In this document: positions 1 through 64,000 of the stretch, piece by piece
How positions within the stretch are numbered: the stretch's first letter is position 1
Layout: every line of letters starts with the position of its first letter
NCBI GenBank assembly: GCA_944322875.1
Contig: CALUQI010000001.1
Span: 3,467 to 67,466 of the forward strand
Direction of reading: 5' to 3'
DNA from: Candidatus Gastranaerophilales bacterium
Lineage (GTDB): Bacteria > Cyanobacteriota > Vampirovibrionia > Gastranaerophilales > Gastranaerophilaceae
DNA: 64,000 bases
Notes under the pieces: model-generated
Seen by the model: only the letters and a program-made list of their open reading frames with translations
Told to the model about the DNA's origin: nothing
Database searches by the model: none
Program-made: the position numbers and the translations under genes

Positions 1-279
1 TATGTCATTAACGTATTTTGATGTCTTATCTTGTTTTAAAATAATATTAACAAAAGCAGGGTTGTCTCTTGGGATAGGTTTTATTTGGTCGGCTGAATTA
101 AAGTTTTGTACTTTTTCATATACGGGTTTTGAGGTTTTAGGTTCTGATGGGGCGTATTGACGTGTCAAATTTGGTAAAGTCCCAACGTATCCTTTGCTCT
201 CAAATGTAGAATTATTCTGAGCAGTACATGTCGGGATTAAAAATATTAGTGTAAAGATTGCAACATACAACTTTTTCAT
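1..279 (-). CDS. Hypothetical secreted protein, N-terminal part only (gene runs off the left edge)
   Basis: Absent from the ORF track because no stop lies in the window. The reverse-strand ATG at 279..277 opens a stop-free frame to position 1: MKKLYVAIFTLIFLIPTCTAQNNSTFESKGYVG... The N-terminus looks like a signal peptide. Confidence 0.45.
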   Translation of the reverse strand, partial: MKKLYVAIFTLIFLIPTCTAQNNSTFESKGYVGTLPNLTRQYAPSEPKTSKPVYEKVQNFNSADQIKPIPRDNPAFVNIILKQDKTSKYVNDI

Positions 280-372
280 ATCTTTATTATAACGATTGTT
301 CCTTAAAAATCATCATTTATATGAATTAAAGTTGATTTTTAAAGGTTTTCGGCGTAAAATACGATTGGAACT

Positions 373-1278
373 ATGGAAAAAGAAGAATTACTTAAATTAT
401 ATAATTTGGAATTAGATGAGTTACTGAAAATTTCATCTGCTTATGTTTCAGATAAAGTTGAATTTTGTTCAATAGTTAATGCACGCAACGGGAAATGTTC
501 TCAAAATTGTAAATATTGTGCTCAAAGTTCACATTACAGAACTGATATTGAAACATATCCCTTGATAGATGAAAATAAAGTTATAAATGCAGCTTTGGAT
601 GCTAAATCAAATCATGCGGACAGATTTGCAATTGTTACGTCCGGAAAAACTCCGGCTGAAGAAGATTTTGACAAAGTTCTAAATCTTATAAAAGCGGTGA
701 ATAAAATCGATGGTATAAAAAGTTGTGCTTCTATTGGAATTTTAGACGACGAAATGGCAAAAAAACTTGCTGAATCTGGGTTAAAAAGATTCCACCATAA
801 TATTAACACTGCTCGTTCTTATTACCCGCAAGTTTGTACTACGCATACTTGGAATGACAGATTAAATACCTGTAAATTAGTCAAAAAATATGGTATGGAA
901 TTATGTTGCGGTGTTATTTTAGGAATGGGAGAAAGTATTGAACAAAGAGTTGAAATGGCACTTGAACTCGCGGATATTCAGCCTGATTCTATTCCAATAA
1001 ATATACTTATGCCAATACCGGATACCCCATTTGAAAATTATCACGATAAAATTGATCAAGAAAATATTTTAAGAACTCTTGCAATATTTAAAATAGCTAA
1101 TCCTAAATCTGTTCTTCGTTTTTGCGGAGGCAGAATGAAGCTTAGTGATGACAATCAAAAACTCGCTTTGAGTACTTGTGTTGAAGGAATTTTAATAGGA
1201 AATTACCTTACCACAGTTGGGAAAAATCCCGTTGAAGATGTTAAGATGGTTGAGTTAATTAATAAAGTTATCGCTTAA
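373..1278 (+). CDS. bioB: Biotin synthase (radical SAM)
   Basis: 301 aa. Radical-SAM CxxxCxxC motif in BioB context (GKCSQNCKYCAQSS). Additional cluster Cys residues (CASIG, CCGVILG). Length and layout are typical of BioB. Confidence 0.85.
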   Translation: MEKEELLKLYNLELDELLKISSAYVSDKVEFCSIVNARNGKCSQNCKYCAQSSHYRTDIETYPLIDENKVINAALDAKSNHADRFAIVTSGKTPAEEDFDKVLNLIKAVNKIDGIKSCASIGILDDEMAKKLAESGLKRFHHNINTARSYYPQVCTTHTWNDRLNTCKLVKKYGMELCCGVILGMGESIEQRVEMALELADIQPDSIPINILMPIPDTPFENYHDKIDQENILRTLAIFKIANPKSVLRFCGGRMKLSDDNQKLALSTCVEGILIGNYLTTVGKNPVEDVKMVELINKVIA

Positions 1279-1926
1279 ATTGTTTTTTGTGATGTAAGTA
1301 TCAAAATCAGCTCTGTCCCAACATATATTACTTCTGATTTTTTTTGCCGGAACTCCTGCTATCAATATGTTCTTTTCACTGAATTTTTTATTTACAAGCG
1401 CCATTGCACCTATTACTGAACCTTCTTGGATTTCTGACCCTTTTAAAATCATTACTCTTGATCCGACCCAAACTCGGTCATGTAGTTTTATATCTTCCGG
1501 AGCATTGATTATTTCTCCGGTTAATGTATCTGTGATCGTATGTCCGTCATTGTTACGTATTATTATATCTCGGGCAAACATGCATTCATTTCCTACATCA
1601 ATACGCCTCCCGCTTTTTGCAACAACATTCATATTCCTGTATACTGAAATCCCGCTTCCGAAAGTTATTATTCCACCGTTTTCCATCCCGAATGTGGTGT
1701 GTCGTATATATCTGTGTTTGGTTGATTTTATTGAAATGTAGTTGTTATCTCCATTCATAACAATTCCTGTATTTATAAATCTGCAGGGTAGTTCTATTTC
1801 TATAGTGTTGTTGTTTCCTTTTATTGTTATTGTAATCCCATTTATTGGCTCATATGGGATTTTTTTGCCATCTTTTATTAAGATAACTTTGTTCCTGTCG
1901 CCTTTTATATCAACACTATTTGTCAT
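1255..1926 (-). CDS. Hexapeptide-repeat (left-handed beta-helix) acyl/acetyltransferase
   Basis: 223 aa. C-terminal hexapeptide repeats (VWVGSRVMILKGSEIQEGSVIGAMALV). Converges on bioB and overlaps its 3' end by 24 nt. Confidence 0.7.
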   Translation of the reverse strand: MTNSVDIKGDRNKVILIKDGKKIPYEPINGITITIKGNNNTIEIELPCRFINTGIVMNGDNNYISIKSTKHRYIRHTTFGMENGGIITFGSGISVYRNMNVVAKSGRRIDVGNECMFARDIIIRNNDGHTITDTLTGEIINAPEDIKLHDRVWVGSRVMILKGSEIQEGSVIGAMALVNKKFSEKNILIAGVPAKKIRSNICWDRADFDTYITKNNLSDNFIN

Positions 1927-1938
1927 TAATTCTCCTGA

Positions 1939-2829
1939 TTATTGTTTTATGTATTTTTTACTGTCCGGTTCTGCGTGGATTACTGCTGTTGTATTGCCTA
2001 GTTCTTCTTTAAGTTTTTTCTCTATTTTATCACATAATTTGTGACATTCTAATATTGTCATTTCTGCCGGAAATATTAGTGTTATTTCTATAAATTTTGA
2101 TGTGCCTACTTTTCTAGATTTTATATCCTTAGATTTTATCACACCTTTATTTTTGAATTTGTCTATAATACTTTGGATAATTTTTATATCTGACTCCGGT
2201 AAAGAACCGTCCAGAAGATTATTTAGTGTATCTTTAGTTATTAATATACCGGTTTTTAAGATAAAAACAGCTACTATTATTGCTATTATCGGGTCTAAAA
2301 TTGATGTTCCGGTTAGTTTTATAAGTACAAGCCCTAACAATACACCAAAAGAAGAATAAATATCTGTTCTTAAGTGTTCTGCGTCTGCCATAAGTGCTAT
2401 CGAATCGGTTCTTTTAGCAACATTAAATAAGTAATTACTTACTAAAAAATTTGCCGCAACTGCAAATATCATTACATAAATTCCGATTAATGGTTCAAAA
2501 TTTACTGATGTATGGTGGATTAGTTTCTTACCTGCCTCGATAAATATGTATAGTGATGCGAAAATAATTAATAATCCCTCAATAAACCCTGACATATCTT
2601 CGTAACGACCGTGACCGAATGGATGTTTTTTGTCTGCAGGTTCACTCGAGCGTGTTACCGAAAAATATGTTAATACCGATGCTAATATGTCACTCATTGA
2701 ATGTATTGCTTCTGAAATAATACTTATACTGCCGGAAATAAAACCTGCGATTAGTTTTAAAATAATTATTGCCGCATTTGATAAAATCGAAAATCCGGCA
2801 GCAAATTTCTTCTCAAAGTTAGCTTCCAT
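1939..2829 (-). CDS. Cation diffusion facilitator (CDF) family metal efflux transporter
   Basis: 296 aa. Multiple TM helices. CDF metal-site motifs HSMSDILAS and HLRTDIYSS. C-terminal cytoplasmic domain. Confidence 0.85.
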   Translation of the reverse strand: MEANFEKKFAAGFSILSNAAIIILKLIAGFISGSISIISEAIHSMSDILASVLTYFSVTRSSEPADKKHPFGHGRYEDMSGFIEGLLIIFASLYIFIEAGKKLIHHTSVNFEPLIGIYVMIFAVAANFLVSNYLFNVAKRTDSIALMADAEHLRTDIYSSFGVLLGLVLIKLTGTSILDPIIAIIVAVFILKTGILITKDTLNNLLDGSLPESDIKIIQSIIDKFKNKGVIKSKDIKSRKVGTSKFIEITLIFPAEMTILECHKLCDKIEKKLKEELGNTTAVIHAEPDSKKYIKQ

Positions 2830-2920
2830 AAATCAAATTATACATAATTTTTTTAAATTTGCAAAATTTCTTTTTACAGAATAAAATGATTTTGTTAATG
2901 CTAAGAAAGGAGAGTTTATT

Positions 2921-4129
2921 ATGTGGGAAAAAGATATCAATATTAACGATATCAGAGAAATTAGAACTCGCACGTCGGTATTCTTTGGTGTCGGGGCAAT
3001 TAAAAAAATTAATGACATTGCAAGTGACTTAAAATCAAAAGGAATTGACAAAGTGATTGTTATGTCAGGAAAAAACGCTTACAAAGCAACAGGAGCTTGG
3101 GATTATGTTGAGAAAGCACTTAGAGAAAATTCTATAGGTTATGTTAATTATGATCAGGTAACTCCAAATCCTACAACACTTCATGTTAATGAAGCGGCAA
3201 AGTTGGCTCGAGATTTTAAAGCAAAAGCCGTTATTGCAATAGGTGGCGGTTCCCCTACTGATGCAGGAAAATCGGTGGCTATTTTAATGCAATATCCTGA
3301 TAAAAATGCTAATGATATTTACGAATTCAAATTCGTTCCTGAAAAAGCTGCACCAATTGTTTCCATTAATCTTACGCACGGAACAGGAACGGAAACAAAT
3401 AGGTTTGCAGTTGTAACCGTTCCGGAAAAAGATTTTAAACCTGCAATTGCATATGATTGTATATATCCGATGTATGCTATAGATGATCCGCAATTGATGA
3501 CTAAATTATCACCGAAACAAACGAGATATGTCTCAATTGATGCTGTAAACCATGTTATTGAAGCTGCTACCAGTACTGTGACTTCACCTTATGCAGTTAC
3601 TCTTGCAAGAGAAGTTATTGCTGATGTTGTAAAATATCTTCCAAAAGCATTGGAAAATCCTGATGATTTGGAAGCACGATATTATCTTGCTTATGCCGCC
3701 ATGATGGGTGGAGTTTGCTTTGATAATGGACTTCTGCACTATACACATGCTTTGGAACATCCTTTGAGTGCAGTTAAGCACGAATTGTCACACGGATTGG
3801 GATTGGCTATATTGTTGCCTGCTGTAATCAAAGTTATATACAAAGACAAGGCAAACATCCTTGCGGATATATTAAGTCCTATTATTCCTAATCTTAAAGG
3901 TGATATTTCAGAAGCCGATATGGCTGCAAAAGCAGTTCAAGACTGGCTTGTATCTGTTGGGGTTCCTGAAAAATTAATGGATCAAGGTTTTTGTGAAAAT
4001 GATGTTGATAAACTTACTGATTTGGTTTATCAAACTCCTTCTTTAAGCGGTCTTCTTGATATCGCCCCTTCCGGTAACAGTCGTGAAATTGTAAAAGAAA
4101 TATATATCAATTCTTTAAAATCTTTGTGA
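2921..4129 (+). CDS. Iron-containing (group III) alcohol dehydrogenase
   Basis: 402 aa. GGGSPTDAGK motif and a His-rich metal site (HALEHPLS...SHG). AGGAG-like RBS (aaaggagag) upstream. Confidence 0.85.
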   Translation: MWEKDININDIREIRTRTSVFFGVGAIKKINDIASDLKSKGIDKVIVMSGKNAYKATGAWDYVEKALRENSIGYVNYDQVTPNPTTLHVNEAAKLARDFKAKAVIAIGGGSPTDAGKSVAILMQYPDKNANDIYEFKFVPEKAAPIVSINLTHGTGTETNRFAVVTVPEKDFKPAIAYDCIYPMYAIDDPQLMTKLSPKQTRYVSIDAVNHVIEAATSTVTSPYAVTLAREVIADVVKYLPKALENPDDLEARYYLAYAAMMGGVCFDNGLLHYTHALEHPLSAVKHELSHGLGLAILLPAVIKVIYKDKANILADILSPIIPNLKGDISEADMAAKAVQDWLVSVGVPEKLMDQGFCENDVDKLTDLVYQTPSLSGLLDIAPSGNSREIVKEIYINSLKSL

Positions 4130-4132
4130 TTG

Positions 4133-4158
4133 AAAAGCCCCTATATTGGGGCTTTTTT
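4133..4158. terminator. Bidirectional rho-independent terminator between adh and the AlkD-like gene
   Basis: AAAAGCCCC-tatatt-GGGGCTTTT followed by a T run, with a complementary A run on the other side. It overlaps the last codons of the minus-strand gene. Confidence 0.6.
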
Positions 4159-4821
4159 CTTCATTCCTTTCAGCAGGTGTTTTCTATCCGCTGAAATCCT
4201 GTATGATTCACATGTTTTCTGTATAGCTTTGTTATAAGTCCAATTATCAAGTTTGCATGTGCTTAAATAATTAATTGTTTTGTCCCAATATTTTATAAAA
4301 CAAATTGAAATGGCCCAGGCTATTGCCATTTTTACGTAATATCCTTTATGATTAACATTGTCGAAAATTTTTAGTAACTTATCTATATATTCTGCGTTAA
4401 TAAAATAATTTAAAAGTATAACTATACCAAAACGAACTTCAAATTCTTTGTCTGAGTTTATCAATGGTTGTACAAATCTCCAAACATCTTCTCTATCTCT
4501 ATCTGAAATTTTTAAAGTTGCGCATACTACATCGCAAATCCCCCAGTTGTTAATCTTTGGGATATATTTTTTTAATAAATTTAATTTTTCCGATAAATCA
4601 ATATTCGCATAACATATGACAAGTCCTTGTATCATAAGTTCTTCGTAATATTCTTCATCTTTATAATCCTGCCAATTGCCGGTTTTGGCAAGTTCTTTGG
4701 CTATTTTTCTCACTTTAGGAACTCTTACTCCTAAAACATTTTTTATGCCGGGAACCAGTTTTGAGTGAAATTTTTGATATTTCTCTTCTTTTAATTCTAT
4801 AAGTTGGTTTTTTATATTCAT
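4141..4821 (-). CDS. DNA alkylation repair protein (AlkD-like HEAT-repeat family)
   Basis: 226 aa. N-terminal YQKFHSKLVPGIKNVLGVRVPKVRKIAK pattern and helical-repeat composition typical of the AlkD/AlkC-like family. Its start overlaps the upstream TPR gene by 4 nt. Confidence 0.65.
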   Translation of the reverse strand: MNIKNQLIELKEEKYQKFHSKLVPGIKNVLGVRVPKVRKIAKELAKTGNWQDYKDEEYYEELMIQGLVICYANIDLSEKLNLLKKYIPKINNWGICDVVCATLKISDRDREDVWRFVQPLINSDKEFEVRFGIVILLNYFINAEYIDKLLKIFDNVNHKGYYVKMAIAWAISICFIKYWDKTINYLSTCKLDNWTYNKAIQKTCESYRISADRKHLLKGMKKKAPI

Positions 4822-5372
4822 TGAGTTGATACCAGATCTTTTATATAATTCTTTATGGAAGGGGTTATCATTAAATCAGGTTCAGTCATGCAAAATTCGT
4901 CTAAAATGGTGATTGCTCTTTTTATATCGCCTTTCTCTGCGTACAAAACTCCCAACATAACTTTATTTAAAGGATTTGTATTATTTGAATATTTATTAAT
5001 TTCCGTGTCAATTGTACCTAATGTTTTGTACGTTTTTGCAAGGTTTTTATAATATTTGAAGTTTAAACTGAATTGTTTTATTGCGTGTTGAAAACAACTT
5101 AAAGCATATTCAGGATAACCTATTATTAGATATACTTCTCCTAAATTATTGTAATAAACCGCTGTTGCTTGTGTATTAGGATTAAGACTTATTGCAATTT
5201 TATATTCTTCTATTGCTGCATAATAACATTTCTCATTTACATACATCAACCCGAGGTTATTGTGGATATATGCATTTTTTTCGGCGTCAATTACATAAAC
5301 ATCAGGTTTTTTATAGGCTGATGTTATAAATGTCAGTGATATTAACGTTATAATAATTAAAAATCTTTTCAT
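4818..5372 (-). CDS. Secreted tetratricopeptide-repeat (TPR) protein
   Basis: 184 aa. Signal peptide MKRFLIIITLISLTFITSA. Repeated TPR-like A..Y..AI..NP helices. Confidence 0.7.
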   Translation of the reverse strand: MKRFLIIITLISLTFITSAYKKPDVYVIDAEKNAYIHNNLGLMYVNEKCYYAAIEEYKIAISLNPNTQATAVYYNNLGEVYLIIGYPEYALSCFQHAIKQFSLNFKYYKNLAKTYKTLGTIDTEINKYSNNTNPLNKVMLGVLYAEKGDIKRAITILDEFCMTEPDLMITPSIKNYIKDLVSTQ

Positions 5373-5387
5373 AGTTCCTTAATAATT

Positions 5388-6305
5388 TTACATTAAATTA
5401 ATTTCCAGACCTTCACGAGACATTATAAATTTTTCGGAAGCTTGACCTTTATAATGTTTTTCAATTTTATCCAATTTTTCATCATCATAATTAGGATCAT
5501 AATGGAAAAATACAAGTTTGTCTGCTTTGGTTTGTTTTTGAATTTCAATAGCCATATCAAATGTTGAATGGCCATACCCTTGTTTTGGTGTAAATCGATT
5601 CAAATAATCTTCAGTAGTATATTGGGCATCGTGGATTAAAAGATTACAACCACGTGCAAAATCAATAAGTTTTTTGTCACCTCCAAGGTAACTTTCTTTG
5701 TCCGTTGCATAAACCAATGATTTATCTTTATATGTTATTTTATAAACCATTACACCGTCTTGAGGATGTGCGTATGATTTTAAAGCTGTAATAATTACAT
5801 CTTCATCTGAAGATTTATCAGTTGATATAATCGGTTTTGAACCTTTGTGTAGTATAATTCTATCTCCTGATGATATATTTTTTATTTCAAGTTTACCAGC
5901 TATATCTCCCAAATCCAAAGGAAATGTCTTCCCAAAAAGTATTCCTGATAAACTTTTAGATAAATCATCTTCATCTGTATCATTTCCGAATACTGCTAAT
6001 TCCGTTGATTCCAAGTGCAGAGGGTGGAAAAAAGTAAATCCTTGAATGTGATCTTGATGAATATGTGAAAGTAATACGGTTGCATGTATAGGTGTTCGTT
6101 TGTCCGGATCCATATTGGAAGTAATGTGTTTTTCCATAAGATCATTCCCTAATCCAATCATGCCGGTACCGGCATCCAGGATTATTAAATGACCGCCTAC
6201 ATTTACTTCGACACAAGAAGTATTTCCACCATATCGCAAAAAATTACAGTTTGCTATTGGATAACTTCCTCGTACTCCTCTGAATCTTATATTAAATTCG
6301 CTCAT
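5388..6305 (-). CDS. MBL-fold metallo-hydrolase
   Basis: 305 aa. Metallo-beta-lactamase motif HIHQDHIQG. N-terminal RFRGVRGS...YGGNTSCVEV block typical of a cytoplasmic MBL subfamily. Confidence 0.8.
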   Translation of the reverse strand: MSEFNIRFRGVRGSYPIANCNFLRYGGNTSCVEVNVGGHLIILDAGTGMIGLGNDLMEKHITSNMDPDKRTPIHATVLLSHIHQDHIQGFTFFHPLHLESTELAVFGNDTDEDDLSKSLSGILFGKTFPLDLGDIAGKLEIKNISSGDRIILHKGSKPIISTDKSSDEDVIITALKSYAHPQDGVMVYKITYKDKSLVYATDKESYLGGDKKLIDFARGCNLLIHDAQYTTEDYLNRFTPKQGYGHSTFDMAIEIQKQTKADKLVFFHYDPNYDDEKLDKIEKHYKGQASEKFIMSREGLEINLM

Positions 6306-6308
6306 ATT

Positions 6309-7274
6309 TTACCTCTTTATTGTGAAAGTCCCGTTATGATCTTTTTCTTCCCCACTGTATATTGAAGATGAGAACAAAATTAATTTCGCAAGTTTTTGCA
6401 CATTGGTTAATCTTGTCTCTTTATATTGTATTTCAAAAATAACTTTATTTCTTTTCCTTGTTATATTGATTACTCTAAAAGCATTTGGATAAGAAACAAG
6501 CGAAGGTGTACTTACGTATAGGATATTATTAATTTGAGTAATTTTTGCGGCGTGATAATGTCCTGTAAAAACACCAATCGGATTTTTATATTTTTCTATT
6601 ATATTTCTTACTTCGGTTTCATTTTTCATTTTGTGTCCCGGACTTGGAAAAGGTTCCAGTAACGGAACGTGTAGGAATATTAGGACAACATCTTTTTGTG
6701 AATTTTTTAATTCGTTATCTAACCATTGAAGTTGTTCCGGATATATATAACCGTTTGATGTAAGTCTGTCATCTATTATAGAATCAAGTACGATAACTTT
6801 ATAACCTTTTTTAGGAATAAACGAATAATAAGGTTTTTCGAACTTAAATTCAGGATTGAATTCTCTCAGTATATCAAAATAGACACTTTTTGTCAGGTAT
6901 CCTCCCAAACATATATCGTGGTTTCCAAATGCAAAATACCAAGGAACATTAAGTTTCGATACGTGTGGTAGTACCGCGTGTAATTCTTTTTCAAAAGGTT
7001 TGTCTATCAAATCACCCGTGAACATTACAAAATCAATGTTTGGTATTGAATTTACTTGAGCAATTGCATCATCTAAAAGTTTTGGAGATTCTGCAGTCAT
7101 TTTATAGGTGGTATTGGCTCCATTTTCCAAAAAATGTACATCGCTTATTTGGGCAAATTTTAAATTGGATGCATTTGTGTAGCCTTGAACCCACACAAGC
7201 ATTATTGCCGATAATAATAGTGTTATAACTGCATTGCTTAGTTTTGTTATAAAAGTTTCTTTTTTGCGTCTCAT
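6309..7274 (-). CDS. Membrane-anchored or secreted metallophosphoesterase (calcineurin-like)
   Basis: 321 aa. N-terminal hydrophobic anchor. Phosphoesterase motifs SDVHF, GDLID, GNHD, FLHVP, GHYH. Confidence 0.8.
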   Translation of the reverse strand: MRRKKETFITKLSNAVITLLLSAIMLVWVQGYTNASNLKFAQISDVHFLENGANTTYKMTAESPKLLDDAIAQVNSIPNIDFVMFTGDLIDKPFEKELHAVLPHVSKLNVPWYFAFGNHDICLGGYLTKSVYFDILREFNPEFKFEKPYYSFIPKKGYKVIVLDSIIDDRLTSNGYIYPEQLQWLDNELKNSQKDVVLIFLHVPLLEPFPSPGHKMKNETEVRNIIEKYKNPIGVFTGHYHAAKITQINNILYVSTPSLVSYPNAFRVINITRKRNKVIFEIQYKETRLTNVQKLAKLILFSSSIYSGEEKDHNGTFTIKR

Positions 7275-8159
7275 TTATTTCTCTATTCTTAACTTTATTT
7301 CATTATATTTGTTTTGTACTGTTTGGTCTCTATCATTAAGTAATACGGCTTTATCTAAATTTATTAACGCCTCAGTGTTGTTATTTAAATCTGCGTACGC
7401 CAATCCTATATACTTATAGATTTCAGCAGTTTGAATATCTTCAGTTAACTGTTCCAGTTTTTCTACAGCTTGTTGGTATCTTTTCATCCTGTATAAAATT
7501 TTACCCTCCAAAAACCTGTAATCAATTGAATTTTCAAGTGCTATAGCTGTCAAAATATCACTTAATGCCATATCATAATTCCCTATATTAGCTTCACAAC
7601 GTGATTTTAACGCATAAGCAAAATCATCTTGAGGATTAACTTTTAGATATTGATTTAGGTATGTTATTGATTGTTTGTAATTCTTTAATTCAAAGTAGCA
7701 TATTGCTATTTGCAAATAGCATTGAGTAAATGTAGGTTTAGAATTAACTGATTTAATAAAGGCATTTATAGCGTCATTATAATTTTTATTTTGCTTGTGC
7801 AATTCTCCTAAAAAATAATAAGTCCAATAATCTGAACCTGTGTTTAAAATACTTGTTTCTCCTTGCTTGTCTCCGTTTTTCTTGCAATTAATTGCTTGTT
7901 GTATAACACTACTTTTAGGTAAAATAAAAGAGCTGTTTTTACCCTGTATAATTTGTGTTAAACCATTTTTCAGATCGGAAATATTTTTGTTATTTGGTTC
8001 TATTGCCAGAATCTTTTCAAGGTAATTCAAAGCTTGTTTATAATCACCTTCAATACAATAGTTTGTTGCTATGTCAAAGTAGTCTTCTGTTACTTCATTT
8101 GCTTGTACTATCGGGCAAAGTAGAAAAATAAATATTCCTGCTAAAAGAAATTTTTTCAT
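7275..8159 (-). CDS. Secreted TPR-repeat protein
   Basis: 294 aa. Signal peptide MKKFLLAGIFIFLLCPIVQA. Several TPR units (Y..A...L.KAL...P.N). Its stop abuts the start of the next gene. Confidence 0.75.
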   Translation of the reverse strand: MKKFLLAGIFIFLLCPIVQANEVTEDYFDIATNYCIEGDYKQALNYLEKILAIEPNNKNISDLKNGLTQIIQGKNSSFILPKSSVIQQAINCKKNGDKQGETSILNTGSDYWTYYFLGELHKQNKNYNDAINAFIKSVNSKPTFTQCYLQIAICYFELKNYKQSITYLNQYLKVNPQDDFAYALKSRCEANIGNYDMALSDILTAIALENSIDYRFLEGKILYRMKRYQQAVEKLEQLTEDIQTAEIYKYIGLAYADLNNNTEALINLDKAVLLNDRDQTVQNKYNEIKLRIEK

Positions 8160-8185
8160 AACAAAATTATAGCATAAATTATATT

Positions 8186-9238
8186 TTATATATTCATTAC
8201 TTTTAATATTTCTGTTAAGTCTGCCGAAGTCTTTTTAACATCAGCATTTGAATATTTAATGGCATTATCAGGATCTTTTAATCCGTTTCCGGTTAATATA
8301 CAAACTATTTTGGTTCCTGCTTTTATGGTGTCTTTAACTTTTATGAGCCCTGCAACAGATGCTGCACTTGCGGGTTCAGCCAGAATACCTTCAGACGAAG
8401 CAATCAATTTATAAGCTTTTATAATTTCTTCATCCGTGACAAAATTAATTATACCGTTACTTTGGTCACGGGCTGCTTCAGCTTGTTTCCAACTTGCGGG
8501 GTTCCCTATTCTTATAGCTGTTGCGAGAGTTTCCGGATATTTAATTCTTTCACCTTTTACGATTGCTGCAGCACCTTCAGCTTCAAATCCCATCATTTTA
8601 GGTAATTTCTTAGATTTCCCAAATTCATAAAATTCACGATAACCTTTCCAATATGCTGTTATATTGCCCGCATTCCCGACAGGAATAAAATGGTAATCAG
8701 GAGCATCTCCAAGAGCATTACATATTTCAAAGGCTCCGGTTTTTTGCCCTTCAATTCTATATGGATTTACAGAGTTTACAAGTGTTATCGGATAATTGTC
8801 CGAAATTTTTCTTACCATTTCAAGGGCTTCATCAAAATTCCCTTTGATTGCAATAATTTCTGCTCCATACATCATTGCTTGTGATAGCTTACCAAGCGCT
8901 ATGTAACCGTCCGGAATTAATACATACGTTTTTAGTCCGCCCTTTGCCCCATATGCTGCAGCAGAAGCACTTGTGTTGCCGGTAGAAGCACAAATTATTG
9001 CATTTGAACCTGCTTCTTTTGCTTTAGAAACTGCCATTGTCATGCCTCGATCCTTAAAGCTCCCTGTAGGGTTGCAACCTTCAAATTTTAAATATATATC
9101 TGCATCTATACCTATTTTTCTTGCAAGATTATCTGCCTTGATAAGGGGAGTATTCCCTTCATTGAGTGTTATTATGGGAGTTTTGTCTGACACCGGAAGA
9201 TATTCTTTAAATGTGTTAATTAGTCCTTGGTAATGCAT
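8186..9238 (-). CDS. thrC: Threonine synthase
   Basis: 350 aa. PLP-lysine motif [10 protein letters not shown]. Lies immediately downstream of hom. Confidence 0.9.
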
Positions 9239-9249
9239 GGTGTTTCCTC

Positions 9250-10527
9250 TTATATTTGTACTCTTATGAGATTATTCACTTTATTTATAAATTCACTTTC
9301 ATTAAATGCCTTGACTGCATTTTGCATATTTTTTTCACAACATGTTTCAGTAATAACAGTAATATCTGCTGTATTATCGGAACATACATATTTTTGAACT
9401 ATACTTTCTAAACTTATGTCGTTTTCTGCACATATGTTACCTATGTTTCCGATAACACCTTTATTGTTTTTTGCATTCAACGATAAATAATACTTGTTTT
9501 GTGTATCAAGTATATTAATACATTTTGCGATTTTATTGTGATTGCATCGCATCATTGGAAGAGGATAATCAGTTGTTTTTATTTCGGTTGCAATTGCCAG
9601 TATGTCACCGACTACTGAACTTGCCGTTGGAAATTCTCCGGCTCCAGGTCCTGAAAGTGTTATATGACCTACCGGATGTCCGGTTAAACTCACTGCATTG
9701 GTTACATAGTTAATGTGGGCAAGTGTAGAATTCTTTGGAATAAGCATCGGATGAACTCTCACGTCAGCACAGTTTTCATCATCCATTTTTGCTGAAGCGA
9801 TAAGTTTTATTTTATAACCCAAATCATTTGCTGCTTTCATATCTTCAGATCTAATTTTTGTTATACCTTCTCGGTATACATCTTCTATTCTGATTTTTTG
9901 CTTAAATGCAAGCGTTGCAAGGGTTGTTATTTTGTATGCAGCATCATAACCTTCTACATCGCTCGTCGGATCTGCTTCCGCATAGCCTAAAGTTTGAGAT
10001 TCTTTTAATACTTCATCGTATGAAGAATTCTCAGTATCCATTTTGGTTAAAATATAATTCGTTGTCCCATTTAATATCGCTTCTAATTTATTTATTTTGT
10101 TGCCGGCAAGAATTGTTTTTATCGGCATTATAATTGGTATTCCGCCCGCAACGGCAGCTTCATATAAGATTACTTTATTGTATTTCTCGGCAAAGTTGAA
10201 AATTTCTTCACCTTTTTTGGCAAGTAATTCTTTATTTGCGGTTACTATATGTTTACCTTGTTTTATTGATTTTTCGATTAGCTCAAAGGCAGGATTTATT
10301 CCGCCGATTAGTTCGCAAACAATATCAATTTCGGGATTATTAACTATCTCGTACGGATCCTCTGTTAAAAGTGAATAGTCTAAATTCTGAATATTACGGT
10401 TTTTATTTTTATTTTTTACCGCAATTTTTACTATTTCAATTTCTTCAAATGATTCAAGAGTTTTATATACCCCGGAACCTACGGTACCAAGACCGATTAA
10501 TCCTATTTTTATTCTTCTGTCTTCCAT
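9250..10527 (-). CDS. hom: Homoserine dehydrogenase
   Basis: 425 aa. N-terminal Rossmann motif [11 protein letters not shown]. Catalytic region [21 protein letters not shown]-terminal ACT-like domain. Confidence 0.9.
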
Positions 10528-10665
10528 AAGTTAATTATATCACAAAAATTTGCGGGTATAATCCATATGTGTTGAAAATAATTCAGTTAATTATCTTTAC
10601 ACGATTTTATATTTACTTGCGAAACTGATTCTATTTATGTAAAATTATGTTAGAAGGCGGATTTT

Positions 10666-11376
10666 ATGTCGGAAAAAAGAATTTTAATAGTTGACGATGA
10701 TGATGAAATAAGAGAGCTTTTAGAGTTTGATGTTTCTCAAAGCGGGTATTTCGTTGATTCTGCAAAAGATGGGTTAGAAGGTCTTAATAAAGCATTGAAC
10801 AATACCTACGATTTAATCTTGTTGGATGTTATGATGCCGAAAATGAATGGTTTTGATGTTTGTAAAAATATCCGACAAGCTAAGTTAGCTATTCCTATTT
10901 TAATGCTAACGGCAAAAGGTACTATCGATGATAAAACAGAAGGTTTTGACTGTGGTGCCGATGATTATCTTGTTAAACCTTTTGATATTCAGGAAGTCCT
11001 TTTGAGAATTCGTGTCCTTTTAAGACGTAATAATATTGAGGAAGAAAAAAATTCACTTTCGGATGAAATTTTAAATGTTGGTGATATATCTATTTCACCT
11101 GAGACTTTAGAGGCTGTGATTGTTAATAAAAAAGTTAAATTAACTCCTACTGAGTTTGAAATTCTTTATTGTCTTATGCAGCATTTTAATAACCCCGTTA
11201 CGCTTGCAACTCTTTTAGATGAAGTTTGGGGTTACGATAGCGATGAAGATGTTAGAATGCTCAGGGTTCATGTTGGTGGTTTAAGAAATAAAATTGAGCC
11301 CGACAGTAAAAACCCTAAGTATCTTCATACGGTTACTAATGTAGGTTACAAGTTAACTCCGTTTGCAGAAGGGTAA
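10666..11376 (+). CDS. OmpR/PhoB-family response regulator
   Basis: 236 aa. Canonical receiver domain (DDDD, LLDVMMP, LTAKG, LVKPF) plus a winged-helix output domain (LTPTEFEIL...VGYKL). Confidence 0.9.
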   Translation: MSEKRILIVDDDDEIRELLEFDVSQSGYFVDSAKDGLEGLNKALNNTYDLILLDVMMPKMNGFDVCKNIRQAKLAIPILMLTAKGTIDDKTEGFDCGADDYLVKPFDIQEVLLRIRVLLRRNNIEEEKNSLSDEILNVGDISISPETLEAVIVNKKVKLTPTEFEILYCLMQHFNNPVTLATLLDEVWGYDSDEDVRMLRVHVGGLRNKIEPDSKNPKYLHTVTNVGYKLTPFAEG

Positions 11377-11379
11377 AAT

Positions 11380-13056
11380 ATGTTTTTTAAGTTTAAACGG
11401 CTCAAGATAGTTGAACAAATTGCAGTTGTTTTTTTTCTGGCTGTTTTAATCCCAATGACTATCAGCGGTTTCATTATTAATAACATTAACCAGCAGACTG
11501 TGCGTTCTCAATTAAGAGAATATGCCGTATTGATAGCTAATATGGTGTCTGATGAAATTGATTTTTTTGCAGCACAAAATAAGATGACTCTGAATCAAAT
11601 TGCTTTTACTTTGAATTATTTGCAATCAGAAGAACAAAAAAATAAATTTTTTAATGATATAAAACGTAATGTGTCAAGTTGTGACGAAATTTCAATAGTA
11701 AAATATCAATCAGATTTAGATGAATTAATAAAAATAGGCAGACAAGAAAAAAAAGCCGTATTGTATACAAGGTTAAAAGACGGAAATTATCTTGTGATCA
11801 CCTATAATATAGATGAAATCCGTTCTAATCTTTTTAAGTCCCTGGATGAAGATAGCAGGCAGATATATGTACTTGCGGAAGATGACAGGTTGATTGCTGC
11901 ACATAATTATACCGATGATGTCTTCCGTAAAACCATGGATTTGCTCCCTAAGTACAGAAAATACGATGAGCCGGTTATTTTCGGTGATGTAAAAAACCAG
12001 CCTCTGGTATATGTTACTAAGCAAGAGCCTAAGATAACTATTGTTGTTAATACGACGGAAGGTGTTACAAAACGTGCTATAAATGATAACAGAGTTAAAA
12101 TTATTCTTTCTGTTTTTGCGGCTTCAGTTGCTATATTGTTTTTTACCGCACTCTATACATACTATCTTTATATAAATATTAGACAACTTTTTAAAGGAAT
12201 TATAGCAGTATCCAAAGGAAACTATAACCGTCAAATAAGGCTTTTGACAACAGCATTTACTCCTTATGAGATAGTTTTCCTTGCTTTCGAGTTTAATAAA
12301 ATGGCAAATGCTATTCATAAATCATATTTGCAGCTACAGAAAAATAACGTTGAACTTAAAGAATTAAACGAATTCAGATCTAATTTGATTGATACGGTTA
12401 GTCACGAGTTAAGAACTCCTTTAACGAGTATTCAAGGCTACACATCAAGGTTGATGCGTCAGGATATTAACATTGATGAAGAAACAAAACAAAAGTCTTT
12501 AAGAATTATAAAAGAACAGTCAGAAAAACTTCAGCGATTGATAGAAGATTTGTTAACAATACCTGACATAGAAAGAATGCGTCTTAAAACTGTAAACGAA
12601 CCTACTAATTTATCAGAAGTTCTTGAACGCTCAGAGATGCTTTTACGAAAAAAAGATGGTCGTAAGATAATTACTAAAATTGACAAGAATTTCCCATTTG
12701 TATATGCAGATAAAGGTCGTTTGGAACAGGTTTTTGTCAATCTTTTAGAAAATGCGGTTAAATATTCTTATCCTGACTCTATAATCAAAGTAGAAGCTCA
12801 AGTAGATGGAAACAAGGCGAAAGTTTTTGTCAAAAATGATTGTGATGTTATTCCAAAAGAAAAGCTTAACAGACTTTTTGGTAAATTTGTAAGGCTTGAA
12901 GATAATACTACAAGAACCACAAGGGGAACTGGGTTAGGATTGTTTATAGTAAAAGGTCTTATAGAAGCAATGAATGGCAGGATAGAGTTATCGTCATATG
13001 CAGGATGCGGATTTTGCGCAGAGGTTATTTTAGAACTTGCAGGAGTTGATTTGTAA
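11380..13056 (+). CDS. Membrane sensor histidine kinase (partner of the preceding regulator)
   Basis: 558 aa. Two TM segments flank an extracytoplasmic region of about 200 aa. HAMP-like linker, H-box SHELRTPLTSI, and ATPase boxes LLENAVKYS and GTGLGLFIVK. Confidence 0.85.
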   Translation: MFFKFKRLKIVEQIAVVFFLAVLIPMTISGFIINNINQQTVRSQLREYAVLIANMVSDEIDFFAAQNKMTLNQIAFTLNYLQSEEQKNKFFNDIKRNVSSCDEISIVKYQSDLDELIKIGRQEKKAVLYTRLKDGNYLVITYNIDEIRSNLFKSLDEDSRQIYVLAEDDRLIAAHNYTDDVFRKTMDLLPKYRKYDEPVIFGDVKNQPLVYVTKQEPKITIVVNTTEGVTKRAINDNRVKIILSVFAASVAILFFTALYTYYLYINIRQLFKGIIAVSKGNYNRQIRLLTTAFTPYEIVFLAFEFNKMANAIHKSYLQLQKNNVELKELNEFRSNLIDTVSHELRTPLTSIQGYTSRLMRQDINIDEETKQKSLRIIKEQSEKLQRLIEDLLTIPDIERMRLKTVNEPTNLSEVLERSEMLLRKKDGRKIITKIDKNFPFVYADKGRLEQVFVNLLENAVKYSYPDSIIKVEAQVDGNKAKVFVKNDCDVIPKEKLNRLFGKFVRLEDNTTRTTRGTGLGLFIVKGLIEAMNGRIELSSYAGCGFCAEVILELAGVDL

Positions 13057-13488
13057 ATGTTCATGGATAGTGCGATAAAACTCGCTGAGTCAGTTAAAGA
13101 TGAAATCCCTGTAGGAGCTGTTATAGTAAAGGATGAAAATATTATTGCAGCGGCTTCAAACAGAAAGGAAACAGAAAACGATGTCACTTCTCATGCAGAA
13201 ATTCTTGTTATAAGAGAAGCAGAAAAAAAATTAAAAAATTGGAGACTTAAAGACTGTGATATGTATGTTACTCTTGAGCCTTGTCCTATGTGTGCTTGGG
13301 CAATAATTAACGCCGGAATAAGATGTGTTTACTTTGGTTCTTACGATGTTAATTACGGAGCGTTAGGTTCTAAAATTGATTTACGCAAGATTGCCAATTC
13401 TAAGTTGAAGGTTTATGGCGGAATCTCCGAAAAAAAATGTGATAGTATTTTGATAAATTATTTTAAAAATATGAGGAATAAATCTTAA
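13057..13488 (+). CDS. tadA: tRNA-specific adenosine deaminase
   Basis: 143 aa. Deaminase zinc motifs HAE and PCPMC. Its ATG directly follows the kinase stop codon (TAAATG). Confidence 0.9.
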   Translation: MFMDSAIKLAESVKDEIPVGAVIVKDENIIAAASNRKETENDVTSHAEILVIREAEKKLKNWRLKDCDMYVTLEPCPMCAWAIINAGIRCVYFGSYDVNYGALGSKIDLRKIANSKLKVYGGISEKKCDSILINYFKNMRNKS

Positions 13489-13552
13489 TATATATCATGA
13501 TTTTTAAATTTATGTGTTTTGATTATTAATAGTTATTGTATAAGGAAATAAA

Positions 13553-14425
13553 ATGATTAAAATATTTGCAAATAAATTTACCCAAATAACAAATAATTCT
13601 TTCAAGAAAAATAATTTCATAAAAACGAAGTCATATCTTTCGGATAGTTTTCAATTGCATGTAAATGCCCAAAATGACAAAATGTTTTCCATAAAAGAAT
13701 TCATTTTATCTTCACTAAATCGGAAAAAATTAAATCCCAAAAGTTTTGTTACAGATTCTTATGCGCCTAAAACGGTCTTTTCTAAGTCAGAAAAAGCCAT
13801 TAAGATTTCTAATAAATATGCAAAAACAGATTGTTTAATGGAATATGACAAAGTTATTGACGGTTTTCGTGACGGAGGTTCAAGGGCCGTTTTTGATAAA
13901 TCGGGGAATTGTATCTCCGAAAACAGTAAAGTTGTAATTGTTGATAGGGGTGCAGATGTATATTTGAGTTCTGTTATTAATTACGTAAAAGAAAAAACAT
14001 TGCAGATGTCAGAAAATAAAAAAATGAAATTTTTGTATAATTTTATTTCTGATATTAGCGGAAACACCCCTAAAAAATCGGTATATCCCCTAGAAATAGC
14101 ACATTCTACCGCAGAAAAAGATCAATTAATCGGTAAAATTTTTGAAAATGAATGTGCTTTATGTGATCACAAAGCAATTATGTATAAGATCCTTGCTGAT
14201 GAAACAGGTCTTCAAACAAGACTTATTAGGGGTAAATGGGTTGGAACAGATGGAGTCTCTAAACATGTTTGGAATGAAGTTAAACTTAAAGATAATAAAA
14301 ATTATCTTGTTGATATGCAAAATTCCCAAATAGTTAATTTATCATCCTCAAAAGCTCATAAAAATCCTAAACTAATACCTTATACAAATGTTTTTAATGA
14401 ATCTATGTATTATGTATTTGATTAA
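13553..14425 (+). CDS. Hypothetical protein with a transglutaminase-like Cys-His-Asp core
   Basis: 290 aa. ECALCDHKAIMYKILADETGLQTRLIRGKW...HVWNEVKL...YLVDMQ matches the C...GxxxRxxxG...HxWxEV...D pattern of transglutaminase-like cysteine proteases. Confidence 0.45.
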   Translation: MIKIFANKFTQITNNSFKKNNFIKTKSYLSDSFQLHVNAQNDKMFSIKEFILSSLNRKKLNPKSFVTDSYAPKTVFSKSEKAIKISNKYAKTDCLMEYDKVIDGFRDGGSRAVFDKSGNCISENSKVVIVDRGADVYLSSVINYVKEKTLQMSENKKMKFLYNFISDISGNTPKKSVYPLEIAHSTAEKDQLIGKIFENECALCDHKAIMYKILADETGLQTRLIRGKWVGTDGVSKHVWNEVKLKDNKNYLVDMQNSQIVNLSSSKAHKNPKLIPYTNVFNESMYYVFD

Positions 14426-14453
14426 TTAAATTTTATATGTTAGTCTTTAAATT

Positions 14454-15200
14454 ATGATTATGAAATCCGATATTGATGCTTTGGTTTTGAAATATGAAAC
14501 TATTGATTTTGTTAAAAATGATCCAATACAGTTTCCCAAAAGATATTCGGACAAAAAAGATGTGGAAATATCGGCTTTTATAGCGTCATTGTTAGCATAT
14601 GGCAGGCGTGATGTTTTTATAAAGAAACTTGAAGATTTATTTGATATTGCTCAAAATGAACCTTATAATTTTATAATGAACTTTGAGTCCGGTATGCTTG
14701 GTAATTTTAATTATAGATTTGGTAAATCCCAAGATTTTTCACAAATTTTTTCAATTATGCGTGAACTTTATGAAAGTAATTCAGGTCTGGAATCTTTGTT
14801 TAAATATGCTTTTGAAAATCCTGTTGAAAATAATGTGTTTATACCTGTAATTGATTATTTTTATTCGCGTGTTAAAGAACCTGTTGGGCAAGGGTTTTAT
14901 TTTATGCTTCCTAATCCGAGAAATGGCGGTGCTATGAAGCGTATGTGCATGTTTTTGCGTTGGATGGTTAGAAAAGGACCAGTTGATCTTGGAATTTGGG
15001 ATTTTATCTTGCCGTCAAATTTATTAATTCCGCTGGATGTCCATGTCGCAAGAATTTCGCGTGAAATGGGTTTGTTGAAAAGGACTTCTAACGACTTTAA
15101 AGCCGTTTTAGAATTAACTGAAAACCTTAAAAAATTTGATTATAACGATCCAATTAAATACGATTTTGCTATGTTCGGATATGGTGTTGATAATTCTTGA
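14454..15200 (+). CDS. Conserved hypothetical protein, probably the TIGR02757/DUF2400 family
   Basis: 248 aa. N-terminal DPIQFPKRYSDKKDVEISAFIASLLAYGRRD and C-terminal PLDVHVARISREMGLL resemble my recollection of this family. Not verifiable here. Confidence 0.45.
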   Translation: MIMKSDIDALVLKYETIDFVKNDPIQFPKRYSDKKDVEISAFIASLLAYGRRDVFIKKLEDLFDIAQNEPYNFIMNFESGMLGNFNYRFGKSQDFSQIFSIMRELYESNSGLESLFKYAFENPVENNVFIPVIDYFYSRVKEPVGQGFYFMLPNPRNGGAMKRMCMFLRWMVRKGPVDLGIWDFILPSNLLIPLDVHVARISREMGLLKRTSNDFKAVLELTENLKKFDYNDPIKYDFAMFGYGVDNS

Positions 15201-15202
15201 GT

Positions 15203-16312
15203 TTATTGCTTGCAAAATACAGATTTATTTGATGTTGAACGAGCCCTGTCACCCCAGTTTCCATCGTCGGATGGATTGCCAAAATATCCTATAACTAGGG
15301 CCCTACGCATTGTTGAATAGTTTCCGACACCTGAAGTTGCGTTGTTGTATTCAGTGTCACCCCACAGATATGTCCAAGATGTTTTTCCAGTTTTCGTGAG
15401 CCCTAAAGCATATGCTCTTTCTTCATTTTGGAAAACGTAACTTGCTAATGTGTCCAGTTCTGCAGATGTTAGCATATTTTGTTTCCCTCCGCAGTATTTC
15501 ACTGCACCTGCCCAATAATCAGTATCAGATTTGCAATCGTTTATACCGAGTTCTGATTTTAAATTTTCACATTCTGCACTTGTTATTGCAGGTGGCTTTG
15601 CTATTGCTTTTATGCAAGCATCACCTATTTTAAAAGCACAGCCTTCATCACCTACTGTTGCATTTGAAAGTCGGATATCCTTGTTTTTTTGATTAGGTTT
15701 GGAAAAACTTGTTGTATCGTATATCAACGCTATACAATCTGTTGAAAACTTGATGTTGTTTTTATCACCTGATATTCCAATAGCATTATTATCAAAAGGG
15801 TTAGCATTACATTGAGGGTTATAAGCAATTATTCCGCTTACTCCGTTTGCAAATTGTAACCCCATTGTATTTGTACCCCAGTCCTTTTTCCCAAGTTCTT
15901 TTGCTGTCTTCAAGCTTTCTGCTTTTGTTGGTGAATTTGGGTCATTTGAATATGTGCTTTCGTCAGATAAGTTGACTACACTTGTTGCTCCGTTTATTTC
16001 CTCTGTAAAACATTCATTTAATTGAGTATTATCGCAAATCTTTGTTATTTTTATATATTTTTGCAGGTTATTTACAAAATTTTCAGTAGTTCCGAGCCCA
16101 ACCAGATTTTGTTGGGTGTTCATTATTCTTAATGCTTCACCTAACTTTGTTTCAAATGCACTTGCTGCTGTATTTTGTTGTTTTGTTTGATAATTATTAA
16201 CCAAATTAGGAATAGTCAACGCAGCAACGACACCAATAACGGTAATAGTGATTAAGACTTCAGCAAGAGTAAAAGCATAACGACGATATTTAACTTTGCC
16301 AAAAGATTTCAT
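15203..16312 (-). CDS. Prepilin-type N-terminal cleavage/methylation domain protein (type IV pilin-like / T2SS pseudopilin-like) with a large Cys-rich C-terminal domain
   Basis: MKSFGKVKYRRY-AFTLAEVLITITVIGVVAALTIPNL is a class III signal motif. About 340 aa follow, containing 10 Cys. I place the start at ATG 16312 (GGAGG just upstream) rather than the track's alternative start at 16336. Confidence 0.8.
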   Translation of the reverse strand: MKSFGKVKYRRYAFTLAEVLITITVIGVVAALTIPNLVNNYQTKQQNTAASAFETKLGEALRIMNTQQNLVGLGTTENFVNNLQKYIKITKICDNTQLNECFTEEINGATSVVNLSDESTYSNDPNSPTKAESLKTAKELGKKDWGTNTMGLQFANGVSGIIAYNPQCNANPFDNNAIGISGDKNNIKFSTDCIALIYDTTSFSKPNQKNKDIRLSNATVGDEGCAFKIGDACIKAIAKPPAITSAECENLKSELGINDCKSDTDYWAGAVKYCGGKQNMLTSAELDTLASYVFQNEERAYALGLTKTGKTSWTYLWGDTEYNNATSGVGNYSTMRRALVIGYFGNPSDDGNWGDRARSTSNKSVFCKQ

Positions 16313-16345
16313 AAACCCTCCAAACCTATAGATCAACCTAATTAA

Positions 16346-16374
16346 ATTATAGTAATGAAACCTTGTAAAGTCAA
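16346..16374 (-). promoter_or_regulatory. Proximal sigma70-type promoter of the pilin-like gene
   Basis: On the minus strand: TTGACT (16374..16369), 17-nt spacer, TATAAT (16351..16346). Confidence 0.5.
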
Positions 16375-16392
16375 GTGAACAAAGGATTTGGG

Positions 16393-16461
16393 CTATCTGC
16401 CCCCCCCCCCTGTAAGAAAACTAGATATAGTATGCATTTTAAGGATTGTTATCTTTCTCAT
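16393..16461 (-). CDS. Candidate 22-codon leader ORF containing the poly-G tract
   Basis: GGGAGA-N7-ATG (ATG at 16461). Translation MRKITILKMHTISSFLTGGGGR*. The Gly codons are the G11 tract. There is no homology support. Confidence 0.25.
   Translation of the reverse strand: MRKITILKMHTISSFLTGGGGR
16400..16410. repeat. Homopolymeric C11 (G11 on the coding strand) tract
   Basis: Read directly: ...ctatctgCCCCCCCCCCCtgtaag... I saw no other G/C homopolymer longer than about 5 nt in the window. Confidence 0.95.
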
Positions 16462-16493
16462 TTTTCTGTCTCCCTTCGGTTAACGATGTAGCT

Positions 16494-16522
16494 ATATTAA
16501 TATTTTTCTCTGATTTTGTCAA
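16494..16522 (-). promoter_or_regulatory. Distal sigma70-type promoter upstream of the leader ORF
   Basis: On the minus strand: TTGACA (16522..16517), 17-nt spacer, TAATAT (16499..16494). Confidence 0.4.
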
Positions 16523-16540
16523 TACAAATATTTATGCGCA

Positions 16541-16570
16541 CAAAATAAAAGGCGATGGAGGGCACCGCCT
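16541..16570 (-). terminator. Probable terminator of the REC-GGDEF gene
   Basis: On the minus strand: GGCGGTG-ccctc-CATCGCC (one mismatch) followed by TTTTATTTTG. Confidence 0.4.
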
Positions 16571-16627
16571 ATTAACCAGATATACACACTTTTTAAAGTG
16601 TTCAGAAAGGAGGATTTTTAAATAATT

Positions 16628-17500
16628 CTATTCTCCTAGGTTTATCTGTGAGAATTGAACTATTTTGTTTTTACCGCGTTTTTTTGCGTTATATAATGCG
16701 TGTTCTGCATAGCGAATTATTGTATTTGCATCTTCTTCTGCAGCTTCTATACAAGGATATGTTGAAATCCCACCTGATATTGTTATAGGGTGTCTTTCTT
16801 CTTCTCCTGCCGGTATGAATTCCATTTTCTCTATATCGCGCCTGAATCTTTCTGCAAACAGAAATGCATTATCTTCTGATGTGTTAGGTAAGATTAGTAG
16901 AAATTCTTCGTCACCATATCTTGTTAAAACATCTTCTTTTCTTATTAATTGCTTTAATTTGTCCGCAATTGAACGTAAAAGTACATCTCCCCATTCGTAT
17001 CCATATATGTCATTAACAACCTTAAAAAAGTCAAGATCAAACAGTAAACATGAAAGACTTGTACCGTATCTTCTTGCGCGTGAAATTTCTTGTTCTAAAC
17101 GTTCATTGAGATATTTTCTGTTATGTAATCCGGTAAGTTCATCAGTAGTTGAAACTACTTTTAGCTTTTCTCTCAGATCTCTAATTTTTAAAAGACAATT
17201 TGTCCGGATTAAAAGTTCTTCATTATCAACCGGCGTCTTTATATAGTCATAAGCCACTGCTCTAACGGTTGTTCCTTTAAATGACTCTCCTATGAACAGT
17301 ACTGGAACTTTAAATTTTATTACCATTAAAATCTCTTTTAAATCAGGTACATTTTCAACAACAACTATTGCCGGATTAAGGGTTTCATATTCTTTAAGTT
17401 TTGATGCTTGTTCTATCCTGATATTAGTATCATCAATTTTCGATAATATATCCGATATGTTTGAAACGTTTTTGTCTGTATATATTATAATATTTCTCAT
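16628..17500 (-). CDS. Receiver-like domain fused to a degenerate GGDEF domain (GDEEF)
   Basis: 290 aa. The GGDEF domain is clear (LTGLHNRKY, FDLDFFKVVND, RKED-x5-GDEEF). The DNA at 16901..16915 reads GGT GAC GAA GAA TTT on the coding strand. The receiver has Glu where the phospho-Asp is expected (VVVENVPD). Confidence 0.85.
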   Translation of the reverse strand: MRNIIIYTDKNVSNISDILSKIDDTNIRIEQASKLKEYETLNPAIVVVENVPDLKEILMVIKFKVPVLFIGESFKGTTVRAVAYDYIKTPVDNEELLIRTNCLLKIRDLREKLKVVSTTDELTGLHNRKYLNERLEQEISRARRYGTSLSCLLFDLDFFKVVNDIYGYEWGDVLLRSIADKLKQLIRKEDVLTRYGDEEFLLILPNTSEDNAFLFAERFRRDIEKMEFIPAGEEERHPITISGGISTYPCIEAAEEDANTIIRYAEHALYNAKKRGKNKIVQFSQINLGE

Positions 17501-17671
17501 TGAAACTTCCCCTAAGTTAACCTCTATAAGAGTTTAACATAGCGTGCATGTCAAATCAAAATTGTTACATTTGTTTAACAAAATTAATTTTAGCAAAATT
17601 TTTGATATTTATTTTCTATTAATATCTAAAAGATTTTTATTTTGATTAATTTATTGTGGTAAAATAATTTT

Positions 17672-18175
17672 ATGGAAATAACTGTCAAAAGAATGCAAAA
17701 AACCGATCTTGATGCGGTTATGCTTATTGAAGAACAGGCTTATGGTGAGCATCATTGGTCTAAAGATTCTTTTTTAAGTGAGCTTGCTAACAGTTTGGCG
17801 CGTTATTACAGCGCATTCAATGACGAAGGATTTTTGATAGGTTATGCAGGCAGTTGGCAAATTTTGGAGGAAGTACATATTACAAATATTGCTGTTGCTC
17901 CCGATTACAGAAGGAAAAAAGTCGGTGAAACTCTTTTAAGAAGTATTATTGATGATTGTTACTTAAACAAAGCTAAGTATATTACCTTAGAAGTTAGAGT
18001 ATCAAATATTGCCGCGATAAATTTGTATGAAAAATACGGATTTAAATCTTTAGGTACTCGCAAGGGATATTACCAAAATAATAATGAAGATGCATTAATA
18101 ATGTGGACAGAAAATATATTTTACGATAAATTTAAATTGAATTACGAAAAAATTGTTTCCAGAGGGCTAAAATGA
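17672..18175 (+). CDS. rimI: Ribosomal-protein-alanine N-acetyltransferase (GNAT)
   Basis: 167 aa. GNAT motif A (RRKKVGETLL). RimI-like length and N-terminal IEEQAY pattern. Confidence 0.75.
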   Translation: MEITVKRMQKTDLDAVMLIEEQAYGEHHWSKDSFLSELANSLARYYSAFNDEGFLIGYAGSWQILEEVHITNIAVAPDYRRKKVGETLLRSIIDDCYLNKAKYITLEVRVSNIAAINLYEKYGFKSLGTRKGYYQNNNEDALIMWTENIFYDKFKLNYEKIVSRGLK

Positions 18176-18840
18176 CAGATGATGAATCAATGATTCCTAA
18201 GATTAAGAGGGTCAAAAAAGAAAAAAAGAAGATTAAAATCCCGTTTTTAAATATACTTCTTGTGCTATTTTGCTCTTTTTTACTTATGGTATCAACGTTT
18301 GTACAGTTGAATATAACGCATTTTATAATTCCTGTTGATATTTTTTCTAATAATCATTTAACAAAGGAAAATTTTTTGTACACATTTTCTATAATTCCTC
18401 AGATTCCTGCTGTTTTATTTGTTGTAGGATTGATGGGTCGTAGATTAAGTATAACAAGTATTATTTTGTACATTATAATTGGCTTATTTTGTTTCCCTAT
18501 ATTCGCATTGGGCGGAGGTCTTAAGTATTTTTTTGAACCTGGTTTCGGGTATATTATAGCCTATATTCCGGCGGTATTTTTTGCAGGTTCTATTTTGGAA
18601 AGTGGGTTTTCTATACGTAATATTTTAAAAGCCGCTTTGGTTGGTGTTGTTGTAATACATATTATCGGCATAATTTATATGCTTTTTATAGCAGCTTTAA
18701 GACACGACGGGTGGGAATTTATTAAAGGATGGATAATTTCACAAAGTTTGCTTAAAGTAGCATATGATTACATATTAAGTTTAGTTGCGATATTTGTTGC
18801 AAAATATGCCAATAAATATGTTAAGTACTTAATTGGCTAA
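18172..18840 (+). CDS. bioY: Biotin transporter BioY (ECF S-component)
   Basis: 222 aa. Multi-TM protein. PIFALGGGLKYFFEPGFGYIIAY matches the BioY GlPvFa..gG......PtgGyl signature. ATGA overlap with rimI. Confidence 0.7.
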   Translation: MTDDESMIPKIKRVKKEKKKIKIPFLNILLVLFCSFLLMVSTFVQLNITHFIIPVDIFSNNHLTKENFLYTFSIIPQIPAVLFVVGLMGRRLSITSIILYIIIGLFCFPIFALGGGLKYFFEPGFGYIIAYIPAVFFAGSILESGFSIRNILKAALVGVVVIHIIGIIYMLFIAALRHDGWEFIKGWIISQSLLKVAYDYILSLVAIFVAKYANKYVKYLIG

Positions 18841-20152
18841 GATTTTTTAAATATTTTATTAATTTTTGTATATCTTTATTCCACAATCCGTTCCAATTTC
18901 GCAGAATGATATCTGCCGGACAGAGGTTGTTTAGAGTGTATTCTTTTATGGGTTCAAGAAACTTTTCTTCGCCTGTGGACATACTTATCAATGACTTTTC
19001 TGCTATGTAAAGTATATCTTTTGCTATGTCGGATACTTCATAGTTTCTTAAATGTGCTTGTAATGCGTTTTTGGGAACATTATACCTTAATTCAATAAAA
19101 TCATTGTTAGAATATTCTTTAAATAATTCTTCAGTTTCTTTCATTGCGTCATCGTTGTACAGTATTCCTTTGTATATTGCCAGAATTGCAAATGGCATGC
19201 TTACGCAATCGTGATTTCTTATTTCTATAAAGTTTCGCATTCTAACATCAGGGAAGTATAAATTTGCCTGAAGCTTATAATCATCAATTGTGGCTTCATA
19301 ATTTTCAAACCCGTGTTTCATAAATTGTTCGAAGTTAATTTTCCCGTTTACGTTTATGGTGGTATTCCCTTTATTTAAGAATATCACAGGTGATTTTATA
19401 ACGGCATCTATGTAGCTTTCAAGAGAAAAATCTCTATCTAAATTACAAGCGAATCCGCATCTGTCGTTGTCAGTATTAAGCCAGCTTAAGCCTCGGAATG
19501 TCTTATAACCCGTTTCGACTCCTCCTCGTATTGGTGAATTAGCAAACATGGCTGTCATAAAGGGGCTTAATTTGTTCGCTAATTTGAATTTTCTTATCGC
19601 ATCTTCTTCATTCTTAAAATCAAATGTTCCTTGAATACCGGCAGTTTCGCGCATCATTACATCCGATAAAATACCCCATAAATATTTTGCCATTATTTGA
19701 TATCGTTTTTTAGGAAGAATGTTAATATTCTTATGTGTAGAAAGTGGGGAAACACCATATTCAATAAGGGTTATATTGAGACTGTCCAATATCTTATTCA
19801 TTTTTTTATTTAATGAATTAATTTTTTCTTGCAACTCAAATATTGTTTTTTCAGGTTTTATACTTAATTCAATTTGACAGCCCGGTTCAAGAGTTATGGT
19901 ATCGTGATTTTGTTTAAGTCCTATTATATTGTAATCATCAGTTATATAATCCCAGTTTTCTTCTTTTGCAAATTGTCTTAAAAATTCCGTTATCCCTAAA
20001 CTATAGTCAACAGCATTGTATGAAGATGATGAAATTGGCAAGCGTTCGTATTCCATGCCGATTGTGTATTCCTGAGATGACCTGTATCCTTCAGTATATA
20101 ATCTTAGTATATCTTCTTTTTCAAGTTTAATTTTAGTTTGAGTATTTATCAT
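18821..20152 (-). CDS. gshA: Glutamate-cysteine ligase (plant/cyanobacterial GCS2-type)
   Basis: 443 aa. IGMEYERLPI and TLEPGCQIELS blocks resemble the GCS2-type gamma-glutamylcysteine synthetase signature (EPGGQ.ELS). Confidence 0.7.
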   Translation of the reverse strand: MINTQTKIKLEKEDILRLYTEGYRSSQEYTIGMEYERLPISSSSYNAVDYSLGITEFLRQFAKEENWDYITDDYNIIGLKQNHDTITLEPGCQIELSIKPEKTIFELQEKINSLNKKMNKILDSLNITLIEYGVSPLSTHKNINILPKKRYQIMAKYLWGILSDVMMRETAGIQGTFDFKNEEDAIRKFKLANKLSPFMTAMFANSPIRGGVETGYKTFRGLSWLNTDNDRCGFACNLDRDFSLESYIDAVIKSPVIFLNKGNTTINVNGKINFEQFMKHGFENYEATIDDYKLQANLYFPDVRMRNFIEIRNHDCVSMPFAILAIYKGILYNDDAMKETEELFKEYSNNDFIELRYNVPKNALQAHLRNYEVSDIAKDILYIAEKSLISMSTGEEKFLEPIKEYTLNNLCPADIILRNWNGLWNKDIQKLIKYLKNLSQLST

Positions 20153-20244
20153 TATTTCTCCAACACATTAATTATAACATCTTTAAAATTATCAAAGAAA
20201 ATTTTTTAAAACATTTACCTTTGTGTGGTATTATTATTAGTAAG

Positions 20245-21084
20245 ATGAACTACTTCGAAAGGGCAAAGTTTTTTAGAACAAAAAAACGTCTTGGTCAAAA
20301 TTTCCTGATAAACGGAGAAATTATCAAGATAATAATAGATAATGCAAATATTTCTTCTGAAGATACAATTTTGGAGATTGGCCCCGGAATTGGGTTTGTA
20401 ACAGAACAATTGGTTAAATATGCCAAAAAAGTTATTGCCGTTGAATTGGATGAAGATGCCATTGAAGAACTTCAAAAACTTAAAGCACCAAATTTAGAAA
20501 TAATTCATGCTGATATATTAAAAACGGACTTATCATCTTTATGTGATGAACCGATTAAGATAGTTGCAAATATTCCATACTATATTACCAGTCCTATTAT
20601 TGCTCATCTTTTGGGCGAAATTGATGACTTGGAAAATAAGAACAGAAATAAAATAATTGATATAATTTTAATGGTTCAAGAAGAAGTTGCAAACAGAATG
20701 GCTGCTGATGAAAATTCGCCTTCAAAACAATATGGACTTTTGACAATACTTTCTCAGTTTTGGGCTGATGTAGAGATATTTCAACTTGTTGGGAAAAAGT
20801 CTTTTTATCCCGCTCCAAAAGTTAATTCGGCACTCGTTAAGCTCGTTGTTAAAAAGGAACCTCGTTTAACACTTTCGGATTATAAGCATTTCAAAAAAAC
20901 TGTCAGAGCTGCTTTTTCTCAAAGACGTAAAAATATAAAAAATTGTCTTTTAAACGGAGGATTCCCAAAAAATTCAATAATCAACGCACTCTCAAAATTG
21001 AATATTGATGAAAATATTCGGGGTGAAAAGCTTTCTATTGAAACATTAGGTAAATTATCGGAGGCTCTTCTTGAAACAAATTAA
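20245..21084 (+). CDS. rsmA: 16S rRNA (adenine1518/1519-N6)-dimethyltransferase
   Basis: KKRLGQNFL motif, SAM-binding site EIGPGIG, NIPYYITSPI. Start moved to ATG 20245 (MNYFER...) from the track's alternative start. Confidence 0.9.
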   Translation: MNYFERAKFFRTKKRLGQNFLINGEIIKIIIDNANISSEDTILEIGPGIGFVTEQLVKYAKKVIAVELDEDAIEELQKLKAPNLEIIHADILKTDLSSLCDEPIKIVANIPYYITSPIIAHLLGEIDDLENKNRNKIIDIILMVQEEVANRMAADENSPSKQYGLLTILSQFWADVEIFQLVGKKSFYPAPKVNSALVKLVVKKEPRLTLSDYKHFKKTVRAAFSQRRKNIKNCLLNGGFPKNSIINALSKLNIDENIRGEKLSIETLGKLSEALLETN

Positions 21085-21862
21085 AATCCAATGTCCGGCA
21101 AAGATTAATCTTAATTTAAAAATTATCGGGAAACGCGATGACGGGTTTCATAATATTGAAAGTGTTATGCAAACTATAAATTTATATGACTATCTGACAA
21201 TTTCTGTTGAAGAGTATAACAAATTTGAAATTAATCTCTCAGGAAACAGTAAAGAAATTCCTTATGATGAAAGAAATCTTGTTTATAAAGCAGTATTACT
21301 TTTTATAGAAAGTATAAATCTATTGCCTTGTAAAATTAATGTTTTTATAGAAAAAAATATCCCTGTTGCAGCCGGACTTGCTGGGGGAAGCACAGATGCT
21401 GCAGGAGTTATTTTTGGTTTGAATAAATTATTTGGTGAACCGTTAAATTTGAAAAGTTTACATCTGCTCTGTGCTAAATTAGGTTCTGATTTAAATATGT
21501 GCCTATCAGGCGGAAAACAGAAAGCCTTAGGAAGAGGTGAAATCTTGGAAGCTTTGCCGTTTGAAGAATTCAGTGTATCTCTAATAAAACCGGTTAATCT
21601 GGGAATAAGTGCTAAAGATGCTTATACAAAATTTGCACAAAAGACTAAAGATGTTAACCGACAAATGTTTATGAATGATTTGGAATGGGCTATATTTGAC
21701 GATTACAAAGAACTGCAGAAAATAAAAAAACTTTACCCTAAAGCAATTATGTCGGGTTCCGGTTCAACATATTTCGGCATAGGATTTGAGTTTGATGAAC
21801 AACAGGGTTTTTGGGTTAGAAATAATTTAAAATCTATTCCATATGGTGTTGAAGTAGTATAG
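21071..21862 (+). CDS. ispE: 4-diphosphocytidyl-2-C-methyl-D-erythritol kinase
   Basis: 263 aa. PAKINLNLKI and GHMP-kinase motif PVAAGLAGGSTDAA. TTG start overlapping the end of rsmA. Confidence 0.9.
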   Translation: MKQIKIQCPAKINLNLKIIGKRDDGFHNIESVMQTINLYDYLTISVEEYNKFEINLSGNSKEIPYDERNLVYKAVLLFIESINLLPCKINVFIEKNIPVAAGLAGGSTDAAGVIFGLNKLFGEPLNLKSLHLLCAKLGSDLNMCLSGGKQKALGRGEILEALPFEEFSVSLIKPVNLGISAKDAYTKFAQKTKDVNRQMFMNDLEWAIFDDYKELQKIKKLYPKAIMSGSGSTYFGIGFEFDEQQGFWVRNNLKSIPYGVEVV

Positions 21863-21896
21863 AAAAGACCTCCTTTAAAAGAGGTCTTTTCTTTGT
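21862..21896. terminator. Bidirectional rho-independent terminator
   Basis: GAAAAGACCTC-ctttaaaa-GAGGTCTTTTC followed by a T-rich tail. Lies between convergent ispE and the 700-aa gene. Confidence 0.65.
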
Positions 21897-21914
21897 CTTG
21901 TTGAGTTTTTACTT

Positions 21915-24017
21915 TTATTTCAATTGATTTTTGTAATATGTACTGTCACTAGTAGCTCTGGTATCACGATCTTCTTTGGTAGTAAATCCTTTACGTTCAG
22001 CTAAAACTTCATCATTTTCATTTTTTATTCTGTATCCGTATGTAGTATTTTCTGTCGTTGTAGTTTGATCTGCCCTTGTGTTGGCAACAACTCTTGCATC
22101 TGATTCTTCTTTGTCTATAGTCCTTTTGAATTTTTCAGGGTCTGAAACATCAATTAACTTGTATTTTTTACCGTTAATTTCAATTTCGTAGTCAAGTTTG
22201 ACTATTTTCGGAATATTGGCACTGGATCTGTCTATATTATGTGCATCTTTAATTTTTCTTGCAATAGCATTGGCAGTACTTCCGTCTATTGGTTTACCGT
22301 CTTCTGTAGTATACATGTTTTGTACAATACCAAACCAATACTCTCCGGATTTTCTTTCATAATTATATGTTGCATTATGAGCGTTCTGTTGTGTATCTTG
22401 AGTGTATTCAACTTTTATATTAGGATCAGATAATGACCCTTGGATTTCTTTGGCCTGCGGTGCCGGAACAGGTGGTTTTTCTTCCGGTGCTTCCTCCACT
22501 TGTTCTTCTTTTTCGTCACAATCACAAGGTTTTTCTTCAGGACATGGCGGACATGGATCTTCCGGAAGTAATTCAGGTTTTTCTTTAGCTTCCATTGCCC
22601 ATAAACCGGCCATTACAAGCTCTTCAGGACTTAGTATATGTTGTCCGTCTTTTCCGGCCGCAATTTTTAGAAGTTCTTCTTTCTGACCTGTGGTTGCATC
22701 CAGTGAATCGATTGTCATAAGAATATATTTTACTTTTTCAGTATTCTCCGCTGTTCCAAAAGTCATTCCTTCATATGCTTTTTTGCCGGGGTTCATTTTG
22801 TCCGGTTTGAATAATTCTTCAATTCCTGCACCGTGTAATACATCAGGATCTTCTGTTTTACCGAATAATAATCCTGATAATACACCTGCAATACCGCCGC
22901 CAAGGAGACCGCCCTGCCAGTTAAATGATGTTACGCTTGCACTTGCACTGTCGTATGCTAACATGCCACCAGTTACTGAGTTAAATACTCCGGCTTCAGC
23001 AAAAGCAGTTACTATTGTCGGGAAAGCACTTGCACCCAATGCTGACAGGGTTGCTACCCCAAGGCTTTTTGCAAGATTTTTCCAAATATCATCTTTTACT
23101 CCATATCCAAGTCTTTTGTATTCATATTTAGCCGCGACATCATTATCATAAAGAAATGCTTTTGATGCTGCACCTTCAACTTCATTCGGTTGTGCGACTA
23201 AATCGGATCCGACTCTTGGTGATAGTAATGAATGCGCTATTTCGTGGTTGCTTTGATCTTCTGTATTAATTTCAAGGGCCATGGCTCTTTGTTCCAAACC
23301 TCCAAGAAATCCTTGCTTGTGTACTTTTAACCTTAAACCATCGGCTTCATCTCCAAGTGCTTTTCTTGCATCTCTACGTTCGCCCAATGTGTCAAATACT
23401 CTTGTGTTTTCTACTCGGTCACCAATTCGTAAACGTTTAACTATTATCCTTGCGGCTTCTTTATCAAAATCGGCACCTTTAGCAAATTCTTCATTAATTT
23501 TTTGTTTTTGTTTTTCGTCAGTAGCTTTTGCTAAAGCCAGTTCTTTTATTTTTTCCCTTGTCTCTGCGACTCTGGCTTCAACAACTTTTCTTAAGGCTTT
23601 CTGCCACTTTTTGTTCTTATAAAATGGAATACTTGTATCAATATTATCGTTTTTTGCTGCTTCTTCTATTATTTTTCTTTCTTCATCATGTAATTCTACC
23701 GGTTTGTATAAACTATCAGCGTATTTTTTAGACTGTTCTTTCATTTTAGCCATTTCGTTAGCTTCGTTTTGCTGGATTTGTTTACGACGTTCTTGGCGTG
23801 TTAGTTGTTCTTCGGGAGAAACTTGCTCGGCATCTTGTTCAATGTCGAAACCGGTTATCACATCTTGGTTTTTTGCAGCATTTCTGTATTCGATGGTAAT
23901 TTGTTTTCTTTCCGCTTCACTGGCATTATTCCATCTTCTTTTTTCTGCTCTAGGTAAAGTTGCATATTCTGCTCCTGTCAAAAACTCAGAATTGTTTGGC
24001 ACATTGTTCACTGACAT
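21915..24017 (-). CDS. Large hypothetical membrane protein (HEIAH motif, Gly-rich TM hairpin, Cys/Pro/Glu linker, LysM-like C-terminus)
   Basis: 700-aa uninterrupted ORF with AAGGA 10 nt upstream of the ATG. The domain-like features were read from the translation (see findings). I recognise no family. Confidence 0.6.
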   Translation of the reverse strand: MSVNNVPNNSEFLTGAEYATLPRAEKRRWNNASEAERKQITIEYRNAAKNQDVITGFDIEQDAEQVSPEEQLTRQERRKQIQQNEANEMAKMKEQSKKYADSLYKPVELHDEERKIIEEAAKNDNIDTSIPFYKNKKWQKALRKVVEARVAETREKIKELALAKATDEKQKQKINEEFAKGADFDKEAARIIVKRLRIGDRVENTRVFDTLGERRDARKALGDEADGLRLKVHKQGFLGGLEQRAMALEINTEDQSNHEIAHSLLSPRVGSDLVAQPNEVEGAASKAFLYDNDVAAKYEYKRLGYGVKDDIWKNLAKSLGVATLSALGASAFPTIVTAFAEAGVFNSVTGGMLAYDSASASVTSFNWQGGLLGGGIAGVLSGLLFGKTEDPDVLHGAGIEELFKPDKMNPGKKAYEGMTFGTAENTEKVKYILMTIDSLDATTGQKEELLKIAAGKDGQHILSPEELVMAGLWAMEAKEKPELLPEDPCPPCPEEKPCDCDEKEEQVEEAPEEKPPVPAPQAKEIQGSLSDPNIKVEYTQDTQQNAHNATYNYERKSGEYWFGIVQNMYTTEDGKPIDGSTANAIARKIKDAHNIDRSSANIPKIVKLDYEIEINGKKYKLIDVSDPEKFKRTIDKEESDARVVANTRADQTTTTENTTYGYRIKNENDEVLAERKGFTTKEDRDTRATSDSTYYKNQLK

Positions 24018-24349
24018 CGTTCACATCCTTTCAGCCTTGTGGCTATTATTAAATAAATCATTATTCTCGTGATATCATGTTAAACGTTTTTTTTGTTTCA
24101 AAATTGCATATGTTATCTTGTTTTTATTGCTTGTTAAATCTTAGAAATCCTTTCTGTATGTGAGTTTAAACTGTATTGTATTTAAGTTTACAATACTTAA
24201 TATATACGGTTTATATATACATACTTTTCTACACAAGTATGTATACGGCGATATCTTCAAAAAACTTTTATTGTTGTTAAGAAATATTAATTTTTTTATT
24301 CCCTTGTCACCCTATTTTCATATTCCCTTTTTAAATATATAATTAACTT

Positions 24350-25321
24350 ATGACAGTTTTAGAAGTAAAAAATTTAAATTTAGGTTTTAATTGCGAGAGT
24401 GGATTCAAACAGGCCCTTTATGATGTTTCATTCAGTTTAAAAAAGGGTAAAATGTATGCGCTTGTTGGTGAATCTGGTTGCGGTAAGACAATCACAGCAA
24501 TGAGTATATTAAAATTGTTACCTAAGAACTCTAAAATAGTTGGCGGTGAAGTTTATTATGACGGGAAAAATATATTAGATTGCTCTCAAAAGGAAATACA
24601 AAGAATAAGAGGTTCTAAAATCGCATTAATTCCTCAAGATCCGATGACATCATTAAATCCTCTTTATACAGTTGGCGATCAATTATTGGAGGTGATAAAA
24701 ATCCATCAAGGTCTGGAAGGTAAAGAAGCATATAAAAAAGCTGTTGAAGCCTTTGAAATGGTTCAGATTCCCTGTGCTGAATTGCGATTAAAAACATATC
24801 CTCACGAATTTTCAGGCGGTATGAAACAACGAGCTATAATAGCAATGGCTTTAGCTTGTAATGCAGAAGTTTTGATTGCTGATGAACCCACTACCGCATT
24901 GGACGTAACAATTCAAGCTCAAATTATGCGTTTACTCAAAATGATTAAAACAGAACTGGGTACATCAATACTTTTAATAACTCATGATTTGAATTTAGTA
25001 GGAGAAAATGCGGATGAAGTCTCTGTTATGTATGCAGGCAGAATAATAGAAACGGCACCTGCTTGTGAATTTTTTCAAACTCCAAACCATCCGTATTCAA
25101 GGGCATTGCTTAGTGCAGTCCCGTCAGAAAGTTCTGAAATACTTGAAAATATAAAGGGGCAGCCTCCATCAATTCAACAAATCATAAGTGGATGTAAATT
25201 TCATCCTCGATGTAATTTTTGCATGCCAATTTGTTTAAATAATATTCCAGAGATGTTGAAAGTAGGTGAAAATCATTATTCAGCCTGTTTTATAAATAAA
25301 GAACCCGATAACAGAGTTTAG
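24350..25321 (+). CDS. ABC transporter ATP-binding protein, oligopeptide/dipeptide (OppD/DppD) type
   Basis: 323 aa. Walker A GESGCGKT, signature FSGGMKQR, Walker B LIADEPTTALD. C-terminal Cys-containing oligopeptide-type extension (HPYSRALL...CKFHPRC). Confidence 0.85.
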   Translation: MTVLEVKNLNLGFNCESGFKQALYDVSFSLKKGKMYALVGESGCGKTITAMSILKLLPKNSKIVGGEVYYDGKNILDCSQKEIQRIRGSKIALIPQDPMTSLNPLYTVGDQLLEVIKIHQGLEGKEAYKKAVEAFEMVQIPCAELRLKTYPHEFSGGMKQRAIIAMALACNAEVLIADEPTTALDVTIQAQIMRLLKMIKTELGTSILLITHDLNLVGENADEVSVMYAGRIIETAPACEFFQTPNHPYSRALLSAVPSESSEILENIKGQPPSIQQIISGCKFHPRCNFCMPICLNNIPEMLKVGENHYSACFINKEPDNRV

Positions 25322-25457
25322 TTATCGGATTCTTATTCGGTTGTAAATTAGGATTCATGCAGGTCCCAACAACCGCCGGTGTGTTAATGTCAAAGTCATT
25401 TGCCGCATTGATGCATGTCCCAGCATATCCGGGATTGATTCGGCGTTCACACCGGAT

Positions 25458-25952
25458 TTATTCCTGAATTTCTATTCGTCTTGGTTTTGAATCTTCAGTA
25501 TTTTGTTTCGGGATTGTTATTTTAAGAACACCGTTTTTATATTTTGCGTTAGCTTTATCCGCTTTTATAGCTTGATCAAAAGAAATTGTACGTTGATATT
25601 TACCATAGCGGAATTCACTTGTGTGATAACGTGCGTTTTTTTCTTCTTCTTCTTTTTCTTCTTTTTCTTCTTGCGTTTCTGCTGTTATGGTCATAAAATC
25701 GTTATTTATTTCTATTTCAATATCATCTTTGTTTATTCCGGGCAGTTGAACTTTTACAGTATAATTATCTTTACTTTGTTTTACTTCTATGGCAGGTCGC
25801 CATATTGAATTCTTTTTAATGTTAAGCGGATTTGCAAAACTTTGTGTTAAAAGTGTATCTCTAAGAAAATTATTTAATTCTTGGTGGATGCTGTCAAAGT
25901 ACAAATCGGGTTCCCTTATTATTATATCGTGTTTCATTTTTACTCCTTTCAA
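25458..25952 (-). CDS. Hsp20/alpha-crystallin small heat-shock protein
   Basis: 164 aa. Alpha-crystallin domain (WRPAIEVKQSKDNYTVKVQLPGINKDDIEIEI...NGVLKITIPK) with a Glu/Lys-rich insertion. Confidence 0.85.
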   Translation of the reverse strand: MKGVKMKHDIIIREPDLYFDSIHQELNNFLRDTLLTQSFANPLNIKKNSIWRPAIEVKQSKDNYTVKVQLPGINKDDIEIEINNDFMTITAETQEEKEEKEEEEKNARYHTSEFRYGKYQRTISFDQAIKADKANAKYKNGVLKITIPKQNTEDSKPRRIEIQE

Positions 25953-26082
25953 TATCCCAAAATAACTTTTTTTCGAAGAGCTTTCATTCTCTTATAGTTT
26001 AATTATTACAATTCTAAATTATATACTTTCGTGTAATAGATTTAATTTTCGGTTGTTAAAATAATATTTTGTGGAGGTTTAT

Positions 26083-27105
26083 ATGGCAATAAAAATGTTA
26101 ATATTTGATTATCGTGAAACTGAATATGATTTTTTCGGCAAAAACAAATTTGATAATTATGAGATTAAATTTTTTGACTTTAGTCTTAATGAAGACACTA
26201 TCTGTCAAATATCAGAAGAAGATAAACAGAATACTATAATAATAAGTACTTTTATTAATTCTGAGTTGACCCCTAAAGTTATAAATAGTTTTAAAAATCT
26301 CAGAGCAATAGCTACGCGGTCAACTGGTTATGATTATATTAACCAGAAAGCTTGCAATCAAAGAAATATTGCTATACTAAATGTCCAAAATTATGGCGAG
26401 ACATCTGTTGCAGAATTTACTATGGGGCTTATCCTCGGCATGTCCAGAAAGATTTTTAATGCAATAGATGATATTAAGAATCATCAAATTTATAAAAAAT
26501 CATATGTGGGTAAAGACTTGGAGAATATGACTTTGGGTGTTGTCGGCACTGGTGCAATAGGTGCTGCAGTTTGTAAGTTAGCTTATTCTTTCGGTATGAA
26601 TATTTTAGCTTATGATGTGGTGCAAAAACTTGAATTGCAGGAGAAATATAAGGTAAATTTTACTACTCTTGATAATTTGCTTAGGAATTCGGACATAGTA
26701 ACATTACACATTCCATACACAGGCAATAATTATCATATGTTTTCAAAACACGAATTCAATATAATGAAAAAAGATTCAATTTTTGTGAATGTTGCACGGG
26801 GTGAAGTGGTTGAACTTAAATACCTTAAGGAGCAACTTGAAAATGGTAAGATTACAGCAGCTGCGCTGGATGTTGTCGCTTGCGTTACTGAAGAATGTGA
26901 GGAATTCTCAAAAAAGCTTGAAAAAACTTCTCTATCCTGCTTTGAAAACTCTTCGCTCATAAAGGAATTGGTCTCTATGCCAAATGTTTTTATTACTCCT
27001 CACATAGCTTATGAATCACAAGATGCAATAAATTACATTTTGACAAAAACCTTTGAAGGAATAAAAGACTTTATTAATGGCGGTAATAAAAATAGAGTTT
27101 GTTAG
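26083..27105 (+). CDS. D-isomer-specific 2-hydroxyacid dehydrogenase (NAD-binding)
   Basis: GVVGTGAIGAAV Rossmann motif. Catalytic R/E/H pattern (NVARG...PHIAY). Start set at ATG 26083, which has GGAGG 5 nt upstream. Confidence 0.85.
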   Translation: MAIKMLIFDYRETEYDFFGKNKFDNYEIKFFDFSLNEDTICQISEEDKQNTIIISTFINSELTPKVINSFKNLRAIATRSTGYDYINQKACNQRNIAILNVQNYGETSVAEFTMGLILGMSRKIFNAIDDIKNHQIYKKSYVGKDLENMTLGVVGTGAIGAAVCKLAYSFGMNILAYDVVQKLELQEKYKVNFTTLDNLLRNSDIVTLHIPYTGNNYHMFSKHEFNIMKKDSIFVNVARGEVVELKYLKEQLENGKITAAALDVVACVTEECEEFSKKLEKTSLSCFENSSLIKELVSMPNVFITPHIAYESQDAINYILTKTFEGIKDFINGGNKNRVC

Positions 27106-27158
27106 ATAATAATTGTAAATTTATTGGCTAATATCTAATATTATTTTATAATTGACAT

Positions 27159-28487
27159 ATGAAGATTGGATTTATACCAATAGATGACAGACCTGTCAGT
27201 TTCCTTTTGCCTGAACAGATTGCAGCAATAGATGAGAGTATAGAGCTTGTATTGCCTGAACGCAAATGGTTGGGTAATTTGACACAAGGTGCCGATGTGA
27301 ATAGGCTTTTGAAATGGCTTCGTAATCTTGATAATCTTGATGCGATAGTTGTTTCACTTGATACTATAGCATATGGTGGGCTTATTCCTTCAAGAAGATG
27401 TTCAGATTCTTTTGAACAAATAATAAGTCGAATAAATGAGTTGAAGAATATTCTTGTATCTAAAAAACTTCCTGTATACGCATTTTCCAGTATAATGCGT
27501 ATGTCAAATAATACTATAAATGAAGAGGAAAAAGAATATTGGTCCCAATGGGGTAAGAAAATATTTAATTATTCCTATTGCATGCATAAATATGGGACAG
27601 TTTGCAAAAAAGAAGTTCCTGATAATATACTTGAAGATTATTTGTCCGGCAGAAAAAGAAACTTTGATGTAAATAAAGTTTATTTAAATTGGCAAAAAGA
27701 AGGTATTTTTAGTCAATTGGTTTTTTCAAAAGATGACTGTTCTGAGTACGGCTTTAACGTAATGGAAGCAAATGAATTAAAGAATCTTGGTGGTTTCGTT
27801 AAAACAGGAGCTGATGAAATCCCGCTTTCATTATTGGCAATGTCTTTACAGAAAAAAGTTAGAATTGCTCCAATTTTTTTGGAACCATCTCAGATAAATT
27901 TGATTTCAAATTACGAAGATGTGTCCATTAAACAATGCGTAAATAATCAAATTTTACTTGCCGGTTGTGAGATCTCTGATGAACAAGATGCGGATATTTT
28001 ACTGTATGTGAATAATTTCAAAGATCATCAGGGTGAAATTGTCATGGGAATTCAAACAGAAATGTTTAATTCAGTATTTGATGCACCCAAAAGACCATAT
28101 ATGATTGCGGATGTAAGGTTTGCAAATGGAGCAGATAATAATTTCGTCAGCAAATTATTTGAGTGCAAATTTGATGAGAACTTTTTTGGTTATTCTGCGT
28201 GGAATACTTCGGCTAATTCTTTGGGAAGCCTTATTTGTACGGCAAAAGTGAAATTTTTGGCTGACAAATACAATGAATCAGCATTTAAAAAATCTCAAAT
28301 AGTCAGATTTTTGGATGATTGGGCTTATCAGGCAAATGTTAGGCAACTGAAACCTTCCTTAAGTCAAATTAAAGACTATATGATTGATTTTGAGCAAATT
28401 GTGTTTAATAAAATTGGAATAAAATGTTACTGTAAATATAAATTTCCTTGGAATAGATTGTTTGAGGTGGAAGTTGAACTTATTTGA
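27159..28487 (+). CDS. Conserved hypothetical protein, probably the DUF4127 family
   Basis: 442 aa. N-terminal IPIDDRPVS and SLDTIAYGGLIPSRR blocks match my recollection of DUF4127 (PLDxRP, DMLxYGGLxxSR). Confidence 0.5.
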   Translation: MKIGFIPIDDRPVSFLLPEQIAAIDESIELVLPERKWLGNLTQGADVNRLLKWLRNLDNLDAIVVSLDTIAYGGLIPSRRCSDSFEQIISRINELKNILVSKKLPVYAFSSIMRMSNNTINEEEKEYWSQWGKKIFNYSYCMHKYGTVCKKEVPDNILEDYLSGRKRNFDVNKVYLNWQKEGIFSQLVFSKDDCSEYGFNVMEANELKNLGGFVKTGADEIPLSLLAMSLQKKVRIAPIFLEPSQINLISNYEDVSIKQCVNNQILLAGCEISDEQDADILLYVNNFKDHQGEIVMGIQTEMFNSVFDAPKRPYMIADVRFANGADNNFVSKLFECKFDENFFGYSAWNTSANSLGSLICTAKVKFLADKYNESAFKKSQIVRFLDDWAYQANVRQLKPSLSQIKDYMIDFEQIVFNKIGIKCYCKYKFPWNRLFEVEVELI

Positions 28488-29016
28488 TATAATTTTACTT
28501 GCTTTTGCTTTAGGGATAGATTGTTTGGTGGTTTCCTTTTCTCAAGGACTTATATTTACGAAAAACAGAATTAAAAATTCGTTGTTTTTAGCCTTTACTA
28601 TGGGATTGTTTCAAGGATTTATGCCTTGTATCGGTTTTGCTGGTGCCGATTATGTTTACAATCTTGTACAACCGTTCAGTAAATGGCTTGTGTTCGTAAT
28701 TTTTATTCTTCTCGGGTTTAAATTTATATTAGAATCCTATAGCGTAAAGGAACAAAAAATTATGTGCATAGGTTTCAAATGTCTCTTGGGATTGGGAATT
28801 GCAACAAGTATAGATGCTTTGGTAGCTGGAGCTGGCCTAAATTTTACCCATGCTCCGATTCTTCTATCGGTTTTTATTATTGGCTTTGTGTCTTTTATTA
28901 TGTCGTTTGCCGGATTTTGGTCAGGAAATCTTTTAAAAACTTTTCCTTCTCAACATCTCGAGATTTCAGGCGGTTGTATATTAATTTTTCTTGCTTTTAA
29001 ATCGTTGATTTTTTAG
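28462..29016 (+). CDS. mntP: Manganese efflux pump MntP
   Basis: 184 aa. Six TM helices. Duplicated DUF204 motif (ALGIDCLVVSFSQG and GIATSIDALVAGAG). Overlaps the end of the previous gene. Confidence 0.75.
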   Translation: MRWKLNLFDIILLAFALGIDCLVVSFSQGLIFTKNRIKNSLFLAFTMGLFQGFMPCIGFAGADYVYNLVQPFSKWLVFVIFILLGFKFILESYSVKEQKIMCIGFKCLLGLGIATSIDALVAGAGLNFTHAPILLSVFIIGFVSFIMSFAGFWSGNLLKTFPSQHLEISGGCILIFLAFKSLIF

Positions 29017-29091
29017 GTTTGGGCATGCCTTTTGTGCCTGAATAAGGCAATATTTCTGAATATTTTACATTTCTTAATAAGATTCAAAATC

Positions 29092-29123
29092 ATGAAAAAC
29101 CATGTTATGACATGGGTTTTCAT
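29092..29123 (+). other. Strong hairpin in the mntP 3' region (possible terminator)
   Basis: ATGAAAAACCATG-ttatga-CATGGGTTTTCAT, 12 of 13 bp paired, followed by ggTTTaaaatcTT. Confidence 0.35.
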
Positions 29124-29243
29124 GGTTTAAAATCTTAAAATCATGTAATAGCTTAATTAAAGCCTTAATTGACAGTCCAAAATCGGCTGTATAGCAGTGA
29201 TAGCGGATGTTGTTACAAAACTTCATAACATCATGTCCGCCCC

Positions 29244-29271
29244 TTGAAAAATAATACTTATTCTCTATAAT
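29244..29271 (+). promoter_or_regulatory. Near-consensus sigma70 promoter for the small-ORF/hpf unit
   Basis: TTGAAA (29244..29249), 16-nt spacer, TATAAT (29266..29271). Confidence 0.5.
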
Positions 29272-29386
29272 GTTAGTATAAAGAGGTCGGAGATAGTTGA
29301 TACAAGCGACCTAAGGGGTGGAGTAACGACAGTTTTGCTGTCGCTATCGCTCATGTGTATGTAGAATAATTTGGAGATTATATAAA

Positions 29387-29608
29387 TTGTTTAGAAGTAG
29401 AGATATGGGTAGAGCGGTTGCTGTAAGAAGATGGACTCCGACGGCACTTGAATGTTATAAGAGAGGTTGCAACTGTGAAGGTTGTTTTTACAAGGATTTT
29501 TTCAGCGGATCATCACAAAAGTGTCAGATGAAGGCATCTGTATTGGAATTGGTTAGAGTTATTGGAACTCCGAATGTAGAATTGCCTCAATTTATTATTG
29601 AAGATTAG
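29387..29608 (+). CDS. Small basic Cys-rich hypothetical protein (C-x4-C-x-C-x2-C-x12-C)
   Basis: 73 codons from TTG 29387 (GGAGA 9 nt upstream), or 67 codons from ATG 29405. Visibly more G+C-rich than the neighbouring sequence. I recognise no family. Confidence 0.5.
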   Translation: MFRSRDMGRAVAVRRWTPTALECYKRGCNCEGCFYKDFFSGSSQKCQMKASVLELVRVIGTPNVELPQFIIED

Positions 29609-29673
29609 CTTGGTACCCCTTTAAAAAATAGACGGATTATGTTATACTGCGGTTATAACAATGGAGGTTTTAG

Positions 29674-30045
29674 ATGCACATTTACGTAAACGGAAGAAAT
29701 ATTGAAATTACTGATGCTATTAAGGCTTATGTAAAAGAAAAGATGGGCAAAGTAGCAGCTCATTACGATCAGATTCAGGGAATTGAAGTTGTACTATCGG
29801 TAATCAAAAATCCTGCAGCATCAGGAAAGCATGTTGCGGAAGTGTCTTGTAAAATGTCAACTGGCGTGATACGTTGTGAAGAAGCTGCTGAATCAATGTA
29901 TGCAAGTATTGATTTATTGGCAGATAAACTTGCTCGTCAGATTGAAAAATATAAAGGTAAGACTCTAACACCGGGGAAAGAATCTATACGCATGGATGCG
30001 GTAGAAGAAGATATTGAAGATGACAAAGAAGAAGTTGTAGAATAG
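29674..30045 (+). CDS. hpf: Ribosome hibernation promoting factor / ribosome-associated inhibitor (short HPF/RaiA)
   Basis: 123 aa. N-terminal MHIYVNGRNIEITDAIKAYVKEK and LADKLARQIEKYK match the sigma54-modulation/S30EA family. GGAGG RBS. Confidence 0.85.
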   Translation: MHIYVNGRNIEITDAIKAYVKEKMGKVAAHYDQIQGIEVVLSVIKNPAASGKHVAEVSCKMSTGVIRCEEAAESMYASIDLLADKLARQIEKYKGKTLTPGKESIRMDAVEEDIEDDKEEVVE

Positions 30046-30056
30046 TTATAATAAAG

Positions 30057-30081
30057 AGCACCTTTAATAAGGTGCTTTTTT
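30057..30081 (+). terminator. Rho-independent terminator after hpf
   Basis: AGCACCTT-taat-AAGGTGCT followed by TTTTT. Confidence 0.75.
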
Positions 30082-30223
30082 AGTGCGAACTTTTTGAAAA
30101 TATTTTGTACTAATCTGATAAAACCGTATTAATCAAACAATTGTTTACATATTGTAAAATATTTACATAGAAATGTTGTGGTTGTATTATTATAAGATAG
30201 AGTCAGACTTTGAGGTAAAATAA

Positions 30224-31546
30224 TTGGTAGAAAAGTTTTATATAAAAGGTGGAGCACCATTGAAAGGAGAAGTTTTTATAGGCGGGGCAAAGAATTCTGT
30301 CTTAAAGCTTATGGCAGCTTCTCTTTTAGCAAAAGGTGAATCAAAAATATATAACGTTCCGGATTTAACAGATGTTGAAATTATGCTTCAGGTTATAAGC
30401 AGTTTGGGTGTTAAGACCTCATATGACAAGTCAGAAAGATCCTTAACAATAGATGCAACTGAAATAACAAGCATAACTGCGAAATATGAACTTGTAAGTA
30501 AGATGCGAGCTTCATTCAATGTTCTGGGAGCACTTGTTTCAAGATGTAAGGAAGCAATTGTTGCCCTGCCGGGTGGCTGTGCAATAGGAGAAAGACGCGT
30601 TGATTTTCATATAAAGGGCTTAGAATCACTTGGCGCCAAGTTAAAAATAGAGAATGGATATGTTCATGCGAAAGCAAGTAAACTTGTTGGAGCAGAGATA
30701 TGTTTGGATCTTCCTTCGGTTGGAGCTACAGAAAATTTAATGCTAGCGGGGGTACTTGCAGATGGTTCAACAAGGATTCAAAATGCTGCTCAAGAACCGG
30801 AAATTGTTGATTTGGCAAATTTTCTCAACGCTATGGGAGCTGACATTATAGGAGCCGGAACCTCTGAAATTGTCATAAACGGCGTAAGACAAGAGGATTT
30901 ACACCCGATTGAATATACGACCATTCCCGACAGAATTGAGGCAGGAACTTACATGGCTGCTATTATCGGGACTAAAGGGAAGGCTGTAATAAGAAATATT
31001 TATCCTGCACATTTATCGTTTTTTACAGATAAGTTATTAAAAATGGGTGCAAATATAAAACTTGTTGATCCAACTTCCATTGAAGTAGCTTGCAAAAACA
31101 GACTAAATTCAATAAATTTTGTAACTCAACCATATCCGGGATTTCCTACGGATTTGCAATCAATGGCAATGACATTGTTAACAACGGCAAACGGAGTCGG
31201 AATTATTACGGAAAGTTTGTATGAAAATCGTTTTATGCAAGTTCCTGAACTTAGGAAAATGGGTGCAGATATTCATCAAGACAGGAATCATGCAATAATA
31301 AAGGGTGTTAAAAAACTTTCCGGAGCAATTCTTAGTGCAAGTGATCTTCGAGCCGGGGCATCTTTGGTTGTTGCCGCATTAATGGCGGAGGGTAATTCTG
31401 TTATTGAAAAATTACATCATATAGATAGAGGATACGAAAATTTTGAAAATAAGATAAGATTGTTAGGAGGCAAAATAGAGAGAAAAGATGAAATAGTATC
31501 TCCTGTTGAGCTTACGGAGGAAATGCGAAATGAGTCCTACATATAA
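30224..31546 (+). CDS. murA: UDP-N-acetylglucosamine 1-carboxyvinyltransferase
   Basis: 440 aa. GAKNSVLKLMAASLL, active-site loop PGGCAIGERRVD, EPSP-synthase-fold repeats. TTG start with GAGG upstream. Confidence 0.9.
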   Translation: MVEKFYIKGGAPLKGEVFIGGAKNSVLKLMAASLLAKGESKIYNVPDLTDVEIMLQVISSLGVKTSYDKSERSLTIDATEITSITAKYELVSKMRASFNVLGALVSRCKEAIVALPGGCAIGERRVDFHIKGLESLGAKLKIENGYVHAKASKLVGAEICLDLPSVGATENLMLAGVLADGSTRIQNAAQEPEIVDLANFLNAMGADIIGAGTSEIVINGVRQEDLHPIEYTTIPDRIEAGTYMAAIIGTKGKAVIRNIYPAHLSFFTDKLLKMGANIKLVDPTSIEVACKNRLNSINFVTQPYPGFPTDLQSMAMTLLTTANGVGIITESLYENRFMQVPELRKMGADIHQDRNHAIIKGVKKLSGAILSASDLRAGASLVVAALMAEGNSVIEKLHHIDRGYENFENKIRLLGGKIERKDEIVSPVELTEEMRNESYI

Positions 31547-31871
31547 ACGTTGGTATGATCATGATCCGTTGCTATTGGAAGTAATTGAGCTTTTGCGGAA
31601 TTATCAAAATGAGTTAAGAGCTCAAGCTGAGGTTTTTTTACAAAAAATTGAAGAAAAAGTTTCAAAAGAAACTATAGATAAGTTTTATGCAATGGTAAAA
31701 CCTGTTAATGCTAACAATCGTTGGTACGATAAGGATCCTGTTATTTCTAAAACAGTTGAGATTTTAAGGATTGTTCCGCCCGAAGCTCAGAAAATTTGTG
31801 CTCAAAATTTTATAAAAACCTTAAAAGAAATGGGAATTGACTATAAAAGTTCTAATACTTCTCAACAGTAA
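31530..31871 (+). CDS. Small hypothetical protein with an internal RWYDxDP duplication
   Basis: 113 aa from ATG 31530 (GGAGG 8 nt upstream). Overlaps the end of murA. Two copies of RWYD[HK]DP-x6-[IV]E[LI]LR. Confidence 0.55.
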   Translation: MSPTYKRWYDHDPLLLEVIELLRNYQNELRAQAEVFLQKIEEKVSKETIDKFYAMVKPVNANNRWYDKDPVISKTVEILRIVPPEAQKICAQNFIKTLKEMGIDYKSSNTSQQ

Positions 31872-34800
31872 TGCTTAATATAAATTGTTCATCCGGTGAA
31901 AAATTTTCACAATTTAGAGATTATATATCGCAGTCACGGTCTTTTGCCGTGACGGGGTTGACGTCTCTTTTAAGATTATTGCTTATTAAAAATGTTCGTG
32001 AATATTCCAAAAAGAAGCTGATTTTGATAACCTCTACAGAACAAAATGCTTTAAGATTTCAAAATGATTTTAAAAAAGCATTTAATATAGATTCAGCAAT
32101 AATTCCTTTTCAAAATATTTCTATGTACGAAGGTATATCTTCTAATCTTTATGAATATTTTGAACAAATAAAAATTTTGCTTAGCAAACCGGATATAATA
32201 ATTTGTCCTGTTAAGACTCTTCTGGAAAAATTTCCGGATGAAAAATTTTTTGAAGAAAATGTTTTTAAAATAAAAATAGGTGATGAATTAGACCTCAAAG
32301 AATTAAGTAATAAATTGGTAAACCTAGGTTACAAACGAGCAACAATGGTTAGTGATATTGGTGAGTTTAGTATAAGGGGTGATATAGCTGACATATTTTC
32401 GCTTTCTGACAGACCGGTCAGAATAGAATTATGGGGCGATGAGGTTGTTGATATAAGATATTTTGATAACGAAACTCAAAAATCTGTTGAAAAAACCAAA
32501 GAAACTGAAATTTTTCCTGTATACAAGTTTGTTTTGGGCGATAACAGTTATAAATTTAATGATGAAGAAGAAGGTTATTTTGATGGAATAGAAGTATATC
32601 AAAGTTTTTTCAATTCTAATTTGGTAAGTGTTTTTGATTATCTAAAGGATTATTTAATTGTATTTGATGAAACATCGGAAATTTATTCAAAATATGAATT
32701 TGTGTCTGATAATTTTCAAAAACAATACGAAGAAAATCTAAAACTGGAGCTTATCAAGCCGTTAAAAGACAAAAATCATTTTGATTTTGATTATTTTTTG
32801 CGTAAAACATCTTATTTTGTGAAAATAGGATTAAATAATTTTATTGATGGGGATATGGATGATATTATAGAGTTTAATTCACAGCCCCTGCAAAATTTTG
32901 AAGCTAATTTGGACCTAATTGCAAATTTTATAAGAGAAAAGCAAGATTACAGGATTATCATAGCTACAGATTACCCTGAACGAGTTAAGCAAATTTTTTC
33001 CGAGCAGGAAATCTTCAACGTAGAATATACAGAAAGTCTTGCAAGTACGGGCTGCATACTTGAAGATTGCAAGACGATAATAATGACGGACCGTGAATTA
33101 TTTAATAAACGGTCAAAAGAGATTACTGTTTCAAAGCGTTCATACTATAAAGAAAAGCCTGAATATATAGAAAACATAAATGATATACAAGAAGGCGAAT
33201 ATGTAGTCCATACAATTCATGGTGTTGGTATATACAGAGGTTTAAGCCAACAAGAAATAGACGGACAATTAAAAGACTACCTTACAATAGAATATGCAGC
33301 AAAAGACAGATTGCATATTCCTGCAGAACAAGTGAACATGCTTGTAAGATATCGCGGCTCCGGAAATATAAAACCAAAATTGTCAAGAATGGGCGGCAAG
33401 GATTGGGAAAACACTAAATCAAGGGTAAAGAAAGAAGTAGAAGCCGTAGCATATGATTTGTTAAGACTTTATGCAAAACGTAAAATGCAAAAAGGTATCC
33501 AATTTTTACCAGACACAACATGGCAGGTAGAAATGGAAGAGGCTTTTGAATATGTTGAAACGCCTGATCAGATGCGTGCAATTGGTGAGGTAAAAGCCGA
33601 TATGGAAAGTGATCAACCAATGGACAGGCTTATATGCGGAGATGTGGGTTTTGGTAAAACAGAGGTTGCTATGCGTGCAATATTTAAGGCTGTTACATCG
33701 GGGAAACAGGCTGCGGTTGTTGTTCCGACAACGATACTTGCACTTCAGCATTTTCAAACAATATCAGAAAGATTTAAACCATTTGGAGTTCAAGTAGAGC
33801 TTATGTCACGTTTCAGAAGCAAAAAAGAGCAAAAAGAAACAATAAAAAATCTTGCTACAGGTGCTTGTGACGTTGTAATAGGAACACACAGACTTTTACA
33901 AGACGGCATTGTATTTAAAGACTTAGGATTATTGGTTATTGATGAAGAACACAGATTTGGAGTAAGACACAAGGAAAAATTAAAAAAATTAAGAGAAAAT
34001 ATTGATATAATAACAATGTCTGCAACCCCGATACCAAGAACTCTTTATATGTCTTTGTCAGGAATAAAAGATATGTCTGTTATTAATACTCCTCCAAAGA
34101 ACAGACTTCCCATCAAAACTTACGTTGGGGAGTGGAATGAAACTATGGTAAAAAATGCGATAATTCATGAACTTGATAGAGAAGGGCAGGTTTTTTATTT
34201 ATACAATCGCGTTGAAACTATTGAAGAATTCAAATTCCACCTCCAAAAGCTTATTCCTAATGCCAGAATTGCTGTTGGTCACGGACAGATGGATGAAAAA
34301 CAACTTGAAGAAGTTATTATTGATTTCGCTAACAGAGAATATGATGTTTTACTGGCGACAACTATTATTGAAAATGGTATAGATATTCCAAATGCTAATA
34401 CAATGATTATTCATGATGCTGACAGATTTGGTCTTGCACAACTTTACCAACTAAGAGGACGTGTGGGACGATCTCAAAGACAAGCTTACTGTTATTGTTT
34501 TTACAGAAAAAGTAAAGAATTAACCAAAGATGCTATCCACAGGCTTAGAGCGATAAAAGAATTTACTACTCTTGGCAGCGGTTATCAAATTGCACTAAGA
34601 GATGTTGAAATACGTGGTGTAGGCAATATACTCGGTACAAAACAGCACGGACATATGATTAATGTCGGATTTGATACATATTGTCAGCTTTTGGAAGAAA
34701 CAGTTCACGAATTGCAGGGTGAACATATAGAAAAAAACACGCCTTCTATAGTCGATATAAATATAACGGCTTTTATTCCGGACGAATGGGTCGGTTCTGC

Positions 34801-35215
34801 AGAGCAGAAGATGATAGAATACAAACGGCTGGCGGATGTAAAATCCAGACTTGAATTAGATTATATTACTGAGGAGTGGAAAGATAGATTCGCAAAACCG
34901 CCGCTTAGTGTTGAAAATTTAATAAAATTAATCAAAATAAGGCTCGCGGCAACTGATGTTAAAGTATCCTTAATCCGTGAAACTCCCCAAAATATCAGAA
35001 TTTATACACCATATACACAACCTGAATGGAATCTTATCCAAAAAGCTTTGCCAGGTAATATCTTGAAAAAAATTAAATTTACTGTTGCTCCAAAGTCTTG
35101 TCAGGATGGAAATTCCATAATCTTACTAAATAATGAATATATGAATTTTGATGAAGTATTTAACATTTTGACAGATTTGTTCTATTATATGTATAAAGTT
35201 AGTCATGAATATTAA
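31871..35215 (+). CDS. mfd: Transcription-repair coupling factor
   Basis: 1114 aa. UvrB-homology N-terminus, CarD/RID region (EGEYVVHTIHGVGIY), SF2 helicase motifs (GDVGFGKTEVA, DEEHRFG, LRGRVGRS), TRG motif. Confidence 0.95.
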   Translation: MLNINCSSGEKFSQFRDYISQSRSFAVTGLTSLLRLLLIKNVREYSKKKLILITSTEQNALRFQNDFKKAFNIDSAIIPFQNISMYEGISSNLYEYFEQIKILLSKPDIIICPVKTLLEKFPDEKFFEENVFKIKIGDELDLKELSNKLVNLGYKRATMVSDIGEFSIRGDIADIFSLSDRPVRIELWGDEVVDIRYFDNETQKSVEKTKETEIFPVYKFVLGDNSYKFNDEEEGYFDGIEVYQSFFNSNLVSVFDYLKDYLIVFDETSEIYSKYEFVSDNFQKQYEENLKLELIKPLKDKNHFDFDYFLRKTSYFVKIGLNNFIDGDMDDIIEFNSQPLQNFEANLDLIANFIREKQDYRIIIATDYPERVKQIFSEQEIFNVEYTESLASTGCILEDCKTIIMTDRELFNKRSKEITVSKRSYYKEKPEYIENINDIQEGEYVVHTIHGVGIYRGLSQQEIDGQLKDYLTIEYAAKDRLHIPAEQVNMLVRYRGSGNIKPKLSRMGGKDWENTKSRVKKEVEAVAYDLLRLYAKRKMQKGIQFLPDTTWQVEMEEAFEYVETPDQMRAIGEVKADMESDQPMDRLICGDVGFGKTEVAMRAIFKAVTSGKQAAVVVPTTILALQHFQTISERFKPFGVQVELMSRFRSKKEQKETIKNLATGACDVVIGTHRLLQDGIVFKDLGLLVIDEEHRFGVRHKEKLKKLRENIDIITMSATPIPRTLYMSLSGIKDMSVINTPPKNRLPIKTYVGEWNETMVKNAIIHELDREGQVFYLYNRVETIEEFKFHLQKLIPNARIAVGHGQMDEKQLEEVIIDFANREYDVLLATTIIENGIDIPNANTMIIHDADRFGLAQLYQLRGRVGRSQRQAYCYCFYRKSKELTKDAIHRLRAIKEFTTLGSGYQIALRDVEIRGVGNILGTKQHGHMINVGFDTYCQLLEETVHELQGEHIEKNTPSIVDINITAFIPDEWVGSAEQKMIEYKRLADVKSRLELDYITEEWKDRFAKPPLSVENLIKLIKIRLAATDVKVSLIRETPQNIRIYTPYTQPEWNLIQKALPGNILKKIKFTVAPKSCQDGNSIILLNNEYMNFDEVFNILTDLFYYMYKVSHEY

Positions 35216-35230
35216 ATAAGGAGAAATAAT

Positions 35231-36367
35231 ATGAAGGGACAAAAATTAATTGCAACATTGGCAGTTTCTGCGGTGTTGTTTGCCGGTTGCGGTTTGAAAT
35301 CACACGAAGCTGTTATAAAAGTTGATAATAAAGTTATTACTCAAGGTCAATTTGACGAAGCTTTTGATAAACAAGCAAATAATTCCATGTTCGCAAAAAT
35401 GGGAATTAATATTAAAGAAAATCCTAATGGGTTTATGTATTTGATGATTAAGGAAAGAGTAGTTAATGAGCTTATTATTAAAACACTCTTGGATGAAGAA
35501 CTTGCTAAACGTGATATTAAGGTTACAAAAAATGATGTCGATGAGGCTGTAAAAGATATTATTGATAAAGTAGGTTCAAAAGAACAACTTAATGTAATAT
35601 TAAAACAAAATGGGATTTCAGCCTCTCAATTCAGAAAAGAATTAGAAGAAGAAGTTAAAATGAAAAAATTGGCGTTACAATTAGGCAAAAGTGATGTTTC
35701 AGATGCAGAAGCCGAAAGTTTTTATAAAGCAAATATAGATAAATTTAAATATCCGGAAAAAGTCAGAGCTTCTCACATATTAATTTCAGCTAATCCTGTT
35801 GAAATTGAAGAAATAATAAAATCAGATTCAGCAAATAAAGATTTAACTCCGGATGAGATTAAGGCGAAAGTTAATGAAGAAATTAATGCAAGAAAAGTTA
35901 AAGCTGATAAACTTTACAATGAAGTAAAATCGGATATTGATAATTTTGCAAAATATGCAAAAGAAAATTCTGATGATACAACAACCGCAGTTAAAGGCGG
36001 TGATTTAGGATTCTTCGCCAAAGAAGAAATGGTTCCGGAATTCTCTAAAGCTGCATTTTCACAAAGACCTAATACGGTTTCTCCTGTTGTAAAATCACAA
36101 TATGGTTATCATATTATTTTAGTTACTGACAGAATGGAAGCAGGTCAGGAACCATTTGAAAAAGCTAAGTTTGATATAAAAAATTATTTGACTAACCAAA
36201 AACAACTTAAACTTCTTGATGATTTAGTTGAATCTTTGAAGAAAAATGCTAAAATTGAATATGTTAATTCTGATTACGATCCTAAAAACATTCAAAGTAA
36301 ATTGCAAAAAGAAGTTAAACAACAAACAGAAAATTTAAAGCAAGAAACTGATAAAACTCAAAAATAA
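35231..36367 (+). CDS. Parvulin-type peptidyl-prolyl isomerase lipoprotein (PrsA/SurA-like)
   Basis: 378 aa. Lipobox LFAGC. Parvulin domain (ASHILI...GGDLGFF...GYHIILV). Confidence 0.8.
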   Translation: MKGQKLIATLAVSAVLFAGCGLKSHEAVIKVDNKVITQGQFDEAFDKQANNSMFAKMGINIKENPNGFMYLMIKERVVNELIIKTLLDEELAKRDIKVTKNDVDEAVKDIIDKVGSKEQLNVILKQNGISASQFRKELEEEVKMKKLALQLGKSDVSDAEAESFYKANIDKFKYPEKVRASHILISANPVEIEEIIKSDSANKDLTPDEIKAKVNEEINARKVKADKLYNEVKSDIDNFAKYAKENSDDTTTAVKGGDLGFFAKEEMVPEFSKAAFSQRPNTVSPVVKSQYGYHIILVTDRMEAGQEPFEKAKFDIKNYLTNQKQLKLLDDLVESLKKNAKIEYVNSDYDPKNIQSKLQKEVKQQTENLKQETDKTQK

Positions 36368-36371
36368 ATTT

Positions 36372-36402
36372 AAAAAAAGCACCCGAGAGGGTGCTTTTTT
36401 TT
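36372..36402. terminator. Bidirectional rho-independent terminator (PPIase / cysS)
   Basis: A7-GCACCC-gaga-GGGTGC-T8. Confidence 0.8.
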
Positions 36403-36405
36403 GGA

Positions 36406-37779
36406 TTACTTAGCTTCAAGAACAGTTCCGTCTTTTGAATCTTTTACCAGAATTCCACTTTCATCAAGTGCTATACGGATTTTATCCGCTATTTCCCAAT
36501 TTTTTTCGTCACGTGCTTTTTTACGGAATTTAATTAAATCTTCTATATTATCAAAAGTTTCTCCCAATACAACAGATACATGTTTTAATGCATTTTGAAT
36601 CTCTTCTGATGTAAGTTCTAACTTTTCAAAATTAAAACCAAGAACATTTGCAAGTTTATATAGTGTCGTGTATGCTTTGTCTTCATTTTTGTTTGATTTG
36701 TTCACAAGATCAAATAATACAGCTAAGGCTTTTGACGTATTTAAATCATCATCCATTGCTTCGACAAATTGACGATATTCTGCTGTCGTGGTTATATCAA
36801 ATCCGTCATCAATATTTGTTCTTTTGGCATTCATTAAACGTTTTACTCCTGCTTGAGCAGAAGATAGTGCTTCATCAGAGAATTCTACAGGCATCCTATA
36901 ATGATTTGTTAAGATGAAAAATCTTATTGTGTTTGAATCATATTTTTTTAACAATTCATCTATTGTTAAAAAATTTCCTAAGGATTTTGACATTTTTTCT
37001 TTGTTAATGGTTACAAAACCGTTATGAAGCCAGTAGTTTACAAATTTACATCCATTGGCACATTCTGATTGAGCAATTTCGTTTTCGTGGTGTGGAAATA
37101 TTAAATCAGCTCCACCTGCGTGGATATCAATAGTTTTTCCTAAAAATTTTCGACTCATTGCGGAACACTCTATGTGCCAGCCGGGACGACCAATACCCCA
37201 CGGGGATTTGTATCCGAATTTTTCATCTTTTTTCCATAGTGCAAAATCAAGCGGGTCTTCTTTACTTTCTCCGATTTCTATTCTGGCACCGCTTTCTAAC
37301 TGATCAATCGGTTGTTTTGATAAATGACCGTATTTGGAAAATTTTTTCACCCTGAAATATACATCACCATTTGATTCGTATGCATAACCGTTTTTTATCA
37401 AATCCTTTATTATAGATATCATTTCTCCAATAGTTTTTGTTGCAAATGGTTCTATATCAGGTTTTAATGTGTTTAGTGCTTGCATAGAGTTTGTAAATTG
37501 CTTGTACCAGTACTGCGAAACTTCTTCAGGTGTTTTGTTTTCAGTTGTAGCTTTTTTTAATATTTTATCATCTACATCAGTTACGTTACGGCAATATGTT
37601 ACTTCATAACCTTTGAATTTTAAGTACCGATAAAGAACGTCCCATGTGATGTAACATCTGGCATGCCCTAAATGAGCATAATCATATACCGTTGGTCCGC
37701 ATACGTACATTTTGACTTTGTTTTCTTCCAATGGGATGAATTCTTCAATTTTGTTGGTGTATGAATTGTGTAATTTCAT
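36406..37779 (-). CDS. cysS: Cysteine-tRNA ligase
   Basis: 457 aa. Class I motifs HLGHARCY (HIGH) and KMSKS. Confidence 0.95.
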   Translation of the reverse strand: MKLHNSYTNKIEEFIPLEENKVKMYVCGPTVYDYAHLGHARCYITWDVLYRYLKFKGYEVTYCRNVTDVDDKILKKATTENKTPEEVSQYWYKQFTNSMQALNTLKPDIEPFATKTIGEMISIIKDLIKNGYAYESNGDVYFRVKKFSKYGHLSKQPIDQLESGARIEIGESKEDPLDFALWKKDEKFGYKSPWGIGRPGWHIECSAMSRKFLGKTIDIHAGGADLIFPHHENEIAQSECANGCKFVNYWLHNGFVTINKEKMSKSLGNFLTIDELLKKYDSNTIRFFILTNHYRMPVEFSDEALSSAQAGVKRLMNAKRTNIDDGFDITTTAEYRQFVEAMDDDLNTSKALAVLFDLVNKSNKNEDKAYTTLYKLANVLGFNFEKLELTSEEIQNALKHVSVVLGETFDNIEDLIKFRKKARDEKNWEIADKIRIALDESGILVKDSKDGTVLEAK

Positions 37780-37781
37780 TT

Positions 37782-37826
37782 AAAAACCCTCTTTTGTTTA
37801 CATTATATATCAAACAAGAGGGTTTT
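37782..37826. terminator. Long hairpin between the 163-aa ORF and cysS (terminator-like on both strands)
   Basis: AAAACCCTCTTttGTTT-acattatatatc-AAACAAGAGGGTTTT. Confidence 0.5.
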
Positions 37827-37829
37827 AAC

Positions 37830-38321
37830 TTATTCAAAGGAAAACATTACCTGAATCTCTTTTTCGCTCAGACCTGTTCCTTCTGCCAAATCATTCACGA
37901 ATATGTCTATATAGTAAGTTCCGTCATCGTGCTGAGGTGCATCATATAAATCAAAATTACCTCCGCCTCGTTGGGTTTTGTTACACAATAAACTTCCGGG
38001 CGGTAAGTTTAATTGCAGTATCCCTTTTACATCACCTAAGCTTATTTTTTCATTTGGATCTGCATAATTTTCTATCCTTATATAATCACCTGTTTTATGG
38101 TCTATCATATAATTTAGTACAGTTTCTATGATACCCGGATTGTGATATGTTGCGTTTCCTTTGGCGATTTGTTCTTTTAAGCTCTCTACTGCTCGTTCTT
38201 GAGCAGGTGTTAGTCCTTTTTTTGTGAAAATTACTATCCCTTTGTTGCTTTCTTTTTGTTTTGTATTGTTTACGTTTACTGGTGTTTGTACTTTTGTTGT
38301 TCCGTTAATACCTTCTACCAT
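37830..38321 (-). CDS. Hypothetical protein
   Basis: 163-aa ORF. No signal peptide or recognisable motif. Asn/Thr-rich N-terminus (MVEGINGTTKVQTPVNVNN). Confidence 0.45.
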   Translation of the reverse strand: MVEGINGTTKVQTPVNVNNTKQKESNKGIVIFTKKGLTPAQERAVESLKEQIAKGNATYHNPGIIETVLNYMIDHKTGDYIRIENYADPNEKISLGDVKGILQLNLPPGSLLCNKTQRGGGNFDLYDAPQHDDGTYYIDIFVNDLAEGTGLSEKEIQVMFSFE

Positions 38322-38411
38322 AATTTTTCTCCTGAAATTTTATATAACAATTTCTTTTACGAGAGTTTTTGTAGAAAACTTTAATTGGTTTAAGAAAAAA
38401 TTAACATAACT

Positions 38412-39035
38412 TCATATTGTTTCAAGTAGATTTAATATTTTAAAAACAGGTGGAATTAAATCTTTCATGCAACAGTTTTCGTCTAGTTCAAGCGTTATTG
38501 TAGGGATATTTCTTTCAATTCCACAGTACGTACCAAAGCTTCCGGGAGTTGGATATCCGATATTTTTTTCTGTGGGGTAATTTATTATTTTAGAAATTTT
38601 TTCAGCAATTTTTTCTGCCGGACCATCGTAATTTACTACTTTGTATGGTGCGTGAAATGTTAATATTATTTGGGGATTATATTCATTAATTATTTCTATT
38701 ATAAATTGTGTTTCTGATTCGGATGCCGGTGTTTTCCCTCCGTAAAATTCACCGTTAGATTGATTACTCCAATTAGCTGTCGGAAAATTTCGATTTATAT
38801 CTACTCCGGATAAGTTTGTCCTGGTCCCTCTCGCCATTCCATCAGGATTTAAACAATTTATGAATAGTAGATTAGTCTCAGGATTTGATTTTAGATATTC
38901 ATTGATTAAAAAATTACCTTGCGGTTCATCACCGTGAAAAACCCCGATTACAAGTATATCTTTGTGAGGGTTATTCCCCAAAAGCTTGATTTCGTTACCG
39001 GCCTGAGTTTTTACTGTTTTCATTATGGTTACCAT
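38412..39035 (-). CDS. M14-family zinc carboxypeptidase, murein peptide amidase A-like
   Basis: 207 aa. Zinc motif HGDEPQG, plus DINRNFP and TFHAP. No signal peptide. Confidence 0.7.
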   Translation of the reverse strand: MVTIMKTVKTQAGNEIKLLGNNPHKDILVIGVFHGDEPQGNFLINEYLKSNPETNLLFINCLNPDGMARGTRTNLSGVDINRNFPTANWSNQSNGEFYGGKTPASESETQFIIEIINEYNPQIILTFHAPYKVVNYDGPAEKIAEKISKIINYPTEKNIGYPTPGSFGTYCGIERNIPTITLELDENCCMKDLIPPVFKILNLLETI

Positions 39036-39187
39036 ATGTTGAGTATATGATAAAAATAGGAAATTTCATATTGAAATTTTTCTAGATATATTAACTTTTG
39101 TAACATTATTAGTACAAATTAATTAATTTATTAAAGAAAATCAAAAAAATGTCGATAAATAAAATGTGAGTAAATATAAGGAGTCAT

Positions 39188-39583
39188 GTGATGGCAGTAG
39201 AATTTAACGGAAAAAGGAACGTAAACAATTTTAAAATCGGAAACGAAGTGCCGAGCAAAAAAGATGTTCAAAATGAAGAAAAAGTCCAAGAACAGAAGCA
39301 AACATTTGATAATAAATTTGTAAAAGATTTAGGTGAAGAATTACTTACATCAACAGCTGCAAGCGCATACGGAATTAATTTTACAAAACCTGCCGGTACA
39401 AAAATAGATAAAGCTTTTTGGGGCGATGCATTAAGAGGTTTGAATGTAAAAGATACTGCTGTATCAGCTGATACAGTGTCTGGTATTGCTGATATAGACA
39501 ATACTTTTGCTATTATTGATATGGAGAATAAAATGGCTTCATCACCTTTTATGAAAGCTCTTAATGAAGAATTTGGAATTTGA
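39188..39583 (+). CDS. Hypothetical protein
   Basis: 131-aa ORF (GTG 39188 or ATG 39191) with AAGGAG upstream. Asn-rich N-terminus. No recognisable motif. Confidence 0.45.
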   Translation: MMAVEFNGKRNVNNFKIGNEVPSKKDVQNEEKVQEQKQTFDNKFVKDLGEELLTSTAASAYGINFTKPAGTKIDKAFWGDALRGLNVKDTAVSADTVSGIADIDNTFAIIDMENKMASSPFMKALNEEFGI

Positions 39584-39647
39584 TAAGACTTATTCACATT
39601 TACTCAGTGCCTGAAATTTAATTGAGGGCAATTACTCACAAAAAATT

Positions 39648-39673
39648 AAAGACTGGCATCTGCCAGTCTTTTT
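39648..39673. terminator. Bidirectional rho-independent terminator (131-aa ORF / rpoD)
   Basis: AAAGACTGGCA-tc-TGCCAGTCTTT followed by TT. Confidence 0.75.
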
Positions 39674-39674
39674 A

Positions 39675-40781
39675 TTATGATTCCACATATTCTCTTAATC
39701 GTTTTGATCTGTTGGGGTGACGAAGTTTTCTTAATGCTTTTGCTTCTATTTGTCTTATACGTTCTCTTGTAACACCAAAAAGTTGTCCAACTTCTTCCAA
39801 TGTTCTTTGACGTCCGTCATCCATACCAAAACGTAATCTTAAAACGTCACGTTCTCTTGGAGAAAGTGTACATAATACTTCTGCCAAATCTTCTCTTAAA
39901 AGTTCTGAGGCAACCGTTTTAATCGGAGCATCAGCTTCCTTATCTTCAATGAAATCACCTAATCTGGAATCTTCTTCTTTACCGATAGGAGTTTCTAAAG
40001 ATAGAGGTTCTTGGGCTATTTTAATGATTTCACGAAGTTTAGGAATAGAAACATTCATCTCTATTGCCAGTTCGTCCTCAGTCGGTTTTCTTGAAAGTTC
40101 TTGAGCGAGACGACGTGTAACTTTCTTTAGTTTATTAATTGTTTCGACCATGTGAACAGGGATACGAATAGTTCTTGCCTGATCTGCTATTGCACGTGTT
40201 ATCGCCTGTCTTATCCACCATGTTGCGTATGTGGAAAATTTGAAACCGCGTTCGTGATCAAATTTTTCTGCCGCACGTATTAAACCAAGATTACCTTCTT
40301 GAATAAGATCCAAAAATAACATCCCTCGTCCAACGTACTTTTTAGCAATACTTACAACCAAACGAAGGTTCGCCTGAACAAGTTTTCGCTTTGCTATTGC
40401 ACCAGGCGTGCCGCCTTGCAATATCTTTCTTGCCAACTCTATCTCTTCTTTTGCTGAAAGTAGTTTTATCCTTCCTATTTCTCTTAAATATAGACGTACG
40501 GGATCATCTACGGCTATCCCTTTAGGTAATTCAAAATCTGATTCATCTTGTTCACTTTCATCATTGCCGGACATCATGTATATGTCATCCATATTCATTT
40601 TGTTACCTATTTTTGATGTAACAATATCCTCAATGTTATCAGTGCTTATATCCATGTTCATGTAATTTGCACTGTCGCTTTCGGATCCTAAAACAGATTC
40701 CTCGTCTATATCGTGTAAATCCAATGTTTCATCTTCCATTATACTTACAACTGAGGAATTAGGTTGTCTTTTTTTACTCAT
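39675..40781 (-). CDS. rpoD: Primary RNA polymerase sigma factor
   Basis: 368 aa. Regions 1.2 to 4.2 are all recognisable ([67 protein letters not shown]). Confidence 0.95.
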
Positions 40782-42648
40782 TAATTTTTCTCCGATTTTT
40801 GTTTATTTTATCTCTTAATTGCATTTGAATTTTTAGGGCTTCTGTATCATCATTATTAACATCTTTATATAAACTTCGTATCCGTTCTTGTTCTTTTTCA
40901 TTTTGACATTGTTTGATTTTATTTATGTTTTCCCTGATTACGTTCTCAAAGTCCTTTTTGTCTAAACCTCTGTAACTTTCAGAAATGTTTGTTAAATCAG
41001 TTATAACAGCCTGTAATTCAGGGTTTTGAATAAATTCCGTATATAAATGTTCTATCAATTCCTTTACATTATTTACGGTACATATTAATTTGTCAATTGT
41101 AGATTTTACAATTATTAACGTTTTGTCTTCAAATGCTGTATCGCCAATTATAGTCTCGATTTGATCAAAACTTAAAGGGCTTCCGTCTACTAGAAAAACA
41201 CTCAATAAATTTTTTTGCGCTTTTTGATATATTGAAATTTTTTTTGTTACATTCTTTACAAAATACTCATTTTGATTGTTGTCTGATGAGTAGGAATTTA
41301 TTTCGCGGATTAGAATCTTACTATCTATGTTCAGGGCTTGTGACACCATTTCAGTATATTCTGCTCGTATTATTTCGTTGCCAATCTCTTTTAGTATGGG
41401 GATTATTCTTTTTACAAATCTTGATTTTTCTATTGGGGTTTTATAATTATCCTTTTCCTTTAATATATTATTTAGTTGAAAATCTACAAGCAAAGGCGCG
41501 TGTTGTAAATATTGTTTATAACTCTCTGCTCCTACTGAACGTATGAATTCATCCGGATCTTTGCCTTCCGGAGGAGAAATTACTCTTATTTCACAAGCAT
41601 ATTTATCCTCTGAAGTTGAAATATAGCTTTCATCAAAAAGTTTTAAGTTCCCAACGCCTTCAAAAACTTCTTTGATAATTTCGGCACCACGCTCGGTCGC
41701 TTTTTGTCCGGCTGAGTCAGTATCAAATGATAAATATATCCTGCGTGATTTTGTATAACGTGAAAGTAACTTAACGTGATCTTGTGTTAATGAAGTTCCG
41801 CAAGCTGCAACACAATTTTCTATCCCGTGAGCTTGCGCCGATATTACGTCAAAATATCCTTCCATAAGGATTACGCTGTCCTGTGACTTTATGGATTCTT
41901 TTGCCGTGTAAAGCCCGTATAATAATTTACTTTTGTTATATATTATTGAATCTGATGAATTAAGATATTTAGGTGACTGACCTTCTTCTATTGCTCTTGC
42001 ACCAAAAGCTACATAATCGCCAAATTCATTTTGTATCGGTATTATAATACGGTTTCGAAAGCGATCTATGTATCGGTTGTCTTTCCCGGGGATTATTATA
42101 TTGGCTTTTTCTAAAATTTCATTTGAAAAATCCTTTTTTAATTCGTCATATAATGCTGTATAAGTCTTGGGTGCAAATCCAAGATGAAATTTTTTTATTA
42201 CGTCTTTTGTAATTCCTCGTGAAGCTAAATATTTTAAAACGTGTTCTGTATCAGGGCTTTTGAAGAGTTTGTTGCTGTAAAATTCGACTGCTTGGGTAAC
42301 TGCTTCAATCATTTTATCTTTCAAGTCTTTTGAAGTTTCTCCACGTTTTAAAGTTTTCGGCATTTCAAGTCCGAATTCTTGTGCTAAATCGTTTATTAGA
42401 TCCATAAATTCAACATTTTTGGTCTTCATTATGAAAGATAAAGCATCTCCGCCGGCTCCGCATCCAAAACATTTATATATTCCAAGCTGAGGATTAACCG
42501 AAAATGAAGGAGTTTTTTCCTTATGAAAAGGGCATAATCCCCAGTAATGATTACCCGATTTTTTCAGTACGATTTGTTCTGATACAACATCTACTATATC
42601 TAAACGGTCTTTTATTTGCGAGATTAATTCTTCCAGTGTATCTGCCAT
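40774..42648 (-). CDS. dnaG: DNA primase
   Basis: 624 aa. Zinc ribbon ([11 protein letters not shown]...CFGCG), TOPRIM (MEGYFDV...FDTDSAG). 8-nt overlap with rpoD, the classic dnaG-rpoD arrangement. Confidence 0.95.
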
Positions 42649-42755
42649 AACTATATTTTATCATTAATATTTTTTTTAGTAAAATTATACCTGAATGGGT
42701 AATATTCATATCTTAAAAAAATTTGTAAAATTTAATTGTTGAAGTTACAAATCCG

Positions 42756-43472
42756 GTGATAATGAATAATCCGATAAAAGATCAAACAAAACCTCCTGAT
42801 AAGGAATTGCTGCTTGCAATGGTTACTCACGACCTGAAAAATCCGGTCAGCTCAGGAATCTTGGCAGTAAAACTGCTACAAGATAAAAGATTTTCACCCC
42901 TTAATTCTTACCAAAAAGAAATTATTGACAATGTTATGGTTTCTCTTAATTACATGCAAAACTTGATTGAAAATATCCTTGACAGATATAAAGTTAACAA
43001 TCAAGTTTATTCTATTTCAAAGAGAGAAATAGATTTTGTATATTTTGTTACCTCGGTAATTGAAGAAGCAAAATATATATTCTCAGATAAGAATCAAAAA
43101 GTTAAAATTTTTTCAAAGATAAAAACAGGTTTGATTAATCTCGACATACTTGAAATTAAGAGAGTTATAAACAATTTAATAAGTAATTCCTCAAAATATT
43201 CGCCTGAAAATTCTCAAATAATAATAAGATTGTTTGAACAAGGTGATTGTTTAGGATTTTCTATTGAAAATGCGGGGTGTAACTTTGATATAAAGGATTC
43301 TGAAAAGATTTTTGAAAAATTTGTCTCATTAGATAAAAATAATAAATCGGTTGCTTCTGGCTTGGGGCTTTTTATTGTTAGGAAAATTATAGAAAAACAC
43401 GGTGGACAAATTTACGTTGAATCTGAAATAGGTAAGTTTACCAGATTTGTTTTTATACTTCCAAGAAAATAA
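42756..43472 (+). CDS. Soluble histidine kinase core (HisKA + HATPase only)
   Basis: 238 aa. H-box THDLKNPV, N-box NNLISNSSKYS, G2 box GLGLFIVRKIIEKHGG. No TM segment or sensor domain. Confidence 0.75.
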   Translation: MIMNNPIKDQTKPPDKELLLAMVTHDLKNPVSSGILAVKLLQDKRFSPLNSYQKEIIDNVMVSLNYMQNLIENILDRYKVNNQVYSISKREIDFVYFVTSVIEEAKYIFSDKNQKVKIFSKIKTGLINLDILEIKRVINNLISNSSKYSPENSQIIIRLFEQGDCLGFSIENAGCNFDIKDSEKIFEKFVSLDKNNKSVASGLGLFIVRKIIEKHGGQIYVESEIGKFTRFVFILPRK

Positions 43473-43520
43473 TTCATTTACAGCATTAAAACTTTATATA
43501 AAAGTTTTATAATTTGAATT

Positions 43521-44375
43521 ATGAATGTGCAACTTTTGTCTGAATATCTTGAATATCTTGAAATAGAAAAGGGTCTTAGTGAAAATACCATAATTGCATA
43601 TAGACAAGACTTAAATGATTTTTTGGCAAATTGTAATATCGAAATTTCAAATATTAGGCGCAATCATATTACAACATTCATAAGACAGCTCCACGAAAAT
43701 AATTATACCCCTTCAAGCATTATGAGAAAAATAGCTTCTATTCGAGGTTTCTTTAAATGGTTGTGTTTAAACGGATACTGTATTTCTGATCCAACTTTAA
43801 CTTTAGAACAACCTAAGGCTCCTAAAAAATTGCCTAAAGTTATGACTTTGCAGGAAATAGAGTCTATTTTACACCAAGATCTTTCCAAGTTGGGAAAGGT
43901 TATTATTGAACTTTTATATGGTTGTGGGTTAAGAGTTTCTGAGCTAGTCAGCATGAATATTAATAATTTTGATTTGAATGGTAAATACGTTCAATGCTTT
44001 GGAAAAGGGTCAAAAGAAAGGGTTGTTCCAATGGGTTCCAAAGCTGTAAATGCTATTAAAAACTATTTGCCGGAAAGAAATTTCTTGGTTCAAAAATTTA
44101 AACTCGACACAAAGAAACTTTTGATAAATTCAAACGGCAGAGAAATTACTCGACAGGATGTTTATAATTTTATTCACGAACAAGGTAAAAAAATTCATAA
44201 AAAAATATCTCCGCATACTTTACGTCATAGTTTTGCCACTCATTTATTGGAAAATGGTGCAGATTTGAGAGTTGTACAAGAGCTTTTAGGGCACAGCAAT
44301 GTTTCTACAACACAGTTGTATACACATATAAGCAAAAAAAGATTGAAAGAAGTTTATTTCGCTATTAATAAATAA
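43521..44375 (+). CDS. xerD: Tyrosine recombinase XerC/XerD family
   Basis: 284 aa. N-terminal SAM-like domain (GLSENTIIAYRQDL). Catalytic residues in CGLRVSEL, HTLRHSFATHLL, GHSNVSTTQLYTH. Confidence 0.8.
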   Translation: MNVQLLSEYLEYLEIEKGLSENTIIAYRQDLNDFLANCNIEISNIRRNHITTFIRQLHENNYTPSSIMRKIASIRGFFKWLCLNGYCISDPTLTLEQPKAPKKLPKVMTLQEIESILHQDLSKLGKVIIELLYGCGLRVSELVSMNINNFDLNGKYVQCFGKGSKERVVPMGSKAVNAIKNYLPERNFLVQKFKLDTKKLLINSNGREITRQDVYNFIHEQGKKIHKKISPHTLRHSFATHLLENGADLRVVQELLGHSNVSTTQLYTHISKKRLKEVYFAINK

Positions 44376-44447
44376 TTTAACTGTTTAAAATTATCTTTGT
44401 CCGAAATTAATTTATACAAACAAGTTTTTTGATGTTATAACTATGTT

Positions 44448-45281
44448 ATGAATATTCAAAATATTGTAAAAATATTAACAGATGCCGGTATTGAACCCAA
44501 CGAAGCCAATATTGAGGTGAAAATGCTGTTAGAACATTTCACGGGTTTTGGAGTGAAGAATTTTTTGCTCGGATCAAAACTTGATGATGAAAAACTTGAA
44601 ATTGTTAGAGAAAAAGCAGAGTTACGTGCTAAAACACGACAACCTATTCAACATATTATTGGTTTGGCTGATTTTATGGGAGAAAAATTTATTGTTAATA
44701 AAAATGTTCTTATCCCACGTGATGAAACTGAAATACTGGTTCGAAAAGCAATAGAAATTACTAATAAAAATCATTTTGAAGTTGCATTAGATATTGGAAC
44801 CGGTTCGGGATGCATTGCTTGTATGCTTGCAAAATATACAGATTGTCAGGTAATAGGGACTGATGTTTCCAGTGAAGCTTTAAATGTTGCACTTGACAAT
44901 GCTTCGCGTTTAAACTTGTTTAACAAAGCTATTTTTAGAAAATCTGATGTGTTTTCCAATGTGAGACCGAATGAAATTTTCGATATTATTATATCAAATC
45001 CACCATATATTCCGTTATCTGAAAAAAATAATCTTCAGAAAGAGGTTAAATTTGACCCTGAAGAGGCACTTTTCACCTCTGATGAAAAAGGATTGGAATT
45101 CTATAAGAAGATTTCTGCCGGTGCTACTGATTTTTTGCGAAAGGGTGGGTATATTTTATTTGAATTGGGTCAGGGGCAATCTCAAGATGTTGCTAAGATT
45201 CTTGAAATGCAAGGCTTTTATGATATAGAAATCGATAAAGATTTGGCCGGAATTGACAGAATTATATGGGCAAAAATTTAG
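44448..45281 (+). CDS. prmC: Release factor glutamine N5-methyltransferase
   Basis: 277 aa. Motifs PIQHIIG, LIPRDETE, DIGTGSGCIA, NPPY. Confidence 0.85.
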   Translation: MNIQNIVKILTDAGIEPNEANIEVKMLLEHFTGFGVKNFLLGSKLDDEKLEIVREKAELRAKTRQPIQHIIGLADFMGEKFIVNKNVLIPRDETEILVRKAIEITNKNHFEVALDIGTGSGCIACMLAKYTDCQVIGTDVSSEALNVALDNASRLNLFNKAIFRKSDVFSNVRPNEIFDIIISNPPYIPLSEKNNLQKEVKFDPEEALFTSDEKGLEFYKKISAGATDFLRKGGYILFELGQGQSQDVAKILEMQGFYDIEIDKDLAGIDRIIWAKI

Positions 45282-46057
45282 ACGCAATTTTTATAGTAAA
45301 TTATAGAAGGGGTCTCTTTAGGGATTTCAAATCCTAAAATATTTCTTTGGGTTATATGACTTTCTGCTATAATTCTGCCGTTGTGTTTTTCTATTACCTT
45401 CTTTGCCAGATAAAGACCAATTCCGATACCTATTTTGTTGTATTTTTCCGTTCTATATGTCAAAAATTTAAAAAGTTTTTCCATTTTTTCCGGATTGATA
45501 TATACACTGTGACTTTCAAATTTTACGGAAATATTCTCTTTATCTTGTTCTATGTGTATTTTTATAATGGAATTTTTGAATGCCATATTTAAAGAATTCA
45601 ACAGTAATGTTTGAATTACTTTCGTTATTCTGGTTAAATCGCCTGAAACTATTGGGTTTTTAATCCTGGGGTTTATAATAATTTTTATATTATTTTCATT
45701 CACAAAATTGTTAATTTTTTTGATGGTTTCTTCTATTACCTGCATTATATTGAATTCTGAATAATGAAGCTGGGGCTCTTCAAGATCGACTTTATATGTT
45801 GAAATTAAAGTAGATATCATTGAATACATATAATTGCAAGAATCTAATGTCAAATTAAGCATTTCAGACTGCTCATTGCTAAGGTCGCCAAATCCCCCAT
45901 TAATTATCATTTCTAAAGCTCGCATTTGAGCAATTATTGGCGTTTTTAGATCATGGGTTAGTATTTCTAAAAAACTTTTTTTAAGATTATATAAATCTTC
46001 GCTATCTGCTATTTCGTTGCAAAAATTTGCACAATTAATTTGTGTATCTTTATACAT
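45278..46057 (-). CDS. Soluble histidine kinase core (paralogue of 42756..43472)
   Basis: 259 aa. H-box THDLKTPI, N-box LLNSLNMAFKNS, G2 box GIGLYLAKKVIEKHNG. No TM segment or sensor domain. Confidence 0.7.
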   Translation of the reverse strand: MYKDTQINCANFCNEIADSEDLYNLKKSFLEILTHDLKTPIIAQMRALEMIINGGFGDLSNEQSEMLNLTLDSCNYMYSMISTLISTYKVDLEEPQLHYSEFNIMQVIEETIKKINNFVNENNIKIIINPRIKNPIVSGDLTRITKVIQTLLLNSLNMAFKNSIIKIHIEQDKENISVKFESHSVYINPEKMEKLFKFLTYRTEKYNKIGIGIGLYLAKKVIEKHNGRIIAESHITQRNILGFEIPKETPSIIYYKNCV

Positions 46058-46175
46058 AAATCCACCTTTCTGAAAGTATAAACATTTTATCCCGCTACAG
46101 GTTAAAACTAAATTGCCCGGTTGGATATAAATATTTTACCGATGTATAAATTTTTTTTGGTATATTATTATAATA

Positions 46176-46706
46176 ATGAAAATATTTTATATTGATAAGG
46201 ATAAAAATGTTTTAGATAAAGATTTTTTGCTGAGTTTTGGTGATAAAAAATTTTTGTCTGAAGAAAAAGAAATCCAACATTGTTTGGGCAGATATTTAGT
46301 TAAAACTGTTGCAAATAATTTTTTTAAGTTGGACAATTCGGATATTGTGCTGGTTAATAAAAAACCACGTTTTAAGAGTAATGATATTCATTTTAGTATT
46401 TCACATTCGCAAAATATCATTATTGCGGCCTTTGATAAAAATCCTGTTGGGGTTGATATTGAATTTATGAAAGATCGTAATTTTAAAGAACTTTTTAAAA
46501 GATATAATTATAAAAGTAATAATATTTCAAAAGAATTATTTTATTCCTTTTGGACAGAATACGAAGCTGCGATTAAGCTTCAAGGTGCTTACAAAACAAA
46601 GATTACTGTTCCGTTTGCTGAAAATTTTATGCTTACTGTTTTGGGTAATTTCAATTCTGATTATCAAATGTTTGAACTTGTTGACAATCAATTTAGCTGT
46701 GTCTAA
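46176..46706 (+). CDS. 4'-phosphopantetheinyl transferase (Sfp-type)
   Basis: 176 aa. FSISHSQNIIIAAF...VGVDIE and FWTEYEAAIK match the PPTase signatures (SxSHS..GxDxE, WxxKEAxxK). Confidence 0.6.
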   Translation: MKIFYIDKDKNVLDKDFLLSFGDKKFLSEEKEIQHCLGRYLVKTVANNFFKLDNSDIVLVNKKPRFKSNDIHFSISHSQNIIIAAFDKNPVGVDIEFMKDRNFKELFKRYNYKSNNISKELFYSFWTEYEAAIKLQGAYKTKITVPFAENFMLTVLGNFNSDYQMFELVDNQFSCV

Positions 46707-47499
46707 AATCTATCTTATAATTAAGTTTGTGCACCTTGCAATATTCCATTATTTCGTGTTTTAGTAAAAACCAGTACTGATTGTCTTTTTTTACGTATAT
46801 GTCATCATATTTTTCATCTAATTCCGGATGATGATTGTATATGTAATTTAAAACACTAATTTTGTACGGTTGGCGAAGATTAAGATTTTCAAACCAATAT
46901 TCGTTTACATAATCTTTTGTTGCTTCTATTATTTCTTTAAAATCCGTTATATAAGGAAATATCGGTGATATGCAAAGAATTGTATAAATCCCTTTGTCAT
47001 GAAGTTTTTTTAGTGCTTTTAATCTGTCTTTAACCGGAGTAGTATTCGGTTCCGTATTTTTTACAAATGTTTCGTCGAAAGAATTTACGGACATACAAAC
47101 TTTTGCTTGCATTTGTTTAATTATCTTTATATCCCTTAAAACTAAATCCGAACGTGTACATATTGTCAGATTGCAGCCTATTTCCCGTAATCTTTCAAGA
47201 ATTTGTTTTGTGTTTTCATATTCTTTTTCAACAGAATTGTATGGGTCTGTTATTGTGCTCATAAGCATATTCCGACCAACTACTGTTCTTTTGGTTCTTA
47301 CTATTCCATCCCAACGTTTTACATCTACAAAGTCTCCCCAATTTTGATTTTGATGCTTCGTGAAATTTTGAATGAAACAGGCATGGCAGTATATACATCC
47401 TCCGGAACATCCGACGTAAGGGTTTATTACATAGCTGTATCCTCGATAATATGTTTTCGAAAATATATTTTTTGTCTTTATTTCTTTAATTTTTACCAT
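46693..47499 (-). CDS. Radical SAM protein, SplB-like 'DNA repair photolyase' family (COG1533-like)
   Basis: 268 aa. INPYVGCSGGCIYCHACF provides the CxxxCxxC cluster in the context typical of that family. 14-nt convergent overlap with the PPTase gene. Confidence 0.65.
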   Translation of the reverse strand: MVKIKEIKTKNIFSKTYYRGYSYVINPYVGCSGGCIYCHACFIQNFTKHQNQNWGDFVDVKRWDGIVRTKRTVVGRNMLMSTITDPYNSVEKEYENTKQILERLREIGCNLTICTRSDLVLRDIKIIKQMQAKVCMSVNSFDETFVKNTEPNTTPVKDRLKALKKLHDKGIYTILCISPIFPYITDFKEIIEATKDYVNEYWFENLNLRQPYKISVLNYIYNHHPELDEKYDDIYVKKDNQYWFLLKHEIMEYCKVHKLNYKIDFRHS

Positions 47500-47637
47500 A
47501 TAACCTGCATTATAAGTTATGGTAAATATATTTGTCTATTACCCGTAATATTCATCATGGATTTAAATACTAAATTAATTAAAAATACTAATTATAGTGC
47601 ATAACAATATAACTATAAGTTATATATGATATTAAAA

Positions 47638-48621
47638 TTAATAGCCATACGGATGTTTTTTATGCCAATTCCAGGCGGAGCGAATTATATTTTCTAAATT
47701 ATCGAATTCAGGTTTCCAGCCCAATAATTCTTGAGCCTTTTTACTGGATGCAATTAATTTTGCAGGATCTCCTTCTCTTCTTTGACAAATAAGTTCAGGA
47801 ATAGGGTGTTCTGTTACTTTTCGAGCCGTTTCTATAACTTCTTTTACGCTGAACCCTTTACCGTTTCCAAGGTTAAATATATTACTGTTATTACCCTTTT
47901 GCAAATATTCTATGGCTAAAATGTGTGCTTTAGCCAGATCTGAAACGTGGATATAATCTCGTACACAGGTACCGTCAGGAGTATCATAATCATTACCAAA
48001 GATTTTTATGTTTGTTTTTTGTTTATTTGGTACCTGTAAAATTAGTGGAATAAGGTGTGTTTCTGGATTATGAGCTTCGCCTATTTTACCGTTTTCGTGT
48101 GCCCCACAGGCATTGAAATATCTTAGGGAAACAAATTTTATGTCTGAGGCATTACTTGTCCATTTGAACATTTTTTCCATAGCAAGTTTAGTTTCTCCGT
48201 ACGTATTTGTAGGTTCTGTCGGATCTGTTTCCAATATTGGGATATTTTGAGGTTCACCGTATACGGCAGCGGTTGAAGAAAAAACAATTTTATTTATATT
48301 ATTTTTTAACATTGATTTTAAAAGAACCATAGTTCCATAAAGGTTATTATCGTAATATTTCAAAGGGTTTGTCATGCTCTCTTTGACAAGAGAATTTGCA
48401 GCGAAATGTATTACTGCATCAGGATGCTCTTTTTGAAGTACTTTATCTAAAAATTCTTCATCACGAATGTCTCCTTTGTAAAATTTTGCATCAGGATGAA
48501 TTGCTTCTAGGTGGCCTGTTTGAAGGTTATCAATAATAGAAACATTTTCCCCTCTTTCAATAAGTTCATAGACCGTATGGGAGCCTATATATCCTGCACC
48601 GCCAAGGACTAATATTGTCAT
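47638..48621 (-). CDS. galE: UDP-glucose 4-epimerase
   Basis: 327 aa. GGAGYIGSH, catalytic YGETK, GalE-specific DGTCVRDYIHV. Confidence 0.9.
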   Translation of the reverse strand: MTILVLGGAGYIGSHTVYELIERGENVSIIDNLQTGHLEAIHPDAKFYKGDIRDEEFLDKVLQKEHPDAVIHFAANSLVKESMTNPLKYYDNNLYGTMVLLKSMLKNNINKIVFSSTAAVYGEPQNIPILETDPTEPTNTYGETKLAMEKMFKWTSNASDIKFVSLRYFNACGAHENGKIGEAHNPETHLIPLILQVPNKQKTNIKIFGNDYDTPDGTCVRDYIHVSDLAKAHILAIEYLQKGNNSNIFNLGNGKGFSVKEVIETARKVTEHPIPELICQRREGDPAKLIASSKKAQELLGWKPEFDNLENIIRSAWNWHKKHPYGY

Positions 48622-48734
48622 ATTCCACCTCTTTCAATTTTATTATACGATAAATATTTGTATTTAAAAATGTCCTTGAAAAACAAAAAAAATAAGTTAT
48701 AATATTATTGTAATATGTTTTTTGCGAGGATTTT

Positions 48735-50096
48735 ATGAAATATATTTGGTTGTATGTTGTAGCCGTTGTGGCATCTTTGGGTGGTTTATTATCAGGATTT
48801 GATACGGGAGTCATTTCTGGTGCTCTTTTGTATATAAATGAAACTTGGAATTTAAGTGATTATCTTCAGGGGATTTTGGTAAGTTCGGTTCTCATAGGAG
48901 CTGTAATAGGTGCAGCTACAAATGGCATTTTGGCAGATATTTTTGGGCGTAAGAAGATTATAATTGCTACCGCTATTATATTTATTTTAGGTTCAATTTT
49001 GTGCGGTTTGGCTCCGAATGTATATGTTTTGATTTTATCAAGAATTCTTGTTGGTCTTGCTGTAGGTATAGTTAATTTTGTTGTTCCGCTCTATTTATCA
49101 GAGGTTTCACCAAAACAACTCAGAGGAACTCTTGTTTCACTTTACCAATGGGCAATAACTGCGGGAATATTATTTTCTTATATAATAAATGCTGCATTTG
49201 CACAGGCTGTTTACAGTTGGCGTTGGATGCTTTTCGCCGGGATTGTTCCGGGAATGGTTTTGCTTATCGGAATGATGTTTTTAAGTGACACACCAAGATG
49301 GCTTGTTAGTAAAAACAGAGATGATGAAGCTAAAAAAGTTTTTACTAAAATTGAACCTGATATTGATGCTAACGAAGAAATAAAAAATATTAAAGCAACA
49401 TTGAAGCCTGATTGTGAGCATGCAGACGGTAAATTTAAATTTAAAAGATGGATGATTATGCCGTTTGTTGTTGGCATTGGTATAATGTTTGCTCAAATAT
49501 GTACCGGGATTAATACTATTATTTATTATGCTCCGACTATTTTTAAAATTGCCGGTTTTGATTCAAATTTAAACGCAATATATGCGACAACGGGTATTGG
49601 TGTTGTTAATTTTTTGATGACCATTATTGCAATTTTCTTTACTGATAAGTTAGGCAGAAAGCCTTTACTTTATTGCGGTTTGACGGGTGTTATGTTAAGT
49701 TTGTTGGCATTAGGTTGTGCTTTTCAATTTGAAGCAATGCTCGGAGCAAATCTGAAATGGGTTGCCGTTGGTAGTTTAGTTTCTTATATTGTTTGTTTTG
49801 CATTCAGTTTGGGACCTATAGGGTGGATTTTAGTTTCTGAAGTCTTCCCTCTTAAAATAAGAGGACTTGCCATGAGTATTTGTACCGTATCCAACTTTGC
49901 TTTTAATTTTTTTGTTGTCGGAAGTTTCCCGATTTTAATAAACAGACTCGGAGGCGCTGTTACTTTTTGGGGATTTGCTGCGGTATCATTGCTGTGTATA
50001 ATTTTCGTATTTTTCTTTGTGCCTGAAACTAAAGGGATTTCACTTGAGCAAATAGAGTCAAATTGGATTAATGAAGTTAATCCGAGAAAGTTCTAA
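48735..50096 (+). CDS. MFS sugar porter family transporter
   Basis: 453 aa, 12 TM helices. Motifs GRKK, PRWL, PETKG. Confidence 0.85.
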   Translation: MKYIWLYVVAVVASLGGLLSGFDTGVISGALLYINETWNLSDYLQGILVSSVLIGAVIGAATNGILADIFGRKKIIIATAIIFILGSILCGLAPNVYVLILSRILVGLAVGIVNFVVPLYLSEVSPKQLRGTLVSLYQWAITAGILFSYIINAAFAQAVYSWRWMLFAGIVPGMVLLIGMMFLSDTPRWLVSKNRDDEAKKVFTKIEPDIDANEEIKNIKATLKPDCEHADGKFKFKRWMIMPFVVGIGIMFAQICTGINTIIYYAPTIFKIAGFDSNLNAIYATTGIGVVNFLMTIIAIFFTDKLGRKPLLYCGLTGVMLSLLALGCAFQFEAMLGANLKWVAVGSLVSYIVCFAFSLGPIGWILVSEVFPLKIRGLAMSICTVSNFAFNFFVVGSFPILINRLGGAVTFWGFAAVSLLCIIFVFFFVPETKGISLEQIESNWINEVNPRKF

Positions 50097-50978
50097 TTAC
50101 TGAGCATTAATGATAAATCTTCTTAATTTTTTCAGGAATGATATTTTCCTGTTTGATTTTCGGGCTGAAACTATTGTGAAAGATTCTGGTTGCGTTGAAC
50201 GGTGATATTTAGTATCAGGAACACCAAAAAGCATTACGTATGATAATTTATGGGTTTCAGGAATCTCTAATTGTATACATAGTTCAGGCATAATTCTTAA
50301 TATACCGTAACCTAATCCGCACCAGCATGTTCCAACGCCCAGACTCTGTGCGTATAATTCAAAATAACTCAAAGCTATAATAGGATCAATATCTTTACAA
50401 GGAGCGTTTATTGGTGATGATAAAACCAACATGTGAGGTGCACCGCGAAATATTATATCATGACCCTTTAATATGGCTTTTTTGTACCGATCAAACTTCT
50501 TAAATGCTCTGTCTATAACAGGTTTAGATAAAATATCAATAAGTTTTTTATTTGTGTAATCTCTAAATTCATTCATTACTTCTATGTCATCAATAAATGA
50601 AAAATGTAGTCGATGATCGTTAACACCTGTCGGAATCCAGTTTAACATATTTTTTAATTTGTTCATTGTTTCAGGATCCAGGTTCTCTTTTTTATAATGT
50701 CTGTAACTTCTTCTTGTTTTTATTAAGTTTAATATTTCTTCAGGACGAAATTCTTTTACGGGTTCTGAGTTTTCGGGATTTTTATTAAAAATTGACAATG
50801 CACCAGTTGGGCATACTGCAAGACAGTGTTGACATTTTATACATCTGTTTTCGCCATCTTTTGAAACTTTTGGGATGTTGTTCTCATCAAATTCCAAAGC
50901 TCTTGCCATACAATCATTTATACACTGACCACAATGAATACATTTTGAATCATCAATTTTTAAATCTAATTTTGACAT
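50097..50978 (-). CDS. 2x[4Fe-4S] ferredoxin domain fused to a nitroreductase-family domain
   Basis: 293 aa. CIHCGQCINDC and CIKCQHCLAVCP motifs, then a nitroreductase-like RRSYRHY block. Confidence 0.75.
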   Translation of the reverse strand: MSKLDLKIDDSKCIHCGQCINDCMARALEFDENNIPKVSKDGENRCIKCQHCLAVCPTGALSIFNKNPENSEPVKEFRPEEILNLIKTRRSYRHYKKENLDPETMNKLKNMLNWIPTGVNDHRLHFSFIDDIEVMNEFRDYTNKKLIDILSKPVIDRAFKKFDRYKKAILKGHDIIFRGAPHMLVLSSPINAPCKDIDPIIALSYFELYAQSLGVGTCWCGLGYGILRIMPELCIQLEIPETHKLSYVMLFGVPDTKYHRSTQPESFTIVSARKSNRKISFLKKLRRFIINAQ

Positions 50979-51029
50979 ATAAAACTCCTTTTAGACCGAT
51001 TATAAAATTAATGTGATAAAATTGCAATA

Positions 51030-52571
51030 TTAACTTTCTCTGCGGCTTTTTATATTAACTTTCAATGCATACGCATATGGTATAAGAATAAATGCTAATA
51101 ATGCAAATAATTCAAAGACGTCAACAAATGCCATTAATCTGGATTGTTGAACCAGTTGTTTATAAAAGAAAGCATTTGCTTTGTTTTGTGCTGCAAAATG
51201 AGAGGATGATGCCATAAATGTGTGTACCATTGCAGAAAATTTTTGTTGAAAAATTAAATTAAAGTTTGATAAATGTCTTACCAAATACACTTGATGCATT
51301 TGAGAGTGTCTTGCTACCAGCGTCGAAGACATTGAAATTACAAAAGCCGTTGCTACACATTTACACAAGCTATGAAGACTGGCTCCGTTTGAAAGCTCTG
51401 ATTTAGGTAATGTCCCAAGTACAAGTGATGACACGGGTATAAATACAAGAATTACGCCTATACCCATAATTATGTTTGGTATTGATACGTACATGAATGA
51501 TACAGATAAATTAAGATTCATAAACATTAGGGTTGAAATTCCAAGAAAGAAAAATCCGGATGAAATAAGAAATCTATTATCAACAATATTCATAAGAGGT
51601 CCTATTATTAAAAGCATAATAACACAGGAAATTACCCTTGGTGCAAGTGAAAATCCGCTTATCATAGCAGTATAACCCATCATATTCTGTAAAAATTGTG
51701 GCAGAAGTAAAATAGTTACATATATGATAACATTTACTGACGAACCGAGAATTGTCCCTATAAAAAAGTTTTTATCCTTAAATATTCGTAAATTTATTAA
51801 TGCATATTTGCATTCAAGTTCCCAAACAATGAAAAATGCCATAGCACAAGCAGAAATTCCTGCCAACCAGGAAATCCAAGCACAGTCAAACCAATTATAT
51901 TGTTGTCCCTTGTCCAGTACAACTTGCATGGTTAAAAGCCATATAACAAGTGATATCATGCCTGGGAAGTCAATTTTTTCTATTTTTTTTCGGAATTGTA
52001 ACTCAGGGATATTACAATGTACTAATATTACAGAAATTATTCCGATTGGTATGTTTATATAATAAATCCACTGCCAGGCAGAATTGTCAACAATAAATCC
52101 CCCAAAAGAAGGCCCTAAAATCGAAAATACCATAACTGACAATCCAAAAAGTGACATTGCAAACCCACGTTTTTCAAATGGAAAACTTTCAAGTAAGATT
52201 GCTTGTGACATTGGCATCATGGGTCCCCCGCCTATTCCTTGTATCAAACGGCCTAAAACAAGACAATTAAGATTTGGGGCTATAGCACATATAAGTGAGC
52301 CGACTGTGAATATTGATATAAAAACTTTGAGAAAGTTTTTTCTTCCCATCAGATTTTCAAGCCATCCGGTCATCAATATTAAACAAGCATTTGCTATCAT
52401 ATATGATGTTATAACCCAATTTGCTTCATCAACTGTTGATCCGAAATATCCGGCAATATGAGGTATAGCTACATTGGTAGCGGATGTCGCCAGCATCGCA
52501 AAAGATGTCGGTAACAATATTGATATTGCTATAAGCCATACAGGTGATTTTTTCTTCGTTGTTTCGGCCAT
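51030..52571 (-). CDS. MFS drug efflux transporter, DHA2 (EmrB/QacA) family
   Basis: 513 aa, about 14 TM helices. GRLIQGIGGG motif. TAATG overlap with the upstream HlyD gene. Confidence 0.85.
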   Translation of the reverse strand: MAETTKKKSPVWLIAISILLPTSFAMLATSATNVAIPHIAGYFGSTVDEANWVITSYMIANACLILMTGWLENLMGRKNFLKVFISIFTVGSLICAIAPNLNCLVLGRLIQGIGGGPMMPMSQAILLESFPFEKRGFAMSLFGLSVMVFSILGPSFGGFIVDNSAWQWIYYINIPIGIISVILVHCNIPELQFRKKIEKIDFPGMISLVIWLLTMQVVLDKGQQYNWFDCAWISWLAGISACAMAFFIVWELECKYALINLRIFKDKNFFIGTILGSSVNVIIYVTILLLPQFLQNMMGYTAMISGFSLAPRVISCVIMLLIIGPLMNIVDNRFLISSGFFFLGISTLMFMNLNLSVSFMYVSIPNIIMGIGVILVFIPVSSLVLGTLPKSELSNGASLHSLCKCVATAFVISMSSTLVARHSQMHQVYLVRHLSNFNLIFQQKFSAMVHTFMASSSHFAAQNKANAFFYKQLVQQSRLMAFVDVFELFALLAFILIPYAYALKVNIKSRRES

Positions 52572-53560
52572 TATTTAACCTTTACTTCCGGAACTACCGA
52601 CATCCCAGGGACTATATTATAATTAGAGATGTCTTCAGTGAATATAATCTTTACCGGAACACGTTGAACTATTTTTACATAACTTCCTACAGCATTTTCC
52701 GGCGGGAAAAGACTTGCTTTTGCTCCCGTTGCTCTTTGAATGCTGTCAACTTGACCTTTGAATTTCTTTCCTCGGAATGTGTCAATTTTAATTTCAACAG
52801 GTTGACCTGGTTTCATGTTTGCAAGTTGTGTTTCTTTGAAATTAGCAACAATCCACATCTTTTCCGGAACTATTGCAAACATAGGCTGAGCTATTTGAAC
52901 ATAGTTACCTTGTTCGACTGAACGATTTGTTATTAATCCGTCTTGCGGTGCATATATTTTCGTATATGAAAGATTAAGTTCATCTTGTTCTACTTCGGCT
53001 TCAAGTCTTTTTATTGCTGCAGTTGTCTCATCGTATTTTGCTTTCGCTGATTTGCTATTTGATTCTGCTGCTGTAAGTTTGTTTAAACTTGAATCATATT
53101 CCTGCTTTGATGCTATACCTTTTGAATGCATTTTTGAATATCTGTCATAATCAGCTTGCGCAAATTCAAGATCTGAAAGGGTCTTTTTGACTTGATTTTC
53201 TGTGTTTATTAAAGAAGCTTTTGCCTCTTCAAGTTTTGCTTTTGCTTGGGCTAGTTTTACTTCATAATCCTTTGGGTCAATCTCTAAAAGTAAGTCGCCT
53301 TTCTTAACCGGTTGGTTGTCATCTATTAGTAATTCTAAAACAGGACCTTCAACTCGTGGAGCTATCGTTACTATATGACCTTCCACAAATGCATCATCTG
53401 TTGATTGATAAAAAATTGAATGTATTGTGAAATATATTCCGAATATTAAAAATATTATTGCGGTTATTGTCGGAATGATTACCCTCTTTTTCATGTATTC
53501 AGGTCGGGTATCTGTTTGTAATTCTTCTGCATTTGTTCCGTGATGGTCAATATTTTCCAT
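52571..53560 (-). CDS. HlyD/EmrA-family membrane fusion (periplasmic adaptor) protein
   Basis: 329 aa. N-terminal TM anchor, STDDAFVEGHIV, coiled-coil hairpin, barrel-sandwich motifs. Confidence 0.85.
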   Translation of the reverse strand: MENIDHHGTNAEELQTDTRPEYMKKRVIIPTITAIIFLIFGIYFTIHSIFYQSTDDAFVEGHIVTIAPRVEGPVLELLIDDNQPVKKGDLLLEIDPKDYEVKLAQAKAKLEEAKASLINTENQVKKTLSDLEFAQADYDRYSKMHSKGIASKQEYDSSLNKLTAAESNSKSAKAKYDETTAAIKRLEAEVEQDELNLSYTKIYAPQDGLITNRSVEQGNYVQIAQPMFAIVPEKMWIVANFKETQLANMKPGQPVEIKIDTFRGKKFKGQVDSIQRATGAKASLFPPENAVGSYVKIVQRVPVKIIFTEDISNYNIVPGMSVVPEVKVK

Positions 53561-53575
53561 TTTATTATTTCTCCT

Positions 53576-54031
53576 TTATATTTGTAATTTGACTTTATCT
53601 TTTATATTCTCAAGCATTTTTTCTAAAATTAAAATACAATCTTCCAGCTCTTTTTTTGAAATCCCTTTTGTTATTGACTTTCGTATGTCTACTATCACAG
53701 GATGTATTGTTTCTCTTAGGTTACGACCTTTATCCGTTACAATAATTTTATTTATTTGACGTCCGTTTGAATCGTTTATCCTTTTTACTAATCCTTTGTC
53801 TTCAAGTATGTTAATTATTCGGCTTACATTCGGTCTGTCTTTGTATGTTAATTCTGAAATCTGTCGCTGATAAAGTTCCCCGTGTTCTACTAATATTGAT
53901 AATATTAAATATTGTTCCGGAGTTATTTCATATCCGTATTCTGTGAAAGTTTGCAAAGTCAGACCCCGAGACAATACTCCCGTTGCTACTAACATCGCTC
54001 CAACTCGTTTTCTTAAGGGGTTATTTTTCAT
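53576..54031 (-). CDS. MarR-family transcriptional regulator
   Basis: 151 aa. Winged HTH (QRQISELTYKDRPNVSRIINILEDKGLVKR). Confidence 0.85.
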   Translation of the reverse strand: MKNNPLRKRVGAMLVATGVLSRGLTLQTFTEYGYEITPEQYLILSILVEHGELYQRQISELTYKDRPNVSRIINILEDKGLVKRINDSNGRQINKIIVTDKGRNLRETIHPVIVDIRKSITKGISKKELEDCILILEKMLENIKDKVKLQI

Positions 54032-54064
54032 GTTTTACTTTTTTCTTTTTTGTATTACAATTAT

Positions 54065-54088
54065 CTTGTGTTATAATTATAACACAAG
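54065..54088. promoter_or_regulatory. Perfect 24-bp palindrome, likely MarR operator overlapping divergent -10 boxes
   Basis: CTTGTGTTATAA|TTATAACACAAG. TATAAT occurs on the + strand (54072..54077) and on the - strand (54081..54076) inside it. Lies between marR and the TolC-like gene. Confidence 0.6.
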
Positions 54089-54109
54089 AAAAAATATTGG
54101 AAGAAAGTT

Positions 54110-55501
54110 ATGAAGAAATTTTTAATTATACTGTTAACCCCAACAATTATTGTGATGCCGGCTTATGCTAAACAATCACAAAAAAATGCTGAACATGAAA
54201 ATAATAAAGTTCATTATTTAAATTTATCATGGTGGGAAAAATATCAAGACCCTATTTTGTCTGGTTATATTAAAGACCTTTATGAGGTTAATTATGATTT
54301 AAAAAATGCTGACTTGAAGGTAAAAGAAAATGAAAAAATGGTAAAAATCCAGTTTGCCAATGAACTTCCTATGTTGACTTTTGACGGTGCATTGGGCAGA
54401 CAATTCAGATCTTCTAATCAACAATTCGGGTCTTTAATAATCCCGAGTTTTGCTCAATATAATTATCAATTACCTTTGACTATGAGTTATGAAATTGATA
54501 TTTGGGGCGAAAATAGACTGAAAACAAAGAGCGTAGAACAACAACTGGAAATTTCCAAACAAGCAGAAAGAGCTACTTATATTGTATTAACATCTGATTT
54601 TGCTGCGGATTATTTTAATTTGGTTAAAACGGATAAGTTCTTGCAAATCCAAGATTCCCTGATAAATATCCAGAAGGAAATAGTTAATAAAGTTATACAA
54701 AAATATGATGCCGGTTTATGCACGGTTAATGAAGTTTTATACGAACAAAAATTTTTAACGGTATTGGAAGAAGAAAAAAATAACCTTGAGGCGAAGCAGG
54801 ATATTTTAATAAACGGGTTGAAAGTATACCTTGCGATGAAAGAAGATTGTCCTAACAGAACTCATTATGAAAACCTTAATATTTTAAAGGATATACCTTT
54901 GCAGTATGATACTTCAGTTATTGAACATAGACCTGATTATATACAGCAAGAGGCTAATATTAAGCGGATAGGTTTTGATGTAAGAATTGCAAGAAAAGAA
55001 TTTTTACCTAAATTTGTTATATTTGGGCAAATAGGTTTGAATGCTTATCATTTAAATACTCTGTTTAACAGTTATTCTCAATTATTCAATGCAGGAATAT
55101 TACCTTCTTTTGATTTATTCTCAGGCGGTCGTAAAATGGCAATGCTTAAACTTAGAAAATATCAATATGAAGAAGCTTTAAATAATTACCAAAAGACTAT
55201 TCTTGAATCAATAAAAGAGATAAATAACGGACTTTCAGATTATAAAATTGCACTGAAAAATTATGAACAAAGTTCTGAGCGATTAAAAATGCAAAGTGAA
55301 GTATATCAACTTATGAAAGATAAAAATGATATAGGTGCCGCATCTGAAATTGATGTTTTGTATAGCAAACAAGCACATTTGCTAATTGAAAAGGAGCAAG
55401 TCTCCAATAAGATAAATTGCCTTATATCGACAATTTCGTTATATAAATCTGTAGGCGGTATAGATCTTTATTCTATAGGTTCATCAAGTCAAAATATTTA
55501 A
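54110..55501 (+). CDS. TolC-family outer membrane efflux protein
   Basis: 463 aa. Signal peptide ending AYA. Duplicated OEP repeat architecture with long coiled helices. Confidence 0.8.
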   Translation: MKKFLIILLTPTIIVMPAYAKQSQKNAEHENNKVHYLNLSWWEKYQDPILSGYIKDLYEVNYDLKNADLKVKENEKMVKIQFANELPMLTFDGALGRQFRSSNQQFGSLIIPSFAQYNYQLPLTMSYEIDIWGENRLKTKSVEQQLEISKQAERATYIVLTSDFAADYFNLVKTDKFLQIQDSLINIQKEIVNKVIQKYDAGLCTVNEVLYEQKFLTVLEEEKNNLEAKQDILINGLKVYLAMKEDCPNRTHYENLNILKDIPLQYDTSVIEHRPDYIQQEANIKRIGFDVRIARKEFLPKFVIFGQIGLNAYHLNTLFNSYSQLFNAGILPSFDLFSGGRKMAMLKLRKYQYEEALNNYQKTILESIKEINNGLSDYKIALKNYEQSSERLKMQSEVYQLMKDKNDIGAASEIDVLYSKQAHLLIEKEQVSNKINCLISTISLYKSVGGIDLYSIGSSSQNI

Positions 55502-55803
55502 TTCAGATTTTCCATCAATTTGGTGAGAAGTGCTGATTTGTCGTGATATCCGGATATTGTTGAAATAATTTTCCCGTCCTTAAATAAAACAAATGAAGGA
55601 AAACCTGTAATATTAAATTTATTTACAATTTCGGGATTTTTATCTGCGTCAATTGTTCCTATCCAGATATTATTTTTCGATAGTTCTTCAACAATAATTT
55701 TTTGTTGTTTACAGTAACCGCACCAGTTTGCGTAAAATTCTACAAGTTTCAGTCCTGATTTAACATTTTCGTCGAAATTTTTTTTGTTTAATTCTTTGAG
55801 CAT
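55498..55803 (-). CDS. trxA: Thioredoxin
   Basis: 101 aa. Active site WCGYCK. Thioredoxin fold length. Confidence 0.9.
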   Translation of the reverse strand: MLKELNKKNFDENVKSGLKLVEFYANWCGYCKQQKIIVEELSKNNIWIGTIDADKNPEIVNKFNITGFPSFVLFKDGKIISTISGYHDKSALLTKLMENLN

Positions 55804-55906
55804 ATTTTTTCCTTTTTTTAATAATAAAATTTTTATAGGATTATTTTATCCGTCGATATATTTAATTATTATGTGCTATTATGTTAGTAAGAAAGGAGAA
55901 TGTAAT

Positions 55907-56107
55907 ATGTATAGTGTTTATACCGAAAAAAATCATTCAAGTCTCACAAAAACTTTAATTGGTGAATTCAAGGATTACGATGAAGCAATGGATTGTGCAG
56001 AGGCTGCAGTTGAAGGCAAACCGGAATTAAGATATATAGTTGAAGAAACTGATGGGCATTTTAACAGTTACGGAGAATTAGTCACAACTATTGTTGCAGA
56101 AAGTTAG
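55907..56107 (+). CDS. Small acidic hypothetical protein
   Basis: 66 aa from ATG 55907 (AAGGAG 7 nt upstream). The track ORF 55784.. begins at an implausible upstream start inside the trx gene. Confidence 0.4.
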   Translation: MYSVYTEKNHSSLTKTLIGEFKDYDEAMDCAEAAVEGKPELRYIVEETDGHFNSYGELVTTIVAES

Positions 56108-56120
56108 TGGTAAATGCTAT

Positions 56121-56816
56121 ATGAAAGGTTTTTTATGTATCTTTTTTATAATGATTTCTATAGTTGGTAAAGTTTTTGCCATGGATGATAATGTCATTGT
56201 AAGAGAGCAAACTATTCAAAGCAAAATAAACGATGTTGGATTTAGGATTCTTAATGCCAATAAAATAGATAAAAGAATTATTTTTGTATATGACAAAAAC
56301 GCAGAAAAATCACTTTTAAATTCGACAGATGAAGTTACGAAACGCCAAATTGTATTATACGAATCTGATATAAAATTTATTTCAAATGAAGATGAACTAG
56401 CAGGATTTCTGGCAAGAGGAATATCTATGGCATTAAAATCCTATGGCGGATTTTGGAATGGAGGATTAAGTGCTGTCCAAGTTAAGGCTGCACCTAAAAT
56501 CTATGAAATAGTTGCAGATAAAAGAGCCGTCGATTTTATGGTAAATGCAGGATATGATCCTATAGGTTTGATTACATATATCAACAAAGCCTTTCCTCAA
56601 AGACGTTTTGACAGATTTTCAAATACAAATTTGACATCAAAAAGACTGGCAATTATATATGAATATATTTACACCAAGTATCCTTATTATTTAGCGAATA
56701 ATAAATATTTGGAAACTGAAAGTTACCAAAATTTTTTACTAAATTCAATGTCCAACAGGAAACTTTTAGAGGATAAGATTAAGAACAAATCAACCAAGGA
56801 ATTAGACTATGAATAA
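56121..56816 (+). CDS. Secreted M48-peptidase homologue lacking the HExxH zinc motif
   Basis: Signal peptide MKGFLCIFFIMISIVGKVFA. NEDELAGFLARGISMAL aligns with the M48 block sEdELAaVLaHEigH, and ADKRAVDFMVNAGYDPIGLITYINK aligns with the M48 block E.eADr.g...l..AGYdP.g....f.k. Confidence 0.55.
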   Translation: MKGFLCIFFIMISIVGKVFAMDDNVIVREQTIQSKINDVGFRILNANKIDKRIIFVYDKNAEKSLLNSTDEVTKRQIVLYESDIKFISNEDELAGFLARGISMALKSYGGFWNGGLSAVQVKAAPKIYEIVADKRAVDFMVNAGYDPIGLITYINKAFPQRRFDRFSNTNLTSKRLAIIYEYIYTKYPYYLANNKYLETESYQNFLLNSMSNRKLLEDKIKNKSTKELDYE

Positions 56817-57405
56817 GTTTATTTTAATAATATTTTTGTTCTTGATTACTCAATTGTCAGGTTTATCTCAGGTGTATACAGATGATTTGGTTGAATCAAC
56901 TTTAAGAGATTGTGAATTAACCAAACCGGAAGCTTTTAAGAAATATGATTATACAAGTACTTCAAGGTTAACGATAAAGTTATCATCGTTAAAAGAAATA
57001 ATTTCAGAGACAAAGATATATGAAGGCATGCCATTAGAATTTCGAGTAGAGTTTGGTGTATATCATAATGGTACATTGATTATTCCTAAAGGCACAATTG
57101 TATCAGCCAGGGTAGAGACTATTATTAAAAGCGGAATGAACGGAATCCCTGCAAGTATTATAATAGGGGGATTCAAGTTTGATAATGTAGACCGGATTAA
57201 AACAGACTCATTTTATGAAATAATCGGTGAAGATAGAAGTTTATTTGTATTTCCGCTAAAATGGGCGTTAACGATACTTCCTCCAACCGGATCTTTAACT
57301 AATTTTATAAAGGGAGGGCATGCTAAAATGAAGGAAAATCAGATTATAGAGATTTTTTATTATCCGGATATTATCAAAGAAGAACAAGATATGGATGCAA
57401 TATAG
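56809..57405 (+). CDS. Secreted hypothetical protein
   Basis: 198 aa. Signal peptide MNKFILIIFLFLITQLSGLSQ. 8-nt overlap with the preceding gene. Confidence 0.5.
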   Translation: MNKFILIIFLFLITQLSGLSQVYTDDLVESTLRDCELTKPEAFKKYDYTSTSRLTIKLSSLKEIISETKIYEGMPLEFRVEFGVYHNGTLIIPKGTIVSARVETIIKSGMNGIPASIIIGGFKFDNVDRIKTDSFYEIIGEDRSLFVFPLKWALTILPPTGSLTNFIKGGHAKMKENQIIEIFYYPDIIKEEQDMDAI

Positions 57406-57479
57406 TTTTAATGTAACAGATTAACTAAAAATTTTACAAAACAAGTATTTTTATAATAGAATAGCAACAGGGATAATAA

Positions 57480-58127
57480 ATGAAAGAAATAATATCTGCA
57501 AAAGAAGCTGTTAATATGATAAAAGACGGATCTTCAGTAATGATCGGAGGATTTTTGAGCTGTGGTACTCCGGATAAACTTATTGATGAAATAATCAATC
57601 AAAATGTATCTAATTTAACGGTTATATGTAACGATACTTCTGTGCCCGGAAAAGACAGAGGGAAGCTAATTGAAAACAGGCTTGTAAAAAAAGTTATCGC
57701 CTCCCATATAGGTACCAATCCGGAGACCGGCAGACAGATGCATAATGGCGAATTAGAAGTAGAGCTTGTTCCAATGGGTACCCTAATTGAAAAAATAAGG
57801 GCAAAAGGCGCCGGACTTGGTGGTTTTTTAACTCCAACCGGAGTTGGAACTATAGTCGAGGAAGGTAAGAAGACAGTTGAGGTAGATGGTAAAAAATACA
57901 TTTTTGAAAAACCTATAGGTGCTGATTTTGCATTAATTTATGGTACTAAAGTTGATAAATATGGTAATGTAGCTTTTCATGGTACTACCAGAAATCATAA
58001 TACAATCATGGCTACCGCTGCTGATACTGTAATAGTTCAGGCAGATGAAATGGTTGATTGTCTGGATCCGAACGATGTTGTAATACCGGGATTATTTATT
58101 GATTACGTTGTCTGTGAGGAGGGATAA
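57480..58127 (+). CDS. 3-oxoacid / acetate CoA-transferase subunit A
   Basis: 215 aa. Family I CoA-transferase alpha-subunit pattern (IGGFLSCGTP, LVPMGTL, GLGGFLTPTGVGT). Confidence 0.9.
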   Translation: MKEIISAKEAVNMIKDGSSVMIGGFLSCGTPDKLIDEIINQNVSNLTVICNDTSVPGKDRGKLIENRLVKKVIASHIGTNPETGRQMHNGELEVELVPMGTLIEKIRAKGAGLGGFLTPTGVGTIVEEGKKTVEVDGKKYIFEKPIGADFALIYGTKVDKYGNVAFHGTTRNHNTIMATAADTVIVQADEMVDCLDPNDVVIPGLFIDYVVCEEG

Positions 58128-58808
58128 ATGGTTACGGCTATGGAAGAATTGAGTAAAGATAGAATACGTGAAATTGTAGCAAAAAGAGCCGCCAAGGAAT
58201 TTAAAGACGGCGATGTTGTCACTTTGGGAATAGGTCTTCCTACTGCTGTTGCAGATTATGTTCCGGACAGTATTAATGTGACTTTTCAATCTGAAAACGG
58301 ACTTTTGGGTGTTGGTAAAAGTCAAAAAGGAGAAAATATAGACGAAAAGATAATAAATGCCGGCGGTGGTTTTGTAGAAGCTAAAATAGGTTCAAGTTTT
58401 TATGATTCACAAATGGCGTTTACCATGATGCGAGGCGGACATATCGATGCTACTGTACTTGGTGCATTGCAAGTTGATCAAGAGGGTAGCTTAGCAAGCT
58501 GGCTCATTCCAGGGAAATTTGTTCCTGGTATGGGCGGATCAATGGATTTGGTCGTGGGAGCTAAAAAAGTTATTGTTGCAATGGAACATACTTCCAAAGG
58601 CCAAATTAAAATTGTTAAAAAGTGTGATTTGCCGCTTACCGCTTTCAAAGAAGTTAATTTAATTATTACTGAACGTTGTGTATTTGAAGTCAGACCGGAG
58701 GGTTTGTGTTTGATTGAAATAAATCCGATGTTTAGTATTGACGATATAAAATCGTCTGTATCTGCAGATTTTACAGTGAGTGATAATTTAAAATTTATGG
58801 AAGTGTAG
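58128..58808 (+). CDS. 3-oxoacid / acetate CoA-transferase subunit B
   Basis: 226 aa. SENG motif with the catalytic Glu (FQSENGLLG). GMGGSMDLV. Confidence 0.9.
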   Translation: MVTAMEELSKDRIREIVAKRAAKEFKDGDVVTLGIGLPTAVADYVPDSINVTFQSENGLLGVGKSQKGENIDEKIINAGGGFVEAKIGSSFYDSQMAFTMMRGGHIDATVLGALQVDQEGSLASWLIPGKFVPGMGGSMDLVVGAKKVIVAMEHTSKGQIKIVKKCDLPLTAFKEVNLIITERCVFEVRPEGLCLIEINPMFSIDDIKSSVSADFTVSDNLKFMEV

Positions 58809-58852
58809 TTTAAATTTAGGGCTAAAATCTTTATTAATCCGGACAGAAAAAT

Positions 58853-58925
58853 TGGAGCGTAGGGGATTCGAACCCCTGACCCCGACACTGCCAGTGTCGT
58901 GCGCTACCAACTGCGCTAACGCCCC
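58853..58925 (-). tRNA. tRNA-Ala (anticodon GGC); CCA not encoded
   Basis: The reverse complement folds by hand into a cloverleaf: GGGGCGT-TA-GCGC-AGTTGGTA-GCGC-A-CGACA-CTGGCAG-TGTCG-GGGTC-AGGGG-TTCGAAT-CCCCT-ACGCTCC-A. The G3:U70 alanine identity pair is present. Confidence 0.9.
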
Positions 58926-58991
58926 TTGAATTTTATTTTACCATAAAAAATAGTTTTTTATGGTATTTCGTGTATTTAGTAAAATAATATT

Positions 58992-64000: not shown

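What the first reader, a model, noticed from the sequence alone, without database searches (positions are those of the whole stretch)
16337..16627. G11/C11 tract inside a leader ORF upstream of the pilin-like gene: candidate slipped-strand phase switch
A C11 run (16400..16410; G11 on the coding strand) sits in a strongly AT-rich sequence where I saw no other G/C homopolymer longer than about 5 nt.

Read on the minus strand, the 290-nt spacer contains, in order:
- the GGDEF-gene terminator;
- TTGACA-17-TAATAT (16522..16494);
- GGGAGA-N7-ATG (16461), opening MRKITILKMHTISSFLTGGGGR*, whose Gly codons are the tract (stop at 16395..16393);
- TTGACT-17-TATAAT (16374..16346);
- GGAGG and the pilin ATG (16312).

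Frame arithmetic gives three states. With G12 the leader ATG is in frame with the pilin ORF and no stop intervenes (...TGGGGQIAQILCSLDFTRFHYYNLIRLIYRFGGF-MKSFGK...). With G10 the leader becomes a 30-codon peptide ending at a TGA inside the proximal -35 box. With G11, as sequenced, it is a 22-codon peptide.

G/C homopolymers of this length are the classic substrate for slipped-strand phase variation of pili and adhesins in Neisseria, Haemophilus, Campylobacter and Helicobacter.
Basis: partly seen in the sequence, partly recalled or inferred. Interest (0 to 1): 0.6.

Follow-up and report, generated by a model that had tools for sequence, protein, structure and literature searches.

The report
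Poly-G slippage switch before pilin gene
An 11-G run upstream of a pilus-subunit-like gene in an uncultured gut relative of cyanobacteria (Gastranaerophilales) is one of many slippage-prone on/off switches on this gene family, a mechanism known from pathogens that I found no report of in this lineage, although this copy also has its own promoter and start codon that may bypass the switch.

Summary
G11 lies at 16410..16400 on the minus strand, and no other G/C run in the window exceeds 5 nt.

It is not an isolated oddity. The 1.49-Mb genome has no G/C runs of 7-8 nt but 11 runs of 9-11 nt. All 11 sit in the same place: after an SD plus ATG and 8-17 codons, upstream of a prepilin motif (A/G|FTLAEVLIT...).

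Related genomes of the same family carry 74-176 such tracts each. Other families of the order carry almost none. 48 of 60 sampled tracts had a prepilin motif downstream in an automatic scan, and inspection raised this to about 55 of 60. As assembled, 10 of 45 scorable loci are ON and 35 OFF.

Independent assemblies of this species differ in tract length at 4 of 7 loci. The window locus reads G10 versus G11, with only one SNP elsewhere in 4 kb.

The slipped-strand reading is therefore supported. The special point here is a 30-nt in-frame insertion that gives this copy its own promoter, SD and ATG, so the tract may modulate the gene rather than gate it absolutely.

The mechanism is classical (Neisseria pilC/opa type). 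The lineage, the gene family and the scale are unreported in the literature searched.

The parts
16628..17500 (-). Upstream GGDEF-domain gene. It is context only and a separate transcription unit.
   Evidence: PF00990, E=2e-44. ORF listed.
16550..16570 (-). Terminator-like hairpin plus T-run that ends the GGDEF unit.
   Evidence: 8-bp stem with 5 GC pairs, followed by TTTATTTTGT.
16494..16522 (-). Distal promoter-like site, TTGACA-17-TAATAT.
   Evidence: 10/12 match. Paralogs carry TTGCCA-17-TATAAT with a TG extension at the equivalent place.
16469..16474 (-). Leader Shine-Dalgarno GGGAGA, 7 nt before the leader ATG.
   Evidence: Sequence. Paralogs have GGAGGA 7-9 nt before their leader ATG.
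16393..16461 (-). Leader ORF as sequenced: 22 codons plus stop, MRKITILKMHTISSFLTGGGGR*. With G9 or G12 it reads on into the pilin frame.
16400..16410 (-). G11 homopolymer (C11 on the + strand), the slippage tract.
   Evidence: It reads G10 in the independent assembly L023 and G11 in L024.
16346..16374 (-). Proximal promoter-like site, TTGACT-17-TATAAT. Its -10 lies in a 30-nt insertion specific to 'type B' paralogs.
   Evidence: 11/12 match. Sites this good occur at 0.06 per kb per strand in this genome. The insertion is shown by the paralog alignment.
16317..16321 (-). Proximal Shine-Dalgarno GGAGG, 4 nt before the pilin ATG.
   Evidence: Sequence. It is present only in type B paralogs.
15203..16312 (-). 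Pilin-like gene of 369 aa. It has a 13-aa basic leader (MKSFGKVKYRRYA), a cleavage/methylation motif (FTLAEVLITITVIGVVAA), and then about 330 aa of Cys-rich globular domain.
   Evidence: PF07963 at 22.2 bits (cut-off 21.2). TIGR02532 at 20.6 bits (cut-off 16.3). The profile matches the N-terminal helix of solved pilins, E=2e-10. The AF2 model has pLDDT 81 with helix 16-66.

Best explanation
The G11 run is a hypermutable slipped-strand tract. It belongs to a system found across a whole bacterial family, in which poly-G (sometimes poly-C) runs sit in the translated leader of type IV pilin-like genes.

Ribosomes load at a strong SD/ATG 51 nt upstream of the tract. Tract length decides whether they continue into the prepilin frame or stop.
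- **ON (G9 or G12):** a prepilin with a 62-residue leader is made. The glycines encoded by the tract lie upstream of the A|F cleavage site, so prepilin peptidase would remove them with the leader.
- **OFF (G11):** translation stops at the TAG 5 nt after the tract.
- **OFF (G10):** translation stops at the TGA in the proximal -35 box.

The sequenced state is OFF for the leader start.

This copy, unlike the ancestral design, has gained a 30-nt in-frame insertion plus an ACA-to-ATG change. Together these create a proximal promoter, an SD and an ATG. The tract therefore most likely changes how much pilin is made, and from which start, rather than acting as an absolute gate.

**Shown:** the tract and frame anatomy; the genome-wide and family-wide association with prepilin leaders; the ON/OFF mixture among paralogs; length polymorphism between near-identical assemblies; the presence of prepilin peptidase and assembly ATPases.

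**Inferred:** slippage during replication as the cause; translation from the leader ATG; cleavage of the long leader; any effect on pilin level.
For: 1. **Bimodal run lengths.** There are no G/C runs of 7-8 nt but 11 of 9-11 nt in 1.49 Mb.
2. **Same context every time.** All 11 lie 49-126 nt upstream of a prepilin motif on the coding strand, or at contig ends carrying the same leader. Each follows an SD plus ATG and 8-17 codons.
3. **Some paralogs depend wholly on the tract.** Three paralogs (C65, C74, C79) have no ATG/GTG/TTG in frame between the tract and the cleavage site apart from an SD-less ATG at the tract's own 5' edge, so SD-driven translation depends on tract length.
4. **Mixed states in one genome.** C26 (G10), C72 (G9) and C96 (G10) are in frame. 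The other eight are out of frame by 1-2 nt.
5. **Relatives.** Tracts of 9 nt or more number 74-176 per genome in 7 genomes of the family and 0 in two genomes of other families (broader 9-mer counts). An automatic scan found a prepilin motif downstream of 30 of 40 tracts sampled in the genus and 18 of 20 in another genus. Inspection of the rest raised the genus figure to about 37 of 40. Of 45 loci with an open frame from tract to motif, 10 are ON and 35 OFF, usually one slip from ON.
6. **Length polymorphism in near-identical DNA.**
   - Window locus: G11, G11 and G10, with 1 SNP in 3,986 bp.
   - C49 locus: G11 versus G12, with no other difference from this genome over about 1.8 kb.
   - C79 locus: G11 versus G10. 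C65 locus: G10 versus G11.
7. **Open fusion frame.** The frame from the tract to the pilin ATG is open for 42 codons in 33%-GC DNA. By my estimate the chance of that is about 4%. The other two frames close within 1-10 codons.
8. **Machinery present.** The genome encodes a prepilin peptidase (PF01478) and four T2SSE/PilB-type ATPases.
9. **Nucleotide-level selection.** GGG is only 10.6% of Gly codons.
Against:
- The assemblies compared have low coverage (about 3x). The BRZ_* and ONAT22-1_* sets may be two assemblies of the same samples, so some length differences could be homopolymer errors.
- Three of 7 loci were invariant: C74 (G11 in 8 assemblies counting this genome, one further assembly carrying a T-to-G change at the tract edge with no change in length), C26 (G10 in 3) and C48 (G9 in 3).
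- At this locus a good proximal promoter (11/12), a GGAGG and an ATG followed by a canonical 13-aa basic leader could express the pilin whatever the tract length.
- One type B paralog (C20) has let its tract decay to GGGGGGTG. This suggests relaxed selection on the tract once the bypass exists.
- MutS and MutL are present. Slippage is therefore not boosted by loss of mismatch repair as it is in Campylobacter and Helicobacter.
- The leader RNA has no significant structure, z=0.27, and no Rfam match. Nothing points to a coupling device at this copy.
Confidence: 0.68

Rival explanations
1. Bypassed relic. The tract is mutable, but at this copy it no longer matters. The pilin is transcribed from the proximal TTGACT-17-TATAAT promoter and translated from its own GGAGG/ATG. 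The leader ORF and tract are leftovers of the ancestral design, kept only by recent duplication or gene conversion among paralogs.
For: - The 30-nt insertion supplies the -10 box and the SD, and an adjacent ACA-to-ATG change supplies the start codon.
- The promoter matches 11/12 with good geometry, and such sites are rare at 0.06 per kb per strand.
- The proximal ATG is followed by a canonical short basic prepilin leader.
- Type B paralog C20 has a decayed tract.
- The block from the -35 box to the N-terminal coding region is almost identical among type B paralogs, while sequence upstream of it diverges in the window copy.
Against: - Four of the five type B copies whose tract region is assembled still keep tracts of 9-11 nt.
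- The insertion is a multiple of 3 and free of stops in the fusion frame, and the window's diverged 24 nt after the tract also keep that frame open.
- The distal promoter, SD and ATG are retained although their sequence has diverged from the paralogs.
Confidence: 0.24
2. Transcriptional switch. Tract length acts on promoter function, through the spacing of an upstream activator site or UP element relative to the proximal promoter, rather than on the reading frame.
For: The tract ends 25 nt upstream of the proximal -35 box, based on the coordinates. Promoter-associated homopolymers are a known class of switch (established knowledge: Neisseria porA/opc, Haemophilus hif, Mycoplasma vlp).
Against: - The tract is not between a -35 and a -10 box. 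It lies 83 nt downstream of the distal -10 and outside the proximal core promoter.
- In most relatives the tract lies 23-40 nt before the cleavage site, inside the only available ORF and with no promoter downstream.
- Every tract is preceded by an SD plus ATG at a fixed short distance, which a promoter-spacing model does not need.
Confidence: 0.04
3. Artefact, or fixed glycine coding. Either the run is a sequencing or assembly artefact such as two-colour poly-G or homopolymer miscalls, or it simply encodes a Gly stretch that is always in frame and the apparent OFF states are errors.
For: - Several tracts lie near contig ends.
- Coverage of the compared contigs is about 3x.
- Homopolymers are error-prone.
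Against: - The window tract lies 19.8 kb inside a 67-kb contig, with conserved flanks on both sides.
- The same design recurs in dozens of MAGs with lengths tightly spread over 9-13 nt.
- Contig ends fall in the repeated 5' region shared by the paralogs.
- About three quarters of loci are out of frame, too many to be miscalls.
- GGG is the rarest Gly codon.
Confidence: 0.03

Closest known systems
Neisseria gonorrhoeae/meningitidis pilC1/pilC2: homopolymeric G/C tract within the reading frame, in the signal-peptide region according to Jonsson et al. 1991 (my own knowledge); summarised in PMC5953494 as 'G (9-20), genic'
   Same: - A homopolymer of about 9-20 nt lies near the 5' end of a pilus-related gene.
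- Slippage by one base throws the body of the gene out of frame.
- The residues encoded by the tract lie in a cleaved N-terminal leader, so in-frame length variants leave the mature protein unchanged.
   Different: - PilC is a tip adhesin and retraction modulator with a Sec signal peptide, not a pilin with a class III (prepilin) leader.
- Neisseria has two copies per genome, against 11 here and up to 176 in relatives.
- There is no homology.
- The window copy also has a second promoter and start downstream of the tract.
Neisseria opa family: CTTCT/CTCTT pentamer repeats in the signal-peptide coding region of about 4-12 paralogs (PMC5953494)
   Same: - It is a dispersed multigene family of surface proteins.
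- Each copy is gated independently by a repeat in the leader-coding region, giving combinatorial expression.
- Paralogs share conserved 5' ends and recombine.
   Different: - The repeat is a pentamer, not a homopolymer.
- The proteins are outer-membrane beta-barrels, not pilin-like.
- The Neisseria family is far smaller.
Bifidobacterium breve UCC2003 sortase-dependent pilus loci with an intragenic G-tract (Penno et al. 2022, PMC9187656)
   Same: - It is a gut commensal.
[quoted passage not shown]
- Equivalents occur across the genus.
- That study shows the method (Maximum Depth Sequencing) that would settle the present case.
   Different: - Those are sortase-dependent Gram-positive pili, with two loci per genome.
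- The tract there is internal to the gene, not in a cleaved leader.
- It has been demonstrated experimentally, whereas nothing here has been tested at the bench.
Campylobacter jejuni / Helicobacter pylori poly-G/C contingency genes (for example PMC8437040, PMC5380846)
   Same: Both have an AT-rich small genome in which long G/C homopolymers are strongly over-represented and mark phase-variable surface-structure genes.
   Different: - Those tracts are mostly in glycosyltransferase, capsule, LOS and flagellar-modification genes.
- Those organisms lack MutS1/MutL-type mismatch repair (my own knowledge), whereas MutS and MutL are present here.
- They have some tens of tracts per genome (my own knowledge), against about 75-176 in this family.
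Modular type IV pilins, that is pilins with a grafted functional module, such as Streptococcus sanguinis PilB/PilC (my own knowledge; general background in PMC6497953)
   Same: Both have an N-terminal class III signal peptide and alpha1 helix, followed by a large extra globular domain that could act as an adhesin.
   Different: The globular part here (about 330 aa, 10 conserved Cys) has no Pfam domain and no PDB fold match (Foldseek E>1). No relation to those modules is shown.

Membership tests
SSR-mediated (slipped-strand) translational phase-variable locus / contingency gene | Homopolymer long enough to be hypermutable (about 8-9 nt or more for G/C) and over-represented relative to base composition | tested here: met
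   G11 is present. The genome has 0 runs of 7-8 nt but 11 of 9-11 nt. The window's next longest run is 5 nt.
SSR-mediated (slipped-strand) translational phase-variable locus / contingency gene | The tract lies inside a translated frame, so a change of 1 nt in either direction switches between a full-length product and early termination | tested here: met
   From the leader ATG, G9 or G12 gives 418 or 419 aa, G10 gives 29 aa and G11 gives 22 aa. Translation of the leader ORF itself is inferred from its SD and ATG.
SSR-mediated (slipped-strand) translational phase-variable locus / contingency gene | Tract length differs between otherwise identical or near-identical genomes | tested here: met
   The window locus reads G10 versus G11 with 1 SNP in 3,986 bp. 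Four of 7 loci of the species are length-polymorphic. Caveat: the assemblies have low coverage and some may come from the same samples.
SSR-mediated (slipped-strand) translational phase-variable locus / contingency gene | Length heterogeneity within one population, and reversible high-frequency ON/OFF switching of the product | not testable with these tools
The organism is uncultured.
SSR-mediated (slipped-strand) translational phase-variable locus / contingency gene | Expression of the gene depends on the tract, with no tract-independent route | tested here: inconclusive
   Type A paralogs have no SD-equipped start after the tract, only an SD-less ATG at the tract's edge. The window copy (type B) has its own promoter-like site, GGAGG and ATG downstream of the tract.
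Type IV pilin-like protein (class III signal peptide) | N-terminal cleavage/methylation motif (G/A|F-x-x-x-E) followed by a hydrophobic alpha1 helix | tested here: met
   PF07963 scores 22.2 bits against a cut-off of 21.2. TIGR02532 scores 20.6 against 16.3. The profile hits the N-terminal helix of solved pilins at E=2e-10. The AF2 model has helix 16-66. Residue -1 is Ala rather than Gly.
Type IV pilin-like protein (class III signal peptide) | Prepilin peptidase and assembly ATPase encoded in the same genome | tested here: met
   PF01478 is found at C13:7207-7596 above its cut-off. Four PF00437 hits are above their cut-off.
Type IV pilin-like protein (class III signal peptide) | Processing by the peptidase and incorporation into a filament | not testable with these tools
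   No experimental or proteomic data are available.
Promoter-spacer homopolymer switch (transcriptional phase variation) | The tract lies between, or overlaps, the -35 and -10 elements | tested here: not met
   The tract (16400..16410) lies 83 nt downstream of the distal -10 (16494) and 25 nt upstream of the proximal -35 (16374).

The most novel reading that the evidence does not exclude
Gut Gastranaerophilales of this family may carry the largest homopolymer 'phasome' yet seen: 74-176 G/C tracts of 9 nt or more per genome of roughly 2 Mb. Almost all sit in the cleavable leader of dispersed, modular pilin-like genes, so each cell would display a random small subset of about 100 alternative filament subunits or adhesins.

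Placing the tract in a prepilin leader would make in-frame length variants invisible in the mature protein.

Copies like the window's, with a secondary promoter, SD and ATG inserted downstream of the tract, would be an evolutionary route from binary gating to graded or constitutive expression.
Probability: 0.45. Interest if true: 0.7.

Novelty: new member of a known kind. Interest (0 to 1): 0.55.

Why it matters
Phase variation through repeats is textbook biology for a handful of cultured pathogens. Here the same device appears in an uncultured, non-pathogenic gut lineage, the sister group of photosynthetic cyanobacteria, and on a scale of tens to more than a hundred loci per small genome. All of these loci sit on one family of pilin-like surface proteins whose globular domain is of unknown fold.

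If confirmed, this would have three consequences:
- These commensals would be seen to diversify their surface filaments stochastically. Plausible reasons are pilus-binding phages, host IgA or changing attachment targets.
- It would explain why their MAGs fragment at these genes.
- Pilin genes annotated as frameshifted or 5'-truncated in such MAGs would be recognised as switch states, not pseudogenes.

The window copy adds a natural experiment, since it carries the same leader and tract with a bypass promoter and start. Full-text searches found no paper linking Gastranaerophilales or Melainabacteria to phase variation.

Tried and rejected
- **JGI metagenome contigs.** Two exact-pattern scans, one for the window leader and one for the common paralog leader, found nothing.
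- **Genome-contig scan with the pilin.** It returned only two distant loci. These served to name the lineage as Candidatus Gastranaerophilales.
- **Rfam.** No family matched within 15000..18000 at E up to 1.
- **RNA structure of the leader.** The minimum free energy was no better than shuffles, z=0.27. I dropped the idea of a structured riboregulator or a sequestered SD at this copy.
- **Function of the globular domain.** Pfam and NCBIfam hit only the N-terminal pilin motif. The AF2 model (pLDDT 81) had no Foldseek match in the PDB, best E=1.3.
- **Loss of mismatch repair as the cause of instability.** Rejected, because MutS and MutL are present.
- **Exact-protein look-up of the C49 pilin.** It found nothing. 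Look-ups through unique neighbouring genes worked instead.
- **Contig ends inside or next to tracts as evidence of within-sample heterogeneity.** Rejected as uninformative. The paralogs share the leader sequence and differ in tract length, so assembly graphs would branch there anyway.
Full report
**1. The observation**

- a terminator-like hairpin at 16570..16550;
- TTGACA-17-TAATAT at 16522..16494;
- GGGAGA, 7 nt, then ATG at 16461, opening MRKITILKMHTISSFLTGGGGR*;
- the G11 run at 16410..16400;
- TTGACT-17-TATAAT at 16374..16346;
- GGAGG at 16321..16317 and the pilin ATG at 16312.

The frame arithmetic is right. G12 or G9 fuses the leader ATG to the pilin frame with no stop. G10 ends at a TGA in the proximal -35 box. 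G11 ends at a TAG 5 nt after the tract.

No other G/C run in the window exceeds 5 nt.

**2. The tract is one of a set**

The window is C1:3467-67466 of a 1.49-Mb, 98-contig, 33%-GC genome.
- G/C homopolymer lengths are bimodal: 257 runs of 5 nt, 18 of 6 nt, none of 7 or 8 nt, then 11 of 9-11 nt.
- All 11 share one context: a promoter-like site, an SD, an ATG, 8-17 codons, the poly-G run, and then 16-42 codons up to a prepilin cleavage/methylation motif (A/G|F[TS]LAE[VM]LIT...).
- Where the contig ends first, the same conserved leader sequence is present.
- From the SD-equipped leader ATG, three loci are in frame as assembled: C26 (G10), C72 (G9) and C96 (G10). The other eight are 1-2 nt out of frame.
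- GGG is the rarest glycine codon in this genome at 10.6%, so the run is selected as DNA and not as a glycine stretch.

**3. Two architectures**

An alignment of the 5' regions shows two designs.
- **Type A (C65, C74, C79).** No ATG, GTG or TTG lies in frame between the tract and the cleavage site apart from an SD-less ATG at the tract's own edge (section 7). SD-driven translation therefore starts only at the leader ATG, and tract length decides everything.
- **Type B (the window's C1, plus C8, C49, C72, C20, C37).** These carry a 30-nt insertion plus an ACA-to-ATG change. The insertion is in frame and free of stops. Together with a TTGACT that both types already have as codons, it creates a -10 box (TATAAT), a GGAGG and an ATG. 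The ATG is followed by a canonical 13-residue basic prepilin leader.

Promoter-like sites as good as this one (11/12) occur at only 0.06 per kb per strand in this genome, so it is probably real.

One type B copy (C20) has a decayed tract, GGGGGGTG plus an 8-nt deletion.

The window copy therefore has a possible route around its switch. That is the main uncertainty about what the tract does here.

**4. Organism and distribution**

The nearest named records are Candidatus Gastranaerophilales MAGs.
- The pilin-like family is greatly expanded. At least 44 matches were scored (the tool scores at most about 48) in 18 of the 21 other genomes of the genus. 2,343 database homologs reach E of 1e-10 or better, none of them named.
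- 9-mer poly-G hits occur in all 22 genomes of the genus.
- Across the order, 25 of 27 sampled genomes of this family have more than ten 9-mer hits (up to 487). Genomes of other families have 0-10, with four exceptions driven by a few very long runs.
- Counting each tract once gives 11 in this genome, which is fragmented. Seven relatives have 74, 87, 88, 91, 104, 115 and 176. Two genomes of other families have 0.

I fetched 60 tract regions from five relatives.
- In an automatic scan, 30 of 40 in the genus and 18 of 20 in another genus have a prepilin motif within a few hundred nt downstream on the poly-G strand.
- Inspection showed that most of the rest are motif variants, contig ends, or leader ORFs followed by a pilin with its own start. 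That makes about 37 of 40 in the genus pilin-associated.
- The commonest design is AAGGAG, 6 nt, ATG, about 8-12 codons, G9-12, about 8-12 codons, then A/G|FTLAEV.
- Of 45 loci with an open frame from tract to motif, 10 are ON and 35 OFF, typically one slip away from ON.
- At the position syntenic with the window locus, next to the DUF2400 gene, 6 of the 19 other species that have the gene carry a pilin-like gene. Five of those have a 9-nt tract within the fetched locus.

**5. Tract-length polymorphism**

I used exact-protein look-ups of the pilin or of unique neighbouring genes to fetch independent assemblies of the same species.

| Locus | This genome | Other assemblies | Other differences |
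|---|---|---|---|
| Window (C1) | G11 | G11 (L024), G10 (L023) | 1 SNP in 3,986 bp |
| C49 | G11 | G11 in 2, G12 in 2 (L075, L076; in frame) | G12 contigs otherwise identical to this genome over about 1.8 kb |
| C79 | G11 | G10 (in frame) | not compared |
| C65 | G10 | G11 in 6 | not compared |
| C74 | G11 | G11 in 7; one further contig has a T-to-G change at the tract edge with no length change | invariant in length |
| C26 | G10 | G10 in 2 | invariant |
| C48 | G9 | G9 in 2 | invariant |

So 4 of 7 loci vary in length. In the two loci I aligned in full (the window locus and C49), the tract holds the only internal indel.

Caveats: coverage is about 3x for several contigs. The BRZ_* and ONAT22-1_* assemblies may be the same samples assembled twice. 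If so, some differences reflect mixed or ambiguous reads rather than strain differences.

**6. Protein and machinery**

- The 369-aa product passes the N_methyl (PF07963) and TIGR02532 cut-offs.
- A family profile matches the N-terminal helix of solved pilins, E=2e-10.
- An AF2 model (pLDDT 81) shows the long alpha1 helix followed by a beta-rich domain and an alpha/beta domain.
- The globular part has 10 invariant or nearly invariant Cys, no Pfam domain and no PDB fold match.
- The genome encodes a prepilin peptidase and four PilB/T2SSE-type ATPases, as well as MutS and MutL.

**7. Mechanism**

The best-supported reading is classical slipped-strand translational phase variation, with the repeat placed in the cleaved leader peptide. 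This is functionally the arrangement of Neisseria pilC and opa (PMC5953494, plus my own knowledge of Jonsson et al. 1991).

For type A paralogs and most relatives the gate should be nearly absolute. For the window copy I infer three outputs:
- G9 or G12: a long-leader precursor translated from the strong distal start;
- G10 or G11: leader translation aborts 60-80 nt before the pilin ATG;
- in every state, some initiation may occur at the proximal GGAGG/ATG, from either promoter.

I found no RNA structure (z=0.27) or Rfam element that would couple the two ORFs.

Some split loci in a relative (L037, L041) look different. Their one long leader frame runs through a hairpin plus U-tract and stops at the pilin's SD. 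This hints at translational coupling or attenuation there.

RNA-polymerase slippage on the run could add leakiness. This is my own inference and was not tested.

One complication applies to the paralogs but not to the window. In the main leader family the bases before the tract are ...AAAT, so the first G completes a second ATG that has no SD. This second ATG is in frame with the pilin at G11, the commonest length.

**8. Novelty**

Five full-text searches found no paper connecting Gastranaerophilales or Melainabacteria with phase variation, or with homopolymer tracts in pilin leaders. The one genome paper that mentions their pili lists only pilA-D/T genes (PMC5877343).

Earlier AI notes of this scan report the same switch in other genomes of the lineage. 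They agree with what I had already derived independently, but they are not independent evidence.

I rate this as a new member of a known kind. The mechanism is familiar. The lineage, the protein family and the scale are unreported. This particular copy is interesting mainly for its bypass promoter and start.

Noticed in passing
Genome contigs C49:6353, C8:84, C74:6228, C65:278, C97:3204 (paralogs; not in the window): In the main leader family the tract is preceded by ...CTTAAAT, so its first G completes a second ATG that has no SD. At G11, the commonest length, this ATG is in frame with the pilin (MGGGAV[GA]KTRSTLDF...), and gene callers use it. G11 may therefore not be fully OFF at those loci. 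The window locus has ...CTTACA and lacks this ATG.
   Followed up: partly
L105/L108/L109 versus L106/L107 (locus downstream of fabH); L115/L117 versus L116/L118/L119 (locus downstream of prs): At the same chromosomal position, different strains carry different 5' cassettes after the tract, including type A versus type B. This suggests recombination or gene conversion among paralogous pilin 5' regions, though chimeric assembly is also possible.
   Followed up: no
L013, L017, L021, L022, L036, L037, L060 (relatives): Some family members have a duplicated prepilin motif, for example KGFTLAEGATHV...(about 15 aa)...AFTLAEVLITLGIIG. That is two tandem cleavage/methylation-like sites, and the first lacks the hydrophobic helix.
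   Followed up: no
L037 and L041 (G007:C3:~35360, G007:C42:~37700): These are split loci. The tract-bearing leader ORF is separate from a pilin that has its own SD/ATG. The only long frame runs through an AT-rich hairpin plus U-tract and stops within or just before the pilin's SD. This may be phase-variable translational coupling or attenuation.
   Followed up: partly
Genome contig C20:~20990-21010: This type B paralog has a tract decayed to GGGGGGTG with an 8-nt deletion, which locks it out of frame from the leader ATG. The proximal GGAGG/ATG is intact. The gene body is cut by the contig end.
   Followed up: partly
window 15203-16312 (-): The globular part of the pilin-like protein is confidently modelled (pLDDT 81) but matches no PDB fold (Foldseek best E=1.3) and no Pfam domain. 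It has 10 invariant or nearly invariant cysteines and a conserved DYWAGA...C block, across 2,343 unnamed homologs.
   Followed up: partly
L025 (G016:C3:13524), L057 (G008:C27:26748), L043 (G018:C59:5788): A few tracts of 9 nt or more in relatives are not next to a pilin motif. One lies in the intergenic region upstream of a gene that looks by eye like a SIS-domain (GlmS-like) gene. Other genes may therefore also be phase-variable.
   Followed up: no
Genome contigs C8, C72, C96, C97, C74, C79, C65, C37 (ends): Many contigs of this MAG, and of its relatives, end within 20-280 nt of a tract, inside the 5' region shared by the paralogs. The pilin family is a main cause of assembly fragmentation, so the count of 11 tracts in this genome is probably an underestimate.
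   Followed up: partly
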